Below, piece by piece: positions 1 through 64,000 of a stretch of DNA of 64,000 bases. Position numbers and translations under genes: made by a program. The notes under the pieces were generated by a model. That model was not told the DNA's origin. It saw nothing but the letters and a program-made list of their open reading frames with translations, and searched no databases. How positions within the stretch are numbered: the stretch's first letter is position 1; every line of letters starts with the position of its first letter. Source of the DNA: Candidatus Micrarchaeota archaeon (GTDB taxonomy: Archaea > Micrarchaeota > Micrarchaeia > Norongarragalinales > Norongarragalinaceae); NCBI GenBank assembly GCA_043822385.1, contig JBDRBT010000015.1, positions 749 through 64,748 on the forward strand, in the 5' to 3' direction.

Positions 1-1663
1 TGTTTCCTTCAATGAACGCGCCAGTTATTTGACTTGGCGCTGCGCTTTCTTCTGGTTCAGTGGTTGCTGTTGCTTGAACCATAGGCTTTGCGCCAGCGAT
101 TAATTCAATGTTTTGAGTTGTTTCAACGTCCTTGCTTGTAGCTTTCAATACTAAGTTAGTTGTTTTTCCGTTTAGTTCTTTTGAAGGAGTTACTTCGAGA
201 ATCACTTTCTTTATGCTTCCTGCTGGGATAGTAATGAATTCTTGTTTGAATGAAGCCCAGTTAGCGCCTTGAACGCTTAAGGAATAAGTGTTTTCTACTA
301 AACCACTATTTTTGATTGTTATTTCTAATTCAGTGGTTTCTCCAGGTAAGGCGTATTCTTTCTTGGTTTTTATTTCAGCTGAATAGCATTCTTCGCGTGG
401 TTTTACTGTTAATTCTTGACCTAACAAGTCCCCACTCTTGCCGTTTACTGAATTTATTTTAAAGATTAACGTGTAATCGCCTGGTTGAGCGTTGCAGTCG
501 AATACTGAGTAACTCAAGGTTTTTTTCGTTCCTCCTTTTAGTTCAAAAGGAGTGACGTCGAAAGTTGGTTTAACCCAATCTGGTCCTTCATGGTAATTAA
601 CATAAAACGAGTCTTCATGAGAGCCGGTATTTATTGCGTCTATAGTGAATCCTTTTTCTTGGCATTGGCAAACAAAATCGCTTTTTCCAGATAAGGTTAC
701 TTCAAAACAATTTTTGTAATTGATTTCTTTTTCTTCCTCGAAAACGAAATCGTTGTTTTTTAATTGAATTTTGAATGAATATTTTTCTGGTTTTAAGCCG
801 CTTGATACTGCTAGATTAACTTGCTTGGTTTCGCCTTCGCTTAAAGCGAGTGTTGCTGGCATTATTTTACCGAAAGGTAATCCAGTTAAACTGAGTGTGT
901 AAGTGCCTGCTTTACCTGCGTTAGTAATCACAACTGGATAGTTGGTTTCGGTTTCAGTGCAGGTTTGTTTTTCAGATTGTATTTCAATTAAAGCATTAGT
1001 GCAGGATTTAATGTTTATTGAAGGGTTTATTGTAGTTGAATCTTCTGTTTCTTCACCTGTTTGAACGTATAGCGCTGTTGCTTTTATTCTGAACGCGTTT
1101 TCTCCGAGTTTGTATTTCTTGGAATCAATTTGAATTGAAATAGTTTTTTCTTCGCCTGCTTTCAATTTTATTTCGCTAGGCAATCCCGGAAGGCTTGATT
1201 CGATTTTGTAAGTGTTTTCTGAAGTCAAGGCGTTATTTTTGAAGATTATTGGCAAGTCTTTTTTTTCGCCCAAGCAAACGTCTTGTTCGCTGGCAGTGAT
1301 TGAAATGCATTCTTTTACTTTTAAGTTAATGGTTGTTTTTTTCGAGTCAGTACTGGATTTTCCAGTTATTTGAATGGTGTATGACCCTGTTTTACTGAAG
1401 CAGCTTGGTGAAATGTAAGCAAAAGCTTGTTCTTCTTTTCCTGGTTGAATGCTTAGTTTTTTAGGTAGTATTGAAACGAATTCTGGCCCGTTAACGCTTA
1501 ATTCAACAGAATCTGTTTGCGTTCCAGTATTTTTTACGTTTAATGCGATGGGAATCGTGTCCCACAAGCACATTTCTACTTCTGTTTTTTCAGAGGTTAA
1601 TGAAATTGGGCTTGCAGCTATTAACGTTAATAGTAAAGCGAAGAAAAGAACTTGTTTTAACAA
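1..1663 (-). CDS. Secreted multi-repeat surface protein (Ig/CARDB-like beta-domain repeats), C-terminus beyond left window edge
   Basis: Hand translation of the minus strand is open from a TTG at 1663 to base 1, so it is absent from the ORF track. N-terminus LKQVLFFALLLTLIAASP looks like a signal peptide. Repeated ~90-aa modules carry recurring NTG/NAG..Y.L motifs and paired Cys. Confidence 0.6.
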   Translation of the reverse strand, partial: MLKQVLFFALLLTLIAASPISLTSEKTEVEMCLWDTIPIALNVKNTGTQTDSVELSVNGPEFVSILPKKLSIQPGKEEQAFAYISPSCFSKTGSYTIQITGKSSTDSKKTTINLKVKECISITASEQDVCLGEKKDLPIIFKNNALTSENTYKIESSLPGLPSEIKLKAGEEKTISIQIDSKKYKLGENAFRIKATALYVQTGEETEDSTTINPSINIKSCTNALIEIQSEKQTCTETETNYPVVITNAGKAGTYTLSLTGLPFGKIMPATLALSEGETKQVNLAVSSGLKPEKYSFKIQLKNNDFVFEEEKEINYKNCFEVTLSGKSDFVCQCQEKGFTIDAINTGSHEDSFYVNYHEGPDWVKPTFDVTPFELKGGTKKTLSYSVFDCNAQPGDYTLIFKINSVNGKSGDLLGQELTVKPREECYSAEIKTKKEYALPGETTELEITIKNSGLVENTYSLSVQGANWASFKQEFITIPAGSIKKVILEVTPSKELNGKTTNLVLKATSKDVETTQNIELIAGAKPMVQATATTEPEESAAPSQITGAFIEGN

Positions 1664-1694
1664 AAAATCACCATGTTACTACTTAGTAGTAACA

Positions 1695-2921
1695 CTATGC
1701 TATGTGGAGTATATAAGCGTTTACGTATGCACCGATGAGTGTTATTGCTAGCATGATTCCTGCGGTCTTCCATATGTAAGCCCTGTTTTTTTTCAAAGTT
1801 AATAACGCAATGCCAGTTCTAGCCGCGAGCGAACCTATTAACGCAAGAAAAACGTCTGTAGCAAGCATTTGATTAGTTATTTGTCCTGCTTGGTTTGAAT
1901 ACAGTAATGAAGCGATGACTGCTGTTGCACCGAGTAGTCCCCCTATGAAGGAAGTTATTGAAACTAATTCTGGGCTGTTAGTTGCAGTCCAAGTTATTAC
2001 TAGATTGACTATGATTAAGAGCGTGGCGAATTCAGCTATGAATCTAAGGCTTAAAGGGTGTTTGTGTTTTGTTAGTGTTCGTTGTATTTTTTTTACATAC
2101 TTGTAACTGAATATTGAAGCAACTAATGCCGCTATAATAAAACTTATTAGTATTGGCGTGAGTGTAATGAATGCGTTTGGAGCTATTAGTAACACTAGTA
2201 TTGCGTCTGCAGTTATGGCGCCTACGCTTGCTATTGCTAGAACAAAACTAGTTATTCTCGCATCCTTCATTTTTTCAGAGAAGACTGCTAGCGTGGCTTG
2301 AGAAGAAATTACGCCTCCTATTAATGCGGCGTAAGCAATTGCTTTCCTGCCAAAGTATTTCAAAAGCACGTGTGCTACAAAACTAATTGCGGTTATTGCT
2401 ACTACTATTGCCCACGCAAACTTGACGCTTATTTGCTGTCCTAAGAGTAAATAAGGTTCTTCAGGCAGCAAGGGATAAATAATGAACGTAATTATTGCGA
2501 ATATAAGCAAGTCGGTTATTTCTTGTTTGGATACCGTGTCTACAATGTGGTGTAACTCTTTTTTTTCTACTAACAAGTAAACTGTAGCTATGCACGCGAA
2601 TCCTGCCTCTACAAGCAAGCCTTTAGCCACCATTAGCCCGAAAACAAACGTCAAAGGGAGCATTATGGTGGTGGTTATTCCAGCTCGAGTTGCTTTTTTT
2701 GTTTTAAAGTAATAATACGCTAAAGCAGTACCGCTTATTCCAATGAAAGCAATTAATTGAAGCCAGTTTTCTTGAATTACGCTGGCTGAAAGAAAACCAA
2801 TAAAACTCGTGAGTGCAAAGCTGCGTAAACCTAGTTCTTGGTTGTGTTTACCTCGTTCTAAACCTATTAATCCACCTATTGCGAGGCTTAGTATCGCTTG
2901 AGATAAAAACTCGTACGCCAT
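1695..2921 (-). CDS. MgtC/SapB-like N-terminal domain plus DUF4010-like polytopic membrane protein
   Basis: 408-aa ORF. N-terminal GGLIGLERG motif typical of the MgtC family; many TM helices throughout. Confidence 0.5.
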   Translation of the reverse strand: MAYEFLSQAILSLAIGGLIGLERGKHNQELGLRSFALTSFIGFLSASVIQENWLQLIAFIGISGTALAYYYFKTKKATRAGITTTIMLPLTFVFGLMVAKGLLVEAGFACIATVYLLVEKKELHHIVDTVSKQEITDLLIFAIITFIIYPLLPEEPYLLLGQQISVKFAWAIVVAITAISFVAHVLLKYFGRKAIAYAALIGGVISSQATLAVFSEKMKDARITSFVLAIASVGAITADAILVLLIAPNAFITLTPILISFIIAALVASIFSYKYVKKIQRTLTKHKHPLSLRFIAEFATLLIIVNLVITWTATNSPELVSITSFIGGLLGATAVIASLLYSNQAGQITNQMLATDVFLALIGSLAARTGIALLTLKKNRAYIWKTAGIMLAITLIGAYVNAYILHIA

Positions 2922-3689
2922 TTATTTTAATCTCTTTTTACCTTCTTTGTGAACCGCGTCAGCGATTTTCTTTATTTTATCCGTGTTTTCTACTTCCTCG
3001 AACGCGTTTCCAACGTGAATTCCGTCTGCACCGTATTTTATTGAATCCGCAGCTGCTTCTGGAGTGCGTATTCCACCTGCATTAAAGTGATACATGCTTC
3101 CTTTTTGTTCAGAAATTGCTTTAATCATTTTATTCGGCGTTGGTTGCGGTGCGCCGCTTCCTGCGTCAGTAATGAATACGGTAGATCCCGTGTATTTAGC
3201 TGCTAGCGTGCAAGCAGCTGCTAAATCGCTTCTTTCTCTCGGCACTAAATTAGAATTGCCAATCCAACCAACTGCGCGGCCTGGTTCTATAATCAAGTAC
3301 GTTGTTGGAATGGGTTCAATGCCCATTCTTTTTACTACTGGCGCTGCTTGAATTTGTGCTGTTGACAACCAGTACACATCGCGAGAATTAAGCATGTGCA
3401 TGAAGTAAACCGCGTCAGCTTCCTTGCTTAACCCAGCTGGACTGCCGGGGTATAAAACTACTGGCAAGTTAGATGCTTCCTTAATCATTTTTATTGTTTC
3501 ATCCAGCAAGCTTCCTTGGGCTCCAATGCTTCCGCCTACTAGTATGACGTCTGCACCGTTTTCGCAAGATTGCTTTGCTACTTTAGCTCCTTTCTCGAGA
3601 GACATTTTGTCCGGGTCTATTAACGAGAATAGCATTGCGCCTTGTGTTTCTAATTTTTCTTGATAGTATTTCATTATTTTCATTGTCAA
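2922..3689 (-). CDS. Geranylgeranylglyceryl phosphate synthase (PcrB/GGGPS family)
   Basis: 255 aa. FSLIDPDK, VILVGGS and HVGNAFEE-type TIM-barrel motifs of archaeal GGGPS. Confidence 0.75.
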   Translation of the reverse strand: MTMKIMKYYQEKLETQGAMLFSLIDPDKMSLEKGAKVAKQSCENGADVILVGGSIGAQGSLLDETIKMIKEASNLPVVLYPGSPAGLSKEADAVYFMHMLNSRDVYWLSTAQIQAAPVVKRMGIEPIPTTYLIIEPGRAVGWIGNSNLVPRERSDLAAACTLAAKYTGSTVFITDAGSGAPQPTPNKMIKAISEQKGSMYHFNAGGIRTPEAAADSIKYGADGIHVGNAFEEVENTDKIKKIADAVHKEGKKRLK

Positions 3690-3762
3690 TCACCGTGAAA
3701 AGCGTTAAGTATTATTAGTTATAATTTAGTTAACGTCTCTTTTAAACTCGTAGTGATTTGTT

Positions 3763-4881
3763 TTGAGTATAAAAAATTTGTTGTTGAGTGCTTTTTCGCC
3801 CGAAGAACTAGTTTCAGCTATAACCGCTAAAAAAGAGGAGTATTCCGGCTTGTTGAATGACGAGGGCGCGATGAAAATACTCGCTAGGGAAAAAAACGTG
3901 AGTATTCCTGAAGAAGCGGTTTCTTTTTCTAATTTAGCTAGTGCTAAACTTGGTGAAGCTATTAACGTAGTGCTTTCTTTCGACAAGATTTATGCTGAAA
4001 AAGCGTTTGAAACTAACGGAAGGAAGGGAAGGGTTTGCAATGTGGATGTTTCTAGTGACGGAGCTAACGCTAAACTAGTATTATGGAACCAGGATGTTTC
4101 TTTCTTAAAGAAAAAAGGCGTTGAAAAGAATTGCGTAGTTAACGCTAAACGCTTGTTAGTAAAGTCGCTTGAGCCTTTTGAGCTTCATTCTGCGTTGTCT
4201 ACGGAAATGCAATTGGTTTCGCCCGGAAAAACTGAGTTAGTAAAGCTTTCTGAAGTTACTGACGGCGAGGTTTCAGTTGTTTGCAAAGTAATGGATAAAA
4301 GTAGTTTAAGAGAATTTGAAAGAAACGGCAGGAAATCTTGTGTGTTGAATGTTGCGGTTTCAGATGATTCTGGTTCTAGTGTTTTAGTTTGTTGGGGAGA
4401 TAATGCAGTCAAGGCAAATGGTTTTCATTTAGGTCAAGTAATTAAAGTTGAGGATGCCTTAGTTAGAAATAATGAGTTGCATTGCGGTTGGAGTACGAAT
4501 CTTATTCCTGATTATGAAGCGATTATTAGCACTAAAACAACTAAATTGTTTGAAGTAGAGCCTGGTTTTAAGGGAATTATTGAAGCTGGCGTGAGAAGCG
4601 TTAACGAGCCAAAGCTTATCGAAAAAAACGGACAAAATTTGTTGTTAGTTAGTGTTTTGCTTAGTGATGATAAAGTTCGTTTGCCGTGCGTATTTTTTAA
4701 TGAACAAGCTAGAAAGTTTTTAGGTTTGAAAGAGTCTCTAGTTGACTTAAAGGCGTTGTTTGATTTCAGGAAAGAAGCTTTACTTGAAAAAAAGATTTTG
4801 TTTCACGCTACTGCTAAAACAAATTCGTTTTCAGGTGAAACAGAATTAGTTTGTAATAGTTTCATTGATTTTTCTAGCTAG
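3763..4881 (+). CDS. Replication protein A-like ssDNA-binding protein (multiple OB folds)
   Basis: TTG start. N-terminal LLNDEGAMKILAREKNV motif of archaeal RPA. Repeated OB signatures: GRVCNVDVSSDGANAKLVLWNQD, CVLNVAVSDDSGSSVLVCWGDNA. Confidence 0.6.
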   Translation: MSIKNLLLSAFSPEELVSAITAKKEEYSGLLNDEGAMKILAREKNVSIPEEAVSFSNLASAKLGEAINVVLSFDKIYAEKAFETNGRKGRVCNVDVSSDGANAKLVLWNQDVSFLKKKGVEKNCVVNAKRLLVKSLEPFELHSALSTEMQLVSPGKTELVKLSEVTDGEVSVVCKVMDKSSLREFERNGRKSCVLNVAVSDDSGSSVLVCWGDNAVKANGFHLGQVIKVEDALVRNNELHCGWSTNLIPDYEAIISTKTTKLFEVEPGFKGIIEAGVRSVNEPKLIEKNGQNLLLVSVLLSDDKVRLPCVFFNEQARKFLGLKESLVDLKALFDFRKEALLEKKILFHATAKTNSFSGETELVCNSFIDFSS

Positions 4882-5409
4882 TTCTATTAATTTTTCTTTT
4901 AATTCTTCCAGAGAACCTTTGTTTTTTATTACGTATTGAGCTTGATCCATGCAGTCCTGCATGCTTTCCTCGTTATCTTCTTTTCCGTGTAATTCTATTT
5001 TTTCTGTTTCAACAAATTCCTCGAAAGATACTTTATCTTTACCGCGCTTCAAGTTGTTTTCAAAACGATCCATTATTTGTGCTTCAATTAGTATTCCCAC
5101 AAAGTTTTTTCCGTAAGTTTTCTTGAATAATTCTAATTCAGCTGGATGGCGAATGCTTTCTACTACTGCTATTGGCTTGTTTTTGCTGTTTATTTCTTTA
5201 ATTGCTCTTTGTGCTAAAACGTCGTTACCGAATTCTTTGCGTAAAGCATTTCCTTTAACTATAGCTTTTTTCCTGCTGTATGCGCCTTCTAGCTCTTCAA
5301 TAATGTATTTGCTTAATCCTATTGGTTTTGTATCGAATTCGTCCGCAATTATTTTAGCTGCAGTACTTTTTCCAGCTCCGTTCAATCCTAAGATGCCAAT
5401 TACTTTCAC
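4846..5409 (-). CDS. P-loop nucleotide kinase (UPF0200/dephospho-CoA-kinase-like)
   Basis: 187 aa. Walker A GLNGAGKST at the N-terminus; size and layout of small archaeal NMP-kinase-like proteins. Confidence 0.5.
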   Translation of the reverse strand: MKVIGILGLNGAGKSTAAKIIADEFDTKPIGLSKYIIEELEGAYSRKKAIVKGNALRKEFGNDVLAQRAIKEINSKNKPIAVVESIRHPAELELFKKTYGKNFVGILIEAQIMDRFENNLKRGKDKVSFEEFVETEKIELHGKEDNEESMQDCMDQAQYVIKNKGSLEELKEKLIELARKINETITN

Positions 5410-5508
5410 GTGTATATCACTCCTTTTTCGTTTTAATTGTTTGTTTTTCGTTTTATTTAAGTTGTTTTTTAAACTCTTTCTCTAAAAACTAATTATAGGT
5501 GGTTTTGA

Positions 5509-5793
5509 ATGAGTGGGCCAATAGAGTCTTTACAACTGCGTTTTCCTTACAATCTTGACGCCAGGCTTGATGTTAGCGTGTGGGCTGGTAGAGAACAAGA
5601 TGGTAAGGCTTTACCTTCGAACATTTCTTTGCGTTTGCAGGGTTTTGAAAAAGAAACCGTTTACTTGAATCCTGAAGACGCGTTGAAATTGTCGTCTATT
5701 TTACAGCATTACGCTGTTCAAGTATTGAAGCTTGATTCAGAACGCAGGTTGGCTGCTTGGAAGGAAAGACAAGAAAAAACGGATCAAGGATAA
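5509..5793 (+). CDS. Hypothetical protein
   Basis: 94-aa ORF in an otherwise empty gap; no recognisable motif. Confidence 0.3.
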   Translation: MSGPIESLQLRFPYNLDARLDVSVWAGREQDGKALPSNISLRLQGFEKETVYLNPEDALKLSSILQHYAVQVLKLDSERRLAAWKERQEKTDQG

Positions 5794-7085
5794 GCGCGGT
5801 TTATTGTACGCGGGAAGGGCGTGGCGTCTCGAATGTGGTCTAGTCCGCAAATCCAGCGAACTAAGCGTTCAGTGCCTAAACCAAAACCAGAGTGTTGAAC
5901 GCTACCGAATCTCCTTAAGTCTAAGTACCACGCGTAAGCCTTCAAGTCAGCATTTTCTTTCTTTAATTTTTCTATTAATTTGTTTACGTCTGTTTCTCTC
6001 TCGCTTCCGCCAATTAATTCCCCAAAACCCTTGGGCGCTAGCACGTCTACTGCATTTAGTGTTTTTCCGTCTTCGTTTTCCTTCATGTAAAATGCTTTAC
6101 TTCCTTTAGGCCAGTTAGTAATCATTAACGGCTTTTCTAAGTCTTTAGTTAATGCTTCTTCTTCAGGTACCCCAAAATCTTGTCCATGTTCTAGTTTAAT
6201 GCCGTTTTTCTCTAGTTTTTTTAACGCGTCAGCGTAAGTAAGCCTCTTGAATGGAGGGTTTATTTTTTTTAATTCTTCTATATCGCGGCCGAGTATTTTT
6301 AATTCAGCGCTTCTTTCTTTAACTACCGCTTTTACTACAAAACAAACCATTTCCTCTAGAAAAGCTAGTAGTTCTTCAAAAGACTGGTGTGCTTCTTCCC
6401 CTTCAATGTGCCAGTATTCAGTCAAGTGTTTTATAGTTCTTGATTTTTCAGCCCTGAATGAAGGCGTGATTGCGTAAACTTTTTCTAAACTAAAAACAAG
6501 TGCTTCCAAGTGAAGTTGAGCACTCTGGCTCAAAAACGCTTTCTCGCCAAAATAATTGAATGAAAACAAAGTAGAGCCGCCTTCAGCTGGGGAAGCAGTA
6601 ATTATTGGGGGTGTGGTTTCCCAGTATTTTTTTTTCTCGAAGAATTCCCTGAATGCTTTCAAAACCGTTGCTTTTACTTTCATTGCTGCAGTCAGGGTTT
6701 GAGAACGAATCCATAAGTGCCTTACGTCAAGCAAGAATTCCGTGCTCTGGTCTTTAGAAATAGGAAAGACTTCACTGAAGTGCAGTACGTCGAATTCGCT
6801 TGCTTGAATTTCCCAGCCAGTTGGAGCTCGAGAGTCTTTTTTTACTGTTCCAATAATTATTACTGCTGATTCTATTAGTGCTTTAGTAGAGTCTTCAAAG
6901 TGTTTTTCTTGAACATTGTCTTTTTTTACTGCAGTTTGAATAATTCCGGTTGAATCTCTTATTACTACGAAACTTATTCCACCTGAGCTACGCGTGCGGT
7001 AAATCCATCCCCTGATTTTAACTATTTTTCCTTCTTTTTTTCCTTCAAGAATTTCGCTTATTGGAGTGGGTTTCATAACAATCAA
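5784..7085 (-). CDS. asnS: Class IIb aminoacyl-tRNA synthetase, most likely asparaginyl-tRNA synthetase (AspRS not excluded)
   Basis: 433 aa. N-terminal OB fold, motif 2 FRAEKSRTIKHLTEYWHIEGE, motif 3 GFGLGTERLVRWICGLDHIRDATPFPR, C-terminal ..RAYP. Confidence 0.65.
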   Translation of the reverse strand: MIVMKPTPISEILEGKKEGKIVKIRGWIYRTRSSGGISFVVIRDSTGIIQTAVKKDNVQEKHFEDSTKALIESAVIIIGTVKKDSRAPTGWEIQASEFDVLHFSEVFPISKDQSTEFLLDVRHLWIRSQTLTAAMKVKATVLKAFREFFEKKKYWETTPPIITASPAEGGSTLFSFNYFGEKAFLSQSAQLHLEALVFSLEKVYAITPSFRAEKSRTIKHLTEYWHIEGEEAHQSFEELLAFLEEMVCFVVKAVVKERSAELKILGRDIEELKKINPPFKRLTYADALKKLEKNGIKLEHGQDFGVPEEEALTKDLEKPLMITNWPKGSKAFYMKENEDGKTLNAVDVLAPKGFGELIGGSERETDVNKLIEKLKKENADLKAYAWYLDLRRFGSVQHSGFGLGTERLVRWICGLDHIRDATPFPRTINRAYP

Positions 7086-7103
7086 TTTACTCGCTGTCTT
7101 TTA

Positions 7104-7691
7104 TTAATTTAGCAGGATGAAGCTTATTCCTGCGGCTAGTATTCCTGCTAAAAGCATTTTAAACCCTGTTAAGAGCTTGTTTTCTTTAGATATTTTACCC
7201 AGGAAAAGGCCAAGCGCAATTAACGCTATTCCTGCAATAATGAATGAGTAATAGTACGCGGTTGTTGCTGGAAGTAGGAAGAAGGGCGTTACGATTATTA
7301 GGGATGCTATTAATGGTGATGCGCCGTCAATTATTGCAATAATTATTGTTGCGAATTCGCTTGCGCGTTCTATTTCCGTGTTACTTAATTTACGCATCAT
7401 TGCTCTTTCTAACTCAATTAGTTTCTTTTTTCTTTCAGCTGCTTCAGTAATGAATGAACCTGAAAATCCAGATAGTCCAATGGCTATTGCAGTAGCAATG
7501 CATGTTGAAGTAATTATTCTCGCGTCTGTTACTCCTGCAGCTAGTAACCCGGTTAATACCCCTATAGTTGTTAACAAGCCATCGAAGGAATTGGTCGAGA
7601 AAGCGCGCCTAGCTATTTCTCCTGCTTTAGTAATTCGCCAGTACTTGCGCCATTTTGGCGCGTTTTTCAATAAATCAGTTAAGCTAGTCAT
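7104..7691 (-). CDS. VIT1/CCC1-like (TIGR00267-type) membrane protein
   Basis: 195 aa. SFDGLLTTIGVLTG motif, central amphipathic helix, C-terminal TM helices. Overlaps the DUF211 gene, a pairing seen in other archaea. Confidence 0.45.
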   Translation of the reverse strand: MTSLTDLLKNAPKWRKYWRITKAGEIARRAFSTNSFDGLLTTIGVLTGLLAAGVTDARIITSTCIATAIAIGLSGFSGSFITEAAERKKKLIELERAMMRKLSNTEIERASEFATIIIAIIDGASPLIASLIIVTPFFLLPATTAYYYSFIIAGIALIALGLFLGKISKENKLLTGFKMLLAGILAAGISFILLN

Positions 7692-7972
7692 ATGTCTTCT
7701 AGAATGTGTTTACCGTAACAAACTCGGTCAATGCTTTGAACACTAGCTCCATCGCTTTCAATCTTCTTTTTTATTATGGAGTAATCTAATTGTTCTCCTT
7801 CAATAATTATTTTTACTTTTTCCACGCGTCGGTCTACGTCTTTTACTATGGTGTCCACGCCTTGAACGTTTTTTAGTTTACCGAGTTCGGCAGTCATGTC
7901 TATTAACGAAACGTCGTTTGGTTTCAGTACGTCTAAAACTAGTTTTTTTACTCCCGTCATTTTTTTTAACAC
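7688..7972 (-). CDS. DUF211 family protein
   Basis: 94 aa. KKLVLDVLKPN...VEKVKIIIEGEQLDY...IESDGASVQSIDRV matches the archaeal DUF211 pattern. Confidence 0.6.
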   Translation of the reverse strand: MLKKMTGVKKLVLDVLKPNDVSLIDMTAELGKLKNVQGVDTIVKDVDRRVEKVKIIIEGEQLDYSIIKKKIESDGASVQSIDRVCYGKHILEDI

Positions 7973-8032
7973 CTTGAGAAGAAATTAAGCCAATTGTCTT
8001 TAAAACCGTTGTTGCAGTAATAATGATTTCTA

Positions 8033-8386
8033 ATGGAAATAAAACAAGCGATTGTTTTGCGCACTGACTTGCAGATGGGTAAAGGAAAACTAGCTGCTCA
8101 AGCCGCTCACGCTTCTTTAAGCGCTTACCAGGAAGCTTTGTACGCTCGCCCTGAAATTGCTGTGAAGTGGCTTGAATCTGGAATGGCTAAAATAGTTTTG
8201 AAGGTTAATAGCCAGAGGGATTTAGCTGAATTACTTAAGAAAGCTAAAGCACTGCGTTTGCCGTGTTCTTTGATTCATGATGCGGGAAGGACGCAAATTC
8301 GCGTGGGTTCGGTTACTGCTTTAGGTATTGGTCCGGCTGAAGAAAATAAGGTTAATGAAGTCACTGGAAAACTAAAGTTATTGTAA
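8033..8386 (+). CDS. pth: Peptidyl-tRNA hydrolase, archaeal type (Pth2)
   Basis: 117 aa. KQAIVLRTDLQMGKGKLAAQAAHAS and IHDAGRTQI motifs. Confidence 0.85.
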   Translation: MEIKQAIVLRTDLQMGKGKLAAQAAHASLSAYQEALYARPEIAVKWLESGMAKIVLKVNSQRDLAELLKKAKALRLPCSLIHDAGRTQIRVGSVTALGIGPAEENKVNEVTGKLKLL

Positions 8387-8755
8387 AACGTCTTGCAGCG
8401 TTAAACCTGTGTCGTACTCGTTTTTGTTTAATGCATAGCCTTTCTCGTTTTCTTTTAGAAACGCTAGAGGAAAGAAGCGCCACTCGCGTCGTGGTTGGCG
8501 CCAAGCAATTAATACTTGCATGCCTGTAGTGCGTTCCCATTCCTTCATTATCAAGACTTTTTCTTTACGCAAGCTCAAAGAGTTTTTCCATGCTTTGCAT
8601 TCAAAAGCAATTTTTTTAGTAGTGTGCAATGCAATCAAGTCAGGACTCACTCCATCGCAACCCGAGCCACTGGCGCGGACAACGAAAAAGCCTTTTTCTT
8701 CAAGAATTTTTTTTAGTGCTCGCTCGTTTAGGGTGCCTTTAGTTTTCCTGTTCAC
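8378..8755 (-). CDS. hjc: Holliday junction resolvase Hjc
   Basis: KGTLNERALKKILEEKGFFVVRASGSG...PDLIALH...IAFECKAW is the Hjc nuclease core. The track ORF extends to 8872; a GTG at 8755 gives the usual ~125 aa. Confidence 0.75.
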   Translation of the reverse strand: MNRKTKGTLNERALKKILEEKGFFVVRASGSGCDGVSPDLIALHTTKKIAFECKAWKNSLSLRKEKVLIMKEWERTTGMQVLIAWRQPRREWRFFPLAFLKENEKGYALNKNEYDTGLTLQDVLQ

Positions 8756-8899
8756 AATAAGCCAACGCTTTCCTTTAATAAAAAACGCTTTAAGCGTGCA
8801 TTCCGGTGTAATGTTTGTAGCGTCAGTTAGTCCGCTAGGGGAGCAACACTTGACCTGACCGACGGAAGACACGTCATTTCTGCGGAAATGAGGTGACTA

Positions 8900-9589
8900 C
8901 TAACTCGTCATCTTATCAACGGTAGCGTCGGCGAATATTTTCATTGTATCGTAAATGCGGATCTTTTTGTGTTGTGGAAGAATTAACTGAAGGTCGGTGC
9001 AAGCTAATATCACGTCTTCGACGCCTTGCTTGCCGAAGTCGTTTATAACAGACATCAACTTTTCTCTGTCTGTGTTTGTTCCGCGCTTGAGAACTAGGTG
9101 GTTTATGAGCTTCCCTATCCTAGCTTGGTCTAGTCCGTTGGGAACCGCCACGCTTATTCCTTGTTTGTCAAGAACTTTTTTGTAAAGCCCGTGCTTGACT
9201 GTTGCTTCTGTTGCAAGTAAGCCAACGCGATGAATCTGGTTTGTATGCAAAAAGCGCGATGTTTCTTCAACGATGCTGAGCACGGGGATTCCAACCGATG
9301 CCCTAATCGCGTCAATGAAAACGTGCATTGAATTGCACGGCATTACGAGGAAATCGGTGCCTGCGTGTTCAAGCTTTTTCGCTGCCTCAATCAAATAAGG
9401 CAAGTATTTTTCCTCTCCTTTGGCGTGCACTATAAAAGTTTCCTCTATGCGGTAATCTATCGGAACGTTCCAGATAAGAATGGGCGGACGAACTTTCTTG
9501 TTCTTCCTGTAGCATCCAAAAATTAGTTCTAGGTAAAACTCTGCGGTTGTCTCTGGGCCCAAGCCTCCAATTATGCCGACTGTTTTCAT
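8900..9589 (-). CDS. Aspartate/glutamate racemase family protein
   Basis: MKTVGIIGGLGPETTAEFY N-terminus and two Cys-containing half sites (MPCNS, ACTDL). Start taken at the internal Met of the 236-aa ORF. Confidence 0.75.
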   Translation of the reverse strand: MKTVGIIGGLGPETTAEFYLELIFGCYRKNKKVRPPILIWNVPIDYRIEETFIVHAKGEEKYLPYLIEAAKKLEHAGTDFLVMPCNSMHVFIDAIRASVGIPVLSIVEETSRFLHTNQIHRVGLLATEATVKHGLYKKVLDKQGISVAVPNGLDQARIGKLINHLVLKRGTNTDREKLMSVINDFGKQGVEDVILACTDLQLILPQHKKIRIYDTMKIFADATVDKMTS

Positions 9590-9644
9590 GAAGCTAAATA
9601 AAACCCTCAAACTTTATAAAAGATGATTAAATTGTGCTGATATC

Positions 9645-9812
9645 CGCATCAATCTATTTATTCGAGTTCGCGCCTCCAGAAGGAGGCTCGCAGTCAGAGC
9701 GGTTAGCGATAGCTGTAAGTAAAGTAGCGTCAGACCGTCCGACTAATTGAGGGGGCAGGGTTGGCTAGTGTAGGGGCACAGTCCCTATGGTGGTTGAGGT
9801 CTTCGTTTTTTG
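9645..9812 (+). ncRNA. Unassigned GC-rich structured intergenic region (candidate small RNA or 5' leader)
   Basis: Visibly more GC-rich than its flanks. TATA-like TTTATAAAA at 9613-9621. Perfect hairpin GCCTCC-agaa-GGAGGC at 9672-9687 and further local stems; ends in a T-run at 9805-9810. No family recognised; strand uncertain. Confidence 0.3.
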
Positions 9813-9856
9813 TCGTTGTAGTGCTTATTTATATTGCGGGATCCAACTTTTTATTA

Positions 9857-10270
9857 ATGCAGACAGGGATTAAAGTAGGAGACGTAATGAAGACGTTCTT
9901 AATAACGATTAGCGCAGAAAAAAGCATTTACGACGCTGCTTGCTTGATGAAAGAAAAAAAAGTGGGCAGCGTTTTAATCGAAAAAAACGGCGTAATAACT
10001 GCAATAGCAACTCAAGGAGACTTGGTGAACAAGGCTCTAGCAGTAAAGCAGTTGGATTTAACAATTGAAAAAATTGCGAGCAAGCCGTTAGTAATGATTA
10101 GTCCTGAAGCGGACTTGAGTGAAGCCGCAGGATTAATGGGTAAAAAAAAGATTAAGCGCTTATTGGTTGGTAAGGAACGTAAAGTCGTGGGAATAATTTC
10201 TTCAACGGATATTATTCGAGTTTCTCCTTCTTTGTATGACCTGATTCTAAGCAAGCACGACTTACAGTAA
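9857..10270 (+). CDS. CBS-domain pair protein
   Basis: MQTGIKVGDVMKTFLITI... and a second CBS repeat (PLVMISPEADLSEAAGLM...GIISSTDII). The track start at 9761 adds a non-protein-like leader, so the start is moved to ATG 9857. Confidence 0.75.
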   Translation: MQTGIKVGDVMKTFLITISAEKSIYDAACLMKEKKVGSVLIEKNGVITAIATQGDLVNKALAVKQLDLTIEKIASKPLVMISPEADLSEAAGLMGKKKIKRLLVGKERKVVGIISSTDIIRVSPSLYDLILSKHDLQ

Positions 10271-10362
10271 AACGACTGTGTGGTTAGTGTTAATCCGCTG
10301 GTGGATGACCCTTCTGATTTCAAATGAGGTTGGGAGCAACAACTAGCGAGTTACACCCATAA

Positions 10363-10761
10363 ATGAAAGTGGTTATAGTGAAACCTTTCGAGAAAAAACA
10401 ATTATTGGATAAAGTCTTGAAACGACTTTCAGGCAAAACTGTTTTAGTGGAAGGCAAGCGCGACGCGCAAGCAATAACTGCTTTGTGTGAGGACGCGGTA
10501 GTTGTCTTGGCTTTAGGTAAAGCTGACGTGGTATTGAAGAAAATACCTGGAAAAAACGCGGTTTTGTTGTTTGATTTTGACAAAGAAGGTTTGCGCAAGA
10601 AATCGTTTTTCAAAGTTTTTTTGGAGGAAAACGGTTTCCGTGTTGATACTGTAACTGCTTTGCGGTTAAGAAGCGCTTTAGGTTTCTTGTTCGTGGAAGA
10701 CGCGTTCAGGAAGTACGAAGAGTTGCTTGAAGAATTGAATGAGGTAGATAGAAATGGCTAA
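10363..10761 (+). CDS. Small Toprim-domain protein (COG1658-like)
   Basis: 132 aa. VLVEGKRDAQAI and LLFDFDKEG acidic Toprim motifs. Overlaps the dnaG start by 8 nt. Confidence 0.5.
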   Translation: MKVVIVKPFEKKQLLDKVLKRLSGKTVLVEGKRDAQAITALCEDAVVVLALGKADVVLKKIPGKNAVLLFDFDKEGLRKKSFFKVFLEENGFRVDTVTALRLRSALGFLFVEDAFRKYEELLEELNEVDRNG

Positions 10762-12031
10762 AACGTACATTGATACTGTAAAATACTTAATTAAAGCAAA
10801 TTTTGAGATAGATGGATTAGTTGAAAAACCAGATATTGTCGGCGCAGTATTCGGTCAAACTGAAGGCTTGTTGGGTGACGAGTTGGATTTGCGCGAACTG
10901 CAAAAAAACGGCAGAATTGGTCGCATTGAGGTTGATTCCCAGAATCGAAGCGGCAAGACGGTGGGAACTATTCTAGTTCCATCTAGTTTAGACATGGTTG
11001 AAACTAGTATTCTAGCAGCTGGGCTTGAAGTAGTGGATAGAGTGGGTCCTTGCGAAGCTAGAATTCAAGTTACTAGAATTGAAGATTCACGAAACTTAAA
11101 GAGAAGACAAGTGCTGATTAGAGCTAAAAACTTGTTGAAGACTATGATTGTTGAGGAATTACCCGAAAGCAAGGAATTAAGCGAGTTGGTTCGTGATGAA
11201 CTAAAGACTTCAGATGTAATAGCGTACGGTGAAGACAAGTTAACTGCGGGTTCGGGTGTAGATTCGAACGACTCAATTATTGTTGTTGAAGGCAGGGCTG
11301 ATGTTTTGAATTTGTTGAAAAACAATTTCACTAACGTTATTGCTGTTGGCGGCGCAAAAATTAGTCCAACCATAATCAAGATCTGCAGGCAGAAGGAAAC
11401 CACGGTTTTCTTGGATGGAGATAGGGGCGGCGACATTATTTTGAAGGAATTACTGGATGCTACGGATATTGATTTCATTGCGCGTGCTCCCTCTGGCTTG
11501 GAAGTTGAAGAATTAGGCAGAAAAGAATTGATTAAAGCTTTACGCAGGAAGGTTCCAGTAGAGCAAGCGGACGCATTACAAAACGGAAATAAGGAAAGGC
11601 GCGATAGGTTTGATAGGCCGAATAAGTTCCAAAGGCCAGCGTTTTCGCGGCCTTCTTTCCAGCGAAGCGAGTCATTCCAACCAAAACCTGAAGTATTACC
11701 TAGGCAAGACGCGCCTGCTTTTGAAGTAACGCAAGAAGTAGATGAAGAAAAAGCAGGTCCTTTGAAGGCTTCTTTGAAGGAATTAGAGGGTTCTTTGAAG
11801 GCTAGGTTGTTGAATGAGGATGGTTCAATAAAAGTTGAAGTGCCTATTCGTGAAATAATGCGTTCGTTAAGTGAGCAAGAAAACATTTACGCGGTTGTTT
11901 TGGACGGCATTGTTACGCAGCGATTAGTTGATTTAGCTAGCCAGAAGAACGCTAAGTTCGTTGTGGGAATTAGGAGCGGTAATGTTTCACGCAAGCCCCC
12001 TGAATTGTCAGTAATCTTGCTTGAGAGCTAA
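10754..12031 (+). CDS. dnaG: Archaeal DnaG primase/exosome-associated Toprim protein
   Basis: YLIKANFEIDGLVEKPDIVGAVFGQTEGLLG N-terminus, Toprim IIVVEGRADV and FLDGDRGGD. Confidence 0.9.
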   Translation: MAKTYIDTVKYLIKANFEIDGLVEKPDIVGAVFGQTEGLLGDELDLRELQKNGRIGRIEVDSQNRSGKTVGTILVPSSLDMVETSILAAGLEVVDRVGPCEARIQVTRIEDSRNLKRRQVLIRAKNLLKTMIVEELPESKELSELVRDELKTSDVIAYGEDKLTAGSGVDSNDSIIVVEGRADVLNLLKNNFTNVIAVGGAKISPTIIKICRQKETTVFLDGDRGGDIILKELLDATDIDFIARAPSGLEVEELGRKELIKALRRKVPVEQADALQNGNKERRDRFDRPNKFQRPAFSRPSFQRSESFQPKPEVLPRQDAPAFEVTQEVDEEKAGPLKASLKELEGSLKARLLNEDGSIKVEVPIREIMRSLSEQENIYAVVLDGIVTQRLVDLASQKNAKFVVGIRSGNVSRKPPELSVILLES

Positions 12032-12079
12032 ATTCCTTCTTCCTCTTTCTTTTTATTTCCCCTTTTCTTTATTGTTTTC

Positions 12080-12403
12080 GTGAAAACTTTTATTCAATCT
12101 ATTTCAAAACAAAAACACGTTGTACACGCTACTTTTACTCGAGAAGGCGTGCCGGCTGTTCACTTGAAGAAAATTCCTTTTTACCGCTTAAAGAGAGTTT
12201 GTGATAATCAGGGTTTGGTTGTTTACAGCATTGACGACCGGCGTCACCACCACCTTTACATTAGGAATTCTGACGGCGAATTAATTGCTACTTTAATTAA
12301 TAATGACTTGATTTTGTTGCCTAAAAACTTGAGGAACAAGCAAGAAGCATTCGAGTTAATTAACACTCTTGTTAATTACCGTGAAGGAAAGAAAACTCGT
12401 TGA
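12080..12403 (+). CDS. Hypothetical protein
   Basis: 107-aa ORF, GTG start, no recognisable motif. Confidence 0.3.
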   Translation: MKTFIQSISKQKHVVHATFTREGVPAVHLKKIPFYRLKRVCDNQGLVVYSIDDRRHHHLYIRNSDGELIATLINNDLILLPKNLRNKQEAFELINTLVNYREGKKTR

Positions 12404-12445
12404 ATAAACGCAAAACAATTAATACTTTGCAACCTAGTTTAGTTA

Positions 12446-13876
12446 ATGGCCTTCTTAACTAAAGACTGGACTACTCGCGATGTAGTTATTCCAAACAATC
12501 CGTTAGAGCAAGTAATAGGCCAGGCTGAAGCGGTTACTATAGCTAAACTAGCTTCTTCCCAGAGAAGGCACTTGTTGTTAGTTGGTCCTCCTGGAATAGG
12601 AAAGTCAATGCTTGCTCAAGCAGTTGCTTTTAGTTTACCCACGCCTACTCAAGAAATTTCTGTTTTGCATAATCCTGAGAATCCAGAGCGTCCTTTTATT
12701 GAAGTGCGTACTAAAGAGCAAGCTGAAAAAGAAAGCAAGTTGTTTGACAAGATTCAAGGTCCGGTTTGCAGTCCAAAGGAGGTTCCTGCTTTTGTTGCTG
12801 AAAAACTTGGTTTTCGTTGTCCTTCGTGCGCAAAACTAAGTCGTTCTACTTTACGGGGTTGCCCTTATTGTGGTACGAATAAGAGGAAATCCAGAGAGTA
12901 CACTCGAATTTTAGGCGAGTATTCCGATGATAAAATAATTAAGTCAGTGCAAACTACGCGTTTGCTTGATGACGGCCGGGAAGAAATAATGGTTTACGAG
13001 GTAGTTGGAGAAAAAATTCGTGTTTTAGACCAAAAAGCTCTTGAAACAATAGAGAAATTTAAGCGGCAGAAACCTCGTAAAATACTTGTTCCTTTTGATC
13101 GAAATACTTTCATTATTGCTACTGGCGCTTCTGAAACAGAATTATTAGGTGATGTAAGGCACGATCCTTACGGCGGGCACCAGGGGCTTGGTACTCTGCC
13201 TTATTCTCGAACTGTAGCTGGTTCTGTTCACGATGCTCACGAGGGCGTGTTGTTTATTGACGAGTTGTCTTCCTTGCAGTATGTTCAAAGGTACTTGTTT
13301 ACTGCAATGCAAGAAAAAAAATATCCTATTGTAGGCAGGAATCCTCAGAGTGCTGGTTCTAGTGTTCGAGTTGAAGGCGTGCCTTGCGATTTTGTTTTGA
13401 TTGCCGCGTCTAATATTAATGATTTGCACCAGATTTTGCCGCCTTTGCGTTCTAGAATTATTGGCAATGGTTATGAAGTGTTGTTAGACACTTTCATGCC
13501 TGATTCAAAGGAAAACTGTAACAAGCTCGTACAGTTTATTGCTCAGGAAGTAATTAAGGATGGAAAAATTCCTCATTGCGCTTCTAGTGCTGTAGAAGAA
13601 ATTATTGAGCAAGCTAGAGTGAAAGCAAAGAAGTTTGACGGGGAAGAAAACGCTTTGACGCTTCGCTTGCGTGAGTTAAGTGGCGTGCTTCGCTTGGCTG
13701 GTGACTTGGCTGTTTTGGAAGAATCTAAATTAATTACTGGCGATTTAGTTAGGGACTCATTAAAGCGTGGGCGAGCTATTGAAGAACAACTGCAAGAAAA
13801 ATACGGGTCTCTTTGGAAAGCTGGCTTGAGTGAAGTAAACAAGGAAGAAAGAAGAGAACAAAAAGAAGTAAGTTAA
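12446..13876 (+). CDS. LonB-like AAA+ ATPase lacking the protease domain and membrane insertion; carries a zinc-ribbon insert
   Basis: Follows the LonB pattern: GQAEAV..QRRHLLLVGPPGIGKSML, LLGDVRHDPYGG, VLFIDEL, AMQEKKYPI, LRSRI, PHCASSAVEEII, LTLRLRELSGVLRLAGD. It stops where the Ser-Lys protease domain should begin. CPSC..x12..CPYC sits in the Walker A/B insert. Confidence 0.7.
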   Translation: MAFLTKDWTTRDVVIPNNPLEQVIGQAEAVTIAKLASSQRRHLLLVGPPGIGKSMLAQAVAFSLPTPTQEISVLHNPENPERPFIEVRTKEQAEKESKLFDKIQGPVCSPKEVPAFVAEKLGFRCPSCAKLSRSTLRGCPYCGTNKRKSREYTRILGEYSDDKIIKSVQTTRLLDDGREEIMVYEVVGEKIRVLDQKALETIEKFKRQKPRKILVPFDRNTFIIATGASETELLGDVRHDPYGGHQGLGTLPYSRTVAGSVHDAHEGVLFIDELSSLQYVQRYLFTAMQEKKYPIVGRNPQSAGSSVRVEGVPCDFVLIAASNINDLHQILPPLRSRIIGNGYEVLLDTFMPDSKENCNKLVQFIAQEVIKDGKIPHCASSAVEEIIEQARVKAKKFDGEENALTLRLRELSGVLRLAGDLAVLEESKLITGDLVRDSLKRGRAIEEQLQEKYGSLWKAGLSEVNKEERREQKEVS

Positions 13877-13878
13877 AT

Positions 13879-14307
13879 TTACCTCTTCTTTTTAGTGTGT
13901 GCTAGTACTTTTTTAATCAAGTTTTGGTGGTGTGTGCTTACTTTTTGTTCGTATTCTTCTATTGGAACTATTACTCTACCGCTCTGGTAAATAACGAATG
14001 CAACGAATGCTATTCCTAACCAGAACAAGAAGGTTGCTACTGGCCCTAACATTACGCCTAGGAAATCTTCATTAGTGAATGTTGAACTCACGAAGTCTGA
14101 ATTAATGCTCCAACCAAACAATTGCCCTACTAATTGAGGGTTAAGCATTGCTGCGCGAGCTTTTTCTACTGTAACGAAAATATTGTAAGCGCTTTCAGCT
14201 ACTTTCAATACTGCTCCTAGCGTAAAGAATGCGCCTACTAGCTTGAGTAAGTGCAAGTTTTTTCCGCCTATTCTGAGCCAAAAAATTCTGTGAACCATTA
14301 ACCTCAC
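13879..14307 (-). CDS. Hypothetical membrane protein
   Basis: 142 aa with two clear hydrophobic helices. Confidence 0.4.
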   Translation of the reverse strand: MRLMVHRIFWLRIGGKNLHLLKLVGAFFTLGAVLKVAESAYNIFVTVEKARAAMLNPQLVGQLFGWSINSDFVSSTFTNEDFLGVMLGPVATFLFWLGIAFVAFVIYQSGRVIVPIEEYEQKVSTHHQNLIKKVLAHTKKKR

Positions 14308-14403
14308 CTTTAATTCATTACCGGAAACACCTATATAAAAGCTAATTTCTTCTTTACCGGTAAGTTAAAAATGTTTTGAACGCAAGATATTCTTTATCTT
14401 AAT

Positions 14404-14509
14404 GGGCTTGTAGTCGAGTGACTTTTTTTTAGTTTTACTAATGAAGAGCTCGAAGCAAGACGTTCCCTTGACGTGGGAAAGACCTGGAGTTCGATTCTCC
14501 ACAGGCCCA
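14404..14509 (+). tRNA. tRNA-Val (anticodon GAC) interrupted by a D-loop intron
   Basis: Acceptor GGGCTTG/CAGGCCC+A, anticodon arm TTCCC-TTGACGT-GGGAA, T arm TGGAG-TTCGATT-CTCCA. The D-loop is 34 nt too long. Spliced product is 72 nt with D-loop AGTGGCA. Confidence 0.8.
14421..14454 (+). other. BHB-type tRNA intron at a non-canonical D-loop position
   Basis: Central 4-bp helix CGAG(14415-18)/CTCG(14449-52). 3-nt bulges TGA(14419-21) and AAG(14453-55). Inner helix CTTTTT(14422-27)/GAAGAG(14443-48). Cutting after the 2nd bulge nt restores a canonical D-loop. Confidence 0.65.
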
Positions 14510-14555
14510 TTAAAGAAGTTTAATAATTCTTTTTGTAGAATTATTTTTTTGTTTC

Positions 14556-14629
14556 GTCACAGTAGCTCAGTCTGGGAGAGCGATCGGCTGAAGACCGATC
14601 GGCCGGGAGTTCAAATCTCCCCTGTGACA
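14556..14629 (+). tRNA. tRNA-Phe (anticodon GAA)
   Basis: Cloverleaf GTCACAG-TA-GCTC..GAGC-G-ATCGG-CTGAAGA-CCGAT-CGGCC-GGGAG-TTCAAAT-CTCCC-CTGTGAC-A. Confidence 0.9.
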
Positions 14630-14681
14630 TTCTTTTTGATTTACGGCACTTCTTTATTTACTGCCTCATTATTTTTTAGTA

Positions 14682-16220
14682 ATGAAGCGCTTACTGTTCT
14701 TGCTTTTGTTTGTTTCTTCTGTGCTCGCGGTTTCGCTTGGGCCAAAGGATTTGCAGCACTCTATTGTTTCAATGAATTTGACTTGGTCTCTTGCTGGGGA
14801 GGGTCGCGGGGTTTTCAAGACTTTTTCTTTCCCTGAAACGAGTCAACAAAAAATAAGTTTGAATTCCGATTACTCTTTTTCTGTTCAAGAAGGTTTTTCT
14901 AGTAATGAATATTTAGTTTTTAGTTTTGATGGGCGTACGGAAATTACTTTACGTGTTCTTGCTGACGTGGATTATTCTCGTTCGCCTAGCAAGGTAGTTG
15001 ACGCGAGTGCTTTTTCTGGCGAGAGTGATTTGGTTTTGTTTGATTCTAGTATTTCTAGTACTGCTGCTTCAATAGTAGCGGGGGTTGGGAGTGATTTAGA
15101 GAAAACGGTTTTGTTGACTGCGTGGGTTCACAAGTACTTAACGTACGACGAGTCTTTTTGGGGTGAAAACAAGGATTCGATAACTGTTTTTAACGAGCGT
15201 AAGGGTGTTTGTGTTGAGTACTCTCACTTATTGCTTGCTTTGTTGCGTAGCCAAGGTATTCCTGCTCGCTTGGTTGCGGGGTGGGTTTATTCTGGGGAAG
15301 AATGGAATACGCATGCTTGGGTTGAGGCTGCTGTGAATGGTGAGTGGGTTCCTTTGGATGCGACTTTTAATGAAGCAGTGTTGCTTGATGCTAGCCATAT
15401 TGCTTTTGCTTTCGGTAGAGACCAGGATGACATTAAAGGCGAGTTGACTAAGGGTTTTTCTTCTGAAAGAACTGAAAGCGTTTCGATTGTTTCTAATGAG
15501 AACTGGAGTTTTTTCGAGGTTGGTTTTAGTGATTTTCCGGTAGATGCTGGTTCTGAATCAATTATAGTGGTTAAAACGCGTTTGTTTAATGCTGTTAATC
15601 GCGCGTTTGCTTTACCCGTTTCTTTAATCGTGCCTAGTTCACCACCTGAGTTGGCTGTGAGTGTTTTGAGTGATTCTGAAGAACTAGTTTTCTTGAAGCC
15701 TGGAGAAGAAAAAATTGTTTCATTCAAAGCGAAATTACCTAGTTTGGAGGAAGGGTATAATTATAATTTTAGTTTTGGTTTGAAGTCTCTTGGTTTTTTT
15801 GAGTCAAAGGTGTTGTCTGCTTCTGTTTTGGGTTCTTCAAACGCGTTGAGAGAGATTGACGTGTCTAGTGTTGATTACGAGGTTTCTTTGACTGAAGCTA
15901 AGATTATTGTTGGCTTGAAGAATTACTTTAACGAGAGTGTTTCAGGCACTGCTGAATTGTCTTTTTCTAATGAATCTAAACAATTCGTTATTCCGGCGGG
16001 TGGTTCAATTAATTTGGTTTTTTCTATTCCTTTTGATTCAGGGGTTAATGGAGAGTTGTCCGTAACTGCTTTAGGCAAGACGTTGCGGAAGCCCGTGATT
16101 TTAGAGTCTCCTCCTGCTTCAGTGATTGAAGAAAGCGAGTTTGATAACTGGGCGTTTTACGCAATTCTTTTAATATTGTTGTTGGCAGTATTATTGTTGC
16201 TGAAACGATTTTTGTTTTAA
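14682..16220 (+). CDS. Secreted transglutaminase-like domain protein with C-terminal membrane anchor
   Basis: Signal peptide MKRLLFLLLFVSSVLA. Cys-His-Asp core GVCVEYSHLLLALLRSQGIPARLVAGW..HAWVE..DAT. C-terminal TM AFYAILLILLLAVLLLL. Confidence 0.75.
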   Translation: MKRLLFLLLFVSSVLAVSLGPKDLQHSIVSMNLTWSLAGEGRGVFKTFSFPETSQQKISLNSDYSFSVQEGFSSNEYLVFSFDGRTEITLRVLADVDYSRSPSKVVDASAFSGESDLVLFDSSISSTAASIVAGVGSDLEKTVLLTAWVHKYLTYDESFWGENKDSITVFNERKGVCVEYSHLLLALLRSQGIPARLVAGWVYSGEEWNTHAWVEAAVNGEWVPLDATFNEAVLLDASHIAFAFGRDQDDIKGELTKGFSSERTESVSIVSNENWSFFEVGFSDFPVDAGSESIIVVKTRLFNAVNRAFALPVSLIVPSSPPELAVSVLSDSEELVFLKPGEEKIVSFKAKLPSLEEGYNYNFSFGLKSLGFFESKVLSASVLGSSNALREIDVSSVDYEVSLTEAKIIVGLKNYFNESVSGTAELSFSNESKQFVIPAGGSINLVFSIPFDSGVNGELSVTALGKTLRKPVILESPPASVIEESEFDNWAFYAILLILLLAVLLLLKRFLF

Positions 16221-16230
16221 TGGACTTTAC

Positions 16231-16303
16231 GCGGCGGTCGTTCAGTCTGGTAGGACTTTAGGTTGCCAATCTAAAAACCCGGGTTCAAATCCCGGCCGCC
16301 GCA
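16231..16303 (+). tRNA. tRNA-Gly (anticodon GCC)
   Basis: GCGGCGG acceptor, anticodon arm TTAGG-TTGCCAA-TCTAA, T arm CCGGG-TTCAAAT-CCCGG, CCGCCGC-A. Confidence 0.9.
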
Positions 16304-16402
16304 CTTTTATTTAAAAAAAATTGATAACATGGTACGCTTGCAAGAATGGCAAAACGAAGTGTTTAGTACGTTTGATAATACACGCTTAGCGAGGAATCAG
16401 TC

Positions 16403-17116
16403 ATGAAGTTCGTCATTGATGAAAAGGTTTTTCAGAAATTTTCGTCTTTGAATATCGGCGTAATTGTAGCAAGAGACATAAGCAATGTGGGTAATCTAGA
16501 GGAAGTTCAACAACAATTGAGGGTAATAGAAAACGAAGTTAGGGCAAACAATACTGTTGAAGCTTTATCTCAAAACCCTAAAATCGACATTTGGAGAAAA
16601 GCGTACTCTTCTTTTGGAGCAAAACCTAAAAAGAATAAATCCTCTGTTGAAAATCTTTATAGCTTAGTTTTACGAGGCGTAAATTTGAGTCATATCAATA
16701 ACTTGGTTGATGTTTACAATTTCATTTCGCTTAAGCATATGGTTCCGGTTGGTGGTGAGGATATTGATAAACTTCAGGGGGATGTTGTTTTGATGTTTGC
16801 GGAATCAAATGAGCCCGCAGTTTTACTTCTTGGCGATAAAGAACCGAGCCCGCCTCATGCTGGAGAAGTTATTTACAAGGATGAGGTTTCCGCGATATGC
16901 CGGAGATGGAATTGGCGAGAAGCTGACCGGACAAAACTTACGGAAGAAACAAAAAATTGCATTTTAGTTATTGAGGGCCTTTCACCAGTAACGAAACGCG
17001 ATATTGAATCCGTAACGATTGAACTTAAAGAGCTAGTTCAAAAATTTTGCGGTGGAAACTTAACTTATAAAATTCTTGATGAAACTCAGCCCGAAATGAA
17101 ACTCGACGGAGTCTAA
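16403..17116 (+). CDS. B3/B4 tRNA-binding domain protein (PheRS-beta B3_4-like, COG3382)
   Basis: 237 aa. DIWRKAYSSFGAKP..., NNLVDVYNFISLKHMVPVGGEDIDKL pattern of stand-alone B3/4 proteins. Confidence 0.6.
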   Translation: MKFVIDEKVFQKFSSLNIGVIVARDISNVGNLEEVQQQLRVIENEVRANNTVEALSQNPKIDIWRKAYSSFGAKPKKNKSSVENLYSLVLRGVNLSHINNLVDVYNFISLKHMVPVGGEDIDKLQGDVVLMFAESNEPAVLLLGDKEPSPPHAGEVIYKDEVSAICRRWNWREADRTKLTEETKNCILVIEGLSPVTKRDIESVTIELKELVQKFCGGNLTYKILDETQPEMKLDGV

Positions 17117-17117
17117 T

Positions 17118-17873
17118 ATGGTTAAAAACATTTTGAAGAAATCTTTTGGAAAAATAAGTGAGTTGTATGACGAAGTTAGGTTGGACTATCCTGAAGAACT
17201 TATTCTTGATGTTATAGCCATGTCCAATCTTTCGCCTAAAGCAAAAATATTGGAGGTAGGAATTGGAACTGGAAAGGCAACAAAAGCTTTTGCTGAAAAA
17301 GGCTATAACCTAACTGCTCTGGATGTTGATAAAGCGCAAATACTCGTTGCAAAAAAGAATCTTTTAGAGTTTTCAAGCATTGAGTACGTTGTTTGTGCTT
17401 TTGAAGATTATTTGCCGAGAAATAAGTTCGATTTGGTTTTTGCGGCGCAGACTTTTCATTGGATTAAACCCGAACTAAGACACAAAAAAGTTCATGTTTG
17501 CCTTAAAATTGGGGGGTATCTGGCTGTTTTCTCTAATTTTCCGTCAGCAACTACAAAATTGGAGTTTGAAATGAGGAAATTATATGCAGAATGCCCTGGT
17601 TTCAATAAAGTTGATTACGCGACGTTGAACGTTCTTCAGGAACAACTTGAAAACTCTGGTTTTTTTGAAAAAGTAGAAAGAAGAATGTACAAGCGAGATA
17701 TTGTTTACACTAGAGAAAAATACTTAGGGTTAGTGAATAGTTTTTCATGGATTTCGACTTTGCCTGAATTAAAAAAAGAATTACTTTTTGAAAAGGTGAA
17801 TGAATTATTAGGCGATAATGTTTCTTTGTTGGTACCGACTGAATCGATATTGTTACTGGCTAAAAACAAGTAA
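17118..17873 (+). CDS. Class I SAM-dependent methyltransferase
   Basis: Motif I ILEVGIGTGKAT and post-I LTALDVD; FDLVFAAQTFHW. Confidence 0.75.
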   Translation: MVKNILKKSFGKISELYDEVRLDYPEELILDVIAMSNLSPKAKILEVGIGTGKATKAFAEKGYNLTALDVDKAQILVAKKNLLEFSSIEYVVCAFEDYLPRNKFDLVFAAQTFHWIKPELRHKKVHVCLKIGGYLAVFSNFPSATTKLEFEMRKLYAECPGFNKVDYATLNVLQEQLENSGFFEKVERRMYKRDIVYTREKYLGLVNSFSWISTLPELKKELLFEKVNELLGDNVSLLVPTESILLLAKNK

Positions 17874-17907
17874 GCTTAAGTTGAAGTTGATTAGTATTAT
17901 TTGTTAG

Positions 17908-18285
17908 GTGGGTTTGATGGGTAGTGTTTTCGAGTTTAATGATACGTTGCAGTTGACTATTGAACAAGGTTTTCCTAGAGAATTAGTGTTGGAAAAACAC
18001 TTGGTTAATTCGTTTAAGGCTAGTGATTTTGCTGGGAAAGTGTTTTCTTTCAAGGACAAGCAAGGCTTGCGTGTTTTTCACTCGGCGCCTACTCGCGTGT
18101 TTTTAGTTCACAACATAAACGGTAAACGGTTGTATTGGGGTCATTGCCACATTATTGAGCAAACTATTCATGCGGAAGCTAATACTACTTCAGGAAAATT
18201 CATTATAATTAAGCTTTATTCACCTGAACACCAGAAAGCAATGAGCGTGAATGAAGTTGATTCGGGGAAAGAGTTTTTCGAGTGA
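17908..18285 (+). CDS. Hypothetical protein
   Basis: 125-aa ORF with no overlaps; no motif recognised. Confidence 0.35.
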   Translation: MGLMGSVFEFNDTLQLTIEQGFPRELVLEKHLVNSFKASDFAGKVFSFKDKQGLRVFHSAPTRVFLVHNINGKRLYWGHCHIIEQTIHAEANTTSGKFIIIKLYSPEHQKAMSVNEVDSGKEFFE

Positions 18286-18305
18286 AAGCTGGTTGGTGTT
18301 TTTGA

Positions 18306-18566
18306 ATGAGGATTGAAAAAAAGTGTTGGCCCGCGTTTTTCGAGAAGGTTTTTAGTGGTGAAAAAACTTTCGAGTTGCGTTTAGCTGATTTTGAGTGCAA
18401 TTCTGGCGACGTTTTAGTTTTGCGCGAGTGGAATCCTGAAACTAAAGAGTATTCCGGGCGGGTTATAGAGAAAACTGTTGGTTTTGTTGTTAAGACTAAG
18501 GACGTTCGCTTTTTTTCGAAGGAAGATGTTGATAAATACGGTTTTCAAGTTATTTCCTTCAAGTAA
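18306..18566 (+). CDS. ASCH/DUF3850-like small RNA-binding-fold protein
   Basis: 86 aa. CWPAFFEKVFSGEKTFELRLADF...GDVLVLREW pattern. Confidence 0.55.
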   Translation: MRIEKKCWPAFFEKVFSGEKTFELRLADFECNSGDVLVLREWNPETKEYSGRVIEKTVGFVVKTKDVRFFSKEDVDKYGFQVISFK

Positions 18567-18616
18567 AACTATCATTAAAAATTAGTTTGTTTTATACTAT
18601 CATAGGGTGAAATGTT

Positions 18617-19108
18617 ATGGGTACTAAAGGAATTGAGATTGCTGGAAAAGAAGTTAATGCTTTAATTGAATTGTTGAATAAGGCGTTAGCTGACGAGTGG
18701 CTTGCTTACTACCAGTACTGGGTTGGCGCGAAAGTAGTTAAGGGTCCAATGAGGCCTGAAGTGCAAGCAGAGTTAATCGAGCACGCTAATGAAGAATTGC
18801 AGCACGCTAACTTGCTTGCTGATCGTATTATTCAATTAGGTGGAACACCTTTATTGAATCCTAAAGTTTTTTCTGAAAAAGGCAATTGTGGTTATGAAGA
18901 ACCGAAAGATCCTTTCGTGGGAAAGATTCTGGAACAAAACATTAAGGGTGAACAATGCGCTATTCAAGTGTATAGTGATATTCTCCAGAAGTTGAAGGGT
19001 TCTAGCGACGTTATTTCTTTCAACATGATTAGGAAAATCATGGAGGATGAAGTAAAACACGAGCAAGACTTAGAAGACTTGAAGGAAGACTTAGCTTTAT
19101 TGAAGTAA
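18617..19108 (+). CDS. Ferritin-like / Dps-like (DPSL) di-iron protein
   Basis: 163 aa. Four-helix-bundle ligands: ADEWLAYYQY, EHANEELQHA, EDEVKHEQDLEDL. Confidence 0.7.
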   Translation: MGTKGIEIAGKEVNALIELLNKALADEWLAYYQYWVGAKVVKGPMRPEVQAELIEHANEELQHANLLADRIIQLGGTPLLNPKVFSEKGNCGYEEPKDPFVGKILEQNIKGEQCAIQVYSDILQKLKGSSDVISFNMIRKIMEDEVKHEQDLEDLKEDLALLK

Positions 19109-19114
19109 CTTTCT

Positions 19115-19378
19115 TTATTTTTTAAAGTGTTTCAACCAGATTTTCTTGAAGAAAGGTAGTGATAAAGTTGATATTACGAATGCTAGTGCTGGAACTATGG
19201 CGTTAATTGAGGGGTTAGGTAGGTTCATTGCGTAAAAGTAGATTGTTATTGCCGCGTAAGTTAATATGAAAATAACTATTTTTCTAGCCCAGCTGGTTTC
19301 CCATCCTTTCTCGTTTTCAACTCGCGCGTTTCGCGCTTGAATTTGTTTTACTATTTTTTCTAATTCCTTAATATTCAT
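19115..19378 (-). CDS. Small membrane protein
   Basis: 87 aa with two TM helices. Confidence 0.35.
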   Translation of the reverse strand: MNIKELEKIVKQIQARNARVENEKGWETSWARKIVIFILTYAAITIYFYAMNLPNPSINAIVPALAFVISTLSLPFFKKIWLKHFKK

Positions 19379-19382
19379 TTAA

Positions 19383-19715
19383 TCAACTTATTTTGCTTCC
19401 TTCTTTTATTTCTTTTTCTGGCGTTAATAAAACAACTTGCGAATCGTCTTCAGTGCTTGCGGCTAAGAGCATGCCGTTGCTTTCGATTCCCTTGATTTTT
19501 CTCGGCGCTAAATTCGCGATTACAATAACTTGTTTTCCTAGTAATTCATCTAAAGCATAGTAGTCTGCTATTCCTGCGCATAAGGTTCGTTCTTCATCTC
19601 CTAGTGAAACTAGTAATTTCAATAAGCGAGTTGTGCCTTCAACGCGTTCTACTTCGAGTATTTTCCCAACTCGCAAGTCGAGTTTAGTAAAGTCCTCGTA
19701 AGTAATTTCCGTCAT
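19383..19715 (-). CDS. tRNA-binding domain protein (Trbp111/CsaA-like)
   Basis: FTKLDLRVGKILEVERVEG..LLKL.VSLGDEERTL.AGI...Y....L.GKQVIVIANLAPRKIKGIESNGMLLAA. Confidence 0.8.
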   Translation of the reverse strand: MTEITYEDFTKLDLRVGKILEVERVEGTTRLLKLLVSLGDEERTLCAGIADYYALDELLGKQVIVIANLAPRKIKGIESNGMLLAASTEDDSQVVLLTPEKEIKEGSKIS

Positions 19716-19726
19716 TTAATCCCTCT

Positions 19727-20617
19727 TTACTCTAGTATTTCTACTGCGTCAACTATCCCGTCACCGTCTTCATCAAATCCTTGCACTACTTTAGCGAACA
19801 CGCTGGAATCAAACGCGTTTCCTTTTTCTAATTCCACTCTGTTTTTGTATACTGCCATTGTGGCTACGCGAGTGGCTGCGTGGTTGCTGCCTGCTATTAC
19901 GAGGATTCTTTTTTCTTTATTGAATGGGTTTTCAATGCTTTCAATAAATCCAATGTTTTCTGAGTACGTTTTTTTCGATAGTTTCGAGTAAACATCAAAG
20001 CGTTTAGTAAAGTGAATTGGTAAGAAATCGTTTATTTGTTCTGCTAGAGTGTTTACTTTCAAACCGCCTAAAACAATCAAGTTTTCTTTCTTGTTTTTTT
20101 CTTTTAGTTCGGTGTCAAGCAAGTACAAGGGGTGGATGAATGAGCAGTACTGTCCTAAGTACGCGCTTAATTCTAAAGCAGAGAATTCAGAGCCTCGCGA
20201 ACGGTACTTGCCGTGTGGTTCTGGTGAGCCTATCACGAAAAAACCGTCGAAACGGCTTTTTTTAATGAATGGTTTCAGGAAAGATGGCGCTAAAGCGGTT
20301 TTAGGTCGGTACGTATTCCAGTTTTTTTTGATTATTACTGCTAAAGCGTCGGTAGTGCACTCGAATTTCTTGGCTAGAGCGCCTTGTTTTTCTTCAACTC
20401 CCGTTTGTTGAATTAAGCCGTGTTGCTTCAATAACTTCATGTGGTAGTAAACAGTCTGGTCGTGCATTTTGAGTTCGCGCGCTAGGTCTGCAGAATGCAT
20501 TGGTTCTCTTGCTAGTACTGCCAGTATCTTTAATCGGTCTTGGGATAGAATGGACAAGTCGCTTTCGCTGACTTCAATTGCATCCAGCGATTTGTCTTCT
20601 TGAACGATTTTAATCAT
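19727..20617 (-). CDS. Winged-helix (ArsR-like) transcriptional regulator with a large C-terminal domain
   Basis: N-terminal RLKILAVLAREPMHSADLARELKMHDQTVYYHMKLLKQHGLI; ~200-aa C-terminal domain of unknown function. Confidence 0.6.
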   Translation of the reverse strand: MIKIVQEDKSLDAIEVSESDLSILSQDRLKILAVLAREPMHSADLARELKMHDQTVYYHMKLLKQHGLIQQTGVEEKQGALAKKFECTTDALAVIIKKNWNTYRPKTALAPSFLKPFIKKSRFDGFFVIGSPEPHGKYRSRGSEFSALELSAYLGQYCSFIHPLYLLDTELKEKNKKENLIVLGGLKVNTLAEQINDFLPIHFTKRFDVYSKLSKKTYSENIGFIESIENPFNKEKRILVIAGSNHAATRVATMAVYKNRVELEKGNAFDSSVFAKVVQGFDEDGDGIVDAVEILE

Positions 20618-20754
20618 TTTAGTAATATTATTACGAATTTTTTTATAAACTTATTGTTTATTTGTTGTCTTTATCAAAAAATGTTGTTTGGAGTATTTAA
20701 ACGCGCGTCTAGTTGATTACTAAGTAATCTTTCTCACGCGACCACTTTGAGACA

Positions 20755-20789
20755 AAAGGGCGGAAAACCGCCTTTGTTTTTATTTTTTT
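20755..20789 (+). promoter_or_regulatory. Hairpin plus T-run immediately upstream of glmS (terminator-like leader element)
   Basis: AAAGGGCGG-aaaa-CCGCCTTT (20755-20775) followed by TGTTTTTATTTTTTT. The glmS Shine-Dalgarno-like AGGGGG and TTG start follow within 30 nt. Confidence 0.4.
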
Positions 20790-20806
20790 ATTAGGGGGTT
20801 TCATCT

Positions 20807-22549
20807 TTGTGCGGAATAATTGGGTACGTTGGTTTTAGGCAAGCGTCGCCTTTGTTGATTAATGGATTGAAAAAGCTAGATTACCGGGGTTATGATTCTG
20901 CTGGCTTAGCTGTTTTTGAAAACGTGCTAGTAATTAAGAAGCAAACTGGTTTTGTTGATGCGCTTGGTGACTGCAATTTTCCAGGCACCGTGGGAATTGC
21001 TCACACGCGTTGGGCTACTCACGGTTGTGTTTCGCAAGCGAATGCGCATCCTCACTCGTCTGGAAAAATAGTGATTGTTCACAACGGAATTATTTCTAAT
21101 TACGCGTTTTTGAAAAAAAAGCTAGTTGGCGAGGGATTCGTTTTTTCTTCAGAAACTGATTCTGAAGTAATCGCTCACTTGATTGATTCTAAAGCAGGTA
21201 GTTTGCTTGAAGCAGTCAAGCAAACTGTTTCAGAACTAGAAGGTAGTTTTGCTTTCCTTGCTTTCTCGCAGTCAGAACCAAATGTGGTTGTTGGCGCTAG
21301 GAAAGATAGTCCATTGATTGTTGGCGTTAACGAGGGAGAGTGTTTTTTAGCTAGTGATGCCACGCCTTTAGCTGGGTTAGTTGAAAAAGTTTTTTACTTG
21401 AATGACTGTGAAATCGTTGTTGCAGGCAAGGGAACCACTAGTTTTTACGATTTTTCCGGTAAGGAATTAAAGACGGAGCCTGTTTTTTTGTCTTTAAGCG
21501 AGGAAAGTGTTTCTTTGAATGGTTATTCTCACTTTATGTTAAAGGAAATACTTGAGCAGCCGGCTTCTATTCGAAGGACTTTAATGCAGGATGAAGAAAA
21601 ACTAAAAGAAATTTCTAACTTAATAAAAAACAGCGAGAGCGTTTTCTTGGTTGCTTGTGGCACTTCTTTCCACTCGTGTTTATTTGCTAAAAAATTGTTT
21701 TTTGAGGCTGGAAAGCACGTTGAAGTAGTGCTTGGTTCTGAGTTTGATTTTATTGCTGAAAAAATTACTGAAAACGCGTTAGTTATTGGCGTTTCTCAAA
21801 GCGGGGAAACTGCAGACGTGTTAATGCCTTTAAAGAAAGCTAAAGCCGGGGGCGCTAGAATACTTGCGTTAGTTAATGTTGTGGGTTCTAGTTTAGCTCG
21901 GTTGGCGGATGCATCGCTTTACTTTAATTGCGGGCCTGAATTGAGTGTTGCTTCAACTAAAGTGTTTTCAAGCCAGTTGGCTTTATTTTACTTGCTTGTA
22001 GGTAGCATGAAGAACGAGTTTGTTGAAGCGCGAAGTGATTTAGAGGAAACTAGTTTTTTGATTGAAGAGAATATTGATTACTGGAATGAAGAAACTAAGT
22101 GTTTAGCTGGGCTTATTTACGAAAAAAGCGATGTTTATTTTATTGGCAGGGGTTTGAATTATCCAATTGCTTTAGAAGGGGCTTTGAAGTTGAAGGAAGT
22201 GTCTTACGCGCACGCTGAAGGAATGCCTGCTGGAGAATTAAAACACGGGACTCTTGCTTTGGTTAGTTCTGGAACGCCGGTTGTATTATTGAATGTGCAA
22301 GATGATTCTTTTATTGATTCTCTTGCTAATGGTTTAGAAACAAAAGCCAGGGGAGCTTTTTTGATTGGTTTGAGTGAAGTTGAGTCTGAAGATTACGATT
22401 TCTTCATTAAGTTGCCTGAAACGAAAAAGAATCTAAAGCCCTTGTTGGAGATACTTCCTTTGCAATTGCTTGCGTTTCATTCAGCAGTTTTGCGTGGTTG
22501 TAATCCTGACAAACCCCGGAATTTAGCTAAGAGTTGTACGGTGAAGTGA
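20807..22549 (+). CDS. glmS: Glutamine--fructose-6-phosphate aminotransferase
   Basis: TTG start then CGIIGY (N-terminal Cys nucleophile), two SIS domains, C-terminal NLAKSCTVK. Confidence 0.9.
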   Translation: MCGIIGYVGFRQASPLLINGLKKLDYRGYDSAGLAVFENVLVIKKQTGFVDALGDCNFPGTVGIAHTRWATHGCVSQANAHPHSSGKIVIVHNGIISNYAFLKKKLVGEGFVFSSETDSEVIAHLIDSKAGSLLEAVKQTVSELEGSFAFLAFSQSEPNVVVGARKDSPLIVGVNEGECFLASDATPLAGLVEKVFYLNDCEIVVAGKGTTSFYDFSGKELKTEPVFLSLSEESVSLNGYSHFMLKEILEQPASIRRTLMQDEEKLKEISNLIKNSESVFLVACGTSFHSCLFAKKLFFEAGKHVEVVLGSEFDFIAEKITENALVIGVSQSGETADVLMPLKKAKAGGARILALVNVVGSSLARLADASLYFNCGPELSVASTKVFSSQLALFYLLVGSMKNEFVEARSDLEETSFLIEENIDYWNEETKCLAGLIYEKSDVYFIGRGLNYPIALEGALKLKEVSYAHAEGMPAGELKHGTLALVSSGTPVVLLNVQDDSFIDSLANGLETKARGAFLIGLSEVESEDYDFFIKLPETKKNLKPLLEILPLQLLAFHSAVLRGCNPDKPRNLAKSCTVK

Positions 22550-22553
22550 AAAA

Positions 22554-23777
22554 ATGGATTTAGTTATTTTAGCTGCAGGTAAAGGAAAAAGGCTTTGGCC
22601 TATTACTAATCATTACCCTAAAACCATGCTTAGGCTTTTAGAGAAACCTTTGTTGGAGTGGATTATTGCGCCTTTGTTTGATGGCGTGAACAAGGTTATT
22701 GTTGTTGTTGGCGTTCACAAAGAGAAAATAATTGATTATTTTAAGGAAACGCGTTTTGCTGAAAAAATGGTTTTCGTTGAAGACAAGGAATTAAAGGGAA
22801 CTGGGAGTGCATTACTGCAAGCGAAAGAGTTTGTTTCGAGCGACTTTTTTGTTGTTAACGGAGATAACTTTTTTGATCCTAAACTATTACAGAGTTTACC
22901 TGAGGAAGCGAGTAAGGGTTTTTTTGTTGCTGGAAAGAAGGCTAGTGACGTGACTGGTTTTGGCGCGTTAGTGTTGAAGGGTTCGAGGATTGAGCGGATT
23001 GCTGAAAAAACCGAGTCTGGCCCTGGATTGATTAATACTAACTTGTCTTTCTTGCCTAAGTCTTTCTTTTCCTTGCTTGAAGAAACCAAGTTGTCTCCAC
23101 GGGGAGAATATGAATTGACTTGTGCTTTGAATTCTTTCGCTGAAAAAAATGAGTTGCGGGCTTTAGTTTTGGAAGATTACTGGAATGACGTTGGTTTTTA
23201 TTGGAATTACTTGGATGCTAATGCTTTTGCTTTGGAAAACTTGCTTGAAGAAGCGGTTTTAGGTGAAGTAGAGGAAGGGGTTGTGGTTAAGGGTAGTGTT
23301 TTTGTTGGTGAGGGCAGTGTTGTGAAGGCGCCTTGCAGGATTGAAGGGCCAGTGTTTATTGGAAAGAATTGTGTTGTAGGGCCTCATGCTTTCTTGCGTG
23401 CTCATGCTTATGTTGAAGACTGTTGTCACATTGGTTCTACTGAAGTAAAAGATAGCATTGTAATGCGTAACACTAACGCTGCTCACTTTAGTTATATTGG
23501 GGATTCAGTTGTTTGCGAGGAAGTTAATTTCGGCGCTGGAGCAAAGATTGCTAACCTGCGTTTTGATGAAAAGAGTGTTTTAGTTACTGTTGACGAAAAA
23601 ACTTACGATACCGGTAGGGTGAAGTTGGGCGCGGTTGTTGGTGCTAATACGAAGCTTGGTATTGACGTGTTTGTTTCTCCGGGGAAAATAATTGGTAGCG
23701 ACTGCAGAATTTACCCTAACGTGGTTGTTAAAGAAAACGTTCTTGACAACACTAAATTAAGGGGAGATTTTGTTTGA
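22554..23777 (+). CDS. Bifunctional sugar-1-phosphate nucleotidylyltransferase/acetyltransferase (archaeal GlmU-like)
   Basis: N-terminal LAAGKGKRLWPIT nucleotidyltransferase motif; C-terminal left-handed beta-helix hexapeptide repeats. Confidence 0.75.
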   Translation: MDLVILAAGKGKRLWPITNHYPKTMLRLLEKPLLEWIIAPLFDGVNKVIVVVGVHKEKIIDYFKETRFAEKMVFVEDKELKGTGSALLQAKEFVSSDFFVVNGDNFFDPKLLQSLPEEASKGFFVAGKKASDVTGFGALVLKGSRIERIAEKTESGPGLINTNLSFLPKSFFSLLEETKLSPRGEYELTCALNSFAEKNELRALVLEDYWNDVGFYWNYLDANAFALENLLEEAVLGEVEEGVVVKGSVFVGEGSVVKAPCRIEGPVFIGKNCVVGPHAFLRAHAYVEDCCHIGSTEVKDSIVMRNTNAAHFSYIGDSVVCEEVNFGAGAKIANLRFDEKSVLVTVDEKTYDTGRVKLGAVVGANTKLGIDVFVSPGKIIGSDCRIYPNVVVKENVLDNTKLRGDFV

Positions 23778-24094
23778 TCGAGTTTCTTTGTTTGTTTATT
23801 GTTAGTGATAACCAAGTTTTAGCTCAAAAACAAAACGAAAATTTAATACTTCCTTCTAAACGCGTTGTTGAAGGCGAGCCTTTAGAGCGTGCTTTAAAGA
23901 ATTTTTCCGAGTCGCTTGGCTTGAAGTTAATTAGTTTCAAGAAGATTCATGAGTATTCGGTTGATGGTGCTAGAATGAATTACTTTATGATTAAAACCGA
24001 GGGAGAAGGGGAAGGCGTTTGGTTATCTAAGCCGGATTCAAACTTGCTTTCTTTGCAACAAGAGCGGGAATTAGTTAATTACTTTTTGCGGTGA
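23774..24094 (+). CDS. Hypothetical protein (possible degenerate Nudix-like fold)
   Basis: 106 aa. VEGEPLERALKNFSESLGL weakly resembles a Nudix box lacking the catalytic glutamates. Sits between the glmU-like gene and glmM. Confidence 0.3.
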   Translation: MIEFLCLFIVSDNQVLAQKQNENLILPSKRVVEGEPLERALKNFSESLGLKLISFKKIHEYSVDGARMNYFMIKTEGEGEGVWLSKPDSNLLSLQQERELVNYFLR

Positions 24095-24101
24095 ATTTTT
24101 T

Positions 24102-25307
24102 TTGTTTAGGGCTTACGACGTGCGTGGAAAATACGGTTCGGTAGTGACTAAAGACAATTTTTTCAAGCTGGGTAAAGCTTTGAATGAGTTTTCTAGTGAA
24201 CTTGTTTTAGGAATGGATTGCAGGGAGCACAATTCTTTGCTTGCTGGCGCGTTAGCAAGTGGTTTTGATGGTGAGGAAACGTTTTTGGGTGTGAGTCCTA
24301 CGCCTGCAACGTGTTTTCTTTCTGAGAAGTTAGGTGTTTGTGTTACTGCTTCTCATAATCCGGTTGGTGATGCTGGAGCTAAAATGTTTTTAGAAAAAAA
24401 GCCTTTTTTCGAGGAGCAAATGTTTTCTTTGAACGCTAAGTATAGTGCTGAAAAAGCGCGTTCTTTTAAGGGTGTTGAGTTAGTGCAAAAAGACTTGCTT
24501 GATGAGTATGTTTATGCGTTGCCTTCTTGCGAAGCTGGTGTTTTTGATTTAGCTGGCGGTGCAGTTACTTCTTTAAAGCGTGTTTTTCCGCGAACTATTT
24601 TTTCCGAACCTGACGCTAGGTTCGAAAAGCACTCTCCTGAACCTACTAAAGCGGCGTTGAGTGAATTAATTGCTCTTTCAAAACGCGAGAATTGTCTTGG
24701 TTTTGCTTTCGATGGCGATGGAGATAGGTTGTCAGTAGTTGATTCCGGCGAGTTTGTTTTGCCTAGTGTTTTAGTTGCTTTTATTGCAAAGAATTTCTTG
24801 AAGAAGAACGACGGAATTGTTTTAACTATTGATTTTCCGGAGGAATTGTTTTCTTTACTGCGTGATTCAGGGTTTAAAGTGTTTGAATCGCGTGTTGGTG
24901 ACGTGTTTGTTTTAGAAAAGGCGTTGAAAGAAAAAGCAGTGTTTTCTGCTGAGGTTGGGGGGCATTATTCCTTCCTTGATTTCATGCCTCATTCTGATGG
25001 CGTGTATGCGGCTAGCTTGCTTTCAAGAGTGAAGCCAGGAAGTATTGCTTCTTGCGTTGAATTCAAGCGTTTTACGTTGTATGATGCTTTTCCTGGCTTG
25101 TTTGACTTGACTGCTTTCAAAGAGAGCGCGCTTGCTTTGAATCCTGTTGAAACTAGTTTTATTGACGGAGTTAAAGCCGTTTTCGAGGATTATTCTTTCC
25201 TTGTTAGGCATTCGAATACTCAAGAAAAAACACGGGTAATGATTGAAGCTGAAACGCGAGAAAAAGCATTAAGCGTTTTAAAGCTAATAACGAGTTTTTT
25301 TGTTTGA
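24102..25307 (+). CDS. glmM: Phosphoglucosamine/phosphohexose mutase
   Basis: FRAYDVRG, active-site TASHNP, metal loop FDGDGDRL. Confidence 0.75.
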   Translation: MFRAYDVRGKYGSVVTKDNFFKLGKALNEFSSELVLGMDCREHNSLLAGALASGFDGEETFLGVSPTPATCFLSEKLGVCVTASHNPVGDAGAKMFLEKKPFFEEQMFSLNAKYSAEKARSFKGVELVQKDLLDEYVYALPSCEAGVFDLAGGAVTSLKRVFPRTIFSEPDARFEKHSPEPTKAALSELIALSKRENCLGFAFDGDGDRLSVVDSGEFVLPSVLVAFIAKNFLKKNDGIVLTIDFPEELFSLLRDSGFKVFESRVGDVFVLEKALKEKAVFSAEVGGHYSFLDFMPHSDGVYAASLLSRVKPGSIASCVEFKRFTLYDAFPGLFDLTAFKESALALNPVETSFIDGVKAVFEDYSFLVRHSNTQEKTRVMIEAETREKALSVLKLITSFFV

Positions 25308-25362
25308 TCCTGCTTGTTTTAAAACTCTCTTTTTCTAATTTTTGAAAGCGGGTGTTAAAATA

Positions 25363-26313
25363 ATGTTTTCTAGCAAGCGGTTTATTCGTGAAACAAGCAA
25401 GGAGTTAAAAAAATATAAAGGCAAGGCGATAATTGCTGTTTCAGGCGGTGTTGATTCTACTGTTGCTTGTGCTTTAGTTTACAAAGCGTTCAGGAATAGG
25501 TTGAAAGCGGTTTTTGTTGATACTGGCTTGTTAAGGAAAGGCGAGGTTCAGGAGGTAGTTTCTAAATTCAAGAAACTCAAAATGCGAGTTAAAGTAGTTG
25601 ATGCTAAGAAAAAATTCTTGACTGCTTTGAAGGGAGTAACTGAACCTGAAAAAAAGAGAAAAATTATCGGCAAGGTTTTCATAGATATTTTCAATAAGGA
25701 AGCAAAGTCTTTTGGCGCTAAGTACTTAGTGCAAGGCACTATTGCGCCTGACTGGATTGAAAGCGGTTTCGGAATTAGGGATACTATAAAGAGTCACCAC
25801 AACGTGGGTGGCTTGCCTAAGAGAATGAAGCTAGAATTAATAGAACCGTTGCGCGACTTGTACAAAGATGAAGTAAGGCGTATTGCGCGAGAGTTAAACG
25901 TGTTGTCTACTCACTTTTGGGCTCAACCGTTTCCTGGTCCTGGCTTGGCTATACGCATTTTAGGGGAAGTAACTCCTGAAAAATTGTTTTTATGCAAGGA
26001 ATCTAACGCGATTGTTTGTTCGGAAATTTTTTCTTCATTCAAGCGTAAAGAAATCAAGGCTCTGCCGTGGCAGTATTTTGCGGTAGTATTGAATTCAAAG
26101 AGCGTTGGCATTCAAGGCGATGTTCGCGCTTACGGTTATACTGTGGCTATTCGAGCTGTTGAAGCTACGGATGGCTTGACTGCTTTGTACTCGCCGTTAC
26201 CACAGAAACTACTTCAAAAAATATCGATTCGCATTACTAACGAGTTGAAGAACGTTAATCGAATAGTTTACGACGTTACTCACAAGCCTCCAGCAAGCAT
26301 CGAGTGGGAGTGA
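25363..26313 (+). CDS. guaA: GMP synthase subunit B (ATP pyrophosphatase)
   Basis: PP-loop SGGVDSTV, C-terminal PPASIEWE. Start set at ATG 25363 after a GGTG. Confidence 0.85.
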   Translation: MFSSKRFIRETSKELKKYKGKAIIAVSGGVDSTVACALVYKAFRNRLKAVFVDTGLLRKGEVQEVVSKFKKLKMRVKVVDAKKKFLTALKGVTEPEKKRKIIGKVFIDIFNKEAKSFGAKYLVQGTIAPDWIESGFGIRDTIKSHHNVGGLPKRMKLELIEPLRDLYKDEVRRIARELNVLSTHFWAQPFPGPGLAIRILGEVTPEKLFLCKESNAIVCSEIFSSFKRKEIKALPWQYFAVVLNSKSVGIQGDVRAYGYTVAIRAVEATDGLTALYSPLPQKLLQKISIRITNELKNVNRIVYDVTHKPPASIEWE

Positions 26314-26359
26314 TTTATATAAACTATTGTTTTTTTAGTTTGTCTTTTCATTTATTTTT

Positions 26360-27367
26360 GTGAAAAGAAGGCTTTCGCGTGAAGAAGTTATCCCTGAAGG
26401 GTACGTTACTGTTTCGGAGTTAGCGAATAAATTAGGTGTATCTTCCACTGATTTAAGTGCGCAGGTTAGTAATGACCTAGCTCGGTTGGAGAGACTTCCT
26501 AAAGACAAGTTGAACGACCTTTTAAAAAACTGGAAGACGGATTTTCCTTACTTGGGTTTGATTAATCCTTACTACCAAAACTCCCAAATTGTTAATCCTT
26601 ATGCTAACATAAAGTGGATAGTGCACGAAAAATTTGGTGCGGAAAGATTTCTTAATAGAAAAAAGAGTATTGAGCAAAAAAAAGACCTTAACCGCAAGGT
26701 AGCTGGTTTCAGGCCTGATGAGGTCCGGAGGATCCTTTCACATCCTTTTTTTTCTCAGCATGTTGTAATTATTGATGGGACGAGGTATCTAGCTCCTTCT
26801 GGACGGCGTGTTTTGGATGAATGGAGGGATTTTAAGAATAGTACTATACCTATAGAAACCGCGAGTTCTAAGTTGGGTATATCGCGAAAAGAAGCGTTTG
26901 CCTTGTTTTCTTTACTTATCTCTGAGGGAAAATTAAAAATTCTTAAAGACCCTTCAAACGGTTTGATTTATCCTTCCGCTACGCATTTGTTGAGTTTAGA
27001 GGACCTTAAACGTTTTGACTTTAAGCAAATAAATCCTAAAATCCAGCCTAAGTTGTGGTCGCAATCTAGTACTGTCGCGCCCAGCCCGATTGATTTGAGC
27101 GAGTTAATAAGAATAAAATTGGCTACTTCTGTTTTTTCAGACGCGGAACGCGAGAAAGCCACTGATTTTATTGGTTTTTTGAAAGTAGGTTCTGTTGATG
27201 AATTAGTTTCGAAATTGACGCCAGCAATGGCCGACTTTAAAAAGAAACACCAGCTTTTTTCAGCGCAGGGGAAGAAAGTAAACCTTACGCTTTATAACGC
27301 GTTAGTTAAGTTGTTACCTATGCTTGCACCTGAAGAAAAAGAAGGTAGCTATAAGAGAGGTAAGTGA
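26360..27367 (+). CDS. Hypothetical protein with two HTH-like segments
   Basis: 335 aa, GTG start. VTVSELANKLGVSSTDL and IETASSKLGISRKEAFALFSLLISEGKL resemble wHTH recognition segments. Inserted between the two GMP synthase subunit genes. Confidence 0.35.
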   Translation: MKRRLSREEVIPEGYVTVSELANKLGVSSTDLSAQVSNDLARLERLPKDKLNDLLKNWKTDFPYLGLINPYYQNSQIVNPYANIKWIVHEKFGAERFLNRKKSIEQKKDLNRKVAGFRPDEVRRILSHPFFSQHVVIIDGTRYLAPSGRRVLDEWRDFKNSTIPIETASSKLGISRKEAFALFSLLISEGKLKILKDPSNGLIYPSATHLLSLEDLKRFDFKQINPKIQPKLWSQSSTVAPSPIDLSELIRIKLATSVFSDAEREKATDFIGFLKVGSVDELVSKLTPAMADFKKKHQLFSAQGKKVNLTLYNALVKLLPMLAPEEKEGSYKRGK

Positions 27368-27372
27368 GTTTA

Positions 27373-27939
27373 ATGTTTGTTCCAGTGATTGATAATGGCT
27401 CGCAGTGGACTCACCGCATTTACCGCACGTTGCGTGACTTGAACTGCGAGTCTAAATTACTACCTAACACAGTTTCCTTGAAGGAATTGAAGGATGCCGA
27501 TGCTTTAGTTCTTTCTGGTGGAGCAATGCGCGTTGCTAAAAGCGAGGAAGCAGGTGGGAATAACGAGTTGTTTTTGAAAGAGTTTTCAAAACCAATTCTC
27601 GGCGTGTGCGCTGGAATGCAAGTTATAGCTAAATTTTACGGCTCGAAAATAATTCCCAGCAAAAAACCTGAATTCGGTAAGATTGAATTAATTATTGATG
27701 AAGCTAACGACTTGTTTCAAGGAGTGCCTAAAAAAAGCGTTGCGTGGGCTTCCCACAACGACGAGCTTAACGCGTTACCTAAAGATTGCGTTTTGTTGGC
27801 TCACAGCAAAGATGTTGCAGTGCACGCGTTCAAGCACAAAACTAATCCGGTTTACGGGACTTTGTTTCACCCTGAAGTAGAGCACACTAAGTACGGAGAA
27901 AAAATTTATTCTAATTTCGTTAAAGTTGTTAAGCGTTAA
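27373..27939 (+). CDS. guaA: GMP synthase subunit A (class I glutamine amidotransferase)
   Basis: VIDNGSQW, nucleophile elbow GVCAGMQ, HPE triad. Confidence 0.85.
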   Translation: MFVPVIDNGSQWTHRIYRTLRDLNCESKLLPNTVSLKELKDADALVLSGGAMRVAKSEEAGGNNELFLKEFSKPILGVCAGMQVIAKFYGSKIIPSKKPEFGKIELIIDEANDLFQGVPKKSVAWASHNDELNALPKDCVLLAHSKDVAVHAFKHKTNPVYGTLFHPEVEHTKYGEKIYSNFVKVVKR

Positions 27940-29849
27940 CTAAATTTTACTCGCTTGCTTAAGTAGGGACTCAAGCTTAGTTTCTCGAATGGCTCGTTTA
28001 AAGTCAAGTCTTTGACTAGGAAAGCTAGTTCTTTTACAGTCAAGTTTTCTTTAATCTTTTTTGACCTGTGAGTAACTGCTAAACTGTTTTCTTTTACTTC
28101 TCTTTCTCCAACTACTGCAATGAATGGAATCCATTCTTTTCCTGCATCGCGAATTTTTGATTGAAGCGTGTCGTTCCTGTCATCCACGTCAACGCGGATT
28201 CTAGCTTGTCTTAATTCCGCCATTACTTGCTTGCAGTAATCAACTTGGTTGTCTGTTATTGGAATTAATCTTACCTGCGTGGGACTCAAGAATACGGGGT
28301 AGCAAGGTATTTCGCCGCGCTTGGTTTTTTCTGCTTCTTTTTCTATTATTGCGAATAAAACGCGTTCAATAGCGCCTGGAATCGATGTGTGCAAGAGGAT
28401 TGGCTTCTTTTTCTTTCCGTCTGCCGCAACAAAATTCAAGTCGAAAGTATCGCAGTTTTCTACGTCAATTTGCACGGTGTTTAATCCAGATGCCTTGTCG
28501 TACTGATCAATGTAATTGAACTCGAATTTAGTAATGAAGTAAGCGTACCTTTCTTCAAATAATTCTATTAATACGGGTTTTCCTAAGTGAGCAACCATTT
28601 TTTCGTAAAAATCTTTATTTTCTTCAAAAAAGTCTTTCTGCACTCGGAAAGCAGTTTCAAATTCAATGCCAAGACTCTGGTTCCACTCGTAACACAAAAG
28701 AAATTGTTGAAAGAATTCTTTCTTGGATTCTTCTAGGTCAGCGCATAACGTGTGCATATCCGGCATAGTGAATGCACGGAGTCTCCGCAAGCCAGATACT
28801 TCCCCGCTTTGTTCCCTCCGGAAGGAATAACGTGTTAATTCAAACATTCTTAACGGCAAGTGCTTGTAGGTTATTTGCGCGTCGTGAGTAATCAAGAATT
28901 GACCAAAGCAAGCAGCAAAACGCAGGAAAAAGAGCTTGTCATCGCTTTGAATAACGTATTGCCTGGCTGGAAAACGATTTAAGTATTTCTTTAGTGCAGG
29001 GTGAGTAAAATCGTACATTATTGGGGTTTCTACTTCATTAGCTCCGTATTCAACGCACCAGTCCGTAACTCTTTTTTCTAATAGTTTCTTGATTAGTTTT
29101 CCTTTAGGGTACCAACGCAAGTTTCCTGAATCGCTTCCAGGTTCTTGAGCAACTAGTTCTTGTTCTTGCATTATTTTGTAGTGAGCTGGTTCTACTGCGT
29201 AAGAACGATTTTTCTTTTCTTCGTAATTAATGAATGTTTTTAGTTTATCGTGTTTAGAGTAATCAAACTTGTTTGAATCGAATAATTCGCCTTTCGGCGT
29301 CATTATTTTTAACTCGCTTTTTACTTTTGCTTCTTGCTTTATGCTTTCGCTTACTAATTCTTGTCCCTTGCGTACTGTCTCGATTATTGTTTCTTTAGCG
29401 CCTAGCTTGCTGGCTTTTTCTTCCAAAGCGCCTGTTTGAATGCTTTTGCTTAACTCAGCTAAGGGGTGTCCCTTGCATTTCAATTCGAATTCCTTGTAGT
29501 AACCAAAAGGACTCTTTTTTGCGTTTTTAGCAATTATTTTACTTAATTCGAGAAAACGGTTTAGTAATTGAATAGCGTCGCCGGGTGGAGCTAGGTTGTT
29601 AGATAAGTGAGCGTAAGGATACAAGAGCAAGTTTTCTGCTTTTACTTCTTGAAAGTTTTTCTGCACGTCTTTGACTGCTTGAAGCAAGACTGCTTCGTTG
29701 TCTCCAACTTCAAACGAAGAAAAAACTACTACCACGTTTTCTAGTTTAGCGCCTTTTTTTTCTTCCTCGCTTAATTCCGGAGCGTTCTTCAAAGCTTTTT
29801 GTTTTGGCTTGAAGGAAACGTAGTCACAATGCAATTGAAGTATTCTCAC
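27936..29849 (-). CDS. thrS: Threonyl-tRNA synthetase, archaeal type with N-terminal editing domain
   Basis: MRILQLHCDYVSFKPK archaeal editing-domain N-terminus, class II motifs (FRREQSGE..GLRRLRAFTMPD), C-terminal anticodon-binding domain. Confidence 0.9.
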   Translation of the reverse strand: MRILQLHCDYVSFKPKQKALKNAPELSEEEKKGAKLENVVVVFSSFEVGDNEAVLLQAVKDVQKNFQEVKAENLLLYPYAHLSNNLAPPGDAIQLLNRFLELSKIIAKNAKKSPFGYYKEFELKCKGHPLAELSKSIQTGALEEKASKLGAKETIIETVRKGQELVSESIKQEAKVKSELKIMTPKGELFDSNKFDYSKHDKLKTFINYEEKKNRSYAVEPAHYKIMQEQELVAQEPGSDSGNLRWYPKGKLIKKLLEKRVTDWCVEYGANEVETPIMYDFTHPALKKYLNRFPARQYVIQSDDKLFFLRFAACFGQFLITHDAQITYKHLPLRMFELTRYSFRREQSGEVSGLRRLRAFTMPDMHTLCADLEESKKEFFQQFLLCYEWNQSLGIEFETAFRVQKDFFEENKDFYEKMVAHLGKPVLIELFEERYAYFITKFEFNYIDQYDKASGLNTVQIDVENCDTFDLNFVAADGKKKKPILLHTSIPGAIERVLFAIIEKEAEKTKRGEIPCYPVFLSPTQVRLIPITDNQVDYCKQVMAELRQARIRVDVDDRNDTLQSKIRDAGKEWIPFIAVVGEREVKENSLAVTHRSKKIKENLTVKELAFLVKDLTLNEPFEKLSLSPYLSKRVKFS

Positions 29850-30010
29850 TTTTTTGAATCACCAGAGAAAAAAAGTTATTTAAACAAGATTTTGTTTGGA
29901 GTAGTTTATAAACATCTTTAAACAATTAATTACTCGTGAAAACCAAGAAAAAAGCTTGTCCTTAACTCTTTTTTGTCTAGTTTTAATTTTCTTGGTTTTA
30001 AGGTGATATT

Positions 30011-30925
30011 TTGATTGACTTGCTAGTATTGTTTGCAGTGTTTTTAGTTGGCTTTTTTAGTATTGTTACTGACCGCATTGTTGACGACAAGCTCTTCTTG
30101 TTCAAGAACGCGCAGTACGTTACTGGATTAGTTTATGGAGTTTTATTAGGGTGGTTGTTGAACGCGAGTGTTGAAGTAGCTACTGTTCTTTTAGCTGTTT
30201 CTGCAGGAGTTTTTCTTGCAGGAAAGATGGACAAACACGCTCACCAAGCAGCTGCTGGCGCGGCTTTGCTGGTTTTAGGCTTGAATGGCTTTGCAGGAGC
30301 TAATGCCGTATTGTTATGCGTGTTCGTGTTATTTGGCTTGTTTGATGAGTACGTGAATGATTTTGTTGATGAAGCCAAGCGCTTGAAAAAGAAAATTAAT
30401 GCGATAGTGAACTTAATTGGGGAACACCGATTGTTGCTTGAAGCTTGTTGTTTTGCTGTAAGCGCTGTAACGGGTGAATGGCTGTATTTCTTAGTGCTTT
30501 TGAGTTACGATGTTGGTGGTTATGTTTTCGCAGAGTTTTTTGCTAGAGCGAAAATACGCGCGCAAACAGGTTCTTTAGGCCAGCACTTGGTTTTGGATTT
30601 GTATGATTGCAGTGTTAGCAAGTTGGAGAATGAAGAGTCTTTGAAAAAGTTTTTGAGCGTTCTTCCTGCAAGAATAGGAATGCGCAAGATTTCTCGTCCG
30701 TTAGTGAAGAAAGTTTCTAACCGATTGGATGAGGGTTTGTCTGGTTTCGTTTTGTTAGCTGAATCTCACGTTAGTGTTCACACTTTTCCGCGTTTGCAGT
30801 CTGTTAACGTGGATGTTTTTTCGTGCAAGCCTTTTGACTCTACTAAGGTAGTGAAGGAAGTGCAAGAGTGGTTTAAGGCGCGTAGTGTTGTTGAAAGAAT
30901 TTTAAAGAGGCGTGATTTGGAATGA
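30011..30925 (+). CDS. speH: Membrane domain fused to pyruvoyl-dependent S-adenosylmethionine decarboxylase (SpeH-like)
   Basis: The C-terminal ~125 aa has GQHLVLDLYDC and the self-cleavage site LLAESHVSVHTFP. The N-terminal ~180 aa has 5-6 TM helices in the same frame, with no start codon at the junction. Confidence 0.65.
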   Translation: MIDLLVLFAVFLVGFFSIVTDRIVDDKLFLFKNAQYVTGLVYGVLLGWLLNASVEVATVLLAVSAGVFLAGKMDKHAHQAAAGAALLVLGLNGFAGANAVLLCVFVLFGLFDEYVNDFVDEAKRLKKKINAIVNLIGEHRLLLEACCFAVSAVTGEWLYFLVLLSYDVGGYVFAEFFARAKIRAQTGSLGQHLVLDLYDCSVSKLENEESLKKFLSVLPARIGMRKISRPLVKKVSNRLDEGLSGFVLLAESHVSVHTFPRLQSVNVDVFSCKPFDSTKVVKEVQEWFKARSVVERILKRRDLE

Positions 30926-31842
30926 TTGAAGTAAAAGGTTTTGAAATAAAAAGCGGCTTGACTGCTGGCGAGTTAGTTGCTTCTTTTTCTAGCTTGGGTT
31001 TTCAAGCAAGCGAGTTAGCGAAGGCAGTTAGCGTGATTCGGTCTATGCGCAAGGATAAGGCGACTATTTTCTTGTCTTTTACTTCGAATATGGTTTCTTC
31101 TGGTTTGCGCGAGTTGTTTGCTCAAATGTGTCGGGATAAGCTAGTTGATGTTGTTGTAACGAGTATTGGTAGTGTTGAGGAGGACTTGATGAAAACTAAG
31201 GCGCCTTTCTTTTTAGGTGACTTTAATGCTGACGACGCTGAACTTCACAAAAAGGAAATTAATCGTATTGGTAACGTGTTTGTTCCTACTGCTCGTTACG
31301 TTGAACTAGAGAAAATGCTCAAGCCCTTCTTTTTGAAAGAGTTAAATAAACAGAAAGAAAAAGGCAGGTTGTTGTCTCCAAGTGAAGTAATTCGCGATTT
31401 AGGTGAAACTATTGAGGATGAAAACTCGTTTTTGTATTGGTGTTTCAAGAATAATATTCCTGTTTTTTGTCCTGCTCCTACTGACGGTGCTTTTGGTTTG
31501 CAATTGTTTTTCTTTAAGCAAGACCATGCTGAGTTCGGGATTGATGTTACTGGAGATATGAAGTCGTTATCCGACCTAGTTTTGAATGCTGAAAAAACTG
31601 GCGGGATTATTTTGGGTGGCGGTTTTGCTAAACACCACGTTATTGGCATGAATTTAGTGCGTGGTGGTTTGGATTATGCTGTTTACGTGTGCACTGCTTC
31701 AGAGTATGATGGTTCACTGAGTGGTGCAAGAACGAAGGAAGCAGTTAGTTGGGGTAAAATTAACGAGAAAGCGAAAACTGCGTTCGTTGATTGTGACGCT
31801 ACAATTGCTTTGCCTTTAATTCTAGCTGGATTGAAGGATTGA
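30922..31842 (+). CDS. dys: Deoxyhypusine synthase
   Basis: FLSFTSNMVSSGLRE, ILGGGFAKHH, SWGK motifs; 4-nt overlap with the speH-like gene. Confidence 0.85.
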   Translation: MIEVKGFEIKSGLTAGELVASFSSLGFQASELAKAVSVIRSMRKDKATIFLSFTSNMVSSGLRELFAQMCRDKLVDVVVTSIGSVEEDLMKTKAPFFLGDFNADDAELHKKEINRIGNVFVPTARYVELEKMLKPFFLKELNKQKEKGRLLSPSEVIRDLGETIEDENSFLYWCFKNNIPVFCPAPTDGAFGLQLFFFKQDHAEFGIDVTGDMKSLSDLVLNAEKTGGIILGGGFAKHHVIGMNLVRGGLDYAVYVCTASEYDGSLSGARTKEAVSWGKINEKAKTAFVDCDATIALPLILAGLKD

Positions 31843-31875
31843 TAGGCTTAAGAAGTGGTTTTGTTTTTTTATTTT

Positions 31876-32976
31876 ATGAATATTAAATTGTTTTTTGCCT
31901 TATTGTTTTTATCTACTCTTTGTTTTGCTTCCCCGGATTTTGTTATAAAAAACCAGTGGTACCAAGTTGTTTACGATGAGATTGGTGTTGCTACTGTTAA
32001 TGTAGGAATTGAAATTCTAAACACGGGTTCCGAGCCGATAAATTCTATTTCTTTTATGGTTCCCCAGGGCTCTTTTGAATTGAAACAACTATGGTCGGAT
32101 GAGGACTACCTTGCAACGGATAATGACAATTACTATTATTCTTCTCATCACTTGCAAATTATTGATAAAAGCACAGTAGAAGAAGTGGACGAGGGGGTTT
32201 ATTCTATTAAAATCGAGCCTCTTTCTCAAGGGCGTGCTCGCCGTTTGATGTTAAAGTATTCTTTGTCTGGTACTGCCCACAAATTTCTTGCTTTTGATTA
32301 TTCTTTTGAAACCCTTAAATTCAATGCCGAAACAGAACAAATGCGTGTAGCCGTAGATGTGGATGAGAACCTTATGTTGAGCGGAATCTCTTCAGAAAGA
32401 TCGTTTTCTTCTGTTCCGTTTGGTTTGCTTGCAGCTACCTCTGGTGGCGGGGTTCAGTCTAGTGACATGTATTCAGAAAACTTTAATTCTCTGCAATACG
32501 CTAGGGGTCTTAGTACTGAACGAAGGAACTTGGCGGAAGGAAATACTTTGATGGTTAGAGGCAAGTACGCTGAAAGTTTAATTTCATTGTATACTCTTGA
32601 AATATTGTTTGGTTTGATTGTTTTAGGTGCCTTGATTTACGCCCTTCGCAATAAAATTAAAAATAATAAGCGAACTGAGGCGAGTGACTGGAAGAAATCC
32701 GCAATTTTCAGTGGTTTAGGTATAGCGGGGATTATTGCGTGTATTGTTATCGCGGTTTTCATCAAAGAACCGTTTGTTAATATTCCCTTGTTTTTTGTTG
32801 CGTTATTCTGTTTTTTTGCACCAATTTATGTTGCTTATCGGCTGTTCAATGGTTGGTCTGCTTTAATGGTGTTCGGTTTTTATCTTCTTTTACTGTGTTT
32901 AGTGCCGTTCCTCTTGTTTTTCTTGTTCTTATTTTTATCTATTTTTATGTATTTAATTCCTGGACGTTTATTTTGA
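31876..32976 (+). CDS. Secreted/membrane-anchored hypothetical protein
   Basis: Signal peptide MNIKLFFALLFLSTLCFA, ~230-aa extracellular domain, then 4 C-terminal TM helices. Confidence 0.45.
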   Translation: MNIKLFFALLFLSTLCFASPDFVIKNQWYQVVYDEIGVATVNVGIEILNTGSEPINSISFMVPQGSFELKQLWSDEDYLATDNDNYYYSSHHLQIIDKSTVEEVDEGVYSIKIEPLSQGRARRLMLKYSLSGTAHKFLAFDYSFETLKFNAETEQMRVAVDVDENLMLSGISSERSFSSVPFGLLAATSGGGVQSSDMYSENFNSLQYARGLSTERRNLAEGNTLMVRGKYAESLISLYTLEILFGLIVLGALIYALRNKIKNNKRTEASDWKKSAIFSGLGIAGIIACIVIAVFIKEPFVNIPLFFVALFCFFAPIYVAYRLFNGWSALMVFGFYLLLLCLVPFLLFFLFLFLSIFMYLIPGRLF

Positions 32977-34119
32977 TACTTGAGATTCCAAGTGTTTTGG
33001 TAGGGTGCGTAGTAGCAAGTATATTGCTATGAAGATTATTCCGCGTGCAGCGAATACTGTTGAGAAAGAAATTGTTGCTAGTATTCCGCCTATAAACAAG
33101 CCTGCTGCCTTACCTAAGTCTGCAAAGTAATCAAACAAAGTAACGTCTCTACCCACGTTTTCTTTGTTTGGAATCAAAGAACTAATTTTACCTATTGCTG
33201 CAGGGTATATTCCGTACGCTATATTCTCTAACAACAACCAAACAACGACGAAGAACAAGTTGTTAGTAATAAGCGTCAGACCGAGGAAAAATATTATTTC
33301 GAGTATTGAAATGATTTTGGCTATTCTCAAGACGCCTAGTTTTTCCACGTCTTTCCTGTGAATGAATGAAGAAACGCCCCAAACTAAAAAGAGGCTACCT
33401 ACTATCAAGCCTACTTGTTCAAAGGATAAATTGAATTGTTGTTGAAAAAACAGGGGTATGGCGAAAGTGTATACTAGTGCGCAAGCGCAGCCATCTAGTA
33501 TTTTTATTGCCGCGAATTTTTTCGCCCCGCTTTTTTTCAGTACTTCCAGCGAGAGGTGAATGCTTGTTTTAATGCTTTTTTTACTTTCCTTGAATTTCCA
33601 TACTATTATTGTTGAAACCAGTGAGCAAGCGCCTGCAGCGAAAAAGAATGCTTGAAAGCCTAGTGTTTGCGAAATGAATCCTCCTGCAAACATGCCTATA
33701 GCCATTAATACGCCGGTTATAGCAAAGAAAACGGATAGTGCTTTCCCTCTTTCAGTGGGTTTAGTCAAGTCCATTACGCGTATTTCTTGAAGAATCCAGT
33801 AAAAGTTTGACGAAAAATCGTACAACGGCTTTACTAAACCTATTTGCAGCGCGTTAGTTAACGTTCCAAACAAAGTAGTGCTTATGACGAGCGTTCCACT
33901 GGTTGCTTGAGTCAAGCGTTTTCTACCGAATTTATCTGTCCAAGCGCTTGCGGCTATTTTTAGTACTCCAGCTATTAGTACTGCGCTTCCAAACAATGCG
34001 CCGATTCCAATTAAACTAACGCCGATTGAATTCAAGTACAAGGGAAGGCCTACAATTATTGCTCCAGCTGATAAAGAATAGAATATTACTGCAAGAAAGC
34101 TCTTGTTTAATTCATTCAC
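32968..34119 (-). CDS. MFS transporter
   Basis: 383 aa, ~12 TM helices, DKFGRKR loop motif between TM2 and TM3. Confidence 0.75.
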   Translation of the reverse strand: MNELNKSFLAVIFYSLSAGAIIVGLPLYLNSIGVSLIGIGALFGSAVLIAGVLKIAASAWTDKFGRKRLTQATSGTLVISTTLFGTLTNALQIGLVKPLYDFSSNFYWILQEIRVMDLTKPTERGKALSVFFAITGVLMAIGMFAGGFISQTLGFQAFFFAAGACSLVSTIIVWKFKESKKSIKTSIHLSLEVLKKSGAKKFAAIKILDGCACALVYTFAIPLFFQQQFNLSFEQVGLIVGSLFLVWGVSSFIHRKDVEKLGVLRIAKIISILEIIFFLGLTLITNNLFFVVVWLLLENIAYGIYPAAIGKISSLIPNKENVGRDVTLFDYFADLGKAAGLFIGGILATISFSTVFAARGIIFIAIYLLLRTLPKHLESQVSK

Positions 34120-34120
34120 T

Positions 34121-34831
34121 TTAATCTTTTAGCGCGTTTAGTTTAAAGTAGATTCTCTTGTTTTTAGCGCCCTTGTTTTCCAAGCGAGTTATTTCTATTT
34201 CTCCACACTCACTAGTGTTGTGAACGTGGCAACCCCCGTCTGCTTGCGTGTCGAACGAACCTATCTCAACAATACGCAGTACTGCAATACTCGGCGGCAA
34301 GCGTTCAGCTAGCTTGACTATGCCGGGAATCTTGAATGCTTCCTCGCGAGGTAATTCGTAAACTCGTACTTTAGCTTTGCTAGCTAACTTTTCATTAGCG
34401 TCTCTTACGATTTCATTTATTTTTTCGCGGTCGAATTCTTCCAGAGAAAAATCAAAACGAGTTTCGGTTTCACCAATTTGGTTGCCGGTAATTAACGCGT
34501 TGTGCGCAAACATTGTCGCACCCAAGACGTGTGCTGCAGTATGCATTTTTATGCAAGCGTAACGCCGCGCCCAATTGATTTTTAGCGTGCATTCATCGTT
34601 AATGTTTAAACTGCCGTTAGTAACGTGAATTATTTTTCCTTCTTTCTTGCGTACTTCAATAACGTTGATTGTTTTCTCGTTTGAAGCAATAGTTCCAGTG
34701 TCGCAAGGCACTCCACCTCCAGTTGGGTAAAAAATTGTTTTATCGAAAATTACTTCGTTTTCGTTAACTTCCACTGCGCGTGCAGTGCATTCTTGCAAGT
34801 AAGAGTCCTTCAAGCAAAGTAGTTTAGTCAT
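34121..34831 (-). CDS. alaX: Alanyl-tRNA editing protein AlaX (AlaX-M type)
   Basis: HTAAHV zinc motif and DGGCHV; N-terminal beta-barrel typical of AlaX-M. Confidence 0.8.
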   Translation of the reverse strand: MTKLLCLKDSYLQECTARAVEVNENEVIFDKTIFYPTGGGVPCDTGTIASNEKTINVIEVRKKEGKIIHVTNGSLNINDECTLKINWARRYACIKMHTAAHVLGATMFAHNALITGNQIGETETRFDFSLEEFDREKINEIVRDANEKLASKAKVRVYELPREEAFKIPGIVKLAERLPPSIAVLRIVEIGSFDTQADGGCHVHNTSECGEIEITRLENKGAKNKRIYFKLNALKD

Positions 34832-35997
34832 TCTGTTTCAACAATGTTTTTGATAATGAAGTCGGGATTGAATTCCTTCAAGTCTTCATAATTTTGTCCA
34901 GTTCCAACGAATAGTATTGGCACTTGCAAGTCGTGTGCTAGACTCAGGCTGGTTCCGCCTTTAGCATCGCAATCCAGTTTCGTTAGTATAATGCCGTTTA
35001 AACCAATTTTTTCGTGAAAAGCTTTAGCTTGCTCGATTAAAGCGTTGCCTGCAATGGCTTCACCAATGAATACTTTATAGTCTGGATTAATTACTCGGTT
35101 GATTTTCTCCATTTCACGAAGCAAGTTTTGGTTTGTTTCCTGCCTGCCTGCAGTATCAATCAATACCACGTCAATTTTCTTGGTTTTAGCGTGTTCTATA
35201 GCATCGAAAGCAACTGCCGCCGGGTCTGAACCGTACTGGTGCTTGATTACCTTAATTCCCAAGTTTTCACCGTGAATCAAGGATTGTTCTATTGCTGCAG
35301 CGCGAAACGTGTCGCTAGCACTTATTACGCTAGTCAAGCCGTTTTCTTTAAAGAAGCGAGCTAATTTTGCGATTGTAGTGGTTTTTCCAGCGCCGTTAGG
35401 GCCTAAAAATAATATTTTTACTGGCTTGTCTTTGTTTTTTATTTCTTGAAGCCAGTTAACGCTGCTTGTTTGCAAGGCGTCTTTAAACGCGTTTTTTATT
35501 TCATTTTCAATAGTTTTTTCCAACTCGTTTTTAGCAACTTGTTTTCCAACCAAGCGCTTTTTTAAGTCTTGAATTAGGTATTGAGTTGTCTCGAAGGAAA
35601 CGTCGCTTTCTAATAGAGAAAGTTCTAGTTCTTGAAATACTTGGTTTGTTTCTTTCTCGCTTATAGTAACTTGGTTTGTGAACGCGCTTTTTACTTTAGT
35701 AAAGAAATCGAGTTTCGGTTTGAATTCTTTTTTTTCTTCTTTTACTTCAAAAACAGGTTTTTTTTCAATTGTTTTTTCTTCTTTTACTTCAAGCTTTACG
35801 TCTTCTATTTTTGTTTCTTTTAGCTTAGTTTTTTCTTCAGGAATTAGTTCTTTTATTTTACTTGTTTCTTTTTCAATTACTGGCTCGGGTTTTATTGTTT
35901 CTTGAATTATTTCTTTTTTTGGCTCCTCTTTTTTTCCGCTGGCGCCAGTGATTCCGTCAACGAAGTTCTTTACTGTTTTTTTAAGGAAACCAAACAT
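34828..35997 (-). CDS. ftsY: Signal recognition particle receptor FtsY
   Basis: K/E-rich A domain then NG domain: LGPNGAGKTTT, DTAGR, TKLD, GTGQ. Confidence 0.9.
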   Translation of the reverse strand: MFGFLKKTVKNFVDGITGASGKKEEPKKEIIQETIKPEPVIEKETSKIKELIPEEKTKLKETKIEDVKLEVKEEKTIEKKPVFEVKEEKKEFKPKLDFFTKVKSAFTNQVTISEKETNQVFQELELSLLESDVSFETTQYLIQDLKKRLVGKQVAKNELEKTIENEIKNAFKDALQTSSVNWLQEIKNKDKPVKILFLGPNGAGKTTTIAKLARFFKENGLTSVISASDTFRAAAIEQSLIHGENLGIKVIKHQYGSDPAAVAFDAIEHAKTKKIDVVLIDTAGRQETNQNLLREMEKINRVINPDYKVFIGEAIAGNALIEQAKAFHEKIGLNGIILTKLDCDAKGGTSLSLAHDLQVPILFVGTGQNYEDLKEFNPDFIIKNIVETE

Positions 35998-36004
35998 TTT
36001 TTGT

Positions 36005-36394
36005 TTACTCCTTTTCAGTGGCTTTACGCAAATAATTTTCTTTTTCCTGCATGGTTTTTATTACTTCCTCGAATGATTTTCCCATTTCTTTCAAAGCGTT
36101 TTCTAGCTTTTGGTTTTTGTCTTTAAGAGCAGTTGTTGCTTCGGGAATTGTTTTTTCAACAACAATTTTTCCGCCTACGTCCATTAGTACTTTATTGTTT
36201 GAGGGCTTTGCTTTTACTAGAACGCCTGAACCAACTGAAAAAATGTTTTCTTCAGCAAGGCTTTCTAGAGCTTGAATGCTAGCGTTAGTTTCTTCAATTG
36301 CTCCGCGCACTTGGTTTACTTGGTTTTGAAGTGTTTGTGCTTGTTGCTGTAAATACTGGTATTCTAAATACTCTTTTTTTAGTTCTTCATCCAT
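36005..36394 (-). CDS. pfdA: Prefoldin subunit alpha
   Basis: Coiled coil - beta hairpins (FSVGSGVLVKAK..VLMDVGGKIVVEK) - coiled coil; conserved position upstream of ftsY. Confidence 0.7.
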   Translation of the reverse strand: MDEELKKEYLEYQYLQQQAQTLQNQVNQVRGAIEETNASIQALESLAEENIFSVGSGVLVKAKPSNNKVLMDVGGKIVVEKTIPEATTALKDKNQKLENALKEMGKSFEEVIKTMQEKENYLRKATEKE

Positions 36395-36400
36395 TTTAAA

Positions 36401-37066
36401 TCACTCGCTTAGTATTTCATAAATTCTTTGAGTTTCAAAACCAGTAGTTAAACTACCTACAATAGCGCCTTTGTCGTTTGCAGTTATTCCTAGGGAATTT
36501 CCGCCGGCGCCCATGTTAGTGCTTCCAACTAGTACTGGTACCTTGAATATTTTTTGCAAGTACTTCAAGTCTACTTCGCTAGTGTCGTTGTGTGCTAGCA
36601 TTCCCTTGTTTGTTACCACGTTGTGGCTTCCAATGGTAGTTACTCCCGCGATCGGGTGCTGAATAACTTCAGTTCCAAGGCAATCCGCAATGTTTTTCAA
36701 AGACTCGCGAGGCATTTCAATGCTTGCTAGAGTAGTCTTGTCGTTAGTTAATAGCACGTTTCCTGCAGCATACGCTTTATCCAGCGTTAACACGTTTAAC
36801 CCTAGTTTTTTTAGTTGTTGCACGTCTTTATTTTCAGCAAAAGAAGGTAGTACTACGCCTTTTGCGTTCATTGCTGCAAACAAGCCGATTAATCCTGATT
36901 CGTTTATCAAGACGTGAACTATTTCCGTGCCTAGAGTTTCAGCTACTGTTTTTTCAAAATCGTGCGGGCTGGCTTTAGGTATTAACGTGTATTCGTTATT
37001 GGTTACGGTAAATAACCCTATGAACGGGTTTTTTTGAATGCTAGTTTTGCTTATTTTAAAACTCAT
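36401..37066 (-). CDS. eif6: Translation initiation factor 6 (aIF6)
   Basis: 221 aa. Pentein repeats with recurring G.L...N......P segments; located in the conserved L31e-L39e cluster. Confidence 0.85.
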   Translation of the reverse strand: MSFKISKTSIQKNPFIGLFTVTNNEYTLIPKASPHDFEKTVAETLGTEIVHVLINESGLIGLFAAMNAKGVVLPSFAENKDVQQLKKLGLNVLTLDKAYAAGNVLLTNDKTTLASIEMPRESLKNIADCLGTEVIQHPIAGVTTIGSHNVVTNKGMLAHNDTSEVDLKYLQKIFKVPVLVGSTNMGAGGNSLGITANDKGAIVGSLTTGFETQRIYEILSE

Positions 37067-37509
37067 ACTTTCAACTCGGCTAGCGCCGTGCCTTCCTTGT
37101 CTTTAGTTACTTTAAGCGTTACTTTTCTGTGTACGCCCTTGCTTTTAAGAAGGCTGTTTGTTACTTTGCTGTCTATCTTAATGGCTGTAGTTTTGAAGTG
37201 TCTTATTAAATACAATTTAATTATCCGTACCGCTGCTCTAAACCTTCTTGAAACTGGCTTTGCGAGTGCTTTAGATAAGTTTATCGTGCAAATTCTTTCC
37301 AGAACTATTTCACGCTTTTTTTCTTCTTCTTTAATTGGCGCTTTTTTTTCTTCTTTTTTCGTTTCTTTTGGTTTAGTCTTTTTTTCGTCAGTTGATGGTT
37401 TTTTTACTTCGGTTTTTTGTTCTTCTTTTGTTTCAACTGGTTCTTCAACTACTTTTTTTTCTTCCTTTTGGTTTTGAAGCATTTTTTTTGTTACTGCTGT
37501 GTCTTCCAT
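37063..37509 (-). CDS. rpl31e: Ribosomal protein L31e with K/E-rich N-terminal extension
   Basis: C-terminal 85 aa (ERICTINLSKA...RFRAAVRIIKLYLIRHFK...VTLKVTKD) matches L31e, preceded by ~60 aa of lysine/glutamate-rich sequence. Confidence 0.8.
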   Translation of the reverse strand: MEDTAVTKKMLQNQKEEKKVVEEPVETKEEQKTEVKKPSTDEKKTKPKETKKEEKKAPIKEEEKKREIVLERICTINLSKALAKPVSRRFRAAVRIIKLYLIRHFKTTAIKIDSKVTNSLLKSKGVHRKVTLKVTKDKEGTALAELKV

Positions 37510-37523
37510 AAAAATTCACCTAT

Positions 37524-37709
37524 CTATTTTTTCATTTCCTTTTTCATTTTCTTGCTCTTTTTTATTTTCTGGTGTCGCCAATTCCTTGTTTTAGGATTGC
37601 GCGTTAGTTTTCTACCTGTCTTGGCTATAGCAAATATTGGTATTCGCCTGTTTTGCCTTAGTTTTTTGCTTAAGAATTTCTTTTTTGAAGCGCTTTTTAT
37701 GCTACCCAA
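37524..37709 (-). CDS. rpl39e: Ribosomal protein L39e
   Basis: 61 aa, highly basic. NRRIPIFAIAKT and RNWRH motifs. Confidence 0.8.
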   Translation of the reverse strand: MGSIKSASKKKFLSKKLRQNRRIPIFAIAKTGRKLTRNPKTRNWRHQKIKKSKKMKKEMKK

Positions 37710-37727
37710 CTAAATCAACTCCCTTTT

Positions 37728-38006
37728 TCATTTCCTTCTGAAACTTATTTTAGTTTCTTTTGATTCGTTTAATCTTTCAACGAGCTTGAGGAACATGCCT
37801 TCGCTTATTTTTCCTTGAATCTGGTTGTTTTGGTACAAGTACAAAATTGTTTGCACAATTTTCTCGTACAAGCTGGGGTTTGCTACCCGAATGTTTTGAA
37901 GTCTTTCGAAAGCAATTGAATCAAGCAAGCTTCGCATTACTTCCTTCTTTTTTTGTTCAATCAATTGTTTTCTTAACAATTCGTTGCTTTCTTCGTCTTC
38001 ACTCAT
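37728..38006 (-). CDS. PDCD5/TFAR19-like dsDNA-binding protein
   Basis: 92 aa. LLDSIAFERLQNIRVANPSLYEKIVQTILYL pattern; conserved position between S19e and L39e. Confidence 0.7.
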   Translation of the reverse strand: MSEDEESNELLRKQLIEQKKKEVMRSLLDSIAFERLQNIRVANPSLYEKIVQTILYLYQNNQIQGKISEGMFLKLVERLNESKETKISFRRK

Positions 38007-38422
38007 TTTTTATCTTCTTTAAACAATTTTTCAAGGAATGACAAGCCTTTTGGCGCGATTACTCTGCCTTTCTTTTTCGCTTCGTTTTGTTTAATGAAGC
38101 TGATCATTTCTAGTTTTTGTAATCCTAACCTAATTATTTTTCCGCCAGCTTTCCTGTGGTGAAACCGGCTTACTTTGTGTTCTTTTCGTTCTCCGTACTT
38201 GTTGCGTAGTCTTTCAGTTCCTACTGGTCCTCGTTTGTATACTGTTAAAAGTATTGAAGCTAGCCTGTGGTACCAGAAATCCGGGCTTTCAGGCAGTCTT
38301 TCGTTACCTGCTCCTGCTTTAACTAACCCAACCCATTCTGGGGGTTTTAGTGACTCTATTTTTTTTAGTTCTCCCGCGATTGCTTTAATTGCTTTGTCAG
38401 CAGGATGGTCTAGAATACTCAT
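38003..38422 (-). CDS. rps19e: Ribosomal protein S19e
   Basis: PEWVGLVKAGAGNERLPE..DFWYHRLASILLTVY..GPVGTERLRNKYGERK. Confidence 0.9.
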   Translation of the reverse strand: MSILDHPADKAIKAIAGELKKIESLKPPEWVGLVKAGAGNERLPESPDFWYHRLASILLTVYKRGPVGTERLRNKYGERKEHKVSRFHHRKAGGKIIRLGLQKLEMISFIKQNEAKKKGRVIAPKGLSFLEKLFKEDKK

Positions 38423-38533
38423 TTGCTCACCTATTTTTGAAATACTTTGTCGAACCAGCTACGGTTCATTCCAAACAAAGAAACTTACAGCTGTAAATAA
38501 TACTGCCAAGACTGGTTTTTAAACGTGTTCGCT

Positions 38534-39841
38534 TTAGTTTGAATAGCAGTTTCCATCAAAGAAACAATTGGTTCCTGTTGGGCAGCCGCAGGTAAAGCAG
38601 TCGGGCCAAAGAATTCCCCCGAGGCATATGTTTGGTTGGTTTGTTGAACACTGGAAGTTTTGTGTGCCGTCTTGACAGTTGTATTGTGTTTGTGGTAGGG
38701 GTTTTATTACGTTTGGATATTGAATTACGGGGGTTGTTACGTTAGCCAAACAAGTATCGCGAGTGTTTGGAAACGGCAGGACTTTAAGCGACCGAGCTGT
38801 TTTGACGTCTATTATTACGGCCATACTTTGGTTGTTTCCTTGCCTGAGGTCCTCCATTTCTTGGTTGTATCGTTCTTCTGCAGCAATCGCTGCTTCCTGA
38901 AAAGACTTTGTGCCAGTTGCGGTAGTTTCAATGAACGTTACGCTAGAACTGTTTCGGTCGTTGCGAACTGCGACAAACGCGTGTCCTGGAACAATAATTA
39001 TTATTGGTTCTAGCCCTATTTTTTCGAATATTGCTGCGTAAAGAACTGTTCCGTCAATGCAGTTAGCGTTCTTTGTTTCTATTGATTCGAAAGGCAAGCG
39101 CACGTTTTGCGAGAAGTCTTTAGGATCGCCGAACGTAATTAGGCTGTTAACGTAAGACATTCCGTGTGCCTGCAGAGTTTCGTAAACCGCTTGTGCCTGC
39201 TGCATCGTAAGAAGCGCTTTTTCCTCGTCGGTCTTGCCTGCATAACCCTGGTAGTCAGAAAACGCTCGGTTCGGCATTAATTCTTTTGCAGCAGAAATAA
39301 CTTTTTCTACACACGGATCGTTAGGGGTTACCCACTGTGCTGCAAGGAAAGGCACGAAAACAGTTTCGTTACCGAATTCTTTTACAAAAACAAGCTGAGT
39401 TGCGGAAGTTATTCCAATATCCTGCACTGCAGAATAAACCTGTTGGCCGTTTTTCTCTGCGGCATAACTGACTTGCGCGGTTTGGTACTCGCGGTTTTTG
39501 TAAAGCTTGTCTTTGAACGCGAGAGTGAACTGTAGTACCCTAATTTCGTTTGGTTTGAGGAAAACGGTTTGTGATGCTTTTTCGCTCCATTCTGGAATTT
39601 CTACAGTTATTATGTAATTTCCTTCTTCGTTTCCATTTCGTACTTCACAGAAAGTTGCGCCCATTTGAGTTTGAGTGAATATTATTACCGCGGGGTTAAG
39701 TGGCGAGTCCGTGTTGCATGAAAGCTGGAAAACTCCTGGCGGAGCGGTGTTAGTGGTTTCTCCTGTTTGATTCTCTTCCAAGCAACCCACTGTTAAAAGC
39801 ATTAACGCCAGCAGTGCGAGTGTTTTGTTCATCTTACGCAT
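38534..39841 (-). CDS. Secreted lipoprotein-like protein with a transglutaminase-like Cys/His core and Cys-rich C-terminus
   Basis: Signal/lipobox LLALMLLTVGC. NANCIDGTVLYAAIFEKIGLEPIIIIVPGHAFVAV resembles a papain-like Cys...His fold. C-terminal 50 aa has 8 Cys. Start moved to the internal Met. Confidence 0.5.
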   Translation of the reverse strand: MRKMNKTLALLALMLLTVGCLEENQTGETTNTAPPGVFQLSCNTDSPLNPAVIIFTQTQMGATFCEVRNGNEEGNYIITVEIPEWSEKASQTVFLKPNEIRVLQFTLAFKDKLYKNREYQTAQVSYAAEKNGQQVYSAVQDIGITSATQLVFVKEFGNETVFVPFLAAQWVTPNDPCVEKVISAAKELMPNRAFSDYQGYAGKTDEEKALLTMQQAQAVYETLQAHGMSYVNSLITFGDPKDFSQNVRLPFESIETKNANCIDGTVLYAAIFEKIGLEPIIIIVPGHAFVAVRNDRNSSSVTFIETTATGTKSFQEAAIAAEERYNQEMEDLRQGNNQSMAVIIDVKTARSLKVLPFPNTRDTCLANVTTPVIQYPNVIKPLPQTQYNCQDGTQNFQCSTNQPNICLGGILWPDCFTCGCPTGTNCFFDGNCYSN

Positions 39842-39879
39842 TAACAAAAAGCGGTTAAAAAGCAGTTCGACTCTCGTTT

Positions 39880-40617
39880 TTATTTTGAATGTGAGTTCGT
39901 CCACATGAAGTCGAAGAATTCTTTGTAAGTGTCTGCAGCGCGCTTGTTTTCAATTAAAATTGCTTCGGGTGGATTGCTCCAGAGAATTATAGCTATCTTG
40001 TTTCCGTAAACATTAGTTACTACTGGAGACTTGACGCGCATTGGAATGCTTTTTACTTGCCTGTATTTTGCGGATTTCAGTGAGCGTCCTTCTCGCACAA
40101 TGCTTTTTACTGGAATTTTGTTTTTTTGTAGTGTTGAAATGAATTTTCTAGCGAATAACGGCATGCTTTCTTCAACTTGTCCTTCTGACCCGAAAATGCG
40201 GTTTAATTCCTTGCTTCGAACAATGTCTTCTAAAACCGTCCTTACCCCCTCTAACCCTTTGTATAGGCGCACGTTTTCTTCTAGCTTTGCTGCAGAGTGT
40301 TTCTTCTTTAATTCTGGCAGTATTTCTTCTATTGCCGAAATTTTTCTGTGCAGGAAGCTCTGTAGTTTTTCAGGGTTTGACGGTTGAAACCACTTTACCG
40401 TTCCTATTTTTACGTAAGAAACAAATCCCTTGCGTATAAGTGAATTTAACGCGTTGTACGTGGAACTCCGGTCTAAACTAGCTTCTTTAGCGGTTTTTCC
40501 TGCTTTCAAAGAGCCTTGTTCTAATAAAGTTAAGTAGACTTTAGCTTCATTTTCAGTTAAAATTTCTCGCAGTGCGTCTAAATTAGTTGTCATTTGTTGT
40601 AGAATGTTCTGCAACAT
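39880..40617 (-). CDS. TrmB-family transcriptional regulator
   Basis: EAKVYLTLLEQGSLKAGKTAKEASLDRSSTYNALNSLIRKGFVSYV wHTH plus C-terminal TrmB-type domain. Confidence 0.75.
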   Translation of the reverse strand: MLQNILQQMTTNLDALREILTENEAKVYLTLLEQGSLKAGKTAKEASLDRSSTYNALNSLIRKGFVSYVKIGTVKWFQPSNPEKLQSFLHRKISAIEEILPELKKKHSAAKLEENVRLYKGLEGVRTVLEDIVRSKELNRIFGSEGQVEESMPLFARKFISTLQKNKIPVKSIVREGRSLKSAKYRQVKSIPMRVKSPVVTNVYGNKIAIILWSNPPEAILIENKRAADTYKEFFDFMWTNSHSK

Positions 40618-40651
40618 TGTTATAAATGCTTTGCTCGAGTCTTCTTGAAGG

Positions 40652-41593
40652 GTGTGGTTTGAAATGAATGGAATGCAAAGGATAGATCGTGTGAATGCAG
40701 CGCTTTACGAGGGCGCGTTGGAATACTTTCTTTCAAACGGCTTTACTTGGGTTGAAACTCCCACTATCACTAGCATTACAGGTGCTTGCGAGAATGTTGA
40801 CACTCTTTATGCTTTAGACCACTTTGGCAAGCAAGCGTTTTTAGCGCAAACCGGCCAGCTTTATTTGGAAGCGAAAATTCCTGTTCACGAGAAAGTTTGG
40901 ACTACTATTACTAGTTCCAGGGCTGAATCAAAAATTGATGATAGGCACTTGAATCAATTCACGCTTTTAGAATTCGAGAGGCAAGGTGATTTTGAGGTTC
41001 TCTTGTCAACTATGGAAGAGTTAGTTCACTCAATGGTAAAGCGTGCATTAACTAAAACTGGAACTGATTTGAATTACTTGAGCCGCACTAGTCATTGCGA
41101 GGATTATTTGAAGCCTTTTGCTCGTTTGAGTTACGATGACGCGGTTGAATTGTGCGGAGTAGAGTGGGGCGCTGATTTGAAGCACGAGGATGAAATGAAA
41201 ATTGTTTCAGAGTACAATCAGCCCGTGTTTATTACGCGTTTTCCGCGTGAAATAAAGTTCTTTAACATGCGCGTTAATCGTGAGAACCCTGAGATTGTTA
41301 ATAGTGCTGACTTGATAATGCCTTTTTCTGGAGAAAGCGCTGGTGCAGCAGAACGCGAGAACGACTACGACTTGCTGGTTAAGCGTCTTTTAGAGAGCAG
41401 TATGTACGCAATGCTTTCTAAGCGCGGTGTTACTATGAAAGAGTTTGAGGATTACTTGAATACTGTGAAAACCAACCCGATTTTGCATTGTGGGGCTGGA
41501 ATTGGTTTCTCTCGCATTTCCCAAAGCGTTCTAGGGTTAACCGACATAAAGAAAACAACCGCTTACCCCTTAACTGCTCAAACACTGTTTTAA
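40652..41593 (+). CDS. AsnRS-like asparagine synthetase A (class II aaRS catalytic core without anticodon-binding domain)
   Basis: 313 aa beginning directly at the class II core (FTWVETPTIT.., FRAE replaced by SSRAES.., GAGIGFSRI motif 3). No N-terminal OB fold. Confidence 0.6.
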   Translation: MWFEMNGMQRIDRVNAALYEGALEYFLSNGFTWVETPTITSITGACENVDTLYALDHFGKQAFLAQTGQLYLEAKIPVHEKVWTTITSSRAESKIDDRHLNQFTLLEFERQGDFEVLLSTMEELVHSMVKRALTKTGTDLNYLSRTSHCEDYLKPFARLSYDDAVELCGVEWGADLKHEDEMKIVSEYNQPVFITRFPREIKFFNMRVNRENPEIVNSADLIMPFSGESAGAAERENDYDLLVKRLLESSMYAMLSKRGVTMKEFEDYLNTVKTNPILHCGAGIGFSRISQSVLGLTDIKKTTAYPLTAQTLF

Positions 41594-41889
41594 TTCTTGT
41601 ATTTTTTTGTTCTTCGCTTTACGCCGCACTTGATGCATTCTAGGACGATGAATTTGTTTTTTGAGTCAAGTCGTTTTTTTACTGTAGCTCCAAAAACAAA
41701 GGGAGTGCCGCATTTCCTGCAGAATTCTTTACCACCTAGACGAACGCGGTGCCTCATTCCTATTCGCCGCGCTAAGTCAACGTAGCGTAAAGCGAGTTTT
41801 TCGTCTTTACTCCACATTTTTTTCGCTAGAGCTAATAGTTTAGTGCAGCGTTCTTCGGCTATTTTTCTAGCGTCTATTCCTTTTTTCAC
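41590..41889 (-). CDS. rnp4: RNase P protein component 4 (Rpp21/Rpr2)
   Basis: 99 aa. LALRYVDLARRIGMRHRVRL then zinc ribbon FCRKCGTPF...LECIKCG. Confidence 0.8.
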   Translation of the reverse strand: MKKGIDARKIAEERCTKLLALAKKMWSKDEKLALRYVDLARRIGMRHRVRLGGKEFCRKCGTPFVFGATVKKRLDSKNKFIVLECIKCGVKRRTKKYKN

Positions 41890-41979
41890 TAGAAGTCTTA
41901 CAATGTTTCTTTTTAAAAACTTGAACTAGCAAAATAATTCGTTGCTATTAATGGGCTTGTAGCTCAGCCTGGTTTAGAG

Positions 41980-42000
41980 TCGCGTTAAAGCGCGCTGGAA
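41980..42000 (+). other. BHB-type tRNA intron at non-canonical position 24/25 (D-stem)
   Basis: H1 CTGGT(41969-73)/GCCAG(42002-06), H2 TTAG(41974-77)/CTGG(41995-98), bulges AGT(41978-80) and AAC(41999-42001), H3 CGCG/CGCG(41981-84/41991-94). Splicing restores D-stem GAGC. Confidence 0.65.
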
Positions 42001-42013
42001 CGCCAGTCTTATA

Positions 42014-42053
42014 CGACGCTCAAAGAAATTAAGTGCTTTGAGTCGGCTGAGAC
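42014..42053 (+). other. tRNA intron at canonical position 37/38
   Basis: Anticodon stem CCAGT(42003-07)/GCTGG(42055-59), H2 CTTA(42008-11)/TGAG(42048-51), bulges TAC and ACA. The inner helix is imperfect (relaxed BHB). Confidence 0.65.
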
Positions 42054-42121
42054 AGCTGGACGTCGAGGGTTCAAATCCCTCCAGGCCCACTCCTTTTATT
42101 CTGCTTTTTCGTTCTTTTTTC

Positions 42122-42631
42122 ATGTTTAAGGCTAAGGATTCTTTTACTCTGGCTAACGCTGCCTTGGGGGTAATGGCAGTAGCGTTCTTGTCTTTTGGTT
42201 ACTTGGTTTCCTTTTCACTAATTTTGCTAGCAATATTGTTTGATTTTTTTGACGGCTACCACTCTCGCAAGACGAAGACGTCTAATGATTTCGGCAAGCA
42301 GTTAGATTCTCTTGCCGACACGGTTTCTTTTGTTGTAGCGCCTGGCTTAATCGTGTTGTTTTCAGTTACGAACAAGGTTTTTGAAGTCGAGATTGTTTTA
42401 TTCGCTTTGCTTTCAGTGATTGTTTTCGTGATGGCTGGTTTGACTCGCTTGGCTAAATTTAATTTGCAAAAGAATTCGAAAGTGTATTACGGCTTGCCGG
42501 TTCCTTACGCTGCCTTATTCTTCATGGGTTTGACGCCGTTCCTTGGTTTTAACCCGGTTTACGCTGGTGTTTTAGGTCTAGTTATTGCGGGTTTAATGGT
42601 TTCCAACATTAAAGGCAGGAAGCTAGCTTAG
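42122..42631 (+). CDS. pssA: CDP-alcohol phosphatidyltransferase (archaetidylserine synthase-like)
   Basis: DFFDGYHSRKTKTSNDFGKQLDSLAD = D-G-x2-(A)R-x8-G-x3-D-x3-D motif. The track start at 42038 overlaps the tRNA; ATG 42122 used. Confidence 0.75.
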   Translation: MFKAKDSFTLANAALGVMAVAFLSFGYLVSFSLILLAILFDFFDGYHSRKTKTSNDFGKQLDSLADTVSFVVAPGLIVLFSVTNKVFEVEIVLFALLSVIVFVMAGLTRLAKFNLQKNSKVYYGLPVPYAALFFMGLTPFLGFNPVYAGVLGLVIAGLMVSNIKGRKLA

Positions 42632-43105
42632 CTTTTGTTTTAATGCTTCTTTAATTGCTTGTTTTTCTTCCTTGAAAAAAAGTTTTTTTAATGCTTCTTC
42701 AGGTGGAAACCACTGCACTTCAATTATTCCTTCATCCATAGCGTCTAGAGTGAGTTCAGCGTTTTGTTTTGTTTCAACAAAAAAACTAGTTACGTTTTGA
42801 GCGTGTTTTCCTTTTACTTCATAGTAATACACTTGTTTTGGTTCACTGGCTTGAGTTATTCCTGTTTCTTCTCTTAATTCGCGTTTAAGTGTTTCTTCCA
42901 GAGTTTCGTTGTCGTCTACTCCTCCTTTAGGCAAGCGCCAGTAAAACCTTGTTTTAATTCGGTCTTTTCTTTTAGCTAGGAGAATTCTCTGGTTGTTGAA
43001 AATAATTATTTGAACGCGTTTTTCAGTCCTCATTTCGTTAGTCAATAGTTTTTTTCCAAATAATAAGGAATTCTTTTTAGTGATTTTGCGTTCTTTTAAA
43101 AACAC
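42623..43105 (-). CDS. NUDIX hydrolase
   Basis: Nudix box GGVDDNETLEETLKRELREETGI. Confidence 0.8.
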   Translation of the reverse strand: MFLKERKITKKNSLLFGKKLLTNEMRTEKRVQIIIFNNQRILLAKRKDRIKTRFYWRLPKGGVDDNETLEETLKRELREETGITQASEPKQVYYYEVKGKHAQNVTSFFVETKQNAELTLDAMDEGIIEVQWFPPEEALKKLFFKEEKQAIKEALKQKLS

Positions 43106-43132
43106 TAGGTTTGTTTATTATTAGGGGATTTT

Positions 43133-44065
43133 ATGAAAAAATTATTATTGTTTGTTTTATTAGCAAGTCTTGTTTTTGCAGTCGGAACTAACAATAAAAA
43201 TGCGGAAAAGACTTATGCCGCAGAAATAACTGGGCTAGTAAATTCCGTTAGAGTGGTTACCGCGCCTTTAGTTGCTAGGGGCGAAATCAATGCATCTGTT
43301 TCGGTTATCCGTTCAAAAACGCTTATTCAAAACCAGCTGCAGACCGTAGACGCGCTGAGAGTTAAGTATAATGCTAGTAATTTAAGAGTTAGAGTACGGG
43401 AGTGTAACCGTGAAGCAAATTGTGTTTCTTCTTTACAAAGGAACGTGGTTGCTTTTATTCACGCTCACTGGAATGGCTTCAGCAAGATTTTTGATGAATT
43501 AATTGAGCTTGGTTTCCCTGAAAGTAAAATAAATGAAATGAAGGACTATTTACAAGCGCAGAGGGCCGCTATTTCCAATACTACTAATAAAACTGAAGTA
43601 AGAGAAATACTTGATTCCACTAATGAAAAGTTGCGTGAATTCAGGCGGGAAGCCCTTAGGTTCATGCTTGACTACAAAGAAGACCAAGCAATCAATAATA
43701 CTACTGAGATTTTAGGTAAGCTCGAGCAAGTGCGTTTGCAGTTGGTTGAGCGTGGGATTAACGTGACTGTTTTCGATGAAGCAGCTAATCGTGTGCGTGT
43801 ACAACTGCGTGTTATTGAAGATGATTCACAAGGTTTGGTTTTAGAGTGGGCTGAGCTTTACCGTTTAAAGTATTCCTTGCGTTCTTTAAAGCAAGTAGTT
43901 CTCAAGAAGATTAACAACCAGCCTGTAACGCCTTCTGACTTGAATGCCAGTGTTTCTGAAGATGTTTTATTGAATGCGGTTCCAGAGATGGTTCACGCTG
44001 AAGTAGTGCAGGCATTTAATAACGGCGAATTAAAGTCGGTTTCTGAAGATTCTGAGGAGGATTGA
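43133..44065 (+). CDS. Secreted helical hypothetical protein
   Basis: Signal peptide MKKLLLFVLLASLVFA; remainder predicted long helices; acidic tail. Confidence 0.4.
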   Translation: MKKLLLFVLLASLVFAVGTNNKNAEKTYAAEITGLVNSVRVVTAPLVARGEINASVSVIRSKTLIQNQLQTVDALRVKYNASNLRVRVRECNREANCVSSLQRNVVAFIHAHWNGFSKIFDELIELGFPESKINEMKDYLQAQRAAISNTTNKTEVREILDSTNEKLREFRREALRFMLDYKEDQAINNTTEILGKLEQVRLQLVERGINVTVFDEAANRVRVQLRVIEDDSQGLVLEWAELYRLKYSLRSLKQVVLKKINNQPVTPSDLNASVSEDVLLNAVPEMVHAEVVQAFNNGELKSVSEDSEED

Positions 44066-44280
44066 TTATTTTGAAGCGGTTTGTTTTTGGTTTATTGGTT
44101 ATTTCAGTATTTTTGTTGGGTTGTTTGCAACAGCCGGCTTCCCCAACCGCCACTCCTACTCCTGAGATATCTACGGATTTTGCGGGAGATATTGATAACA
44201 CGGTTAACACCCTGGATTTTAATATGGATTTAGGTAGTGATTTGAATTACACTGACGACGATTTAAGCGTTTTTGATTAA
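44062..44280 (+). CDS. Small secreted lipoprotein-like protein
   Basis: 72 aa. LLVISVFLLGC lipobox-like signal, Thr/Pro linker, acidic tail. Confidence 0.35.
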   Translation: MIILKRFVFGLLVISVFLLGCLQQPASPTATPTPEISTDFAGDIDNTVNTLDFNMDLGSDLNYTDDDLSVFD

Positions 44281-45497
44281 GTTTCAAGTAATTCGCTTTT
44301 ATCCAAGTCGAGGGAAAGCTCACCTTCAACAATCGAGTTAGCTTTTATCTTGATAAATGGCCATATTTTGCTTCTGCTTAACACGCGAGTTCTTTCTCCT
44401 ATAACGCAGTCGTGACCAATTATTACCAGGTCGTCTATCTTGCAGTTTTTTTCTATTGACGTGTTGTAGTCGATTATTGCGTCGTAAATTCTGCTGGCTT
44501 CACCTACTTTAGTATTCTCGAATAAAATGCTTCCAGAAACCGTGGAGTCTTTACTTATTTCAGTTCCCTTCATTAAGTGAACGTAAGGCCCGATAATGCA
44601 GTTGTCACCTATTTTGCAGTTGTCTTCAATTATTGTTGGGCCGCGTATTACCGCGTTTTCACCTATTTCCACGTTTTTCCCTTTAATTACTTGTTCGTCT
44701 GAACCGTTTTTGATTAGTAACTCCATTGCTAGCTTGTTTGTTTCAATGTAAGTTTCTGCAGTTCCAATGTCTCCCCAAATTCCTTCAAAAACTAGTCCGT
44801 GCAAAGGAATTTTTTCAACGTAATGCTGCCACAAGTCTCCGGGCCGGTCTGCTTTTTCTCCCTTCTTGTGTTTTTCTTTAATGTATTCCGGCAAGTGCTG
44901 ATTAACAAATTCTTCAGAAAGCCGGTAAATCAAGGTTGAAGCTAGTTTAGATTTTGCTTGTTCTACTTTAGGTTTTTCCTGGAAAGCGGTTATGCGCTTG
45001 TTTTTGTCTACTATACCTATTCCGAATTGTTCCACTAAGTTTTTGTCTTTCAAGTTGTACAACGCAATGCTTGCGGGGTGTTCGTGCTTCATGTGTTTCA
45101 AGTCAAGACCGTAAACAAAATTATCTCCACCGACCACTAAGCATTCTTCCTTGATTTTCTTTTTTTCTATTACGTAGTTTATTGCTCCAAGCCCGCCTAG
45201 TTTATTCGAGTCGTTAGCGCTTTCTTCAAAACAATAATCTATTTTTACCCCGTATTTTTCACCGTTACCAAAGTATTTTTGTATTGCTTTTTGCTTGACG
45301 TTCAAGCCGACTGTTATTTCTTTTATTCCCGAGTCCTTCAACATTTCCACTAAGTATTGCATTACTGGCTTGCCTGCAACTGGAAGTAATACTTTGGGTC
45401 GTTTTAGAGTAAGCGGGTAAAGGCGAGTTGAATAGCCTCCTGTTAACAAAATTGCTTTCTTCAAATTAAAAATCACCTTTTCTTGTTTTTGTTCCAC
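44277..45497 (-). CDS. Sugar-phosphate nucleotidyltransferase with C-terminal hexapeptide-repeat domain (second GlmU-like paralog)
   Basis: LTGGYSTRLYPLT nucleotidyltransferase motif; C-terminal left-handed beta-helix repeats. Confidence 0.7.
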   Translation of the reverse strand: MEQKQEKVIFNLKKAILLTGGYSTRLYPLTLKRPKVLLPVAGKPVMQYLVEMLKDSGIKEITVGLNVKQKAIQKYFGNGEKYGVKIDYCFEESANDSNKLGGLGAINYVIEKKKIKEECLVVGGDNFVYGLDLKHMKHEHPASIALYNLKDKNLVEQFGIGIVDKNKRITAFQEKPKVEQAKSKLASTLIYRLSEEFVNQHLPEYIKEKHKKGEKADRPGDLWQHYVEKIPLHGLVFEGIWGDIGTAETYIETNKLAMELLIKNGSDEQVIKGKNVEIGENAVIRGPTIIEDNCKIGDNCIIGPYVHLMKGTEISKDSTVSGSILFENTKVGEASRIYDAIIDYNTSIEKNCKIDDLVIIGHDCVIGERTRVLSRSKIWPFIKIKANSIVEGELSLDLDKSELLET

Positions 45498-46312
45498 ACA
45501 CTAATGAATTCTTCATAATTCCTGCTGATTTCTTTAATTGCTTTTTTCCTGTTAATTTTTCCTTCATTAAGTTTTTTGAGTGGGTTAGCGAAAACCGTTC
45601 TGCCTACAGCGAAGCCAATTACTCCCTTGGTTTTCGCGCCTATTTTCACCCACTGTTTAGTTTTTGCTTTAGTTTCGCCGCGACCTAGAATTATTATTCC
45701 TTCACAAGGCACATTGGAAACTAGTTTTACTAGTGTTTTGCATTGTTTTAGCGAGCTAACTCCCTCTAATTTCCATATTGTTGGTTTTATTCCTGCTTGC
45801 TGGATTTGTTTTATTGCGTGAATCATTAACGCCGGTCTTATTTTTTCCTCGTAATTCTTTATCTTCTTGACTGGTTGCACTACCATTTCAAGCAAGAATT
45901 TTTTCCCGTGTGTTTCTAGTTCACTGCTAACTTTCTTTAATGCCTTTAACTGCTTGAAATTATTCGCGGTTGGATTAAAGCGAACTAGCGCTTTGCAGTA
46001 ATCCGGATTTATTTTTTTTATTCGTTGCAGCCAATTTTTGTATTGAATCGTGAATTCTTTGCAACCGCTTTTTTCCAGCGTGTACAAGGTAATAATTCCC
46101 CTTTTTTTCGCGTTTAAAAGTATTTCTTTGCCGTATTCTTCATCAACTAGTATTGCGCCTTTTCCGCCAGCTTTTTTCCTTGAAGCGAGGAATGCCTCGT
46201 AAATTATTTTTTTTGCTTCACGCAAGAATTTTTTCTGCTTTTCAGTCGGTTTTTCGCCGCTGCTTTTAATTAAGGAAGATCTGTGGTCGAAAGGTAAAAT
46301 AAACAATTCCAT
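45473..46312 (-). CDS. DUF2090/class I aldolase-like TIM-barrel protein
   Basis: FILPFDHRSSL N-terminus, VDEEYG and WKLEG motifs resemble the DUF2090 (IolC C-terminal/LacD-like) family. Confidence 0.4.
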   Translation of the reverse strand: MELFILPFDHRSSLIKSSGEKPTEKQKKFLREAKKIIYEAFLASRKKAGGKGAILVDEEYGKEILLNAKKRGIITLYTLEKSGCKEFTIQYKNWLQRIKKINPDYCKALVRFNPTANNFKQLKALKKVSSELETHGKKFLLEMVVQPVKKIKNYEEKIRPALMIHAIKQIQQAGIKPTIWKLEGVSSLKQCKTLVKLVSNVPCEGIIILGRGETKAKTKQWVKIGAKTKGVIGFAVGRTVFANPLKKLNEGKINRKKAIKEISRNYEEFISVWNKNKKR

Positions 46313-46318
46313 TACAAT

Positions 46319-47062
46319 TCACCCGTAGTGTTTCCATTCTCCTGAATAATTATAACCCATTAATTTTCCTTGTTTTGCTAACAAAGGTAAAAGGTTTTTT
46401 TCGAAGCTGGTTGTTTTTGAATTAATGTAATTGAATACTTGGGGCTCGCATAAAGCAACTCCTGCATTAACTAAGTTAGTGTCTGTAGCTGTGGGTTTTT
46501 CTTCAAAGTCAATTACTTTAGATCCCATTAATTTAGCTACGCCTAATTCAAGGGGTTTTTTTGCTTCAGCCAGCGCGATGGTGCATGCGCCTTTGTTTTT
46601 GTTATGAAAGTCCTTGAAGTCGTTTAAATCTAGTTCTTCATATGAAACGTCAGCGTAACTCAAAAGAAAGGTTTCTTTCAGCAAGCCTTGTGCTTTTTCT
46701 AGTGCTAGGGCTGTGCCTTTTCCTTCATCCCAAACGTATTCTATTTTTATTCCGTGAAAATTTTTCAGCAAGTCAATGATTTTCTGGCTGTTTGTGCTTA
46801 AAGCAAGTATTACTCGCGTGAAATTGTTTTTTTTCAAGTAGTTTAGTATTTTTTCTAGTGTTGTTAGCCCGCCTTCTTTTTTCAATGCGTTTTCAGGTTT
46901 ACCGCATAATATTAACGCGCTCATTTCTTGTGTTTTACCTAGTGATTTTTCTAGTAGCAGGCTTATTGCTTGAGACCGGTTCCTAATGCTGTTGCTGCCT
47001 ACGGTAGAATCGATTTTTTTCAGGAGTTTGTCGTTGATTGTTATTGTTATTCGTTCAACCAT
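46319..47062 (-). CDS. Ribbon-helix-helix (CopG/NikR-like) domain fused to a nucleotidyltransferase-like domain
   Basis: N-terminal MVERITITINDKLLKKID...NRSQAISLLLEKSL = RHH. The rest has the sugar-NTP transferase fold pattern, but the glycine-rich G-x-G-x-R loop is degenerate (LILCGKPENAL). Confidence 0.55.
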   Translation of the reverse strand: MVERITITINDKLLKKIDSTVGSNSIRNRSQAISLLLEKSLGKTQEMSALILCGKPENALKKEGGLTTLEKILNYLKKNNFTRVILALSTNSQKIIDLLKNFHGIKIEYVWDEGKGTALALEKAQGLLKETFLLSYADVSYEELDLNDFKDFHNKNKGACTIALAEAKKPLELGVAKLMGSKVIDFEEKPTATDTNLVNAGVALCEPQVFNYINSKTTSFEKNLLPLLAKQGKLMGYNYSGEWKHYG

Positions 47063-47152
47063 TCACACCACTTAATAAAAAGTATGAGAAAGTATTACTG
47101 TAAGGTATTTAATTGTTTTTATGCTTATTGTTTTCTGCAAAAGGTGATTTTT

Positions 47153-48478
47153 TTGAGTATTTTCGGCGGTTATGACGTCAGGGGCAAGTGCCCACAGGAA
47201 TTGAATGAAGACGTTGCAAGACGTTTGGGTAAAGCTTTTGCTTTCTTTACTAAAAATATTTCGATAGGTTTCGACAATCGTGACTCAAGCGAGAAGTTAT
47301 TCAACGCGTTTTTAACTGGTTTTGTTGAAAGCAGCGGTAAAGCCGTAAACGTTGGTTTAGTGCCTACGCCTGTTCTTTATTATTCAATAGTAAAACTAGG
47401 CGTTGACGGGGGAGTAATGATTACCGCAAGTCATTTGCCTGCTGAATTCAATGGATTCAAGTTTTTAAAAAACAAAATGCCGCTTTCTTCTCGTGACTTG
47501 AAGGACTTAGAGAAAAACTTCAATGAAAACTACTTTGTTGCGGGAAAAGGCAGCGAATCAAGTGCAAGCGTTGTACCTGCGTATTTGCAACATGTTTTGA
47601 GTTTAGTAAAACCAGTTCGCAAGCTAAAGATTGTTTTAGATACGGGTAATGGTGTGTGCGGTCCTTTAGCTGAAAAACTGTACACTGCACTCGGGTGTGA
47701 AGTAGTTGGATTGTTTTTAGAGCCTGACGCGTCTTTCCCTAACCATAATCCAGATCCGTACAAACTAGAGAACTTGAAGTGGCTGCGTGAAGCAGTGGTG
47801 CGCGAAAAAGCAGATTTAGGTATTGGTTTGGATGCTGACGGAGACCGATGCTTGTTTGTTGATAACAAGGGAAGGCCGGTTGCTGGAGATTACTCTAATG
47901 TTTTGTTTGCTCGTGATTCCTTAAAGAAAAAGCCAGGCGCCAAGATTGTAGGTGATTTCAGGAATTCAATGGTTTTGAGAGAGGAAGTTGCTAAGGTGGG
48001 TGGAGAATTTGTTGAAGCAAAAGCAGGCAGAGTTGCTGCAATAGAAGGCTTGTTTTCTAATAAAGCGGTTTTTTCTTGTGAGGTTACCGGCCACGTTTGT
48101 TTTATTGAAAATAATGGTTTTGATGATGGTTTGTTTGCTGGAGCAAGAATGATCGAACTGCTTTCAAATTCAAGCGCGCCTTTGTCGTTGCTTGTTGACT
48201 CGATTCCCAAGTATTTTTCTGATCCTGAACATAGAATTACTGTTGCAAACAAGAAAGAAATAATTTCTTCAATAAAAAAATCCTTCGAGAAAAAGAAAAT
48301 TAAGTTCAGTGAATTGGATGGGCTTAAGGTGGTTATTGACGGCGCGTGGGGTTTTGCCAGGGTTTCTAACACTGAACCGAAAATTACTTTGCGTTTTGAA
48401 GGTAAAACTAAGGAAAAAATGAATGAAGTAAAACAATTGTTTTCAATAGAATTGAAAAAATACGGAGTCAAGCTTTGA
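47153..48478 (+). CDS. Phosphomannomutase/phosphoglucomutase
   Basis: IFGGYDVRG, TASHLP, LDADGDR. Start set at TTG 47153, preceded by GGTGA. The track ORF start at 46970 is antisense to the neighbouring gene. Confidence 0.8.
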   Translation: MSIFGGYDVRGKCPQELNEDVARRLGKAFAFFTKNISIGFDNRDSSEKLFNAFLTGFVESSGKAVNVGLVPTPVLYYSIVKLGVDGGVMITASHLPAEFNGFKFLKNKMPLSSRDLKDLEKNFNENYFVAGKGSESSASVVPAYLQHVLSLVKPVRKLKIVLDTGNGVCGPLAEKLYTALGCEVVGLFLEPDASFPNHNPDPYKLENLKWLREAVVREKADLGIGLDADGDRCLFVDNKGRPVAGDYSNVLFARDSLKKKPGAKIVGDFRNSMVLREEVAKVGGEFVEAKAGRVAAIEGLFSNKAVFSCEVTGHVCFIENNGFDDGLFAGARMIELLSNSSAPLSLLVDSIPKYFSDPEHRITVANKKEIISSIKKSFEKKKIKFSELDGLKVVIDGAWGFARVSNTEPKITLRFEGKTKEKMNEVKQLFSIELKKYGVKL

Positions 48479-48479
48479 A

Positions 48480-49166
48480 ATGTTTTCAGTAATACTTCCG
48501 ACTTTTAATGAAGAAAACCGAGTGAGTGTTGTTCTCAACGAGTTAGCGTTTGCCTTGAAAAAAAAAGATTGCGACGTAATTATTGTTGACGACAGTACTG
48601 ATTCAACTGTTGACGTAGTTAATTCTTTCAAAAAGCGTTTTAAGAAACTACGCGTTTTGCATTCTAACGAACGCAAGGGTAAGGGTAATGCGATTATTCG
48701 CGGTTTCAAGGCGAGTAAGTCTAGTAAAGCGCTTGTAATGGATGCCGATTCTTCTGTTTCAGTTGAACAAGCCTTGTCTTTGCTTGATTTTTTGAGTGAA
48801 GCGGATGTAGTTATTTCTTCCCGTTACTTAAAGGATTCTTACAGGAGCGTTCCGTTTAACCGCTGGTTTGTTAGTCGTTGTTTTAACTTGCTAGTGCGCT
48901 TGTTGTTTGGTTTGAATTATTTTGATACTCAGTGTGGTTACAAGGCTTTCAACAAGAAGGCAATGCAGATTATTGCTAAAGAATCAGAGTCTAAGGGTTT
49001 TGTTTGGGATGTTGAAATGCTTTTAATTGCGCGCAAGCACGGGTTGCAGGTTAAAGAAGTTCCCGTTGTTTGGAGTCATGTTTCTGGTGGCGCTCCTGAA
49101 GTACACTTGTTTAGAACCGCTTGGAAAATGCTTTCTGACTTATTTTCTCTAAAAAACCGGTTTTAG
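48480..49166 (+). CDS. GT2 glycosyltransferase (dolichyl-phosphate hexose synthase-like)
   Basis: SVILPTFNEE, IIVDDSTDST, MDADSS (DxD) motifs. Confidence 0.8.
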   Translation: MFSVILPTFNEENRVSVVLNELAFALKKKDCDVIIVDDSTDSTVDVVNSFKKRFKKLRVLHSNERKGKGNAIIRGFKASKSSKALVMDADSSVSVEQALSLLDFLSEADVVISSRYLKDSYRSVPFNRWFVSRCFNLLVRLLFGLNYFDTQCGYKAFNKKAMQIIAKESESKGFVWDVEMLLIARKHGLQVKEVPVVWSHVSGGAPEVHLFRTAWKMLSDLFSLKNRF

Positions 49167-49395
49167 AATTATAGTACGCTACTGCAACTAGAATAATTAG
49201 CGTTAAGTATGTTATTGGCGAGTCTAATTTTATTTTTAGTATTAAATTCAAGAAAGCTAACAACAAGGGGGGTATGATTATTGTAAATAATAGTGCAAAG
49301 CCTAGTGCTGTTTGAGTTTCTTTTTGCTTGAAATTAAGATAAAACGCGTAAAATAATCCCGCGAGCAATATTATTGCTAGTAGTAGCTGCACCAT
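49111..49395 (-). CDS. Small membrane protein
   Basis: 94 aa with three hydrophobic helices. Overlaps the 3' end of the GT2 gene on the opposite strand. Confidence 0.3.
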   Translation of the reverse strand: MVQLLLAIILLAGLFYAFYLNFKQKETQTALGFALLFTIIIPPLLLAFLNLILKIKLDSPITYLTLIILVAVAYYNSKTGFLEKISQKAFSKRF

Positions 49396-49432
49396 TGGAA
49401 TAAATTATTTTCTAGTCATTATATTCTTTGTC

Positions 49433-50500
49433 ATGGATGTAGTGATAATTGGTGCTTCAGCTGTCGGAGGTATTACTGCCAAGGAGTGCGCTTCACTTGG
49501 TTTAGAAACAATAATGCTTGAAGAACACAAGATTCCAGGCAAAATGCACAAGTGTTCTGGCGTGGTTTCAACTAAAGGGCTTGATTCGTTGGGTGTTGAT
49601 TACTCGAAAAGCGTTTTGAATGAGATTAATGGCGCGAGAATTCATTTTGGTAAAAACTTTTTCGACGTAAAACGCAAGAATGTTGCATTAGTAATTAACC
49701 GCCAGGCTTTTGATGAAGAATGCGTTCGCGAGGCTGTGGAAGCAGGCGCGTCTTTGAAAACTAGCTTTCGAGCTTCTTCTTTTATTGAAGAAAAAAAAGT
49801 AATTGTTTCAAACGGGGTTGAAGAGTATTGCGCTGACGTAGTTGTTGGTTGCGACGGTGCTTCTTCTTCTACTGCTTCATTGAATGATTTTCCTAGAATT
49901 GATTTGAAGGACTTCGTGTTGTGTTTTGAGGGAGAATTCCCCGGAGTTGATGTGCGCAGCGTTGATGAAGTGGATGTTTTTCTTGACAATAAGGCTTTTC
50001 CAGGTTTTTTTGGTTGGAGCATTCCCGTTAATGACAACACGATTAGGGTTGGTTTTGGTTGCAGTGATTTTACTAAAATTAATTTGTTGAAAAAAAGTTT
50101 TTTGAAGCAACGTGATTTACTTGAAGTAGAACCAGTCAGGGCGTTTCATCACTTAATTCCCTTGAGAACGCGGAGTAAAACGCAGAAAGGAAGAATTTTA
50201 CTAGCTGGCGATGCAGCCGGGCAAGTGAAGAGTACTACTGGGGGTGGAATAGTGTTTGGGGGTAATTGCGGCCGTACTGCAGCTAATTGCGTAAAGCGGT
50301 TTCTTGACGGGGGCTCGTTGAATTACGAGGAAGAATGGCGGCGTAAGTATTTTAGCGCTTTGAGAACGCATGATTTGCTTAGGCGTTTTTTGAATGTTGT
50401 ACCTAGCGAGGTGGCTAGTGTTGGTTTGCGTGCTTCTAGTTTTCTTGGTTTGCCTTGGTTTTTGAGTTCTTTCGGCGACATGGATTCAATAATAAAGTAG
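49433..50500 (+). CDS. Geranylgeranyl reductase family flavoprotein
   Basis: DVVIIGASAVGG FAD dinucleotide motif, VVGCDGASS, LAGDAAGQVKSTTGGGI. Confidence 0.75.
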   Translation: MDVVIIGASAVGGITAKECASLGLETIMLEEHKIPGKMHKCSGVVSTKGLDSLGVDYSKSVLNEINGARIHFGKNFFDVKRKNVALVINRQAFDEECVREAVEAGASLKTSFRASSFIEEKKVIVSNGVEEYCADVVVGCDGASSSTASLNDFPRIDLKDFVLCFEGEFPGVDVRSVDEVDVFLDNKAFPGFFGWSIPVNDNTIRVGFGCSDFTKINLLKKSFLKQRDLLEVEPVRAFHHLIPLRTRSKTQKGRILLAGDAAGQVKSTTGGGIVFGGNCGRTAANCVKRFLDGGSLNYEEEWRRKYFSALRTHDLLRRFLNVVPSEVASVGLRASSFLGLPWFLSSFGDMDSIIK

Positions 50501-50519
50501 TTTAAGCAAGGTTTTTTTC

Positions 50520-50960
50520 ATGCAGAAATCTCCTTTTTTGAGTGTTGATTTAGACGAGTCTGTTTGGCGCAAGGTTGACGGTGAGAAAATGGGTAAGCCA
50601 GGTGTTTTCTGGTGGAGTGTTGACCCTACTAACAAAAAGTTTTCTAGTATTTACCAAGGAATCATTCACGGTGAAGTAATTTCTTATTACGATAACGAGC
50701 GGATTGATGATGTTGTTAATTTAGCGGTTGATACTGGCAGCGGTCACGGCGTTTATAGTTTTGGTTTTTCAAGGAACAACGGCGAGTTAGTTGTTTTCTT
50801 GAATAGCAACAAAAACCCATCTGATGACCGGAAAGTATTCAAGATTATTTTAGAATTGTTGTTTCACTTGCCTGACTTGCAGTTGAAGGGTTCGTTGTCT
50901 GAAAAAATAGTTCAAAAATTGTTTGAAGAAACTGATTCTAAGTTGTGGGATAGAGTTTGA
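50520..50960 (+). CDS. Hypothetical protein
   Basis: 146-aa ORF, no motif recognised. Confidence 0.35.
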   Translation: MQKSPFLSVDLDESVWRKVDGEKMGKPGVFWWSVDPTNKKFSSIYQGIIHGEVISYYDNERIDDVVNLAVDTGSGHGVYSFGFSRNNGELVVFLNSNKNPSDDRKVFKIILELLFHLPDLQLKGSLSEKIVQKLFEETDSKLWDRV

Positions 50961-50963
50961 TTT

Positions 50964-51731
50964 TTACTTGCCTTTGCGCGAGTCTGTTTCGTAAAAGAAG
51001 TTTACTGCGTTGTTGAATTCTTGTTTATTGAATTCAGGCCATAGTTTTTTTGAGAAGTAGAGTTCTGAATAAATTGTTTGCCAAGGCATTAAGCCGGATA
51101 ATCTAGGGCTGTCTCCAGTGCGTATTACTAAATCAGGGGAGTGTTCGTAATACAAGTATTTTTGAAATGCTTCTTCATCCACTTTTTTTATGGTGCCTTT
51201 CTTGTATTCTTCCGCTATTTTGTTTGCTGCATTTACTATTTCTTCTCTCCCGTTGTATGCTAGCGCAATGCTTAATTCTAGTTGAGTGCCGTCTTGAGTT
51301 TTTTCCGCTATTTTATTGATTAATTCTCGCGTACTAGTTGGGAGTAATTGTGTTTTTCCGAAGAACGTTGTTTTAATTCCGTTTTCAACTAGCTCATGAG
51401 TTTTTAGTGTTTGTTTTAGTTTGTTTTCCATTAGTTTAAACAAGATTTTTAGTTCCAAACTGCTTCGCTTAGTTAAGTTGTCGAGTGAGAGCGCCCAGAA
51501 TGTTGCTTTTTTTGCTTCAGTTTCGCCTATCCATTTTATTACTTCCTCTGTTTTTTTGAAGCCTTGAGCGTAACCATTAGTAGTGGTTAACGCATGTTTT
51601 TTAGCGAAACGCCGGTTTCCATCTGGTATGATTGCTAGATAGTCTAGTTTACGCATTTTGTTGTCACCTAAAACTAACGCATTAACGATTTTAAATTCTT
51701 TATTTAAGCCCTTATGCAGAGAAATTCTCAC
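50964..51731 (-). CDS. uppS: Undecaprenyl/di-trans,poly-cis-prenyl diphosphate synthase
   Basis: IIPDGNRRFA, FWALSLDN, RTGDSPRLSG motifs. The true start may be the internal Met at 51656. Confidence 0.85.
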   Translation of the reverse strand: MRISLHKGLNKEFKIVNALVLGDNKMRKLDYLAIIPDGNRRFAKKHALTTTNGYAQGFKKTEEVIKWIGETEAKKATFWALSLDNLTKRSSLELKILFKLMENKLKQTLKTHELVENGIKTTFFGKTQLLPTSTRELINKIAEKTQDGTQLELSIALAYNGREEIVNAANKIAEEYKKGTIKKVDEEAFQKYLYYEHSPDLVIRTGDSPRLSGLMPWQTIYSELYFSKKLWPEFNKQEFNNAVNFFYETDSRKGK

Positions 51732-51793
51732 TTTTGCTTATTTTTAGTCACTTTTTTGTTGGTTTTTAATTGTTGTTTAACTAATCTTTTTAA

Positions 51794-52138
51794 ATGAAAG
51801 TTTTTATTGCCAAGCGTTTGGTTTATGATAACGCTGTTGCTTTGAAGAACAGTTTAGCTAAAGCTAGGGGTTTAATGTTTTCTTCCCGTGTTTTGAGGCC
51901 ATTAGTTTTTTTCTTTAGCAAGCCTTCACGCACTGGCGCCTCAATTCACTCTTTTTTCTGTCCTGAATTTGACGCGATTTTTGTTTCTGAAGATTTTGTT
52001 GTTACTGACGTTTTTAGTAGAGTTAAACCGAACGCGTTTTTTCCTCCCTCGAGGAAAGCTTTGTTTTTAATAGAAACTTTCCCCGGCGACGCTTCGCGAA
52101 AGGGTTTTGTTGAAGGCGTTAAACTCCGTTTTGAGTGA
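51794..52138 (+). CDS. DUF192 family protein
   Basis: 114 aa. ARGLMF motif characteristic of DUF192. Confidence 0.55.
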   Translation: MKVFIAKRLVYDNAVALKNSLAKARGLMFSSRVLRPLVFFFSKPSRTGASIHSFFCPEFDAIFVSEDFVVTDVFSRVKPNAFFPPSRKALFLIETFPGDASRKGFVEGVKLRFE

Positions 52139-52147
52139 GGATTTAGA

Positions 52148-53413
52148 ATGTCTGTTTTAGGTTGGAATAATGGGTTTAGTTTAAGCGAGTTGGATGAAAA
52201 AATTGTTTCTTCTTTTGTTTCTTTTTACGCTGGAACTAGTTTTTCCAAGATAGCGCCTGCATTCAAGGCGTTTTGCGTTGAAAAAAAAGTTTTCTTAACT
52301 AACGAGAAGAGTACTTTTTTGAGTAAATTGCTTGAATTGCATTTCGAGTCTTTAGGCCCTTTGCACGAGTTTATTTCAGATGATGAAATAGAGGAAATAG
52401 CTGTTACTGGCTTGAATGAGACTTTTTTTGTTTTCAAGAGGAAGAAAGGCTGGGTTGAAACTAATTACGCGGTGAATTCGAAAGAGTATTTTATTCACTT
52501 AGTTAACCGGCTGGCTTCATCAAGTGGAAGACGGCTTTCTTTGAAGGAACCAAGGTTGGATTTTTCTTGCAGTTCTTTCAGGGTGCACGCGAGTATTTGG
52601 CCTATTTGCGTGAAGCAAATTGAATTAACTATGCGCAGGATTTCTGCAGAACCTTTTTCTTTAAAGCAACTCGTTGACTTTAACACTCTTGATTCCTTAA
52701 CTGCTGCTTTATTGTCTTTAATTGCGTCTTGTGATTTGACGATAATGCTTGCTGGAAACACAGGTTCAGGCAAGACTACTACTTTGAATTCTTTATTTTC
52801 ATTTGTTCCGCGTAAAGACCGTGTTTTAGTTGTTGAGGATTCCCCTGAAGTTAACTTACCTCACTCTCACGTTGTTAAATTAACGTCTTCAAAGGAATTG
52901 AATGCTTCCTTGAGTTCTCTAGTTAAAGACGGATTGCGCATGCGGCCTGACCGCTTAGTTTTTGGTGAAGTTCGTTCTCGCGAGGACGTTAACGCGTTGT
53001 TTGACTCGTTGTTATCCGGTCAAGCTAAATCGTGTTTTTTTACTTTTCACGCTGAATCAAGCAATGAAGCGATTTCAAGATTGTTGTTTCACGGTGTTTC
53101 AGAAAAAGAATTGAGTGCAATTAAATTGGTTTTAATTCAAAAAAGAATTACTTTCCTGAAGAACGGTAAAAGCGAGGAAAAACGCGTAGTAACTGATTTA
53201 GCTGAAATAGTTGGTTGCGAATCGCGTTCCTTGTTTTCTAACAGCAAGCTTGATTTAAAGAAAGTTTACGCGTCTAACTTGTTTTCTACGTGTTGCCAGA
53301 GTTATTGTGTTAGCAAGCGCGAATTTATTTCTTTACTGCGCGAGCGAGAAAAAAAAATAGTTGCTGGCAGCGAGGATTGGAGTGAGTTTAATGAAGAATG
53401 GCGAATCGATTGA
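52148..53413 (+). CDS. Type II/IV secretion family ATPase (FlaI/CpaF/VirB11-like)
   Basis: Walker A AGNTGSGKTTT, Walker B/Asp box RMRPDRLVFGEVR, His box TFHAES. Confidence 0.8.
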   Translation: MSVLGWNNGFSLSELDEKIVSSFVSFYAGTSFSKIAPAFKAFCVEKKVFLTNEKSTFLSKLLELHFESLGPLHEFISDDEIEEIAVTGLNETFFVFKRKKGWVETNYAVNSKEYFIHLVNRLASSSGRRLSLKEPRLDFSCSSFRVHASIWPICVKQIELTMRRISAEPFSLKQLVDFNTLDSLTAALLSLIASCDLTIMLAGNTGSGKTTTLNSLFSFVPRKDRVLVVEDSPEVNLPHSHVVKLTSSKELNASLSSLVKDGLRMRPDRLVFGEVRSREDVNALFDSLLSGQAKSCFFTFHAESSNEAISRLLFHGVSEKELSAIKLVLIQKRITFLKNGKSEEKRVVTDLAEIVGCESRSLFSNSKLDLKKVYASNLFSTCCQSYCVSKREFISLLREREKKIVAGSEDWSEFNEEWRID

Positions 53414-54092
53414 AGCCTTGTTTTTTGCTTTAGTTGTTTGCGTTAGTGTTTTTTCTAGCTTGTTTTTGTTTCAAGGCTTGCTTTCTGCAGTAGTAGCTTT
53501 GTTTTTTGTTTTACTGCTTTTTTTCTTTTTAGGCAAGAATGGTTTTTTCAGTGGCGAGTCAGAGCGATTGAAGCTTGTTGAAAAAGAAATTCCTTTATTT
53601 ATTGAATTGTTTTCTGCTTCTACTTCATCTTTTGAAGAGCGTTTGCGGGAAGGAACTACTGGTTTCGGCGAGTTATCTGTTGAAGTGAAAAAAGTTTTAT
53701 TAGCCGTAGAAAAGGGAGTTAGTGTGAGTGATGCTTTGAGCGCTTTCGCGCGAAAAAACAATTCAGTGTTTTGCCGAAAGCTGGCTTCAGCACTCGAGTC
53801 TTTTTTCTTTAAGAATGATTGCATTGAATTGAATGCTTTAGGCGAGGCGTACTCGCTGAAAAAATTGAATGATTTGCGTTCTTTTTCTTCAAAAGCAGCT
53901 TTGATTGGGTTAGTGTTTGTTTCAGTTAGTTTAGTTGTGCCAGCGTTGTTTTCTGCGTTTCTTACTATTGGAGCTAGTTTTCTTGAATTAACTTTTTCAG
54001 ACCTTCAAGTGTTGGCTTTGTTTATAGTGGTTTTTCCTGTTGTTGACTACGTTTTGTTGTTTTTCATGTTGAAGCAAGTGCCGGTGTTTTGA
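53391..54092 (+). CDS. TadB/FlaJ-like platform membrane protein (half-size)
   Basis: N-terminal TM helices, ~110-aa cytoplasmic helical domain, 2 C-terminal TM helices. Immediately downstream of, and overlapping, the ATPase gene. Assignment by topology and context only. Confidence 0.45.
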   Translation: MKNGESIEALFFALVVCVSVFSSLFLFQGLLSAVVALFFVLLLFFFLGKNGFFSGESERLKLVEKEIPLFIELFSASTSSFEERLREGTTGFGELSVEVKKVLLAVEKGVSVSDALSAFARKNNSVFCRKLASALESFFFKNDCIELNALGEAYSLKKLNDLRSFSSKAALIGLVFVSVSLVVPALFSAFLTIGASFLELTFSDLQVLALFIVVFPVVDYVLLFFMLKQVPVF

Positions 54093-54691
54093 TTTTGTTT
54101 AATGAAAAAAGGGCTGTCATGGAGAAGCAAGTGCCTGAAGCTCTTTCGCGCATGCAGTCGGTTATTTCTTTCAACGACGTTTTTTCTTGTTGTAATGATT
54201 TAAGCCCGCTTGGTGATGAATTGCTTAAAGTAAAACAAAACTTGGATAAGGGATTGAGTTTAAAACAAGCGTTTTCTTTTTTTCCTAAAACTTCCGCGTC
54301 GTTGAGTGCTTTAGAGCGTTTGATTACTCACTATTATTATTTTGGTAGTGTTGATTTTGGAAAAACTGCTGAGAGACTGCGTTTGTTGGAGAAAACTTTT
54401 TCTGAATCAAGAACGCAGTTAGAGACTTTGAAGTATTCTTTGTTCGGGGGCGTTTTGTTATCTTCAATTCTCTTGGGCGTTATGCAGTTTTTTGCTGCTG
54501 GTTTGACTGAAAATGAAATGATTACCGTTGTTCGTTGGGGCACTAGTGCTTACTTGCTTGCTTTTTCCTTGCTTGCTTCTTTTTTCGTTTCTCGAATAGA
54601 ATTACGGAAGGACTTTTTTATTGTTTACGCGTTGTTTTTAGTAGTCGTGACTCAAGTGTTATTCTTGTTTTTTTCTGTGGGGGGTGTCTAG
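54089..54691 (+). CDS. TadC/FlaJ-like platform membrane protein (half-size)
   Basis: ~100-aa cytoplasmic helical domain followed by 3 TM helices; 4-nt overlap with the preceding gene. Confidence 0.45.
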   Translation: MILFNEKRAVMEKQVPEALSRMQSVISFNDVFSCCNDLSPLGDELLKVKQNLDKGLSLKQAFSFFPKTSASLSALERLITHYYYFGSVDFGKTAERLRLLEKTFSESRTQLETLKYSLFGGVLLSSILLGVMQFFAAGLTENEMITVVRWGTSAYLLAFSLLASFFVSRIELRKDFFIVYALFLVVVTQVLFLFFSVGGV

Positions 54692-54727
54692 AAACTATTT
54701 TAATCATTGCTTGAGTAGTGCTTGTTA

Positions 54728-55456
54728 ATGATGCGAGTTAAAATTACGGAAACAACTAAAGTAAAACTAAAAAATCCTTTAGTAATAGAAGGCTTTCCAG
54801 GTATTGGAATGATCGGCACTATTGCCGCTAGTTTCTTAGCTGAAAAACTTGAAATGAAATTAATTGGTTATTTTTCTTCCCCTGAATTCCCGCCTATTTC
54901 AGCTATTCACGACTTTAAACCTGTTTTTCCAACTAGAATTTACGCTAGCGAAAAATACGATTTAATTGTCTTGTTTTCTGAATTCGTTATTCCTGCTCGA
55001 GCAGTTTACCCCTTAGCAGAAGAAGTATTAGAGTGGAGCAAAGCAAAGAATGCTAGAGTGATTTACTCGCTTGCTGGAATCGCTTTGCAGGAACCCACTA
55101 ATAAACTCCATGCAATTGCTTCTACTAAATTAATTTCTGACGATTTGACTAAGAGTGGTTTTGAATTAGTCAAGGAAGGAGCTACGCAAGGAGTTTCAGG
55201 TATACTGATTGCTAAGTGTGCTGCGCTAGGTTTTCCTGCAGCTAACTTAATGGCTGAAACAAACAAGCCTTTCGATCCTTATGCTTCTTCTAGGTTGCTG
55301 AAGAAAATAGCTGAATTATTGAAGGTTTCTTTAGATACAACTAGTTTAGAAAAACAAGGCAAGGAAATAGAATTGAAAATGAAGGACTCAATGCAAAAAA
55401 TGCAGTCCTTGCATAAAGACTACCAAAACCTTGAGAAAAATCCAATGTACGGGTAA
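54728..55456 (+). CDS. PAC2-family proteasome assembly chaperone
   Basis: LVIEGFPGIGMIGTIAASFL N-terminus typical of archaeal PAC2 (PbaA/B-like) proteins. Confidence 0.7.
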   Translation: MMRVKITETTKVKLKNPLVIEGFPGIGMIGTIAASFLAEKLEMKLIGYFSSPEFPPISAIHDFKPVFPTRIYASEKYDLIVLFSEFVIPARAVYPLAEEVLEWSKAKNARVIYSLAGIALQEPTNKLHAIASTKLISDDLTKSGFELVKEGATQGVSGILIAKCAALGFPAANLMAETNKPFDPYASSRLLKKIAELLKVSLDTTSLEKQGKEIELKMKDSMQKMQSLHKDYQNLEKNPMYG

Positions 55457-55467
55457 GCCGTCTTCCT

Positions 55468-56142
55468 TTACGCGGGTAACTTAATTACGTAGCGCTTGTC
55501 AATGTTGATTACGCCTTTAGGTAGGACACTCTCGATTTTGTGCAGGATTGAATTGAATGCAACGAATGAAACGGCTATGCCTGACGCAAATAACAATCTC
55601 TCGTAAACTACTATTGGCACTAACGCAAGCCAGAATTCGGGAGTGGTTTGCAGAGTGTAAAGCCAAATGACGCTGCCTACTGCGTGAGCAGTGAACGTTG
55701 CTCCCAAGCTTTTTGCAAACAAGTTTTCTTTAAAGAAGAACGCTATCAATGGAATAGTCCAGAACAATGCGTAAGCCCATGCTTGGCTGCCGGTTGGGTG
55801 CAGCCAGAACAATGCTATTGCTGCTAGGGGTATTATTGTTTTAGCCCATTCTTTTTGTTTAGAACCGAAGTAGAATGCAGCGAATAACATTGGCGTGAAT
55901 CTAAGTAAGTCAAGCAAGGCAATTGGTTTACTGAAAATTAGTGTGTTTGCGGTTTGAGCTATTAAGATGCTTGCTGCACCAGCTATTCCACCAAGGAACC
56001 CGCCGGCTATTGGCGCGAAGAATTGAAATAAAGTAAAGTACTGGTTTTCTGTGCCTAATACTTTAGAAAAGTTTACTTGCATTGCTAGCAAGGCAGCGCA
56101 ACCGAAGAGAACTATGAATAAACCTTTTTGTTTCGAAATCAT
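55468..56142 (-). CDS. Polytopic membrane protein, unknown function
   Basis: 224 aa, ~6 TM helices. Confidence 0.4.
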   Translation of the reverse strand: MISKQKGLFIVLFGCAALLAMQVNFSKVLGTENQYFTLFQFFAPIAGGFLGGIAGAASILIAQTANTLIFSKPIALLDLLRFTPMLFAAFYFGSKQKEWAKTIIPLAAIALFWLHPTGSQAWAYALFWTIPLIAFFFKENLFAKSLGATFTAHAVGSVIWLYTLQTTPEFWLALVPIVVYERLLFASGIAVSFVAFNSILHKIESVLPKGVINIDKRYVIKLPA

Positions 56143-56212
56143 TTACCCACCTTTAATAAATTCAATAAAGCGAACTATTTAATTTCTTTCAATAGCAAAA
56201 TACTTAATCAAT

Positions 56213-56297
56213 GCAGGGGTAGCAAAGCTTGGCCAAATGCGTTGGCTTTAGGAGCCAATCCTTTAGGGGTTCGAGAGTTCAAATCTCTCCCCCTGCA
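56213..56297 (+). tRNA. tRNA-Leu (anticodon UAG)
   Basis: GCAGGGG acceptor, anticodon arm TTGGC-TTTAGGA-GCCAA, long variable arm TCCTTTAGGGGTTC, T arm GAGAG-TTCAAAT-CTCTC. Confidence 0.9.
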
Positions 56298-56369
56298 CTC
56301 TTTTTTTGTATGCGCAAAGCTAGGGGAATTAATTTTGCGTCGTTAGTATGTTATTTTCGCAAAACTAGT

Positions 56370-56561
56370 TTAAACTTTTTTTACGTCTTTTGCACGTGCA
56401 CCGCGTTCGCTTGCTTCGACTTCATATTCTACTTCGTCGCCAACTTCTAGAGCTACTCCACCTTCAATTGCTGAAGTGTGTACGTACACGTCTTTACCAT
56501 CGTCGCCGGTAATAAAACCGAAACCACGAGCCGTGTTAAACATTTTTACTTTTCCTTTCAT
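56370..56561 (-). CDS. Cold-shock domain protein (CspA family)
   Basis: 63 aa. GKVKMFNTARGFGFI (RNP1) and DVYVHTSAI (RNP2). Confidence 0.85.
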   Translation of the reverse strand: MKGKVKMFNTARGFGFITGDDGKDVYVHTSAIEGGVALEVGDEVEYEVEASERGARAKDVKKV

Positions 56562-56706
56562 TAAATCACCATTTGTGCTTTATTATTTTTGAAGAGCGTA
56601 GCTTATAACTTATAGCTTTTTATTAAGTTGCGCGTAAAAAACAAGATATTCCTTGCGTCTTTTAACTAGTAACGATTTATTGTTACGGGTGTGGTTGAAT
56701 TTGGGT

Positions 56707-56853
56707 ATGTCTAAGTCTGTTTTGAATAGGAAGAAAAGCAATCTTAAAGCAAAACTAGTAGAATTAGAAAAAAAAGCTATGGATGACCCGTTAAAGAGAA
56801 ACCGCGCGTTGCATGAAGAAATTATGGATTTGAAAAAGAAACTCGCTGAATAA
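56707..56853 (+). CDS. Small coiled-coil protein
   Basis: 48 aa from ATG 56707, heptad-like K/E/L pattern. Confidence 0.3.
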   Translation: MSKSVLNRKKSNLKAKLVELEKKAMDDPLKRNRALHEEIMDLKKKLAE

Positions 56854-56873
56854 CTTAGTAATTATTTTTTAAG

Positions 56874-58631
56874 ATGGTTTTTTTGATGGAAAAAAAGTTT
56901 GTATTTTTGTTCGCGGTTATTGTAGTTTTGATTGTTGCGGGAATAGCTTTCGTTTCAGTACCTCTTCCGCCTAAGCTTGTTACACCTGCTGATTTCGAGG
57001 TTTACGTAGTTTCCTCTATGGTGAAACTACATAATTCTGTCGGGCCTTACGCTGATTTAACGCTTCTTAATGAATCTAACCAGCTTTTTAAGGAAATGAA
57101 GCTTTCTTCTGCTAAGAATGAAGGTGAATCTGTTCAATTAGTAATAAGCGCTGCTTCTATTGACGTAGAAAACATTCAGATTTTTGTTTCGGATTTTTTG
57201 AATTCTGACGGCGCAGTTATTTCTAACCAAAGCATTGAGTTGTTTTACGAGTACTTTGTAAAAATAAGTGAGCCGACGGATTTTCTAGGTGGAACGGGTT
57301 ATTATGCTGATGCTCTCCCGCCGTTGAATAATGTTTTTAATGTAGAGAAAAAGCGTAATCAACCCATTTGGGTTAAAATGCGCGTTCCGAAAAACGCGGT
57401 TGAGGGGGTTTATTCAGGTAAAATAAGGATAGAAAGCAGTAACGCTGGTTTTGTTGAAGTGCCCGTTAGTTTGAGTGTTTGGAATTTTACTATTCCAGAC
57501 GAGCCGTCTTTGACTGTTCTTTTTGGGCTTGGTAGGGATTCAATTAAAATTGCGTATGGTTTGAATGACTCGAACTTAAATCAAAAATTAGATGAGTACA
57601 TTACTTTCATGCTAAAAAACAAGGTTACTCCTTTTAGTTCTGGCAATTCTTTTCTTTACCCGAACGTAGTTTGGAATGGCACGGAAGTGGTAGTTTCTTT
57701 TTCAAACGAACAAATTACTTACTTGAAGAAATACTTAAGCGAGTATAATGCTCGTGCTTGGCAGTTTCCAATAGGCGTTTGGATGGCGAATAAAAGTTTT
57801 GTTTCTGGCTTAACAAAATTCAGTCCCGAGTTCAACGAGCGCTTTAAACAATACTTAGAAAAAACAATAGCGTTGTACGAGAAAGAAGGAATTTGGAATA
57901 ACATAGAATTTTTCACGTGGATTATTGATGAACCGAATAGTCTTTCTAGTTATATTGAAACAAATAATTGGAGCCGCATAATTGCTTCTGCTAGCCCGAA
58001 ACCTAAATTCATGATTACTGAACAAGTTACTAAGCAAAACAATACTTGGCCCGACCTCGAACACATTGATATTTGGTGTCCGAGTGTGCGTGTTTTTGCT
58101 TTAACTGAACGAACTAACGCATCTCTTTACGAGGGTAAAGAGTGGTGGTGGTATAATGGGGGTAATGGCGCGGATTATCCTGCGCCAAACATACTGGATC
58201 GCGAGGTAGCTAGTTCTCGAATAATGCCTTGGTATAGTTATAAGCTTGAAGCAAACGGGTACTTGAATTGGGCTGTGACTTATTGGGGTAGTTTTAAAAA
58301 CAATCCTTGGAATGATCCTAAATTAGTGGATCATACTGGGGGTGTAGGTCCTGGTTTTTCTAATGGTGATGGTTACTTTTTTTATCCGAGTACTTTAATT
58401 TCTCAGTATACCCCCATGAATGATTTTGAGGGTGTTACTACTTCGATTCGCTGGGAGTCCTTTATTGATGGAATGGAGGATTACGAGTATTTGTATAAAG
58501 CGTCTATTTCAGCAAGGCAGAATGCTTTTGATTTGGTTTTGAATCCGTATCCGTTTTCTAAATCGCCTGAAACGTTTAAGAAAGCGCGGGAATTGCTTGC
58601 AGATGATATTGTGAAAGGAGGATTGAATTGA
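56874..58631 (+). CDS. Membrane-anchored extracellular protein, DUF4091/glycoside-hydrolase-like
   Basis: N-terminal TM anchor. Ig-like module followed by a Trp-rich TIM-barrel-like region (WIIDEPN, WWWYNGG) reminiscent of DUF4091. Confidence 0.4.
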   Translation: MVFLMEKKFVFLFAVIVVLIVAGIAFVSVPLPPKLVTPADFEVYVVSSMVKLHNSVGPYADLTLLNESNQLFKEMKLSSAKNEGESVQLVISAASIDVENIQIFVSDFLNSDGAVISNQSIELFYEYFVKISEPTDFLGGTGYYADALPPLNNVFNVEKKRNQPIWVKMRVPKNAVEGVYSGKIRIESSNAGFVEVPVSLSVWNFTIPDEPSLTVLFGLGRDSIKIAYGLNDSNLNQKLDEYITFMLKNKVTPFSSGNSFLYPNVVWNGTEVVVSFSNEQITYLKKYLSEYNARAWQFPIGVWMANKSFVSGLTKFSPEFNERFKQYLEKTIALYEKEGIWNNIEFFTWIIDEPNSLSSYIETNNWSRIIASASPKPKFMITEQVTKQNNTWPDLEHIDIWCPSVRVFALTERTNASLYEGKEWWWYNGGNGADYPAPNILDREVASSRIMPWYSYKLEANGYLNWAVTYWGSFKNNPWNDPKLVDHTGGVGPGFSNGDGYFFYPSTLISQYTPMNDFEGVTTSIRWESFIDGMEDYEYLYKASISARQNAFDLVLNPYPFSKSPETFKKARELLADDIVKGGLN

Positions 58632-58632
58632 A

Positions 58633-58947
58633 ATGGAAATAAATGATTTTGCTAAACTTAATCACGAGCGTTCAGTAAAGTTTGATTTGAATAAAGCGTT
58701 TAATTGGGAGTATTACGCTATTGCTATGGGTGGAGAGTGCGGTGAACTCTTGAATAAACTAAAGAAAATCAAGCGCGGTGATTTTCCTGTGAATAAAGAG
58801 GAGTTAGCTGAAGAAACTGTTGACGTTATTACTTACGGTTTCCTCTTGCTTTCCGAGTTAGGTGTTGACGCAGAAAAAGTTTTAATGGATAAGTTTGAGA
58901 AAGTCAACAAGCGGGTTGAGAAAGGCGGGTTTCACTGTCGGGATTAA
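58633..58947 (+). CDS. MazG-like nucleotide pyrophosphohydrolase
   Basis: GGECGELLNKLKK and EELAEETVDVITY (EExxE/D metal motifs). Confidence 0.7.
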   Translation: MEINDFAKLNHERSVKFDLNKAFNWEYYAIAMGGECGELLNKLKKIKRGDFPVNKEELAEETVDVITYGFLLLSELGVDAEKVLMDKFEKVNKRVEKGGFHCRD

Positions 58948-58971
58948 AAAAAGGAAGAAAAAAGAAAGAGT

Positions 58972-59652
58972 TTAAGGTAGTGTTGGAATGCTTGGTAGAG
59001 TAGTTGGTTCTGCTGGTAATTCGAATTCACTATCTGAAACCGAACCGATTTGCACGCTTGTAGCTGTTTTAGTGAACGAGCCGTCTGACGTTTCCATGTG
59101 TAATAACGCGCCCTCGCTTGAGTAGCAAGATTCGATTCCCGTTGTTTCTGCGCTAGTTAAACTAAAACAGTTTCCCGTTATTCCTGCGATTGTTCTAGCT
59201 GGTTTTGAAATAATAGTGTAGCCTTCCGGGTTTGCTTGTATTTGTTGGTCTAAGCTTTGACTTGTTGCTTCAATCTCGTTTTCAAAACAAAGGTCGTTAG
59301 TGCAAATATAGATTTTGTTATTCATCATGAGCGTGATGGTTGTTTGTCCTTGAATTGTTGACTCCATTTTTATTTTACCACTCTTGAACGCTTCAGTGGT
59401 AGTCATTGTTGAAGTTTGTCCTCCGGCAACTGTAGTTATATCGTAGTCAGCTTTGTATTCAACTATAGTTGCTTTCTGCATTATTGAAGTAAAATCGTCT
59501 CCCCCTGTTTCAGGAGTTGCTGTTGCCTGGTTGCTTGCGTTTGGAGTGCTTGGCGTGCTAGTGCAACCAAAAAGCAGTAGTCCTACACACAAAACTGAAA
59601 ATAGTTTAATTAAACTCAAAAAATCACCCGTAAAAACGAACTCCAGCATCAT
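58972..59652 (-). CDS. Secreted lipoprotein-like protein
   Basis: LCVGLLLFGC lipobox-like signal, Thr/Ser-rich linker, beta-rich body. Confidence 0.4.
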   Translation of the reverse strand: MMLEFVFTGDFLSLIKLFSVLCVGLLLFGCTSTPSTPNASNQATATPETGGDDFTSIMQKATIVEYKADYDITTVAGGQTSTMTTTEAFKSGKIKMESTIQGQTTITLMMNNKIYICTNDLCFENEIEATSQSLDQQIQANPEGYTIISKPARTIAGITGNCFSLTSAETTGIESCYSSEGALLHMETSDGSFTKTATSVQIGSVSDSEFELPAEPTTLPSIPTLP

Positions 59653-59681
59653 TAAAAAATCAATCCTTTCTTAAGAATAAC

Positions 59682-60206
59682 GTGAAGTTTCCATTACAAA
59701 AAATTAAGTTGAAAGACGGTGAGTTAGTTTTGCGTACCGCTAGCTTGCGTGATGCTAGAGCGTTGAATAAAATAATTCAAGAGCAGGGCGTTAATGATTT
59801 TCTTTTGTTAATTCCACCTGTTTCAGTAGCGTCTGCAGTAAAACGCATTAAGGAACTAAACAAGTCTAAGAAGAATGCGTGGATTGTTTGCGAGAGTAAC
59901 GGCGAAGTAGTTGGTAGTGTGGACTTGCGTTTTGACAAGGGACGGATGAGCCACGTTTCGGGGTTTGGTATTTCTTTCACTAAGAAAGCGCATGGAACTG
60001 GCTTGGCTGCGTTAACTTTATCTAAAGCTTTTGCTTTCGCTAAACGCAAGGGAATTGAATTGATTTCTTCTTCAGTTATTAATGCTAACAAGCGTGCTCG
60101 TGTTTTCTACAAGAAACTTGGTTTCAAGGAAGTCGGTGTTTTGAAGAAACACTTCAAGACTGGCGGAAAATATTTGGATGTTGTTTTAATCGTCAAGAAA
60201 CTTTAA
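59682..60206 (+). CDS. GNAT family N-acetyltransferase
   Basis: Acetyl-CoA motif A KKAHGTGLAALTL and FYKKLGFKEVG. Confidence 0.8.
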   Translation: MKFPLQKIKLKDGELVLRTASLRDARALNKIIQEQGVNDFLLLIPPVSVASAVKRIKELNKSKKNAWIVCESNGEVVGSVDLRFDKGRMSHVSGFGISFTKKAHGTGLAALTLSKAFAFAKRKGIELISSSVINANKRARVFYKKLGFKEVGVLKKHFKTGGKYLDVVLIVKKL

Positions 60207-60612
60207 GCTTCATTATTTTTTCTATTCCTGGTTTTATTGCTATAGCTAAATTCATTTCCAGCGCTTTTTCCGGCTTGACCCAAACAAATTTCTGCAACTC
60301 GCTTTCTAACAATTTAACTTCATTGTTTTCTGCTTTACACAAGTAGTCAATGAAAATCAAGTGTTTGTTTTCGTCGTGAAACTCCTTGTTTTTAACGCAC
60401 TCTTCAACTTGAATGAAACTCAAAATTTTTATTTTCAAGCCTGTTTCCTCTAGTGCTTCTCGTTTTAATGCTTGCTCAATAGTTTCGCCGTATTCAATGT
60501 GTCCGCCAGGAATAGTCCACTTATTGTTAAACTTGTGTGATTTAGTAAGCAAAAGCTCGCCGTCATCATTCAAAATAAATGCGCCAACAGCAACTTCAGG
60601 GTAAGTATTCAA
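60193..60612 (-). CDS. NUDIX hydrolase
   Basis: Nudix box GGHIEYGETIEQALKREALEETGL. Confidence 0.85.
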   Translation of the reverse strand: MNTYPEVAVGAFILNDDGELLLTKSHKFNNKWTIPGGHIEYGETIEQALKREALEETGLKIKILSFIQVEECVKNKEFHDENKHLIFIDYLCKAENNEVKLLESELQKFVWVKPEKALEMNLAIAIKPGIEKIMKLKVS

Positions 60613-61061
60613 TTTTTTTCACCAATTTTTTCTGCTAGTTTCTTCAACTCGTTAAAGTCAGTTTGCGGTCCTAACAAAGTCGTTACGAAACCAGGGTATT
60701 CCTCGTAAAAAACTTTTTCTTTTGCTTCCATTGCAGTGAATTCTTTTCCAACGCCGTGCAAGGGATATAATTTAGCGTGAGCGTGATTAACCCCCATGCC
60801 TTCAATTACGAGCGCAACTCTTTCTACATTTAGTTTTTTCCGCAAGAGTGAATCAACTTTTTTTACTGCAATTAAAAACGCAGAGTAGTCTTCATTGTTC
60901 ATTTCGAACGCGTTGGAATCAAAATGTTTTTTCGGAATAACGAGCGTCATTCCTTTAGTGTTCGGATTAATATCGAGGAACGCGAGGAACGCGTCGTCCT
61001 CCCAAACTTTAAAACAAGGAATTTCCCCTGCAATAATCTTGCAAAAAACACAATTAAGCAT
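60609..61061 (-). CDS. HIT family hydrolase
   Basis: CVFCKIIAGEIP and histidine triad VNHAHAKLYP. Confidence 0.8.
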   Translation of the reverse strand: MLNCVFCKIIAGEIPCFKVWEDDAFLAFLDINPNTKGMTLVIPKKHFDSNAFEMNNEDYSAFLIAVKKVDSLLRKKLNVERVALVIEGMGVNHAHAKLYPLHGVGKEFTAMEAKEKVFYEEYPGFVTTLLGPQTDFNELKKLAEKIGEKN

Positions 61062-61204
61062 GTTAGTTTATTAGTTTTCTACAACTAAAAACTTACCTTC
61101 ACAAAAACCGCAACAACGCTTCCTGCGTGCTTTAAAAGATTTTTGGAGCGTTTTTAGTGTTTTGAATGCGTTTTCCGAGCATTAAATTCCTCGCCTCGAA
61201 AACG

Positions 61205-61212
61205 TTTATAAA
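61205..61212 (+). promoter_or_regulatory. Candidate TATA box of the rRNA operon promoter
   Basis: AAACGTTTATAAAC, about 300 nt upstream of the 16S 5' end, preceded by a purine-rich BRE-like AAAACG. No other strong TATA lies closer. Confidence 0.3.
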
Positions 61213-61752
61213 CTCTTTCTCCAATATTTGTAAGCAGGTTTTACGTCTGTAAAACTTGTTTTTAATTTTTTAATGCTATAGTATCCCGGCAAGCCAGAGA
61301 ATTAACTAATTTCTATGAAGGGCATTGCATTTTTCAACTATAGCGAGCGTGGAAGCTCGAACAAAGATTAAGCGTTTTTAAACAGCGTTATCTCATTCGA
61401 GTTTGACTGATGAAGGAAAAACCCGCAAATTTAAAAAAAGGTAGCAATTAAAGCTAGTTCTTGCGATCTACTGTACTTTCCCTCCTCGTTTTTGAGGGGG
61501 GGAGTCGACACCAGTTGATCCTGCTGGAGGATACTGCTATCGGATTTCGACTAAGCCATGCAAGTTTAGTGGTTCGAGCTTCGAACCACGGCGAATGGCT
61601 CAGTAACACGTAGTCAATCTAACTTTCGGACGGGAATAACCTCGGGAAACTGAGGGTAATGCCCGGCGGGACAAGAATTCTGGAATGAGTCTTGTTTGAA
61701 TGGAGCCAGTGAATTGCAATTGGTTTCGCCGAAAGATGAGACTGCGGTTGAT

Positions 61753-61785
<33 letters not shown>

Positions 61786-62258
61786 ATTGATCAGTAGGGG
61801 CTATGTGAGTAGGAGCCCCGAGACGGGCACTGAGACAAGGGCCCGAGCCCTATGGGGTGCAGCAGGCGCGAAACTTCCGCAATGCGCGAAAGCGTGACGG
61901 AGGGAATCCGAGTGCAGCGCGAAAGCGTTGCTTTTGCTTGGCTTGAATAGCCAGGCGAATAAGTTCTGGGTAAATCCTGTGCCAGCCGCCGCGGTAACAC
62001 AGGTAGAGCTAGTGGTATCCACGAATATTGAGCTTAAAGCGTCCGTAGCCGGCTAAGTAAATTTTCTGTGAAATCTATCAGCTTAACTGATAGGCGTGCA
62101 GGAAAGACTGCTTGGCTTGAGAGTGGGGGAGGTCAAGGGTACTCTAGGGGGAGGAGTAAAATCCTGTAATCCTTAGAGGACCATCTGTGGCGAAAGCGCT
62201 TGACCAAAACACGTCTGACGGTGAGGGACGAAGGCTAGGGGAGCGAATCGGATTAGAT

Positions 62259-62439
62259 TTGCTTTTGAAATAAACTTTTAAAAAAGTTTAATCAAAAAAT
62301 TATTTTTAGCTTCGCATGTTGACGAGGACAATTTAAAAACTTTTCTTCGCTGAAAACTACGAAAAGTTAATTAAATGTTCTTTGAATGCGTTGAATTAAT
62401 TTTTCTGATTTTGATTTTTTGTTTTCAAGAGCACTAAAT
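62259..62439 (+). other. BHB-type (archaeal splicing endonuclease) intron in 16S rRNA at E. coli position ~793
   Basis: Splits GGATTAGAT/ACCC. H1 TCGG(62248-51)/CCGA(62442-45), H2 TTAG(62253-56)/CTAA(62434-37), bulges ATT(62257-59) and ATA(62438-40), 11-bp H3 62260-70/62423-33. 181 nt, AT-rich, no ORF. Confidence 0.8.
62271..62300 (+). repeat. AT-rich hairpin + ATCAAA module, copy 1 (inside the 16S BHB intron)
   Basis: TAAACTTTT-aa-AAAAGTTTA followed by ATCAAAAAA. Confidence 0.6.
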
Positions 62440-62554
62440 ACCCGAGTAGTCCTAGCAGTAAATGATGCAAACTAGGCGTTACAACAACTACGAGTTGTTG
62501 TAGTGCCGTAGGGAAACCGTTTAGTTTGCCGCTTGGGGAGTACGGTCGCAAGAT

Positions 62555-62597
<43 letters not shown>

Positions 62598-63138
62598 TGC
62601 TGCGGTTTAATTGGATTCAACGCCGGGAAGCTCACCCAGAGAGACAGCAGGATGAAGCCCAAGCTAAAGACTTTGGCTAACAAGCTGAGAAGTGTTGCAT
62701 GGCCAGCGTCAGTTCGTGCCGTGAGGTGTCAAGTTAAGTCTTGCAACGAACGAGATCTCTATCCACTGTTGCTAGTTGAGAAGAAATTTTTAACGCACTC
62801 TGTGGAGACTGCCTGCGCTAAGCAGGAGGAAGGAAGAGGCGACGCTAGGTCTGTATGGCCTGAATCTCTGGGGCCACACGTGGCATACAATGGTAAAGAC
62901 AATGAGTTCCGACACCGAAAGGTGAAGGCAATCTCCTAAACTTTACCTCAGTTCGGATTGGGGGCTGAAACTCGTCCCCATGAAGCTGGAATCCCTAGTA
63001 ATCGCGTGTCATCATCGCGCGGTGAATATGTCCCCGCTCCTTGCACACACCGCCCGTCAAGCCATCCAAGCGAGGTTTTAGTGAGGCTTCTCCTCCGGGA
63101 GAATTCGAGCTAGGGCTTCGTGAGGGGGGTTAAGTCGT

Positions 63139-63438
63139 AATTTTGTTGCGACCCACAATCGCGAGGTTGTGGAAAAAATTTGCTATATGCTGGAATCACC
63201 CGTGCATCTTGAATTGGTAACGATTCAAGTGGGGTAAATCAGCAGGGAAGTCGTCACCGGAATAGACGCTGGAAAGTGTTTATTTAGTGATTGACCCCTC
63301 AGAGACTACACGCAGATCTCTCAGAAACTTTTAGGAAAAGTTTCATCAAAAAAAGTTTTTTGCTAAAGCTTTTTCGACAAAAAGGTTTTTGAGATGGTGA
63401 TATAGTCCACGCTGCATGGCGACATGTGGATTAACGTG
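63139..63438 (+). ncRNA. Candidate group I self-splicing intron in 16S rRNA at E. coli position ~1498
   Basis: Splits AAGTCGT/AACAAGG. 5' exon ends in U, paired with G63148. Guide TGTT-GCGAC (63144-52) pairs with both exons (P10+P1). P2-P9 drawable; R-like TCAGAGACTACA (63299-310), S-like GATATAGTCC (63399-408), terminal G63438. Confidence 0.75.
63324..63354 (+). repeat. AT-rich hairpin + ATCAAA module, copy 2 (inside the P8 extension of the group I-like intron)
   Basis: GAAACTTTT-agg-AAAAGTTTC followed by ATCAAAAAAA. Confidence 0.6.
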
Positions 63439-63615
63439 AACAAGGTAACCGTAGGGGAACCTGCGGTTAGATCACCTCCAATTGTTCGAAAGAACTAACT
63501 TTGGACAAAAACTACCCTTTAAGTAGCTTTTGTAAATAACCTTTTTTTTAAAAAACGCAAATGGGTTTTCCTTCATCGAAATTTTTTTTCGCGCCACTAT
63601 TGCGCTAGCGCTTTC

Positions 63616-63725
63616 GGGCTCGTGGCGCAGTGGTAGCGCGCCTGATTTGCACAAGCTTTTGGAAAAAGAAAATCTGAGAGTTTCAGAAAATCAGGAGGCC
63701 GGGGGTTCAAATCCCCCCGAGTCCA
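63616..63725 (+). tRNA. tRNA-Ala (anticodon UGC) in the 16S-23S spacer, with a canonical 37/38 intron
   Basis: GGGCTCG/CGAGTCC acceptor with G3:U70, anticodon arm CCTGA-TTTGCA[intron]A-TCAGG, T arm GGGGG-TTCAAAT-CCCCC. No encoded CCA. Confidence 0.9.
63652..63689 (+). other. Canonical BHB tRNA intron (38 nt)
   Basis: H2 TTTG(63646-49)/CAGA(63684-87), bulges CAC and AAA, inner helix AAGCTTTT/GAGAGTTT with G.U pairs. Confidence 0.8.
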
Positions 63726-63760
63726 TTAAACTTTCTTTTTAAGAAAGTTTAATCAAAGAA
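63726..63760 (+). repeat. AT-rich hairpin + ATCAAA module, copy 3 (spacer directly after tRNA-Ala)
   Basis: TTAAACTTTCTT-ttt-AAGAAAGTTTAA overlapping ATCAAAGAA. Confidence 0.6.
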
Positions 63761-63956
63761 GAAAAAAAAAATTTAAAAACAAGTTTTTAGTAAAAAAGAA
63801 TTTTTTTACTTTCTTTTCGCTTTCAAAAGCGAGGGAAGGAAAAAGCCGTTTTGGATAGAACGACGTTCTGTAGTGAGCGTTGGAGTCTTAAGCGAGTTGC
63901 TGACAATTTTCATGAAGCGAGTAATAAGTTTTTCGGCTTTTTATACCGGGAATAGG

Positions 63957-64000
63957 TTTTGCTGCTGCTGTTCAGTGGATGGCTAGGCTAAAGAATCGAT
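63957..64000 (+). rRNA. rrl: 23S rRNA gene, 5' end only (continues beyond window)
   Basis: CAGTGGATGGCTAGGCTAAAGAATCGAT aligns with the conserved 23S 5' block GGUGGAUGGCUCGGCU...CGAUGAAGG. Exact 5' end uncertain. Confidence 0.6.

What the first reader, a model, noticed from the sequence alone, without database searches (positions are those of the whole stretch)
63139..63438. Group I-like self-splicing intron inside an archaeal 16S rRNA gene
Seen in sequence: a 300-nt insertion interrupts the universally conserved AAGUCGU/AACAAGGUA linker. I could not draw a BHB motif at any of the three equivalent junction registers, but a complete group I architecture can be drawn.
- P1: the 5' exon ends in U63138, which pairs with G63148 (GTCGT 63134-38 with GCGAC 63148-52).
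- P10: the adjacent TGTT (63144-47) pairs with the first four 3'-exon bases AACA (63439-42).
- P2: 63153-58 / 63167-72.
- P3: ATTTGC 63178-83 / GCAGAT 63312-17.
- P4: TGCTG 63188-92 / CAGCA 63240-44, sitting in P-like (TGCTGGAAT) and Q-like (AAATCAGCAGG) contexts.
- P5/P5a: 63198-201 / 63232-35 and 63208-14 / 63223-29.
- P7: GACTA 63304-08 / TAGTC 63403-07, embedded in R-like TCAGAGACTACA and S-like GATATAGTCC.
- P8: TCTCA 63319-23 / TGAGA 63390-94.
- P9: hairpin 63408-28.
- The intron ends in G63438 (omega-G).
Established knowledge: these are the defining features of group I introns. Archaeal rRNA introns described so far are, to my knowledge, spliced by the BHB endonuclease, and group I introns are regarded as absent or extremely rare in Archaea.
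Inference: this is a ribozyme-type intron in an archaeal SSU gene, possibly acquired horizontally. No homing endonuclease ORF is present.
Basis: partly seen in the sequence, partly recalled or inferred. Interest (0 to 1): 0.9.

Follow-up and report, generated by a model that had tools for sequence, protein, structure and literature searches.

The report
Group I intron in archaeal 16S
The 300-base insertion is a genuine group I (self-splicing type) intron in the 16S rRNA gene of a Micrarchaeota archaeon, but introns of this family at this exact site were described in 2018, so it is a new example of a known kind rather than a surprise.

Summary
Window 63139-63438 (300 nt) interrupts the archaeal 16S gene between U1498 and A1499 (AAGUCGU|AACAAGG). 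Rfam Intron_gpI matches end to end at 66.1 bits (gathering score 50, E=1.5e-14). In an alignment of 37 introns from this site that was not fitted to any structure, 90.5% of cells pair against about 38% when partners are slid, and 36 pairs show changes on both sides. No BHB motif can form at any of the three junction registers. No endonuclease ORF is present.

The novelty premise is out of date. Nawrocki, Jones and Eddy (2018) reported 39 archaeal group I introns. Three are IB4-type at SSU/1498, and two of those are in Micrarchaeota. One of them (IB4.19) is among the closest relatives of this intron. The host is a Micrarchaeota MAG. The window intron is a short form: it lacks the LAGLIDADG endonuclease gene that 53 of 55 long relatives carry in P8.

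The same 16S gene also holds a canonical BHB intron (62259-62439), a co-occurrence that is also already published. Verdict: real and correctly identified, a new member of a known kind, low interest.

The parts
61508..63479 (+). Archaeal 16S rRNA gene made of three exons (61508-62258, 62440-63138, 63439-~63479) and two introns
   Evidence: RF01959 scores 1360.6 bits. Rfam's alignment stops at 63184 because the model's 3' end is forced into the intron. The true 3' exon AACAAGGTAACCGTAGGGGAACCTGCGGTTAGATCACCTCC is read directly from the sequence.
63139..63438 (+). Group I intron (IB4-like), 300 nt, inserted after E. coli U1498
   Evidence: RF00028 scores 66.1 bits, E=1.5e-14, full model length. 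Covariation supports the structure. Homologous to published intron IB4.19, which is locus L058.
63134..63152 (+). P1: 5' exon GUCGU plus intron AAU (63134-41) paired with the internal guide sequence GUUGCGAC (63145-52). The 5' splice site follows U63138, which pairs with G63148.
   Evidence: The U-G pair and the five exon pairs are invariant in 37 of 37 family members.
63144..63147 (+). P10 strand of the guide sequence (UGUU). It pairs with the first four 3'-exon bases AACA (63439-63442) and overlaps the P1 extension, so the two pairings are mutually exclusive.
   Evidence: GTT of the guide sequence is invariant or more than 90% conserved in the family.
63153..63172 (+). P2 hairpin, 8 bp, with a GCGA (GNRA) tetraloop at 63161-64
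   Evidence: All 8 pairs show changes on both sides in the family (helix 2).
63178..63183 (+). P3 5' strand AUUUGC, paired with GCAGAU 63312-63317
   Evidence: Four of 6 pairs show changes on both sides, and 96.8% of cells are paired (helix 3). The window's own U63181-A63314 is a compensated change from the family's G-C.
63188..63244 (+). P4 (UGCUGG 63188-93 / UCAGCA 63239-44) enclosing P5 (63198-201 / 63232-35) and the P5a hairpin (63208-14 / 63223-29)
   Evidence: P5/P5a fold, z = -3.1. P4 is 96.4% paired in the family.
63245..63298 (+). P6 (GGG 63245-47 / CCC 63296-98 and GUC 63250-52 / GAC 63293-95) with an extended P6a hairpin
   Evidence: 96-98% paired; z = -5.1.
63300..63311 (+). J6/7, the P7 5' strand (GACUA 63304-08) and J7/3: the conserved CAGAGACUACAC core element
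   Evidence: Matches the Rfam consensus UCAaAGACUAAAcG. P7 pairs are invariant in the family (helix 10).
63319..63394 (+). P8: basal 5 bp UCUCA/UGAGA plus a 66-nt AU-rich extension folding into one long hairpin. Relatives carry their LAGLIDADG gene at this position.
   Evidence: Four of the 5 basal pairs covary (helix 11). Fold z = -4.0. The relatives' insertion maps between intron positions ~185 and ~241. Their ORFs are LAGLIDADG endonucleases.
63395..63407 (+). J8/7 and the P7 3' strand: UGGUGAUAUAGUC (UAGUC 63403-07)
   Evidence: GAUAUAGUC is invariant in the family, though it was the search pattern. It also matches the Rfam consensus.
63408..63438 (+). P9.0 (ACG 63409-11 / CGU 63435-37), P9 hairpin (63412-18 / 63423-29, GCGA tetraloop) and the terminal omega-G 63438
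   Evidence: P9.0 is 100% paired, with 2 of 3 pairs changed on both sides. P9 has 6 of 7 pairs changed on both sides (helices 12-13). The terminal G is present in every extracted relative that could be aligned.
62259..62439 (+). Separate BHB (endonuclease-spliced) intron of 181 nt in the helix-24 '790' loop of the same 16S gene
   Evidence: The central helix UUAG 62253-56 / CUAA 62434-37 forms 4 of 4 pairs, with 3-nt bulges AUU and AUA, inner helix 6 of 6 and outer helix 4 of 6. This happens only in the register that restores GGAUUAGAU|ACCC.

Best explanation
Window 63139-63438 is a functional group I intron of the IB4-like family that occupies site 1498 of small-subunit rRNA. It sits in the only 16S gene seen on this contig, which belongs to a Micrarchaeota (DPANN) archaeon.

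Inferred mechanism: this is the standard two-step group I pathway. The guide sequence GUUGCGAC (63145-52) pairs with the end of the 5' exon to form P1 and presents the U63138-G63148 wobble. An external guanosine bound in the P7 pocket attacks the bond after U63138. The intron-internal part of P1 (AAU/GUU) then gives way to P10 (UGUU with the 3' exon AACA), while P9.0 positions the terminal G63438 in the same pocket. The freed U63138 3'-OH attacks after G63438, which yields GUCGU-AACAAGG and mature 16S.

The intron is a short form without the LAGLIDADG homing endonuclease that most long relatives encode in P8. It is therefore probably no longer mobile by itself and is inherited with the rRNA gene. 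Because site 1498 lies in the decoding centre, splicing must be efficient for the ribosome to work.

Shown here: sequence, architecture, homology and covariation. Inferred: catalysis, the order of steps and the loss of mobility.
For: - **Rfam:** the RF00028 match covers the full model at 66.1 bits against a gathering score of 50, E=1.5e-14.
- **Helices:** all of them are present exactly as drawn.
- **Junction register:** only one of the three sequence-equivalent registers gives both a U at the end of the 5' exon and a G at the end of the intron.
- **Covariation:** in a MAFFT alignment of 37 SSU/1498 introns not fitted to any structure, 90.5% of 2376 cells pair, against 35-45% when partners are slid by 1-3 columns. 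Thirty-six of 65 pairs have changes on both sides. None of 500 shuffles reaches any observed measure. P2, P3, P8, P9 and P9.0 all covary.
- **Intact core:** the window agrees with 123 of 135 columns that are at least 90% conserved among the others, the same level as its archaeal relatives L115 and L074 (0.90-0.91). Several of its departures are compensated pairs, for example 63181/63314.
- **Link to a published intron:** my junction calls for L058 reproduce the published coordinates of IB4.19 (MNVH01000001.1, 12830-13564, SSU/1498). The window intron matches L058 at 79% over 110 nt and 88% over 51 nt, and matches L011 and L073 at 76% over about 186 nt.
- **Archaeal clade:** it clusters in an all-archaeal clade of seven.
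- **Archaeal host:** RF01959 scores 1360 bits. The 16S is 84-90% identical to Micrarchaeota 16S genes. The AsnRS at 5784-7085 is 100% identical to NCBI MFH1780093.1 from Candidatus Micrarchaeota.
- **Not a BHB intron:** no BHB forms at the junctions, while the same scan finds clean BHBs at the other 16S intron and the tRNA-Ala intron.
Against: - No experiment or transcript data exist. Self-splicing, and even splicing in vivo, is inferred.
- No endonuclease or maturase is encoded. Splicing in the cell may need host proteins.
- The P8 extension is unusual, AU-rich filler.
- The subgroup label IB4 rests on homology to an intron that others classified. I did not run the GISSD subgroup models.
- P1, P4, P6 and P7 are almost invariant in the family, so covariation neither supports nor contradicts them.
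- The family alignment was seeded with a pattern containing GATATAGTC and the 3' exon, so conservation of those bases is partly by construction.
Confidence: 0.9

Rival explanations
1. It is a group I-derived insertion that has lost catalytic self-sufficiency. It is removed only with the help of host proteins, or it sits in a non-functional rRNA gene copy.
For: There is no intron-encoded protein. It departs from the family at 12 of 135 highly conserved columns. The P8 extension is AU-rich. No activity data exist.
Against: Every core helix is intact, and the departures are largely compensated pairs. The archaeal siblings show the same level of departure. The exons form a complete, high-scoring 16S with an intact 3' end. 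The gene sits in a normal operon with processing stems and the spacer tRNA-Ala.
Confidence: 0.07
2. It is a BHB intron cut by the archaeal tRNA-splicing endonuclease, like classical archaeal rRNA introns.
For: The organism clearly uses BHB splicing. BHB introns are present in the same 16S gene and in tRNA-Ala.
Against: At the three registers compatible with the exon sequence, only 2, 2 and 1 of the 4 central pairs form. The same scan gives 4 of 4 plus flanking helices for both positive controls. A complete, covarying group I core explains the sequence.
Confidence: 0.01
3. It is an assembly chimera or contamination: a bacterial or organellar intron-bearing rRNA fragment was joined to an archaeal contig.
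For: The same intron family is abundant in bacterial 16S genes.
Against: The intron lies inside a gene that scores as archaeal SSU on both sides of it. Its nearest relatives are introns in archaeal 16S genes. GC content is uniform at 37-44% along the window. Intron-bearing tRNAs occur at 41.9 kb and 63.6 kb. The protein at the far end is a Micrarchaeota protein.
Confidence: 0.02

Closest known systems
IB4.19 and IB4.26, group I introns at SSU/1498 in Candidatus Micrarchaeota (Nawrocki, Jones and Eddy 2018, PMC6125680)
   Same: Same host phylum, same insertion site and same guide sequence GUUGCGAC. They share the same P3, P4, P6, P7 and P9 core and the same 3' end ...ACGUG. IB4.19 (L058) is 79-88% identical to the window over the alignable core.
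   Different: They are 735 and 743 nt long. IB4.19 (L058) carries a LAGLIDADG_3 endonuclease ORF in P8; IB4.26's sequence was not retrieved here. The window intron is 300 nt, with a 66-nt AU-rich P8 extension and no ORF. It comes from a different, later-deposited MAG.
IB4.8, a 293-nt group I intron at SSU/1498 in Nanohaloarchaeota (same paper)
   Same: Same site, archaeal host and a similar short length.
   Different: Different phylum. I did not retrieve its sequence, so similarity to the window was not measured.
Insertion sequences at position 1498 of 16S in CPR bacteria (J Bacteriol 2024, PMC11270868)
   Same: Same 16S position. They are group I type and are spread by LAGLIDADG homing.
   Different: The hosts are bacterial and the endonucleases are LAGLIDADG_2. 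The window intron has no endonuclease and belongs to an archaeal sub-clade.
SSU/1498 introns in non-CPR bacterial MAGs found here (Solirubrobacterales, Acidimicrobiales, Dormibacteraeota, Omnitrophota and others)
   Same: Same site, guide sequence, core sequence and structure. Rfam Intron_gpI hits lie inside bacterial SSU genes.
   Different: P2 has a GUAA loop rather than GCGA, and the P5 region carries a longer, differently built extension. Similarity to the window is restricted to core segments.
Rfam RF00028 Intron_gpI
   Same: Full-length match above the gathering score, with consensus J6/7-P7 and J8/7-P7' elements.
   Different: RF00028 is a generic model. It does not assign a subgroup and does not model P7 as a pair.

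Membership tests
Group I intron | Scores above the curated threshold of the family covariance model (RF00028) | tested here: met
   66.1 bits against a gathering score of 50, E=1.5e-14, model positions 1-253 of 253.
Group I intron | P1 formed by the 5' exon and an internal guide sequence, with a U-G wobble at the 5' splice site | tested here: met
   GUCGU/GCGAC with U63138-G63148. The U-G pair is present in 37 of 37 family members.
Group I intron | Terminal guanosine (omega-G) at the 3' end, positioned by P9.0 | tested here: met
   G63438 is the last intron base. All extracted relatives end in G. P9.0 is 100% paired, with compensatory changes at 2 of 3 pairs.
Group I intron | Conserved core of P3-P9 including the P3/P7 pseudoknot and the P4-P6 domain, supported by covariation | tested here: met
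   90.5% of cells pair against about 38% when slid. Thirty-six pairs have changes on both sides. None of 500 shuffles reaches the observed values. P3, P8 and P9 covary. P4, P6 and P7 are conserved but nearly invariant, so they are uninformative.
Group I intron | P10 between the guide sequence and the 3' exon | tested here: met
   UGUU 63144-47 pairs with AACA 63439-42. Both sides are invariant in the family, so no covariation test is possible.
Group I intron | Guanosine-dependent two-step transesterification (self-splicing) | not testable with these tools
   This needs in vitro transcription with GTP/Mg2+, or transcript data.
Subgroup IB4 | Best match to the GISSD IB4 subgroup model | not tested
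   GISSD models were not available. The assignment rests on homology to IB4.19 (L058), which PMC6125680 classified as IB4.
Archaeal BHB intron | Two 3-nt bulges on opposite strands separated by a 4-bp helix, with both splice sites in the bulges | tested here: not met
   2, 2 and 1 of 4 central pairs form at the three possible registers. The positive controls score 4 of 4.
Mobile (homing) group I intron | Intron-encoded homing endonuclease | tested here: not met
   The longest ORF overlapping the intron is 33 aa. Of 55 long relatives, 53 have a stop-free frame of at least 150 aa; the four representatives scanned against Pfam are LAGLIDADG_3 (three) or LAGLIDADG_2 (one).

The most novel reading that the evidence does not exclude
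The hairpin-plus-tail motif AAACUUU-loop-AAAGUUU[A/C]AUCAAA[A/G]AA occurs exactly three times in the 64 kb window, and all three copies lie in discarded parts of the rRNA transcript. One is in the P8 loop of the group I intron (63325-63353), one in the BHB intron (62272-62299) and one in the spacer after tRNA-Ala (63729-63760). It could be a functional element shared by three differently processed RNAs: a binding site for a common chaperone or processing factor, or a miniature mobile hairpin that colonises dispensable loops. It might have replaced the endonuclease gene in P8.
Probability: 0.08. Interest if true: 0.4.

Novelty: new member of a known kind. Interest (0 to 1): 0.2.

Why it matters
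It adds one more endonuclease-free example to the published set of archaeal group I introns, at a site already reported for this phylum. That confirms the earlier finding but does not change understanding.

There are two practical points:
- The intron splits the binding site of the widely used 1492R primer (AAGTCGT|AACAAGGTAACC). Organisms like this one will therefore be missed or under-counted in amplicon surveys that use that primer (inference).
- Covariance-model annotation places the 16S 3' end inside the intron, at 63184 instead of about 63479. Automated annotation of such genes will be wrong.

One 16S gene holding a ribozyme intron and a BHB intron side by side is a neat illustration of the two archaeal splicing routes. 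It too is already described.

Tried and rejected
- **First BHB scan:** it used the wrong topology (both bulges on the outer side) and a wrong insertion length (183 instead of 181 nt). I discarded it and redid it correctly with positive controls.
- **Rfam scan of 12 loci:** it failed internally, so I repeated it on 6 loci.
- **Exact-sequence look-ups of three window ORFs and of P0001:** they found no contig. The source was identified through a homology search and a cluster look-up instead.
- **Metagenome scan with the archaeal-type junction pattern:** it returned 120 loci but no closer relative than the GTDB Micrarchaeota genomes.
- **Identity values:** they are inflated by gap-gap columns. I used only the ranking and the tree topology.
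- **Pfam scan of ten more ORFs:** it gave only domain-neutral housekeeping families and did not help assign the host domain.
- **Literature search for 16S group I introns in Actinobacteria MAGs:** it found nothing relevant. That is not proof that they are unreported.
- **RNase III-type intervening sequence, excised without ligation:** considered and rejected. The insertion has a complete, covarying group I core, and cutting without ligation would detach helix 45 and the anti-Shine-Dalgarno end.

Full report
**Observation**

The region was read directly and every claim was checked base by base.
- The 16S sequence AAGUCGU|AACAAGGUA is interrupted by exactly 300 nt, at 63139-63438.
- P1, P10, P2, P3, P4, P5, P5a, P7, P8 and the P9 hairpin are all present at the coordinates given, with only Watson-Crick or G-U pairs.
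- The three sequence-equivalent junction registers exist because the intron begins with AA and the 3' exon begins with AA. Only the register with the 5' exon ending at U63138 gives both a U before the 5' splice site and a G (63438) as the last intron base.
- The intron is 41% G+C against 52% for the exons.
- It holds no ORF longer than 33 aa.

**Is it a group I intron?**

Rfam Intron_gpI (RF00028) matches 63129-63429 over the whole model (1-253) at 66.1 bits, above the gathering score of 50, with E=1.5e-14 for the 64 kb window (same hit).

For independent evidence I collected homologues.
- From 94 of them I could extract an insertion between AAGTCGT and AACAAGGTA.
- Nearly all begin with AA, followed within about 10 nt by GTTGCGACC, and end in ...CGTG or ...CACG. 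They therefore share the window's guide sequence and terminal G.
- A plain MAFFT alignment of the window with 36 non-redundant short members was not fitted to any structure.
- I projected the window's helices onto that alignment and counted pairs. The results:
  - 90.5% of 2376 cells are standard pairs, against 35-45% when 3' partners are slid by 1-3 columns.
  - 36 of 65 pairs have changes on both sides.
  - None of 500 column shuffles reaches any observed measure.
  - P2 (8 of 8 pairs), P3 (4 of 6), P8 (4 of 5), P9 (6 of 7) and a P9.0 next to the terminal G (2 of 3; 100% paired) all covary.
  - P1, P4, P6 and P7 are essentially invariant, which neither supports nor contradicts them.
- The window intron agrees with 123 of 135 columns that are at least 90% conserved in the others. 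That is the same level as its archaeal siblings, and several departures are compensated pairs such as U63181-A63314. It does not look decayed.

**Is it a BHB intron instead?**

No. After correcting an initial topology error, a scan for the canonical arrangement gives only 2, 2 and 1 of 4 central pairs at the three possible registers. The canonical arrangement is two 3-nt bulges on opposite strands separated by a 4-bp helix, with cleavage after the second bulge base.

The same scan gives perfect central helices plus flanking helices for two positive controls:
- the 38-nt intron of the spacer tRNA-Ala (63652-63689);
- the other insertion in this 16S gene (62259-62439, 181 nt).

The second control forms a BHB only in the register that restores GGAUUAGAU|ACCC. 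This 16S gene therefore carries one BHB intron and one group I intron.

**Host**

- The gene scores 1360.6 bits on the archaeal SSU model.
- Its exons are 84.1% identical over 1454 nt to the 16S of a Micrarchaeota MAG (L090), and 87-90% identical over shorter stretches to L098, L073 and L058.
- The window has uniform G+C of 37-44%.
- It encodes an archaeal-type threonine-tRNA ligase.
- It holds further intron-bearing tRNA genes.
- The Asn-tRNA ligase at 5784-7085, about 55 kb from the rRNA operon, is 100% identical to NCBI protein MFH1780093.1, 'MAG: Candidatus Micrarchaeota archaeon', on a 67,459-bp contig. The next hits at 60-78% identity are mostly labelled Micrarchaeota where a name is given.

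The contig reads as archaeal at both ends. Read-level confirmation was not possible.

**What is already known**

- 39 archaeal group I introns (27 IB4, 12 IA3), all in rRNA genes and mostly in DPANN lineages;
- three at SSU/1498: IB4.8 in Nanohaloarchaeota (293 nt), and IB4.19 and IB4.26 in Micrarchaeota (735 and 743 nt);
- LAGLIDADG genes in 21 of the 39;

Locus L058 is MNVH01000001.1. My junction calls place its intron at contig positions 12830-13564, exactly the published IB4.19 coordinates. That validates both my junction rule and the site numbering.

The window intron matches L058 at 79% over 110 nt and 88% over 51 nt. It matches Micrarchaeota loci L011 and L073 at about 76% over about 186 nt plus 83-87% over about 60 nt. 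A neighbour-joining tree of intron cores puts it in an all-archaeal clade of seven:
- the window intron itself;
- L011, L073, L058 and L090 (Micrarchaeota);
- L088 (ANME-1 Methanophagaceae);
- L074 (Norongarragalinales).

Site 1498 is also a reported group I / LAGLIDADG insertion site in CPR bacteria (PMC11270868).

**How this copy differs**

Family lengths are bimodal: 216-413 nt in 39 members and 545-835 nt in 55. Of the 55 long members, 53 have a stop-free frame of at least 150 aa on the intron strand. Four representatives were scanned against Pfam. Three are LAGLIDADG_3, including L058 and the ANME-1 copy, and one is LAGLIDADG_2.

BLAST shows the extra DNA in the relatives lies between window-intron positions about 185 and 241, which is inside P8. 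In the window, P8 instead carries a 66-nt AU-rich extension that folds into one long hairpin (z = -4.0). The window intron is thus a short, endonuclease-free form. Whether it lost the gene or never had it is not resolved.

**Mechanism**

This part is inferred from the anatomy and the established group I pathway.
1. GUUGCGAC pairs with the exon end to form P1 with the U63138-G63148 wobble.
2. An exogenous guanosine bound in P7 cleaves after U63138.
3. The intron-internal AAU/GUU extension of P1 is exchanged for P10 (UGUU with AACA), using the same guide bases.
4. P9.0 delivers G63438 to the G site.
5. Exon ligation gives GUCGUAACAAGG.

The GNRA tetraloops in L2 and L9 (GCGA) are typical long-range docking elements. 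Their receptors were not mapped. Nothing here demonstrates catalysis.

**Verdict**

The finding is real and correctly identified, but it is a new member of a known kind. The same intron family, the same insertion site, the same host phylum and the co-occurrence with a BHB intron were all published in 2018. Interest is low.

Noticed in passing
window 62259-62439: There is a second insertion in the same 16S gene: 181 nt, AT-rich, in the helix-24 '790' loop (GGAUUAGAU|ACCC). It forms a canonical bulge-helix-bulge motif only in the register that restores the exon (central helix UUAG/CUAA, bulges AUU and AUA). It is therefore a BHB intron sitting beside the group I intron (fold).
   Followed up: yes
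window 63616-63725 and 41953-42089: Rfam finds two intron-bearing tRNA genes that ARAGORN missed. The spacer tRNA-Ala(UGC) has a 38-nt BHB intron at 63652-63689. The 137-nt tRNA at 41953-42089 appears to hold two BHB introns, at about 41980-42000 and 42014-42053.
   Followed up: partly
window 62272-62299, 63325-63353, 63729-63760: A hairpin-plus-tail motif, AAACTTT-loop-AAAGTTT[A/C]ATCAAA[A/G]AA, occurs three times in 64 kb, all on the + strand and all in non-mature parts of the rRNA operon: the BHB intron, the group I P8 loop and the spacer after tRNA-Ala. The stem of the spacer copy carries a compensated change (AAACTTTC/GAAAGTTT). The sequence is AT-rich and the pattern was derived from these same copies, so chance is not excluded.
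   Followed up: partly
window 61409-61473 with 63479-63577; 61251-61271 with 63767-63787: Long-range inverted repeats flank the 16S gene (24 nt at 79% and 15 nt at 93% complementary). A further 21-nt, 95% complementary pair encloses 16S plus tRNA-Ala. These look like archaeal pre-rRNA processing stems.
   Followed up: no
window 63139-63184: The archaeal SSU covariance model ends its alignment at 63184, inside the group I intron, instead of at the true 3' end near 63479. Automated annotation of intron-bearing 16S genes like this one will misplace the 3' end. The intron also splits the 1492R primer site.
   Followed up: partly
loci L001-L119 (e.g. L006:2375-2728, L013:4647-4983, L026:1082-1864, L061:1555-2324): The SSU/1498 group I intron family is abundant in non-CPR bacterial MAGs: Solirubrobacterales, Acidimicrobiales, Dormibacteraeota, Omnitrophota, Gemmatimonadales and others. 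Bacterial SSU and Intron_gpI hits were confirmed for five loci. PMC11270868 states that self-splicing 16S introns were known only from giant sulfur bacteria and CPR. One literature search found no report for these lineages.
   Followed up: partly
L035:4798-5072 (Nanoarchaeota MAG JAHIVW010000004.1): This archaeal host carries a SSU/1498 intron of the 'bacterial' subtype. It agrees with 97% of the bacterial-dominated conserved columns and has the long P5 extension, and it falls outside the archaeal intron clade. This hints at transfer between domains.
   Followed up: no
L006:5556-5808; L037:4352-6014; L048: L006, a Solirubrobacterales MAG, has a second group I intron in its 23S gene. In L037 about 1.6 kb separates the end of the SSU model hit from the 3' exon, which suggests a much larger or composite insertion. 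L048, an 'uncultured archaeon', matched the pattern but gave no Rfam rRNA hit at all.
   Followed up: no
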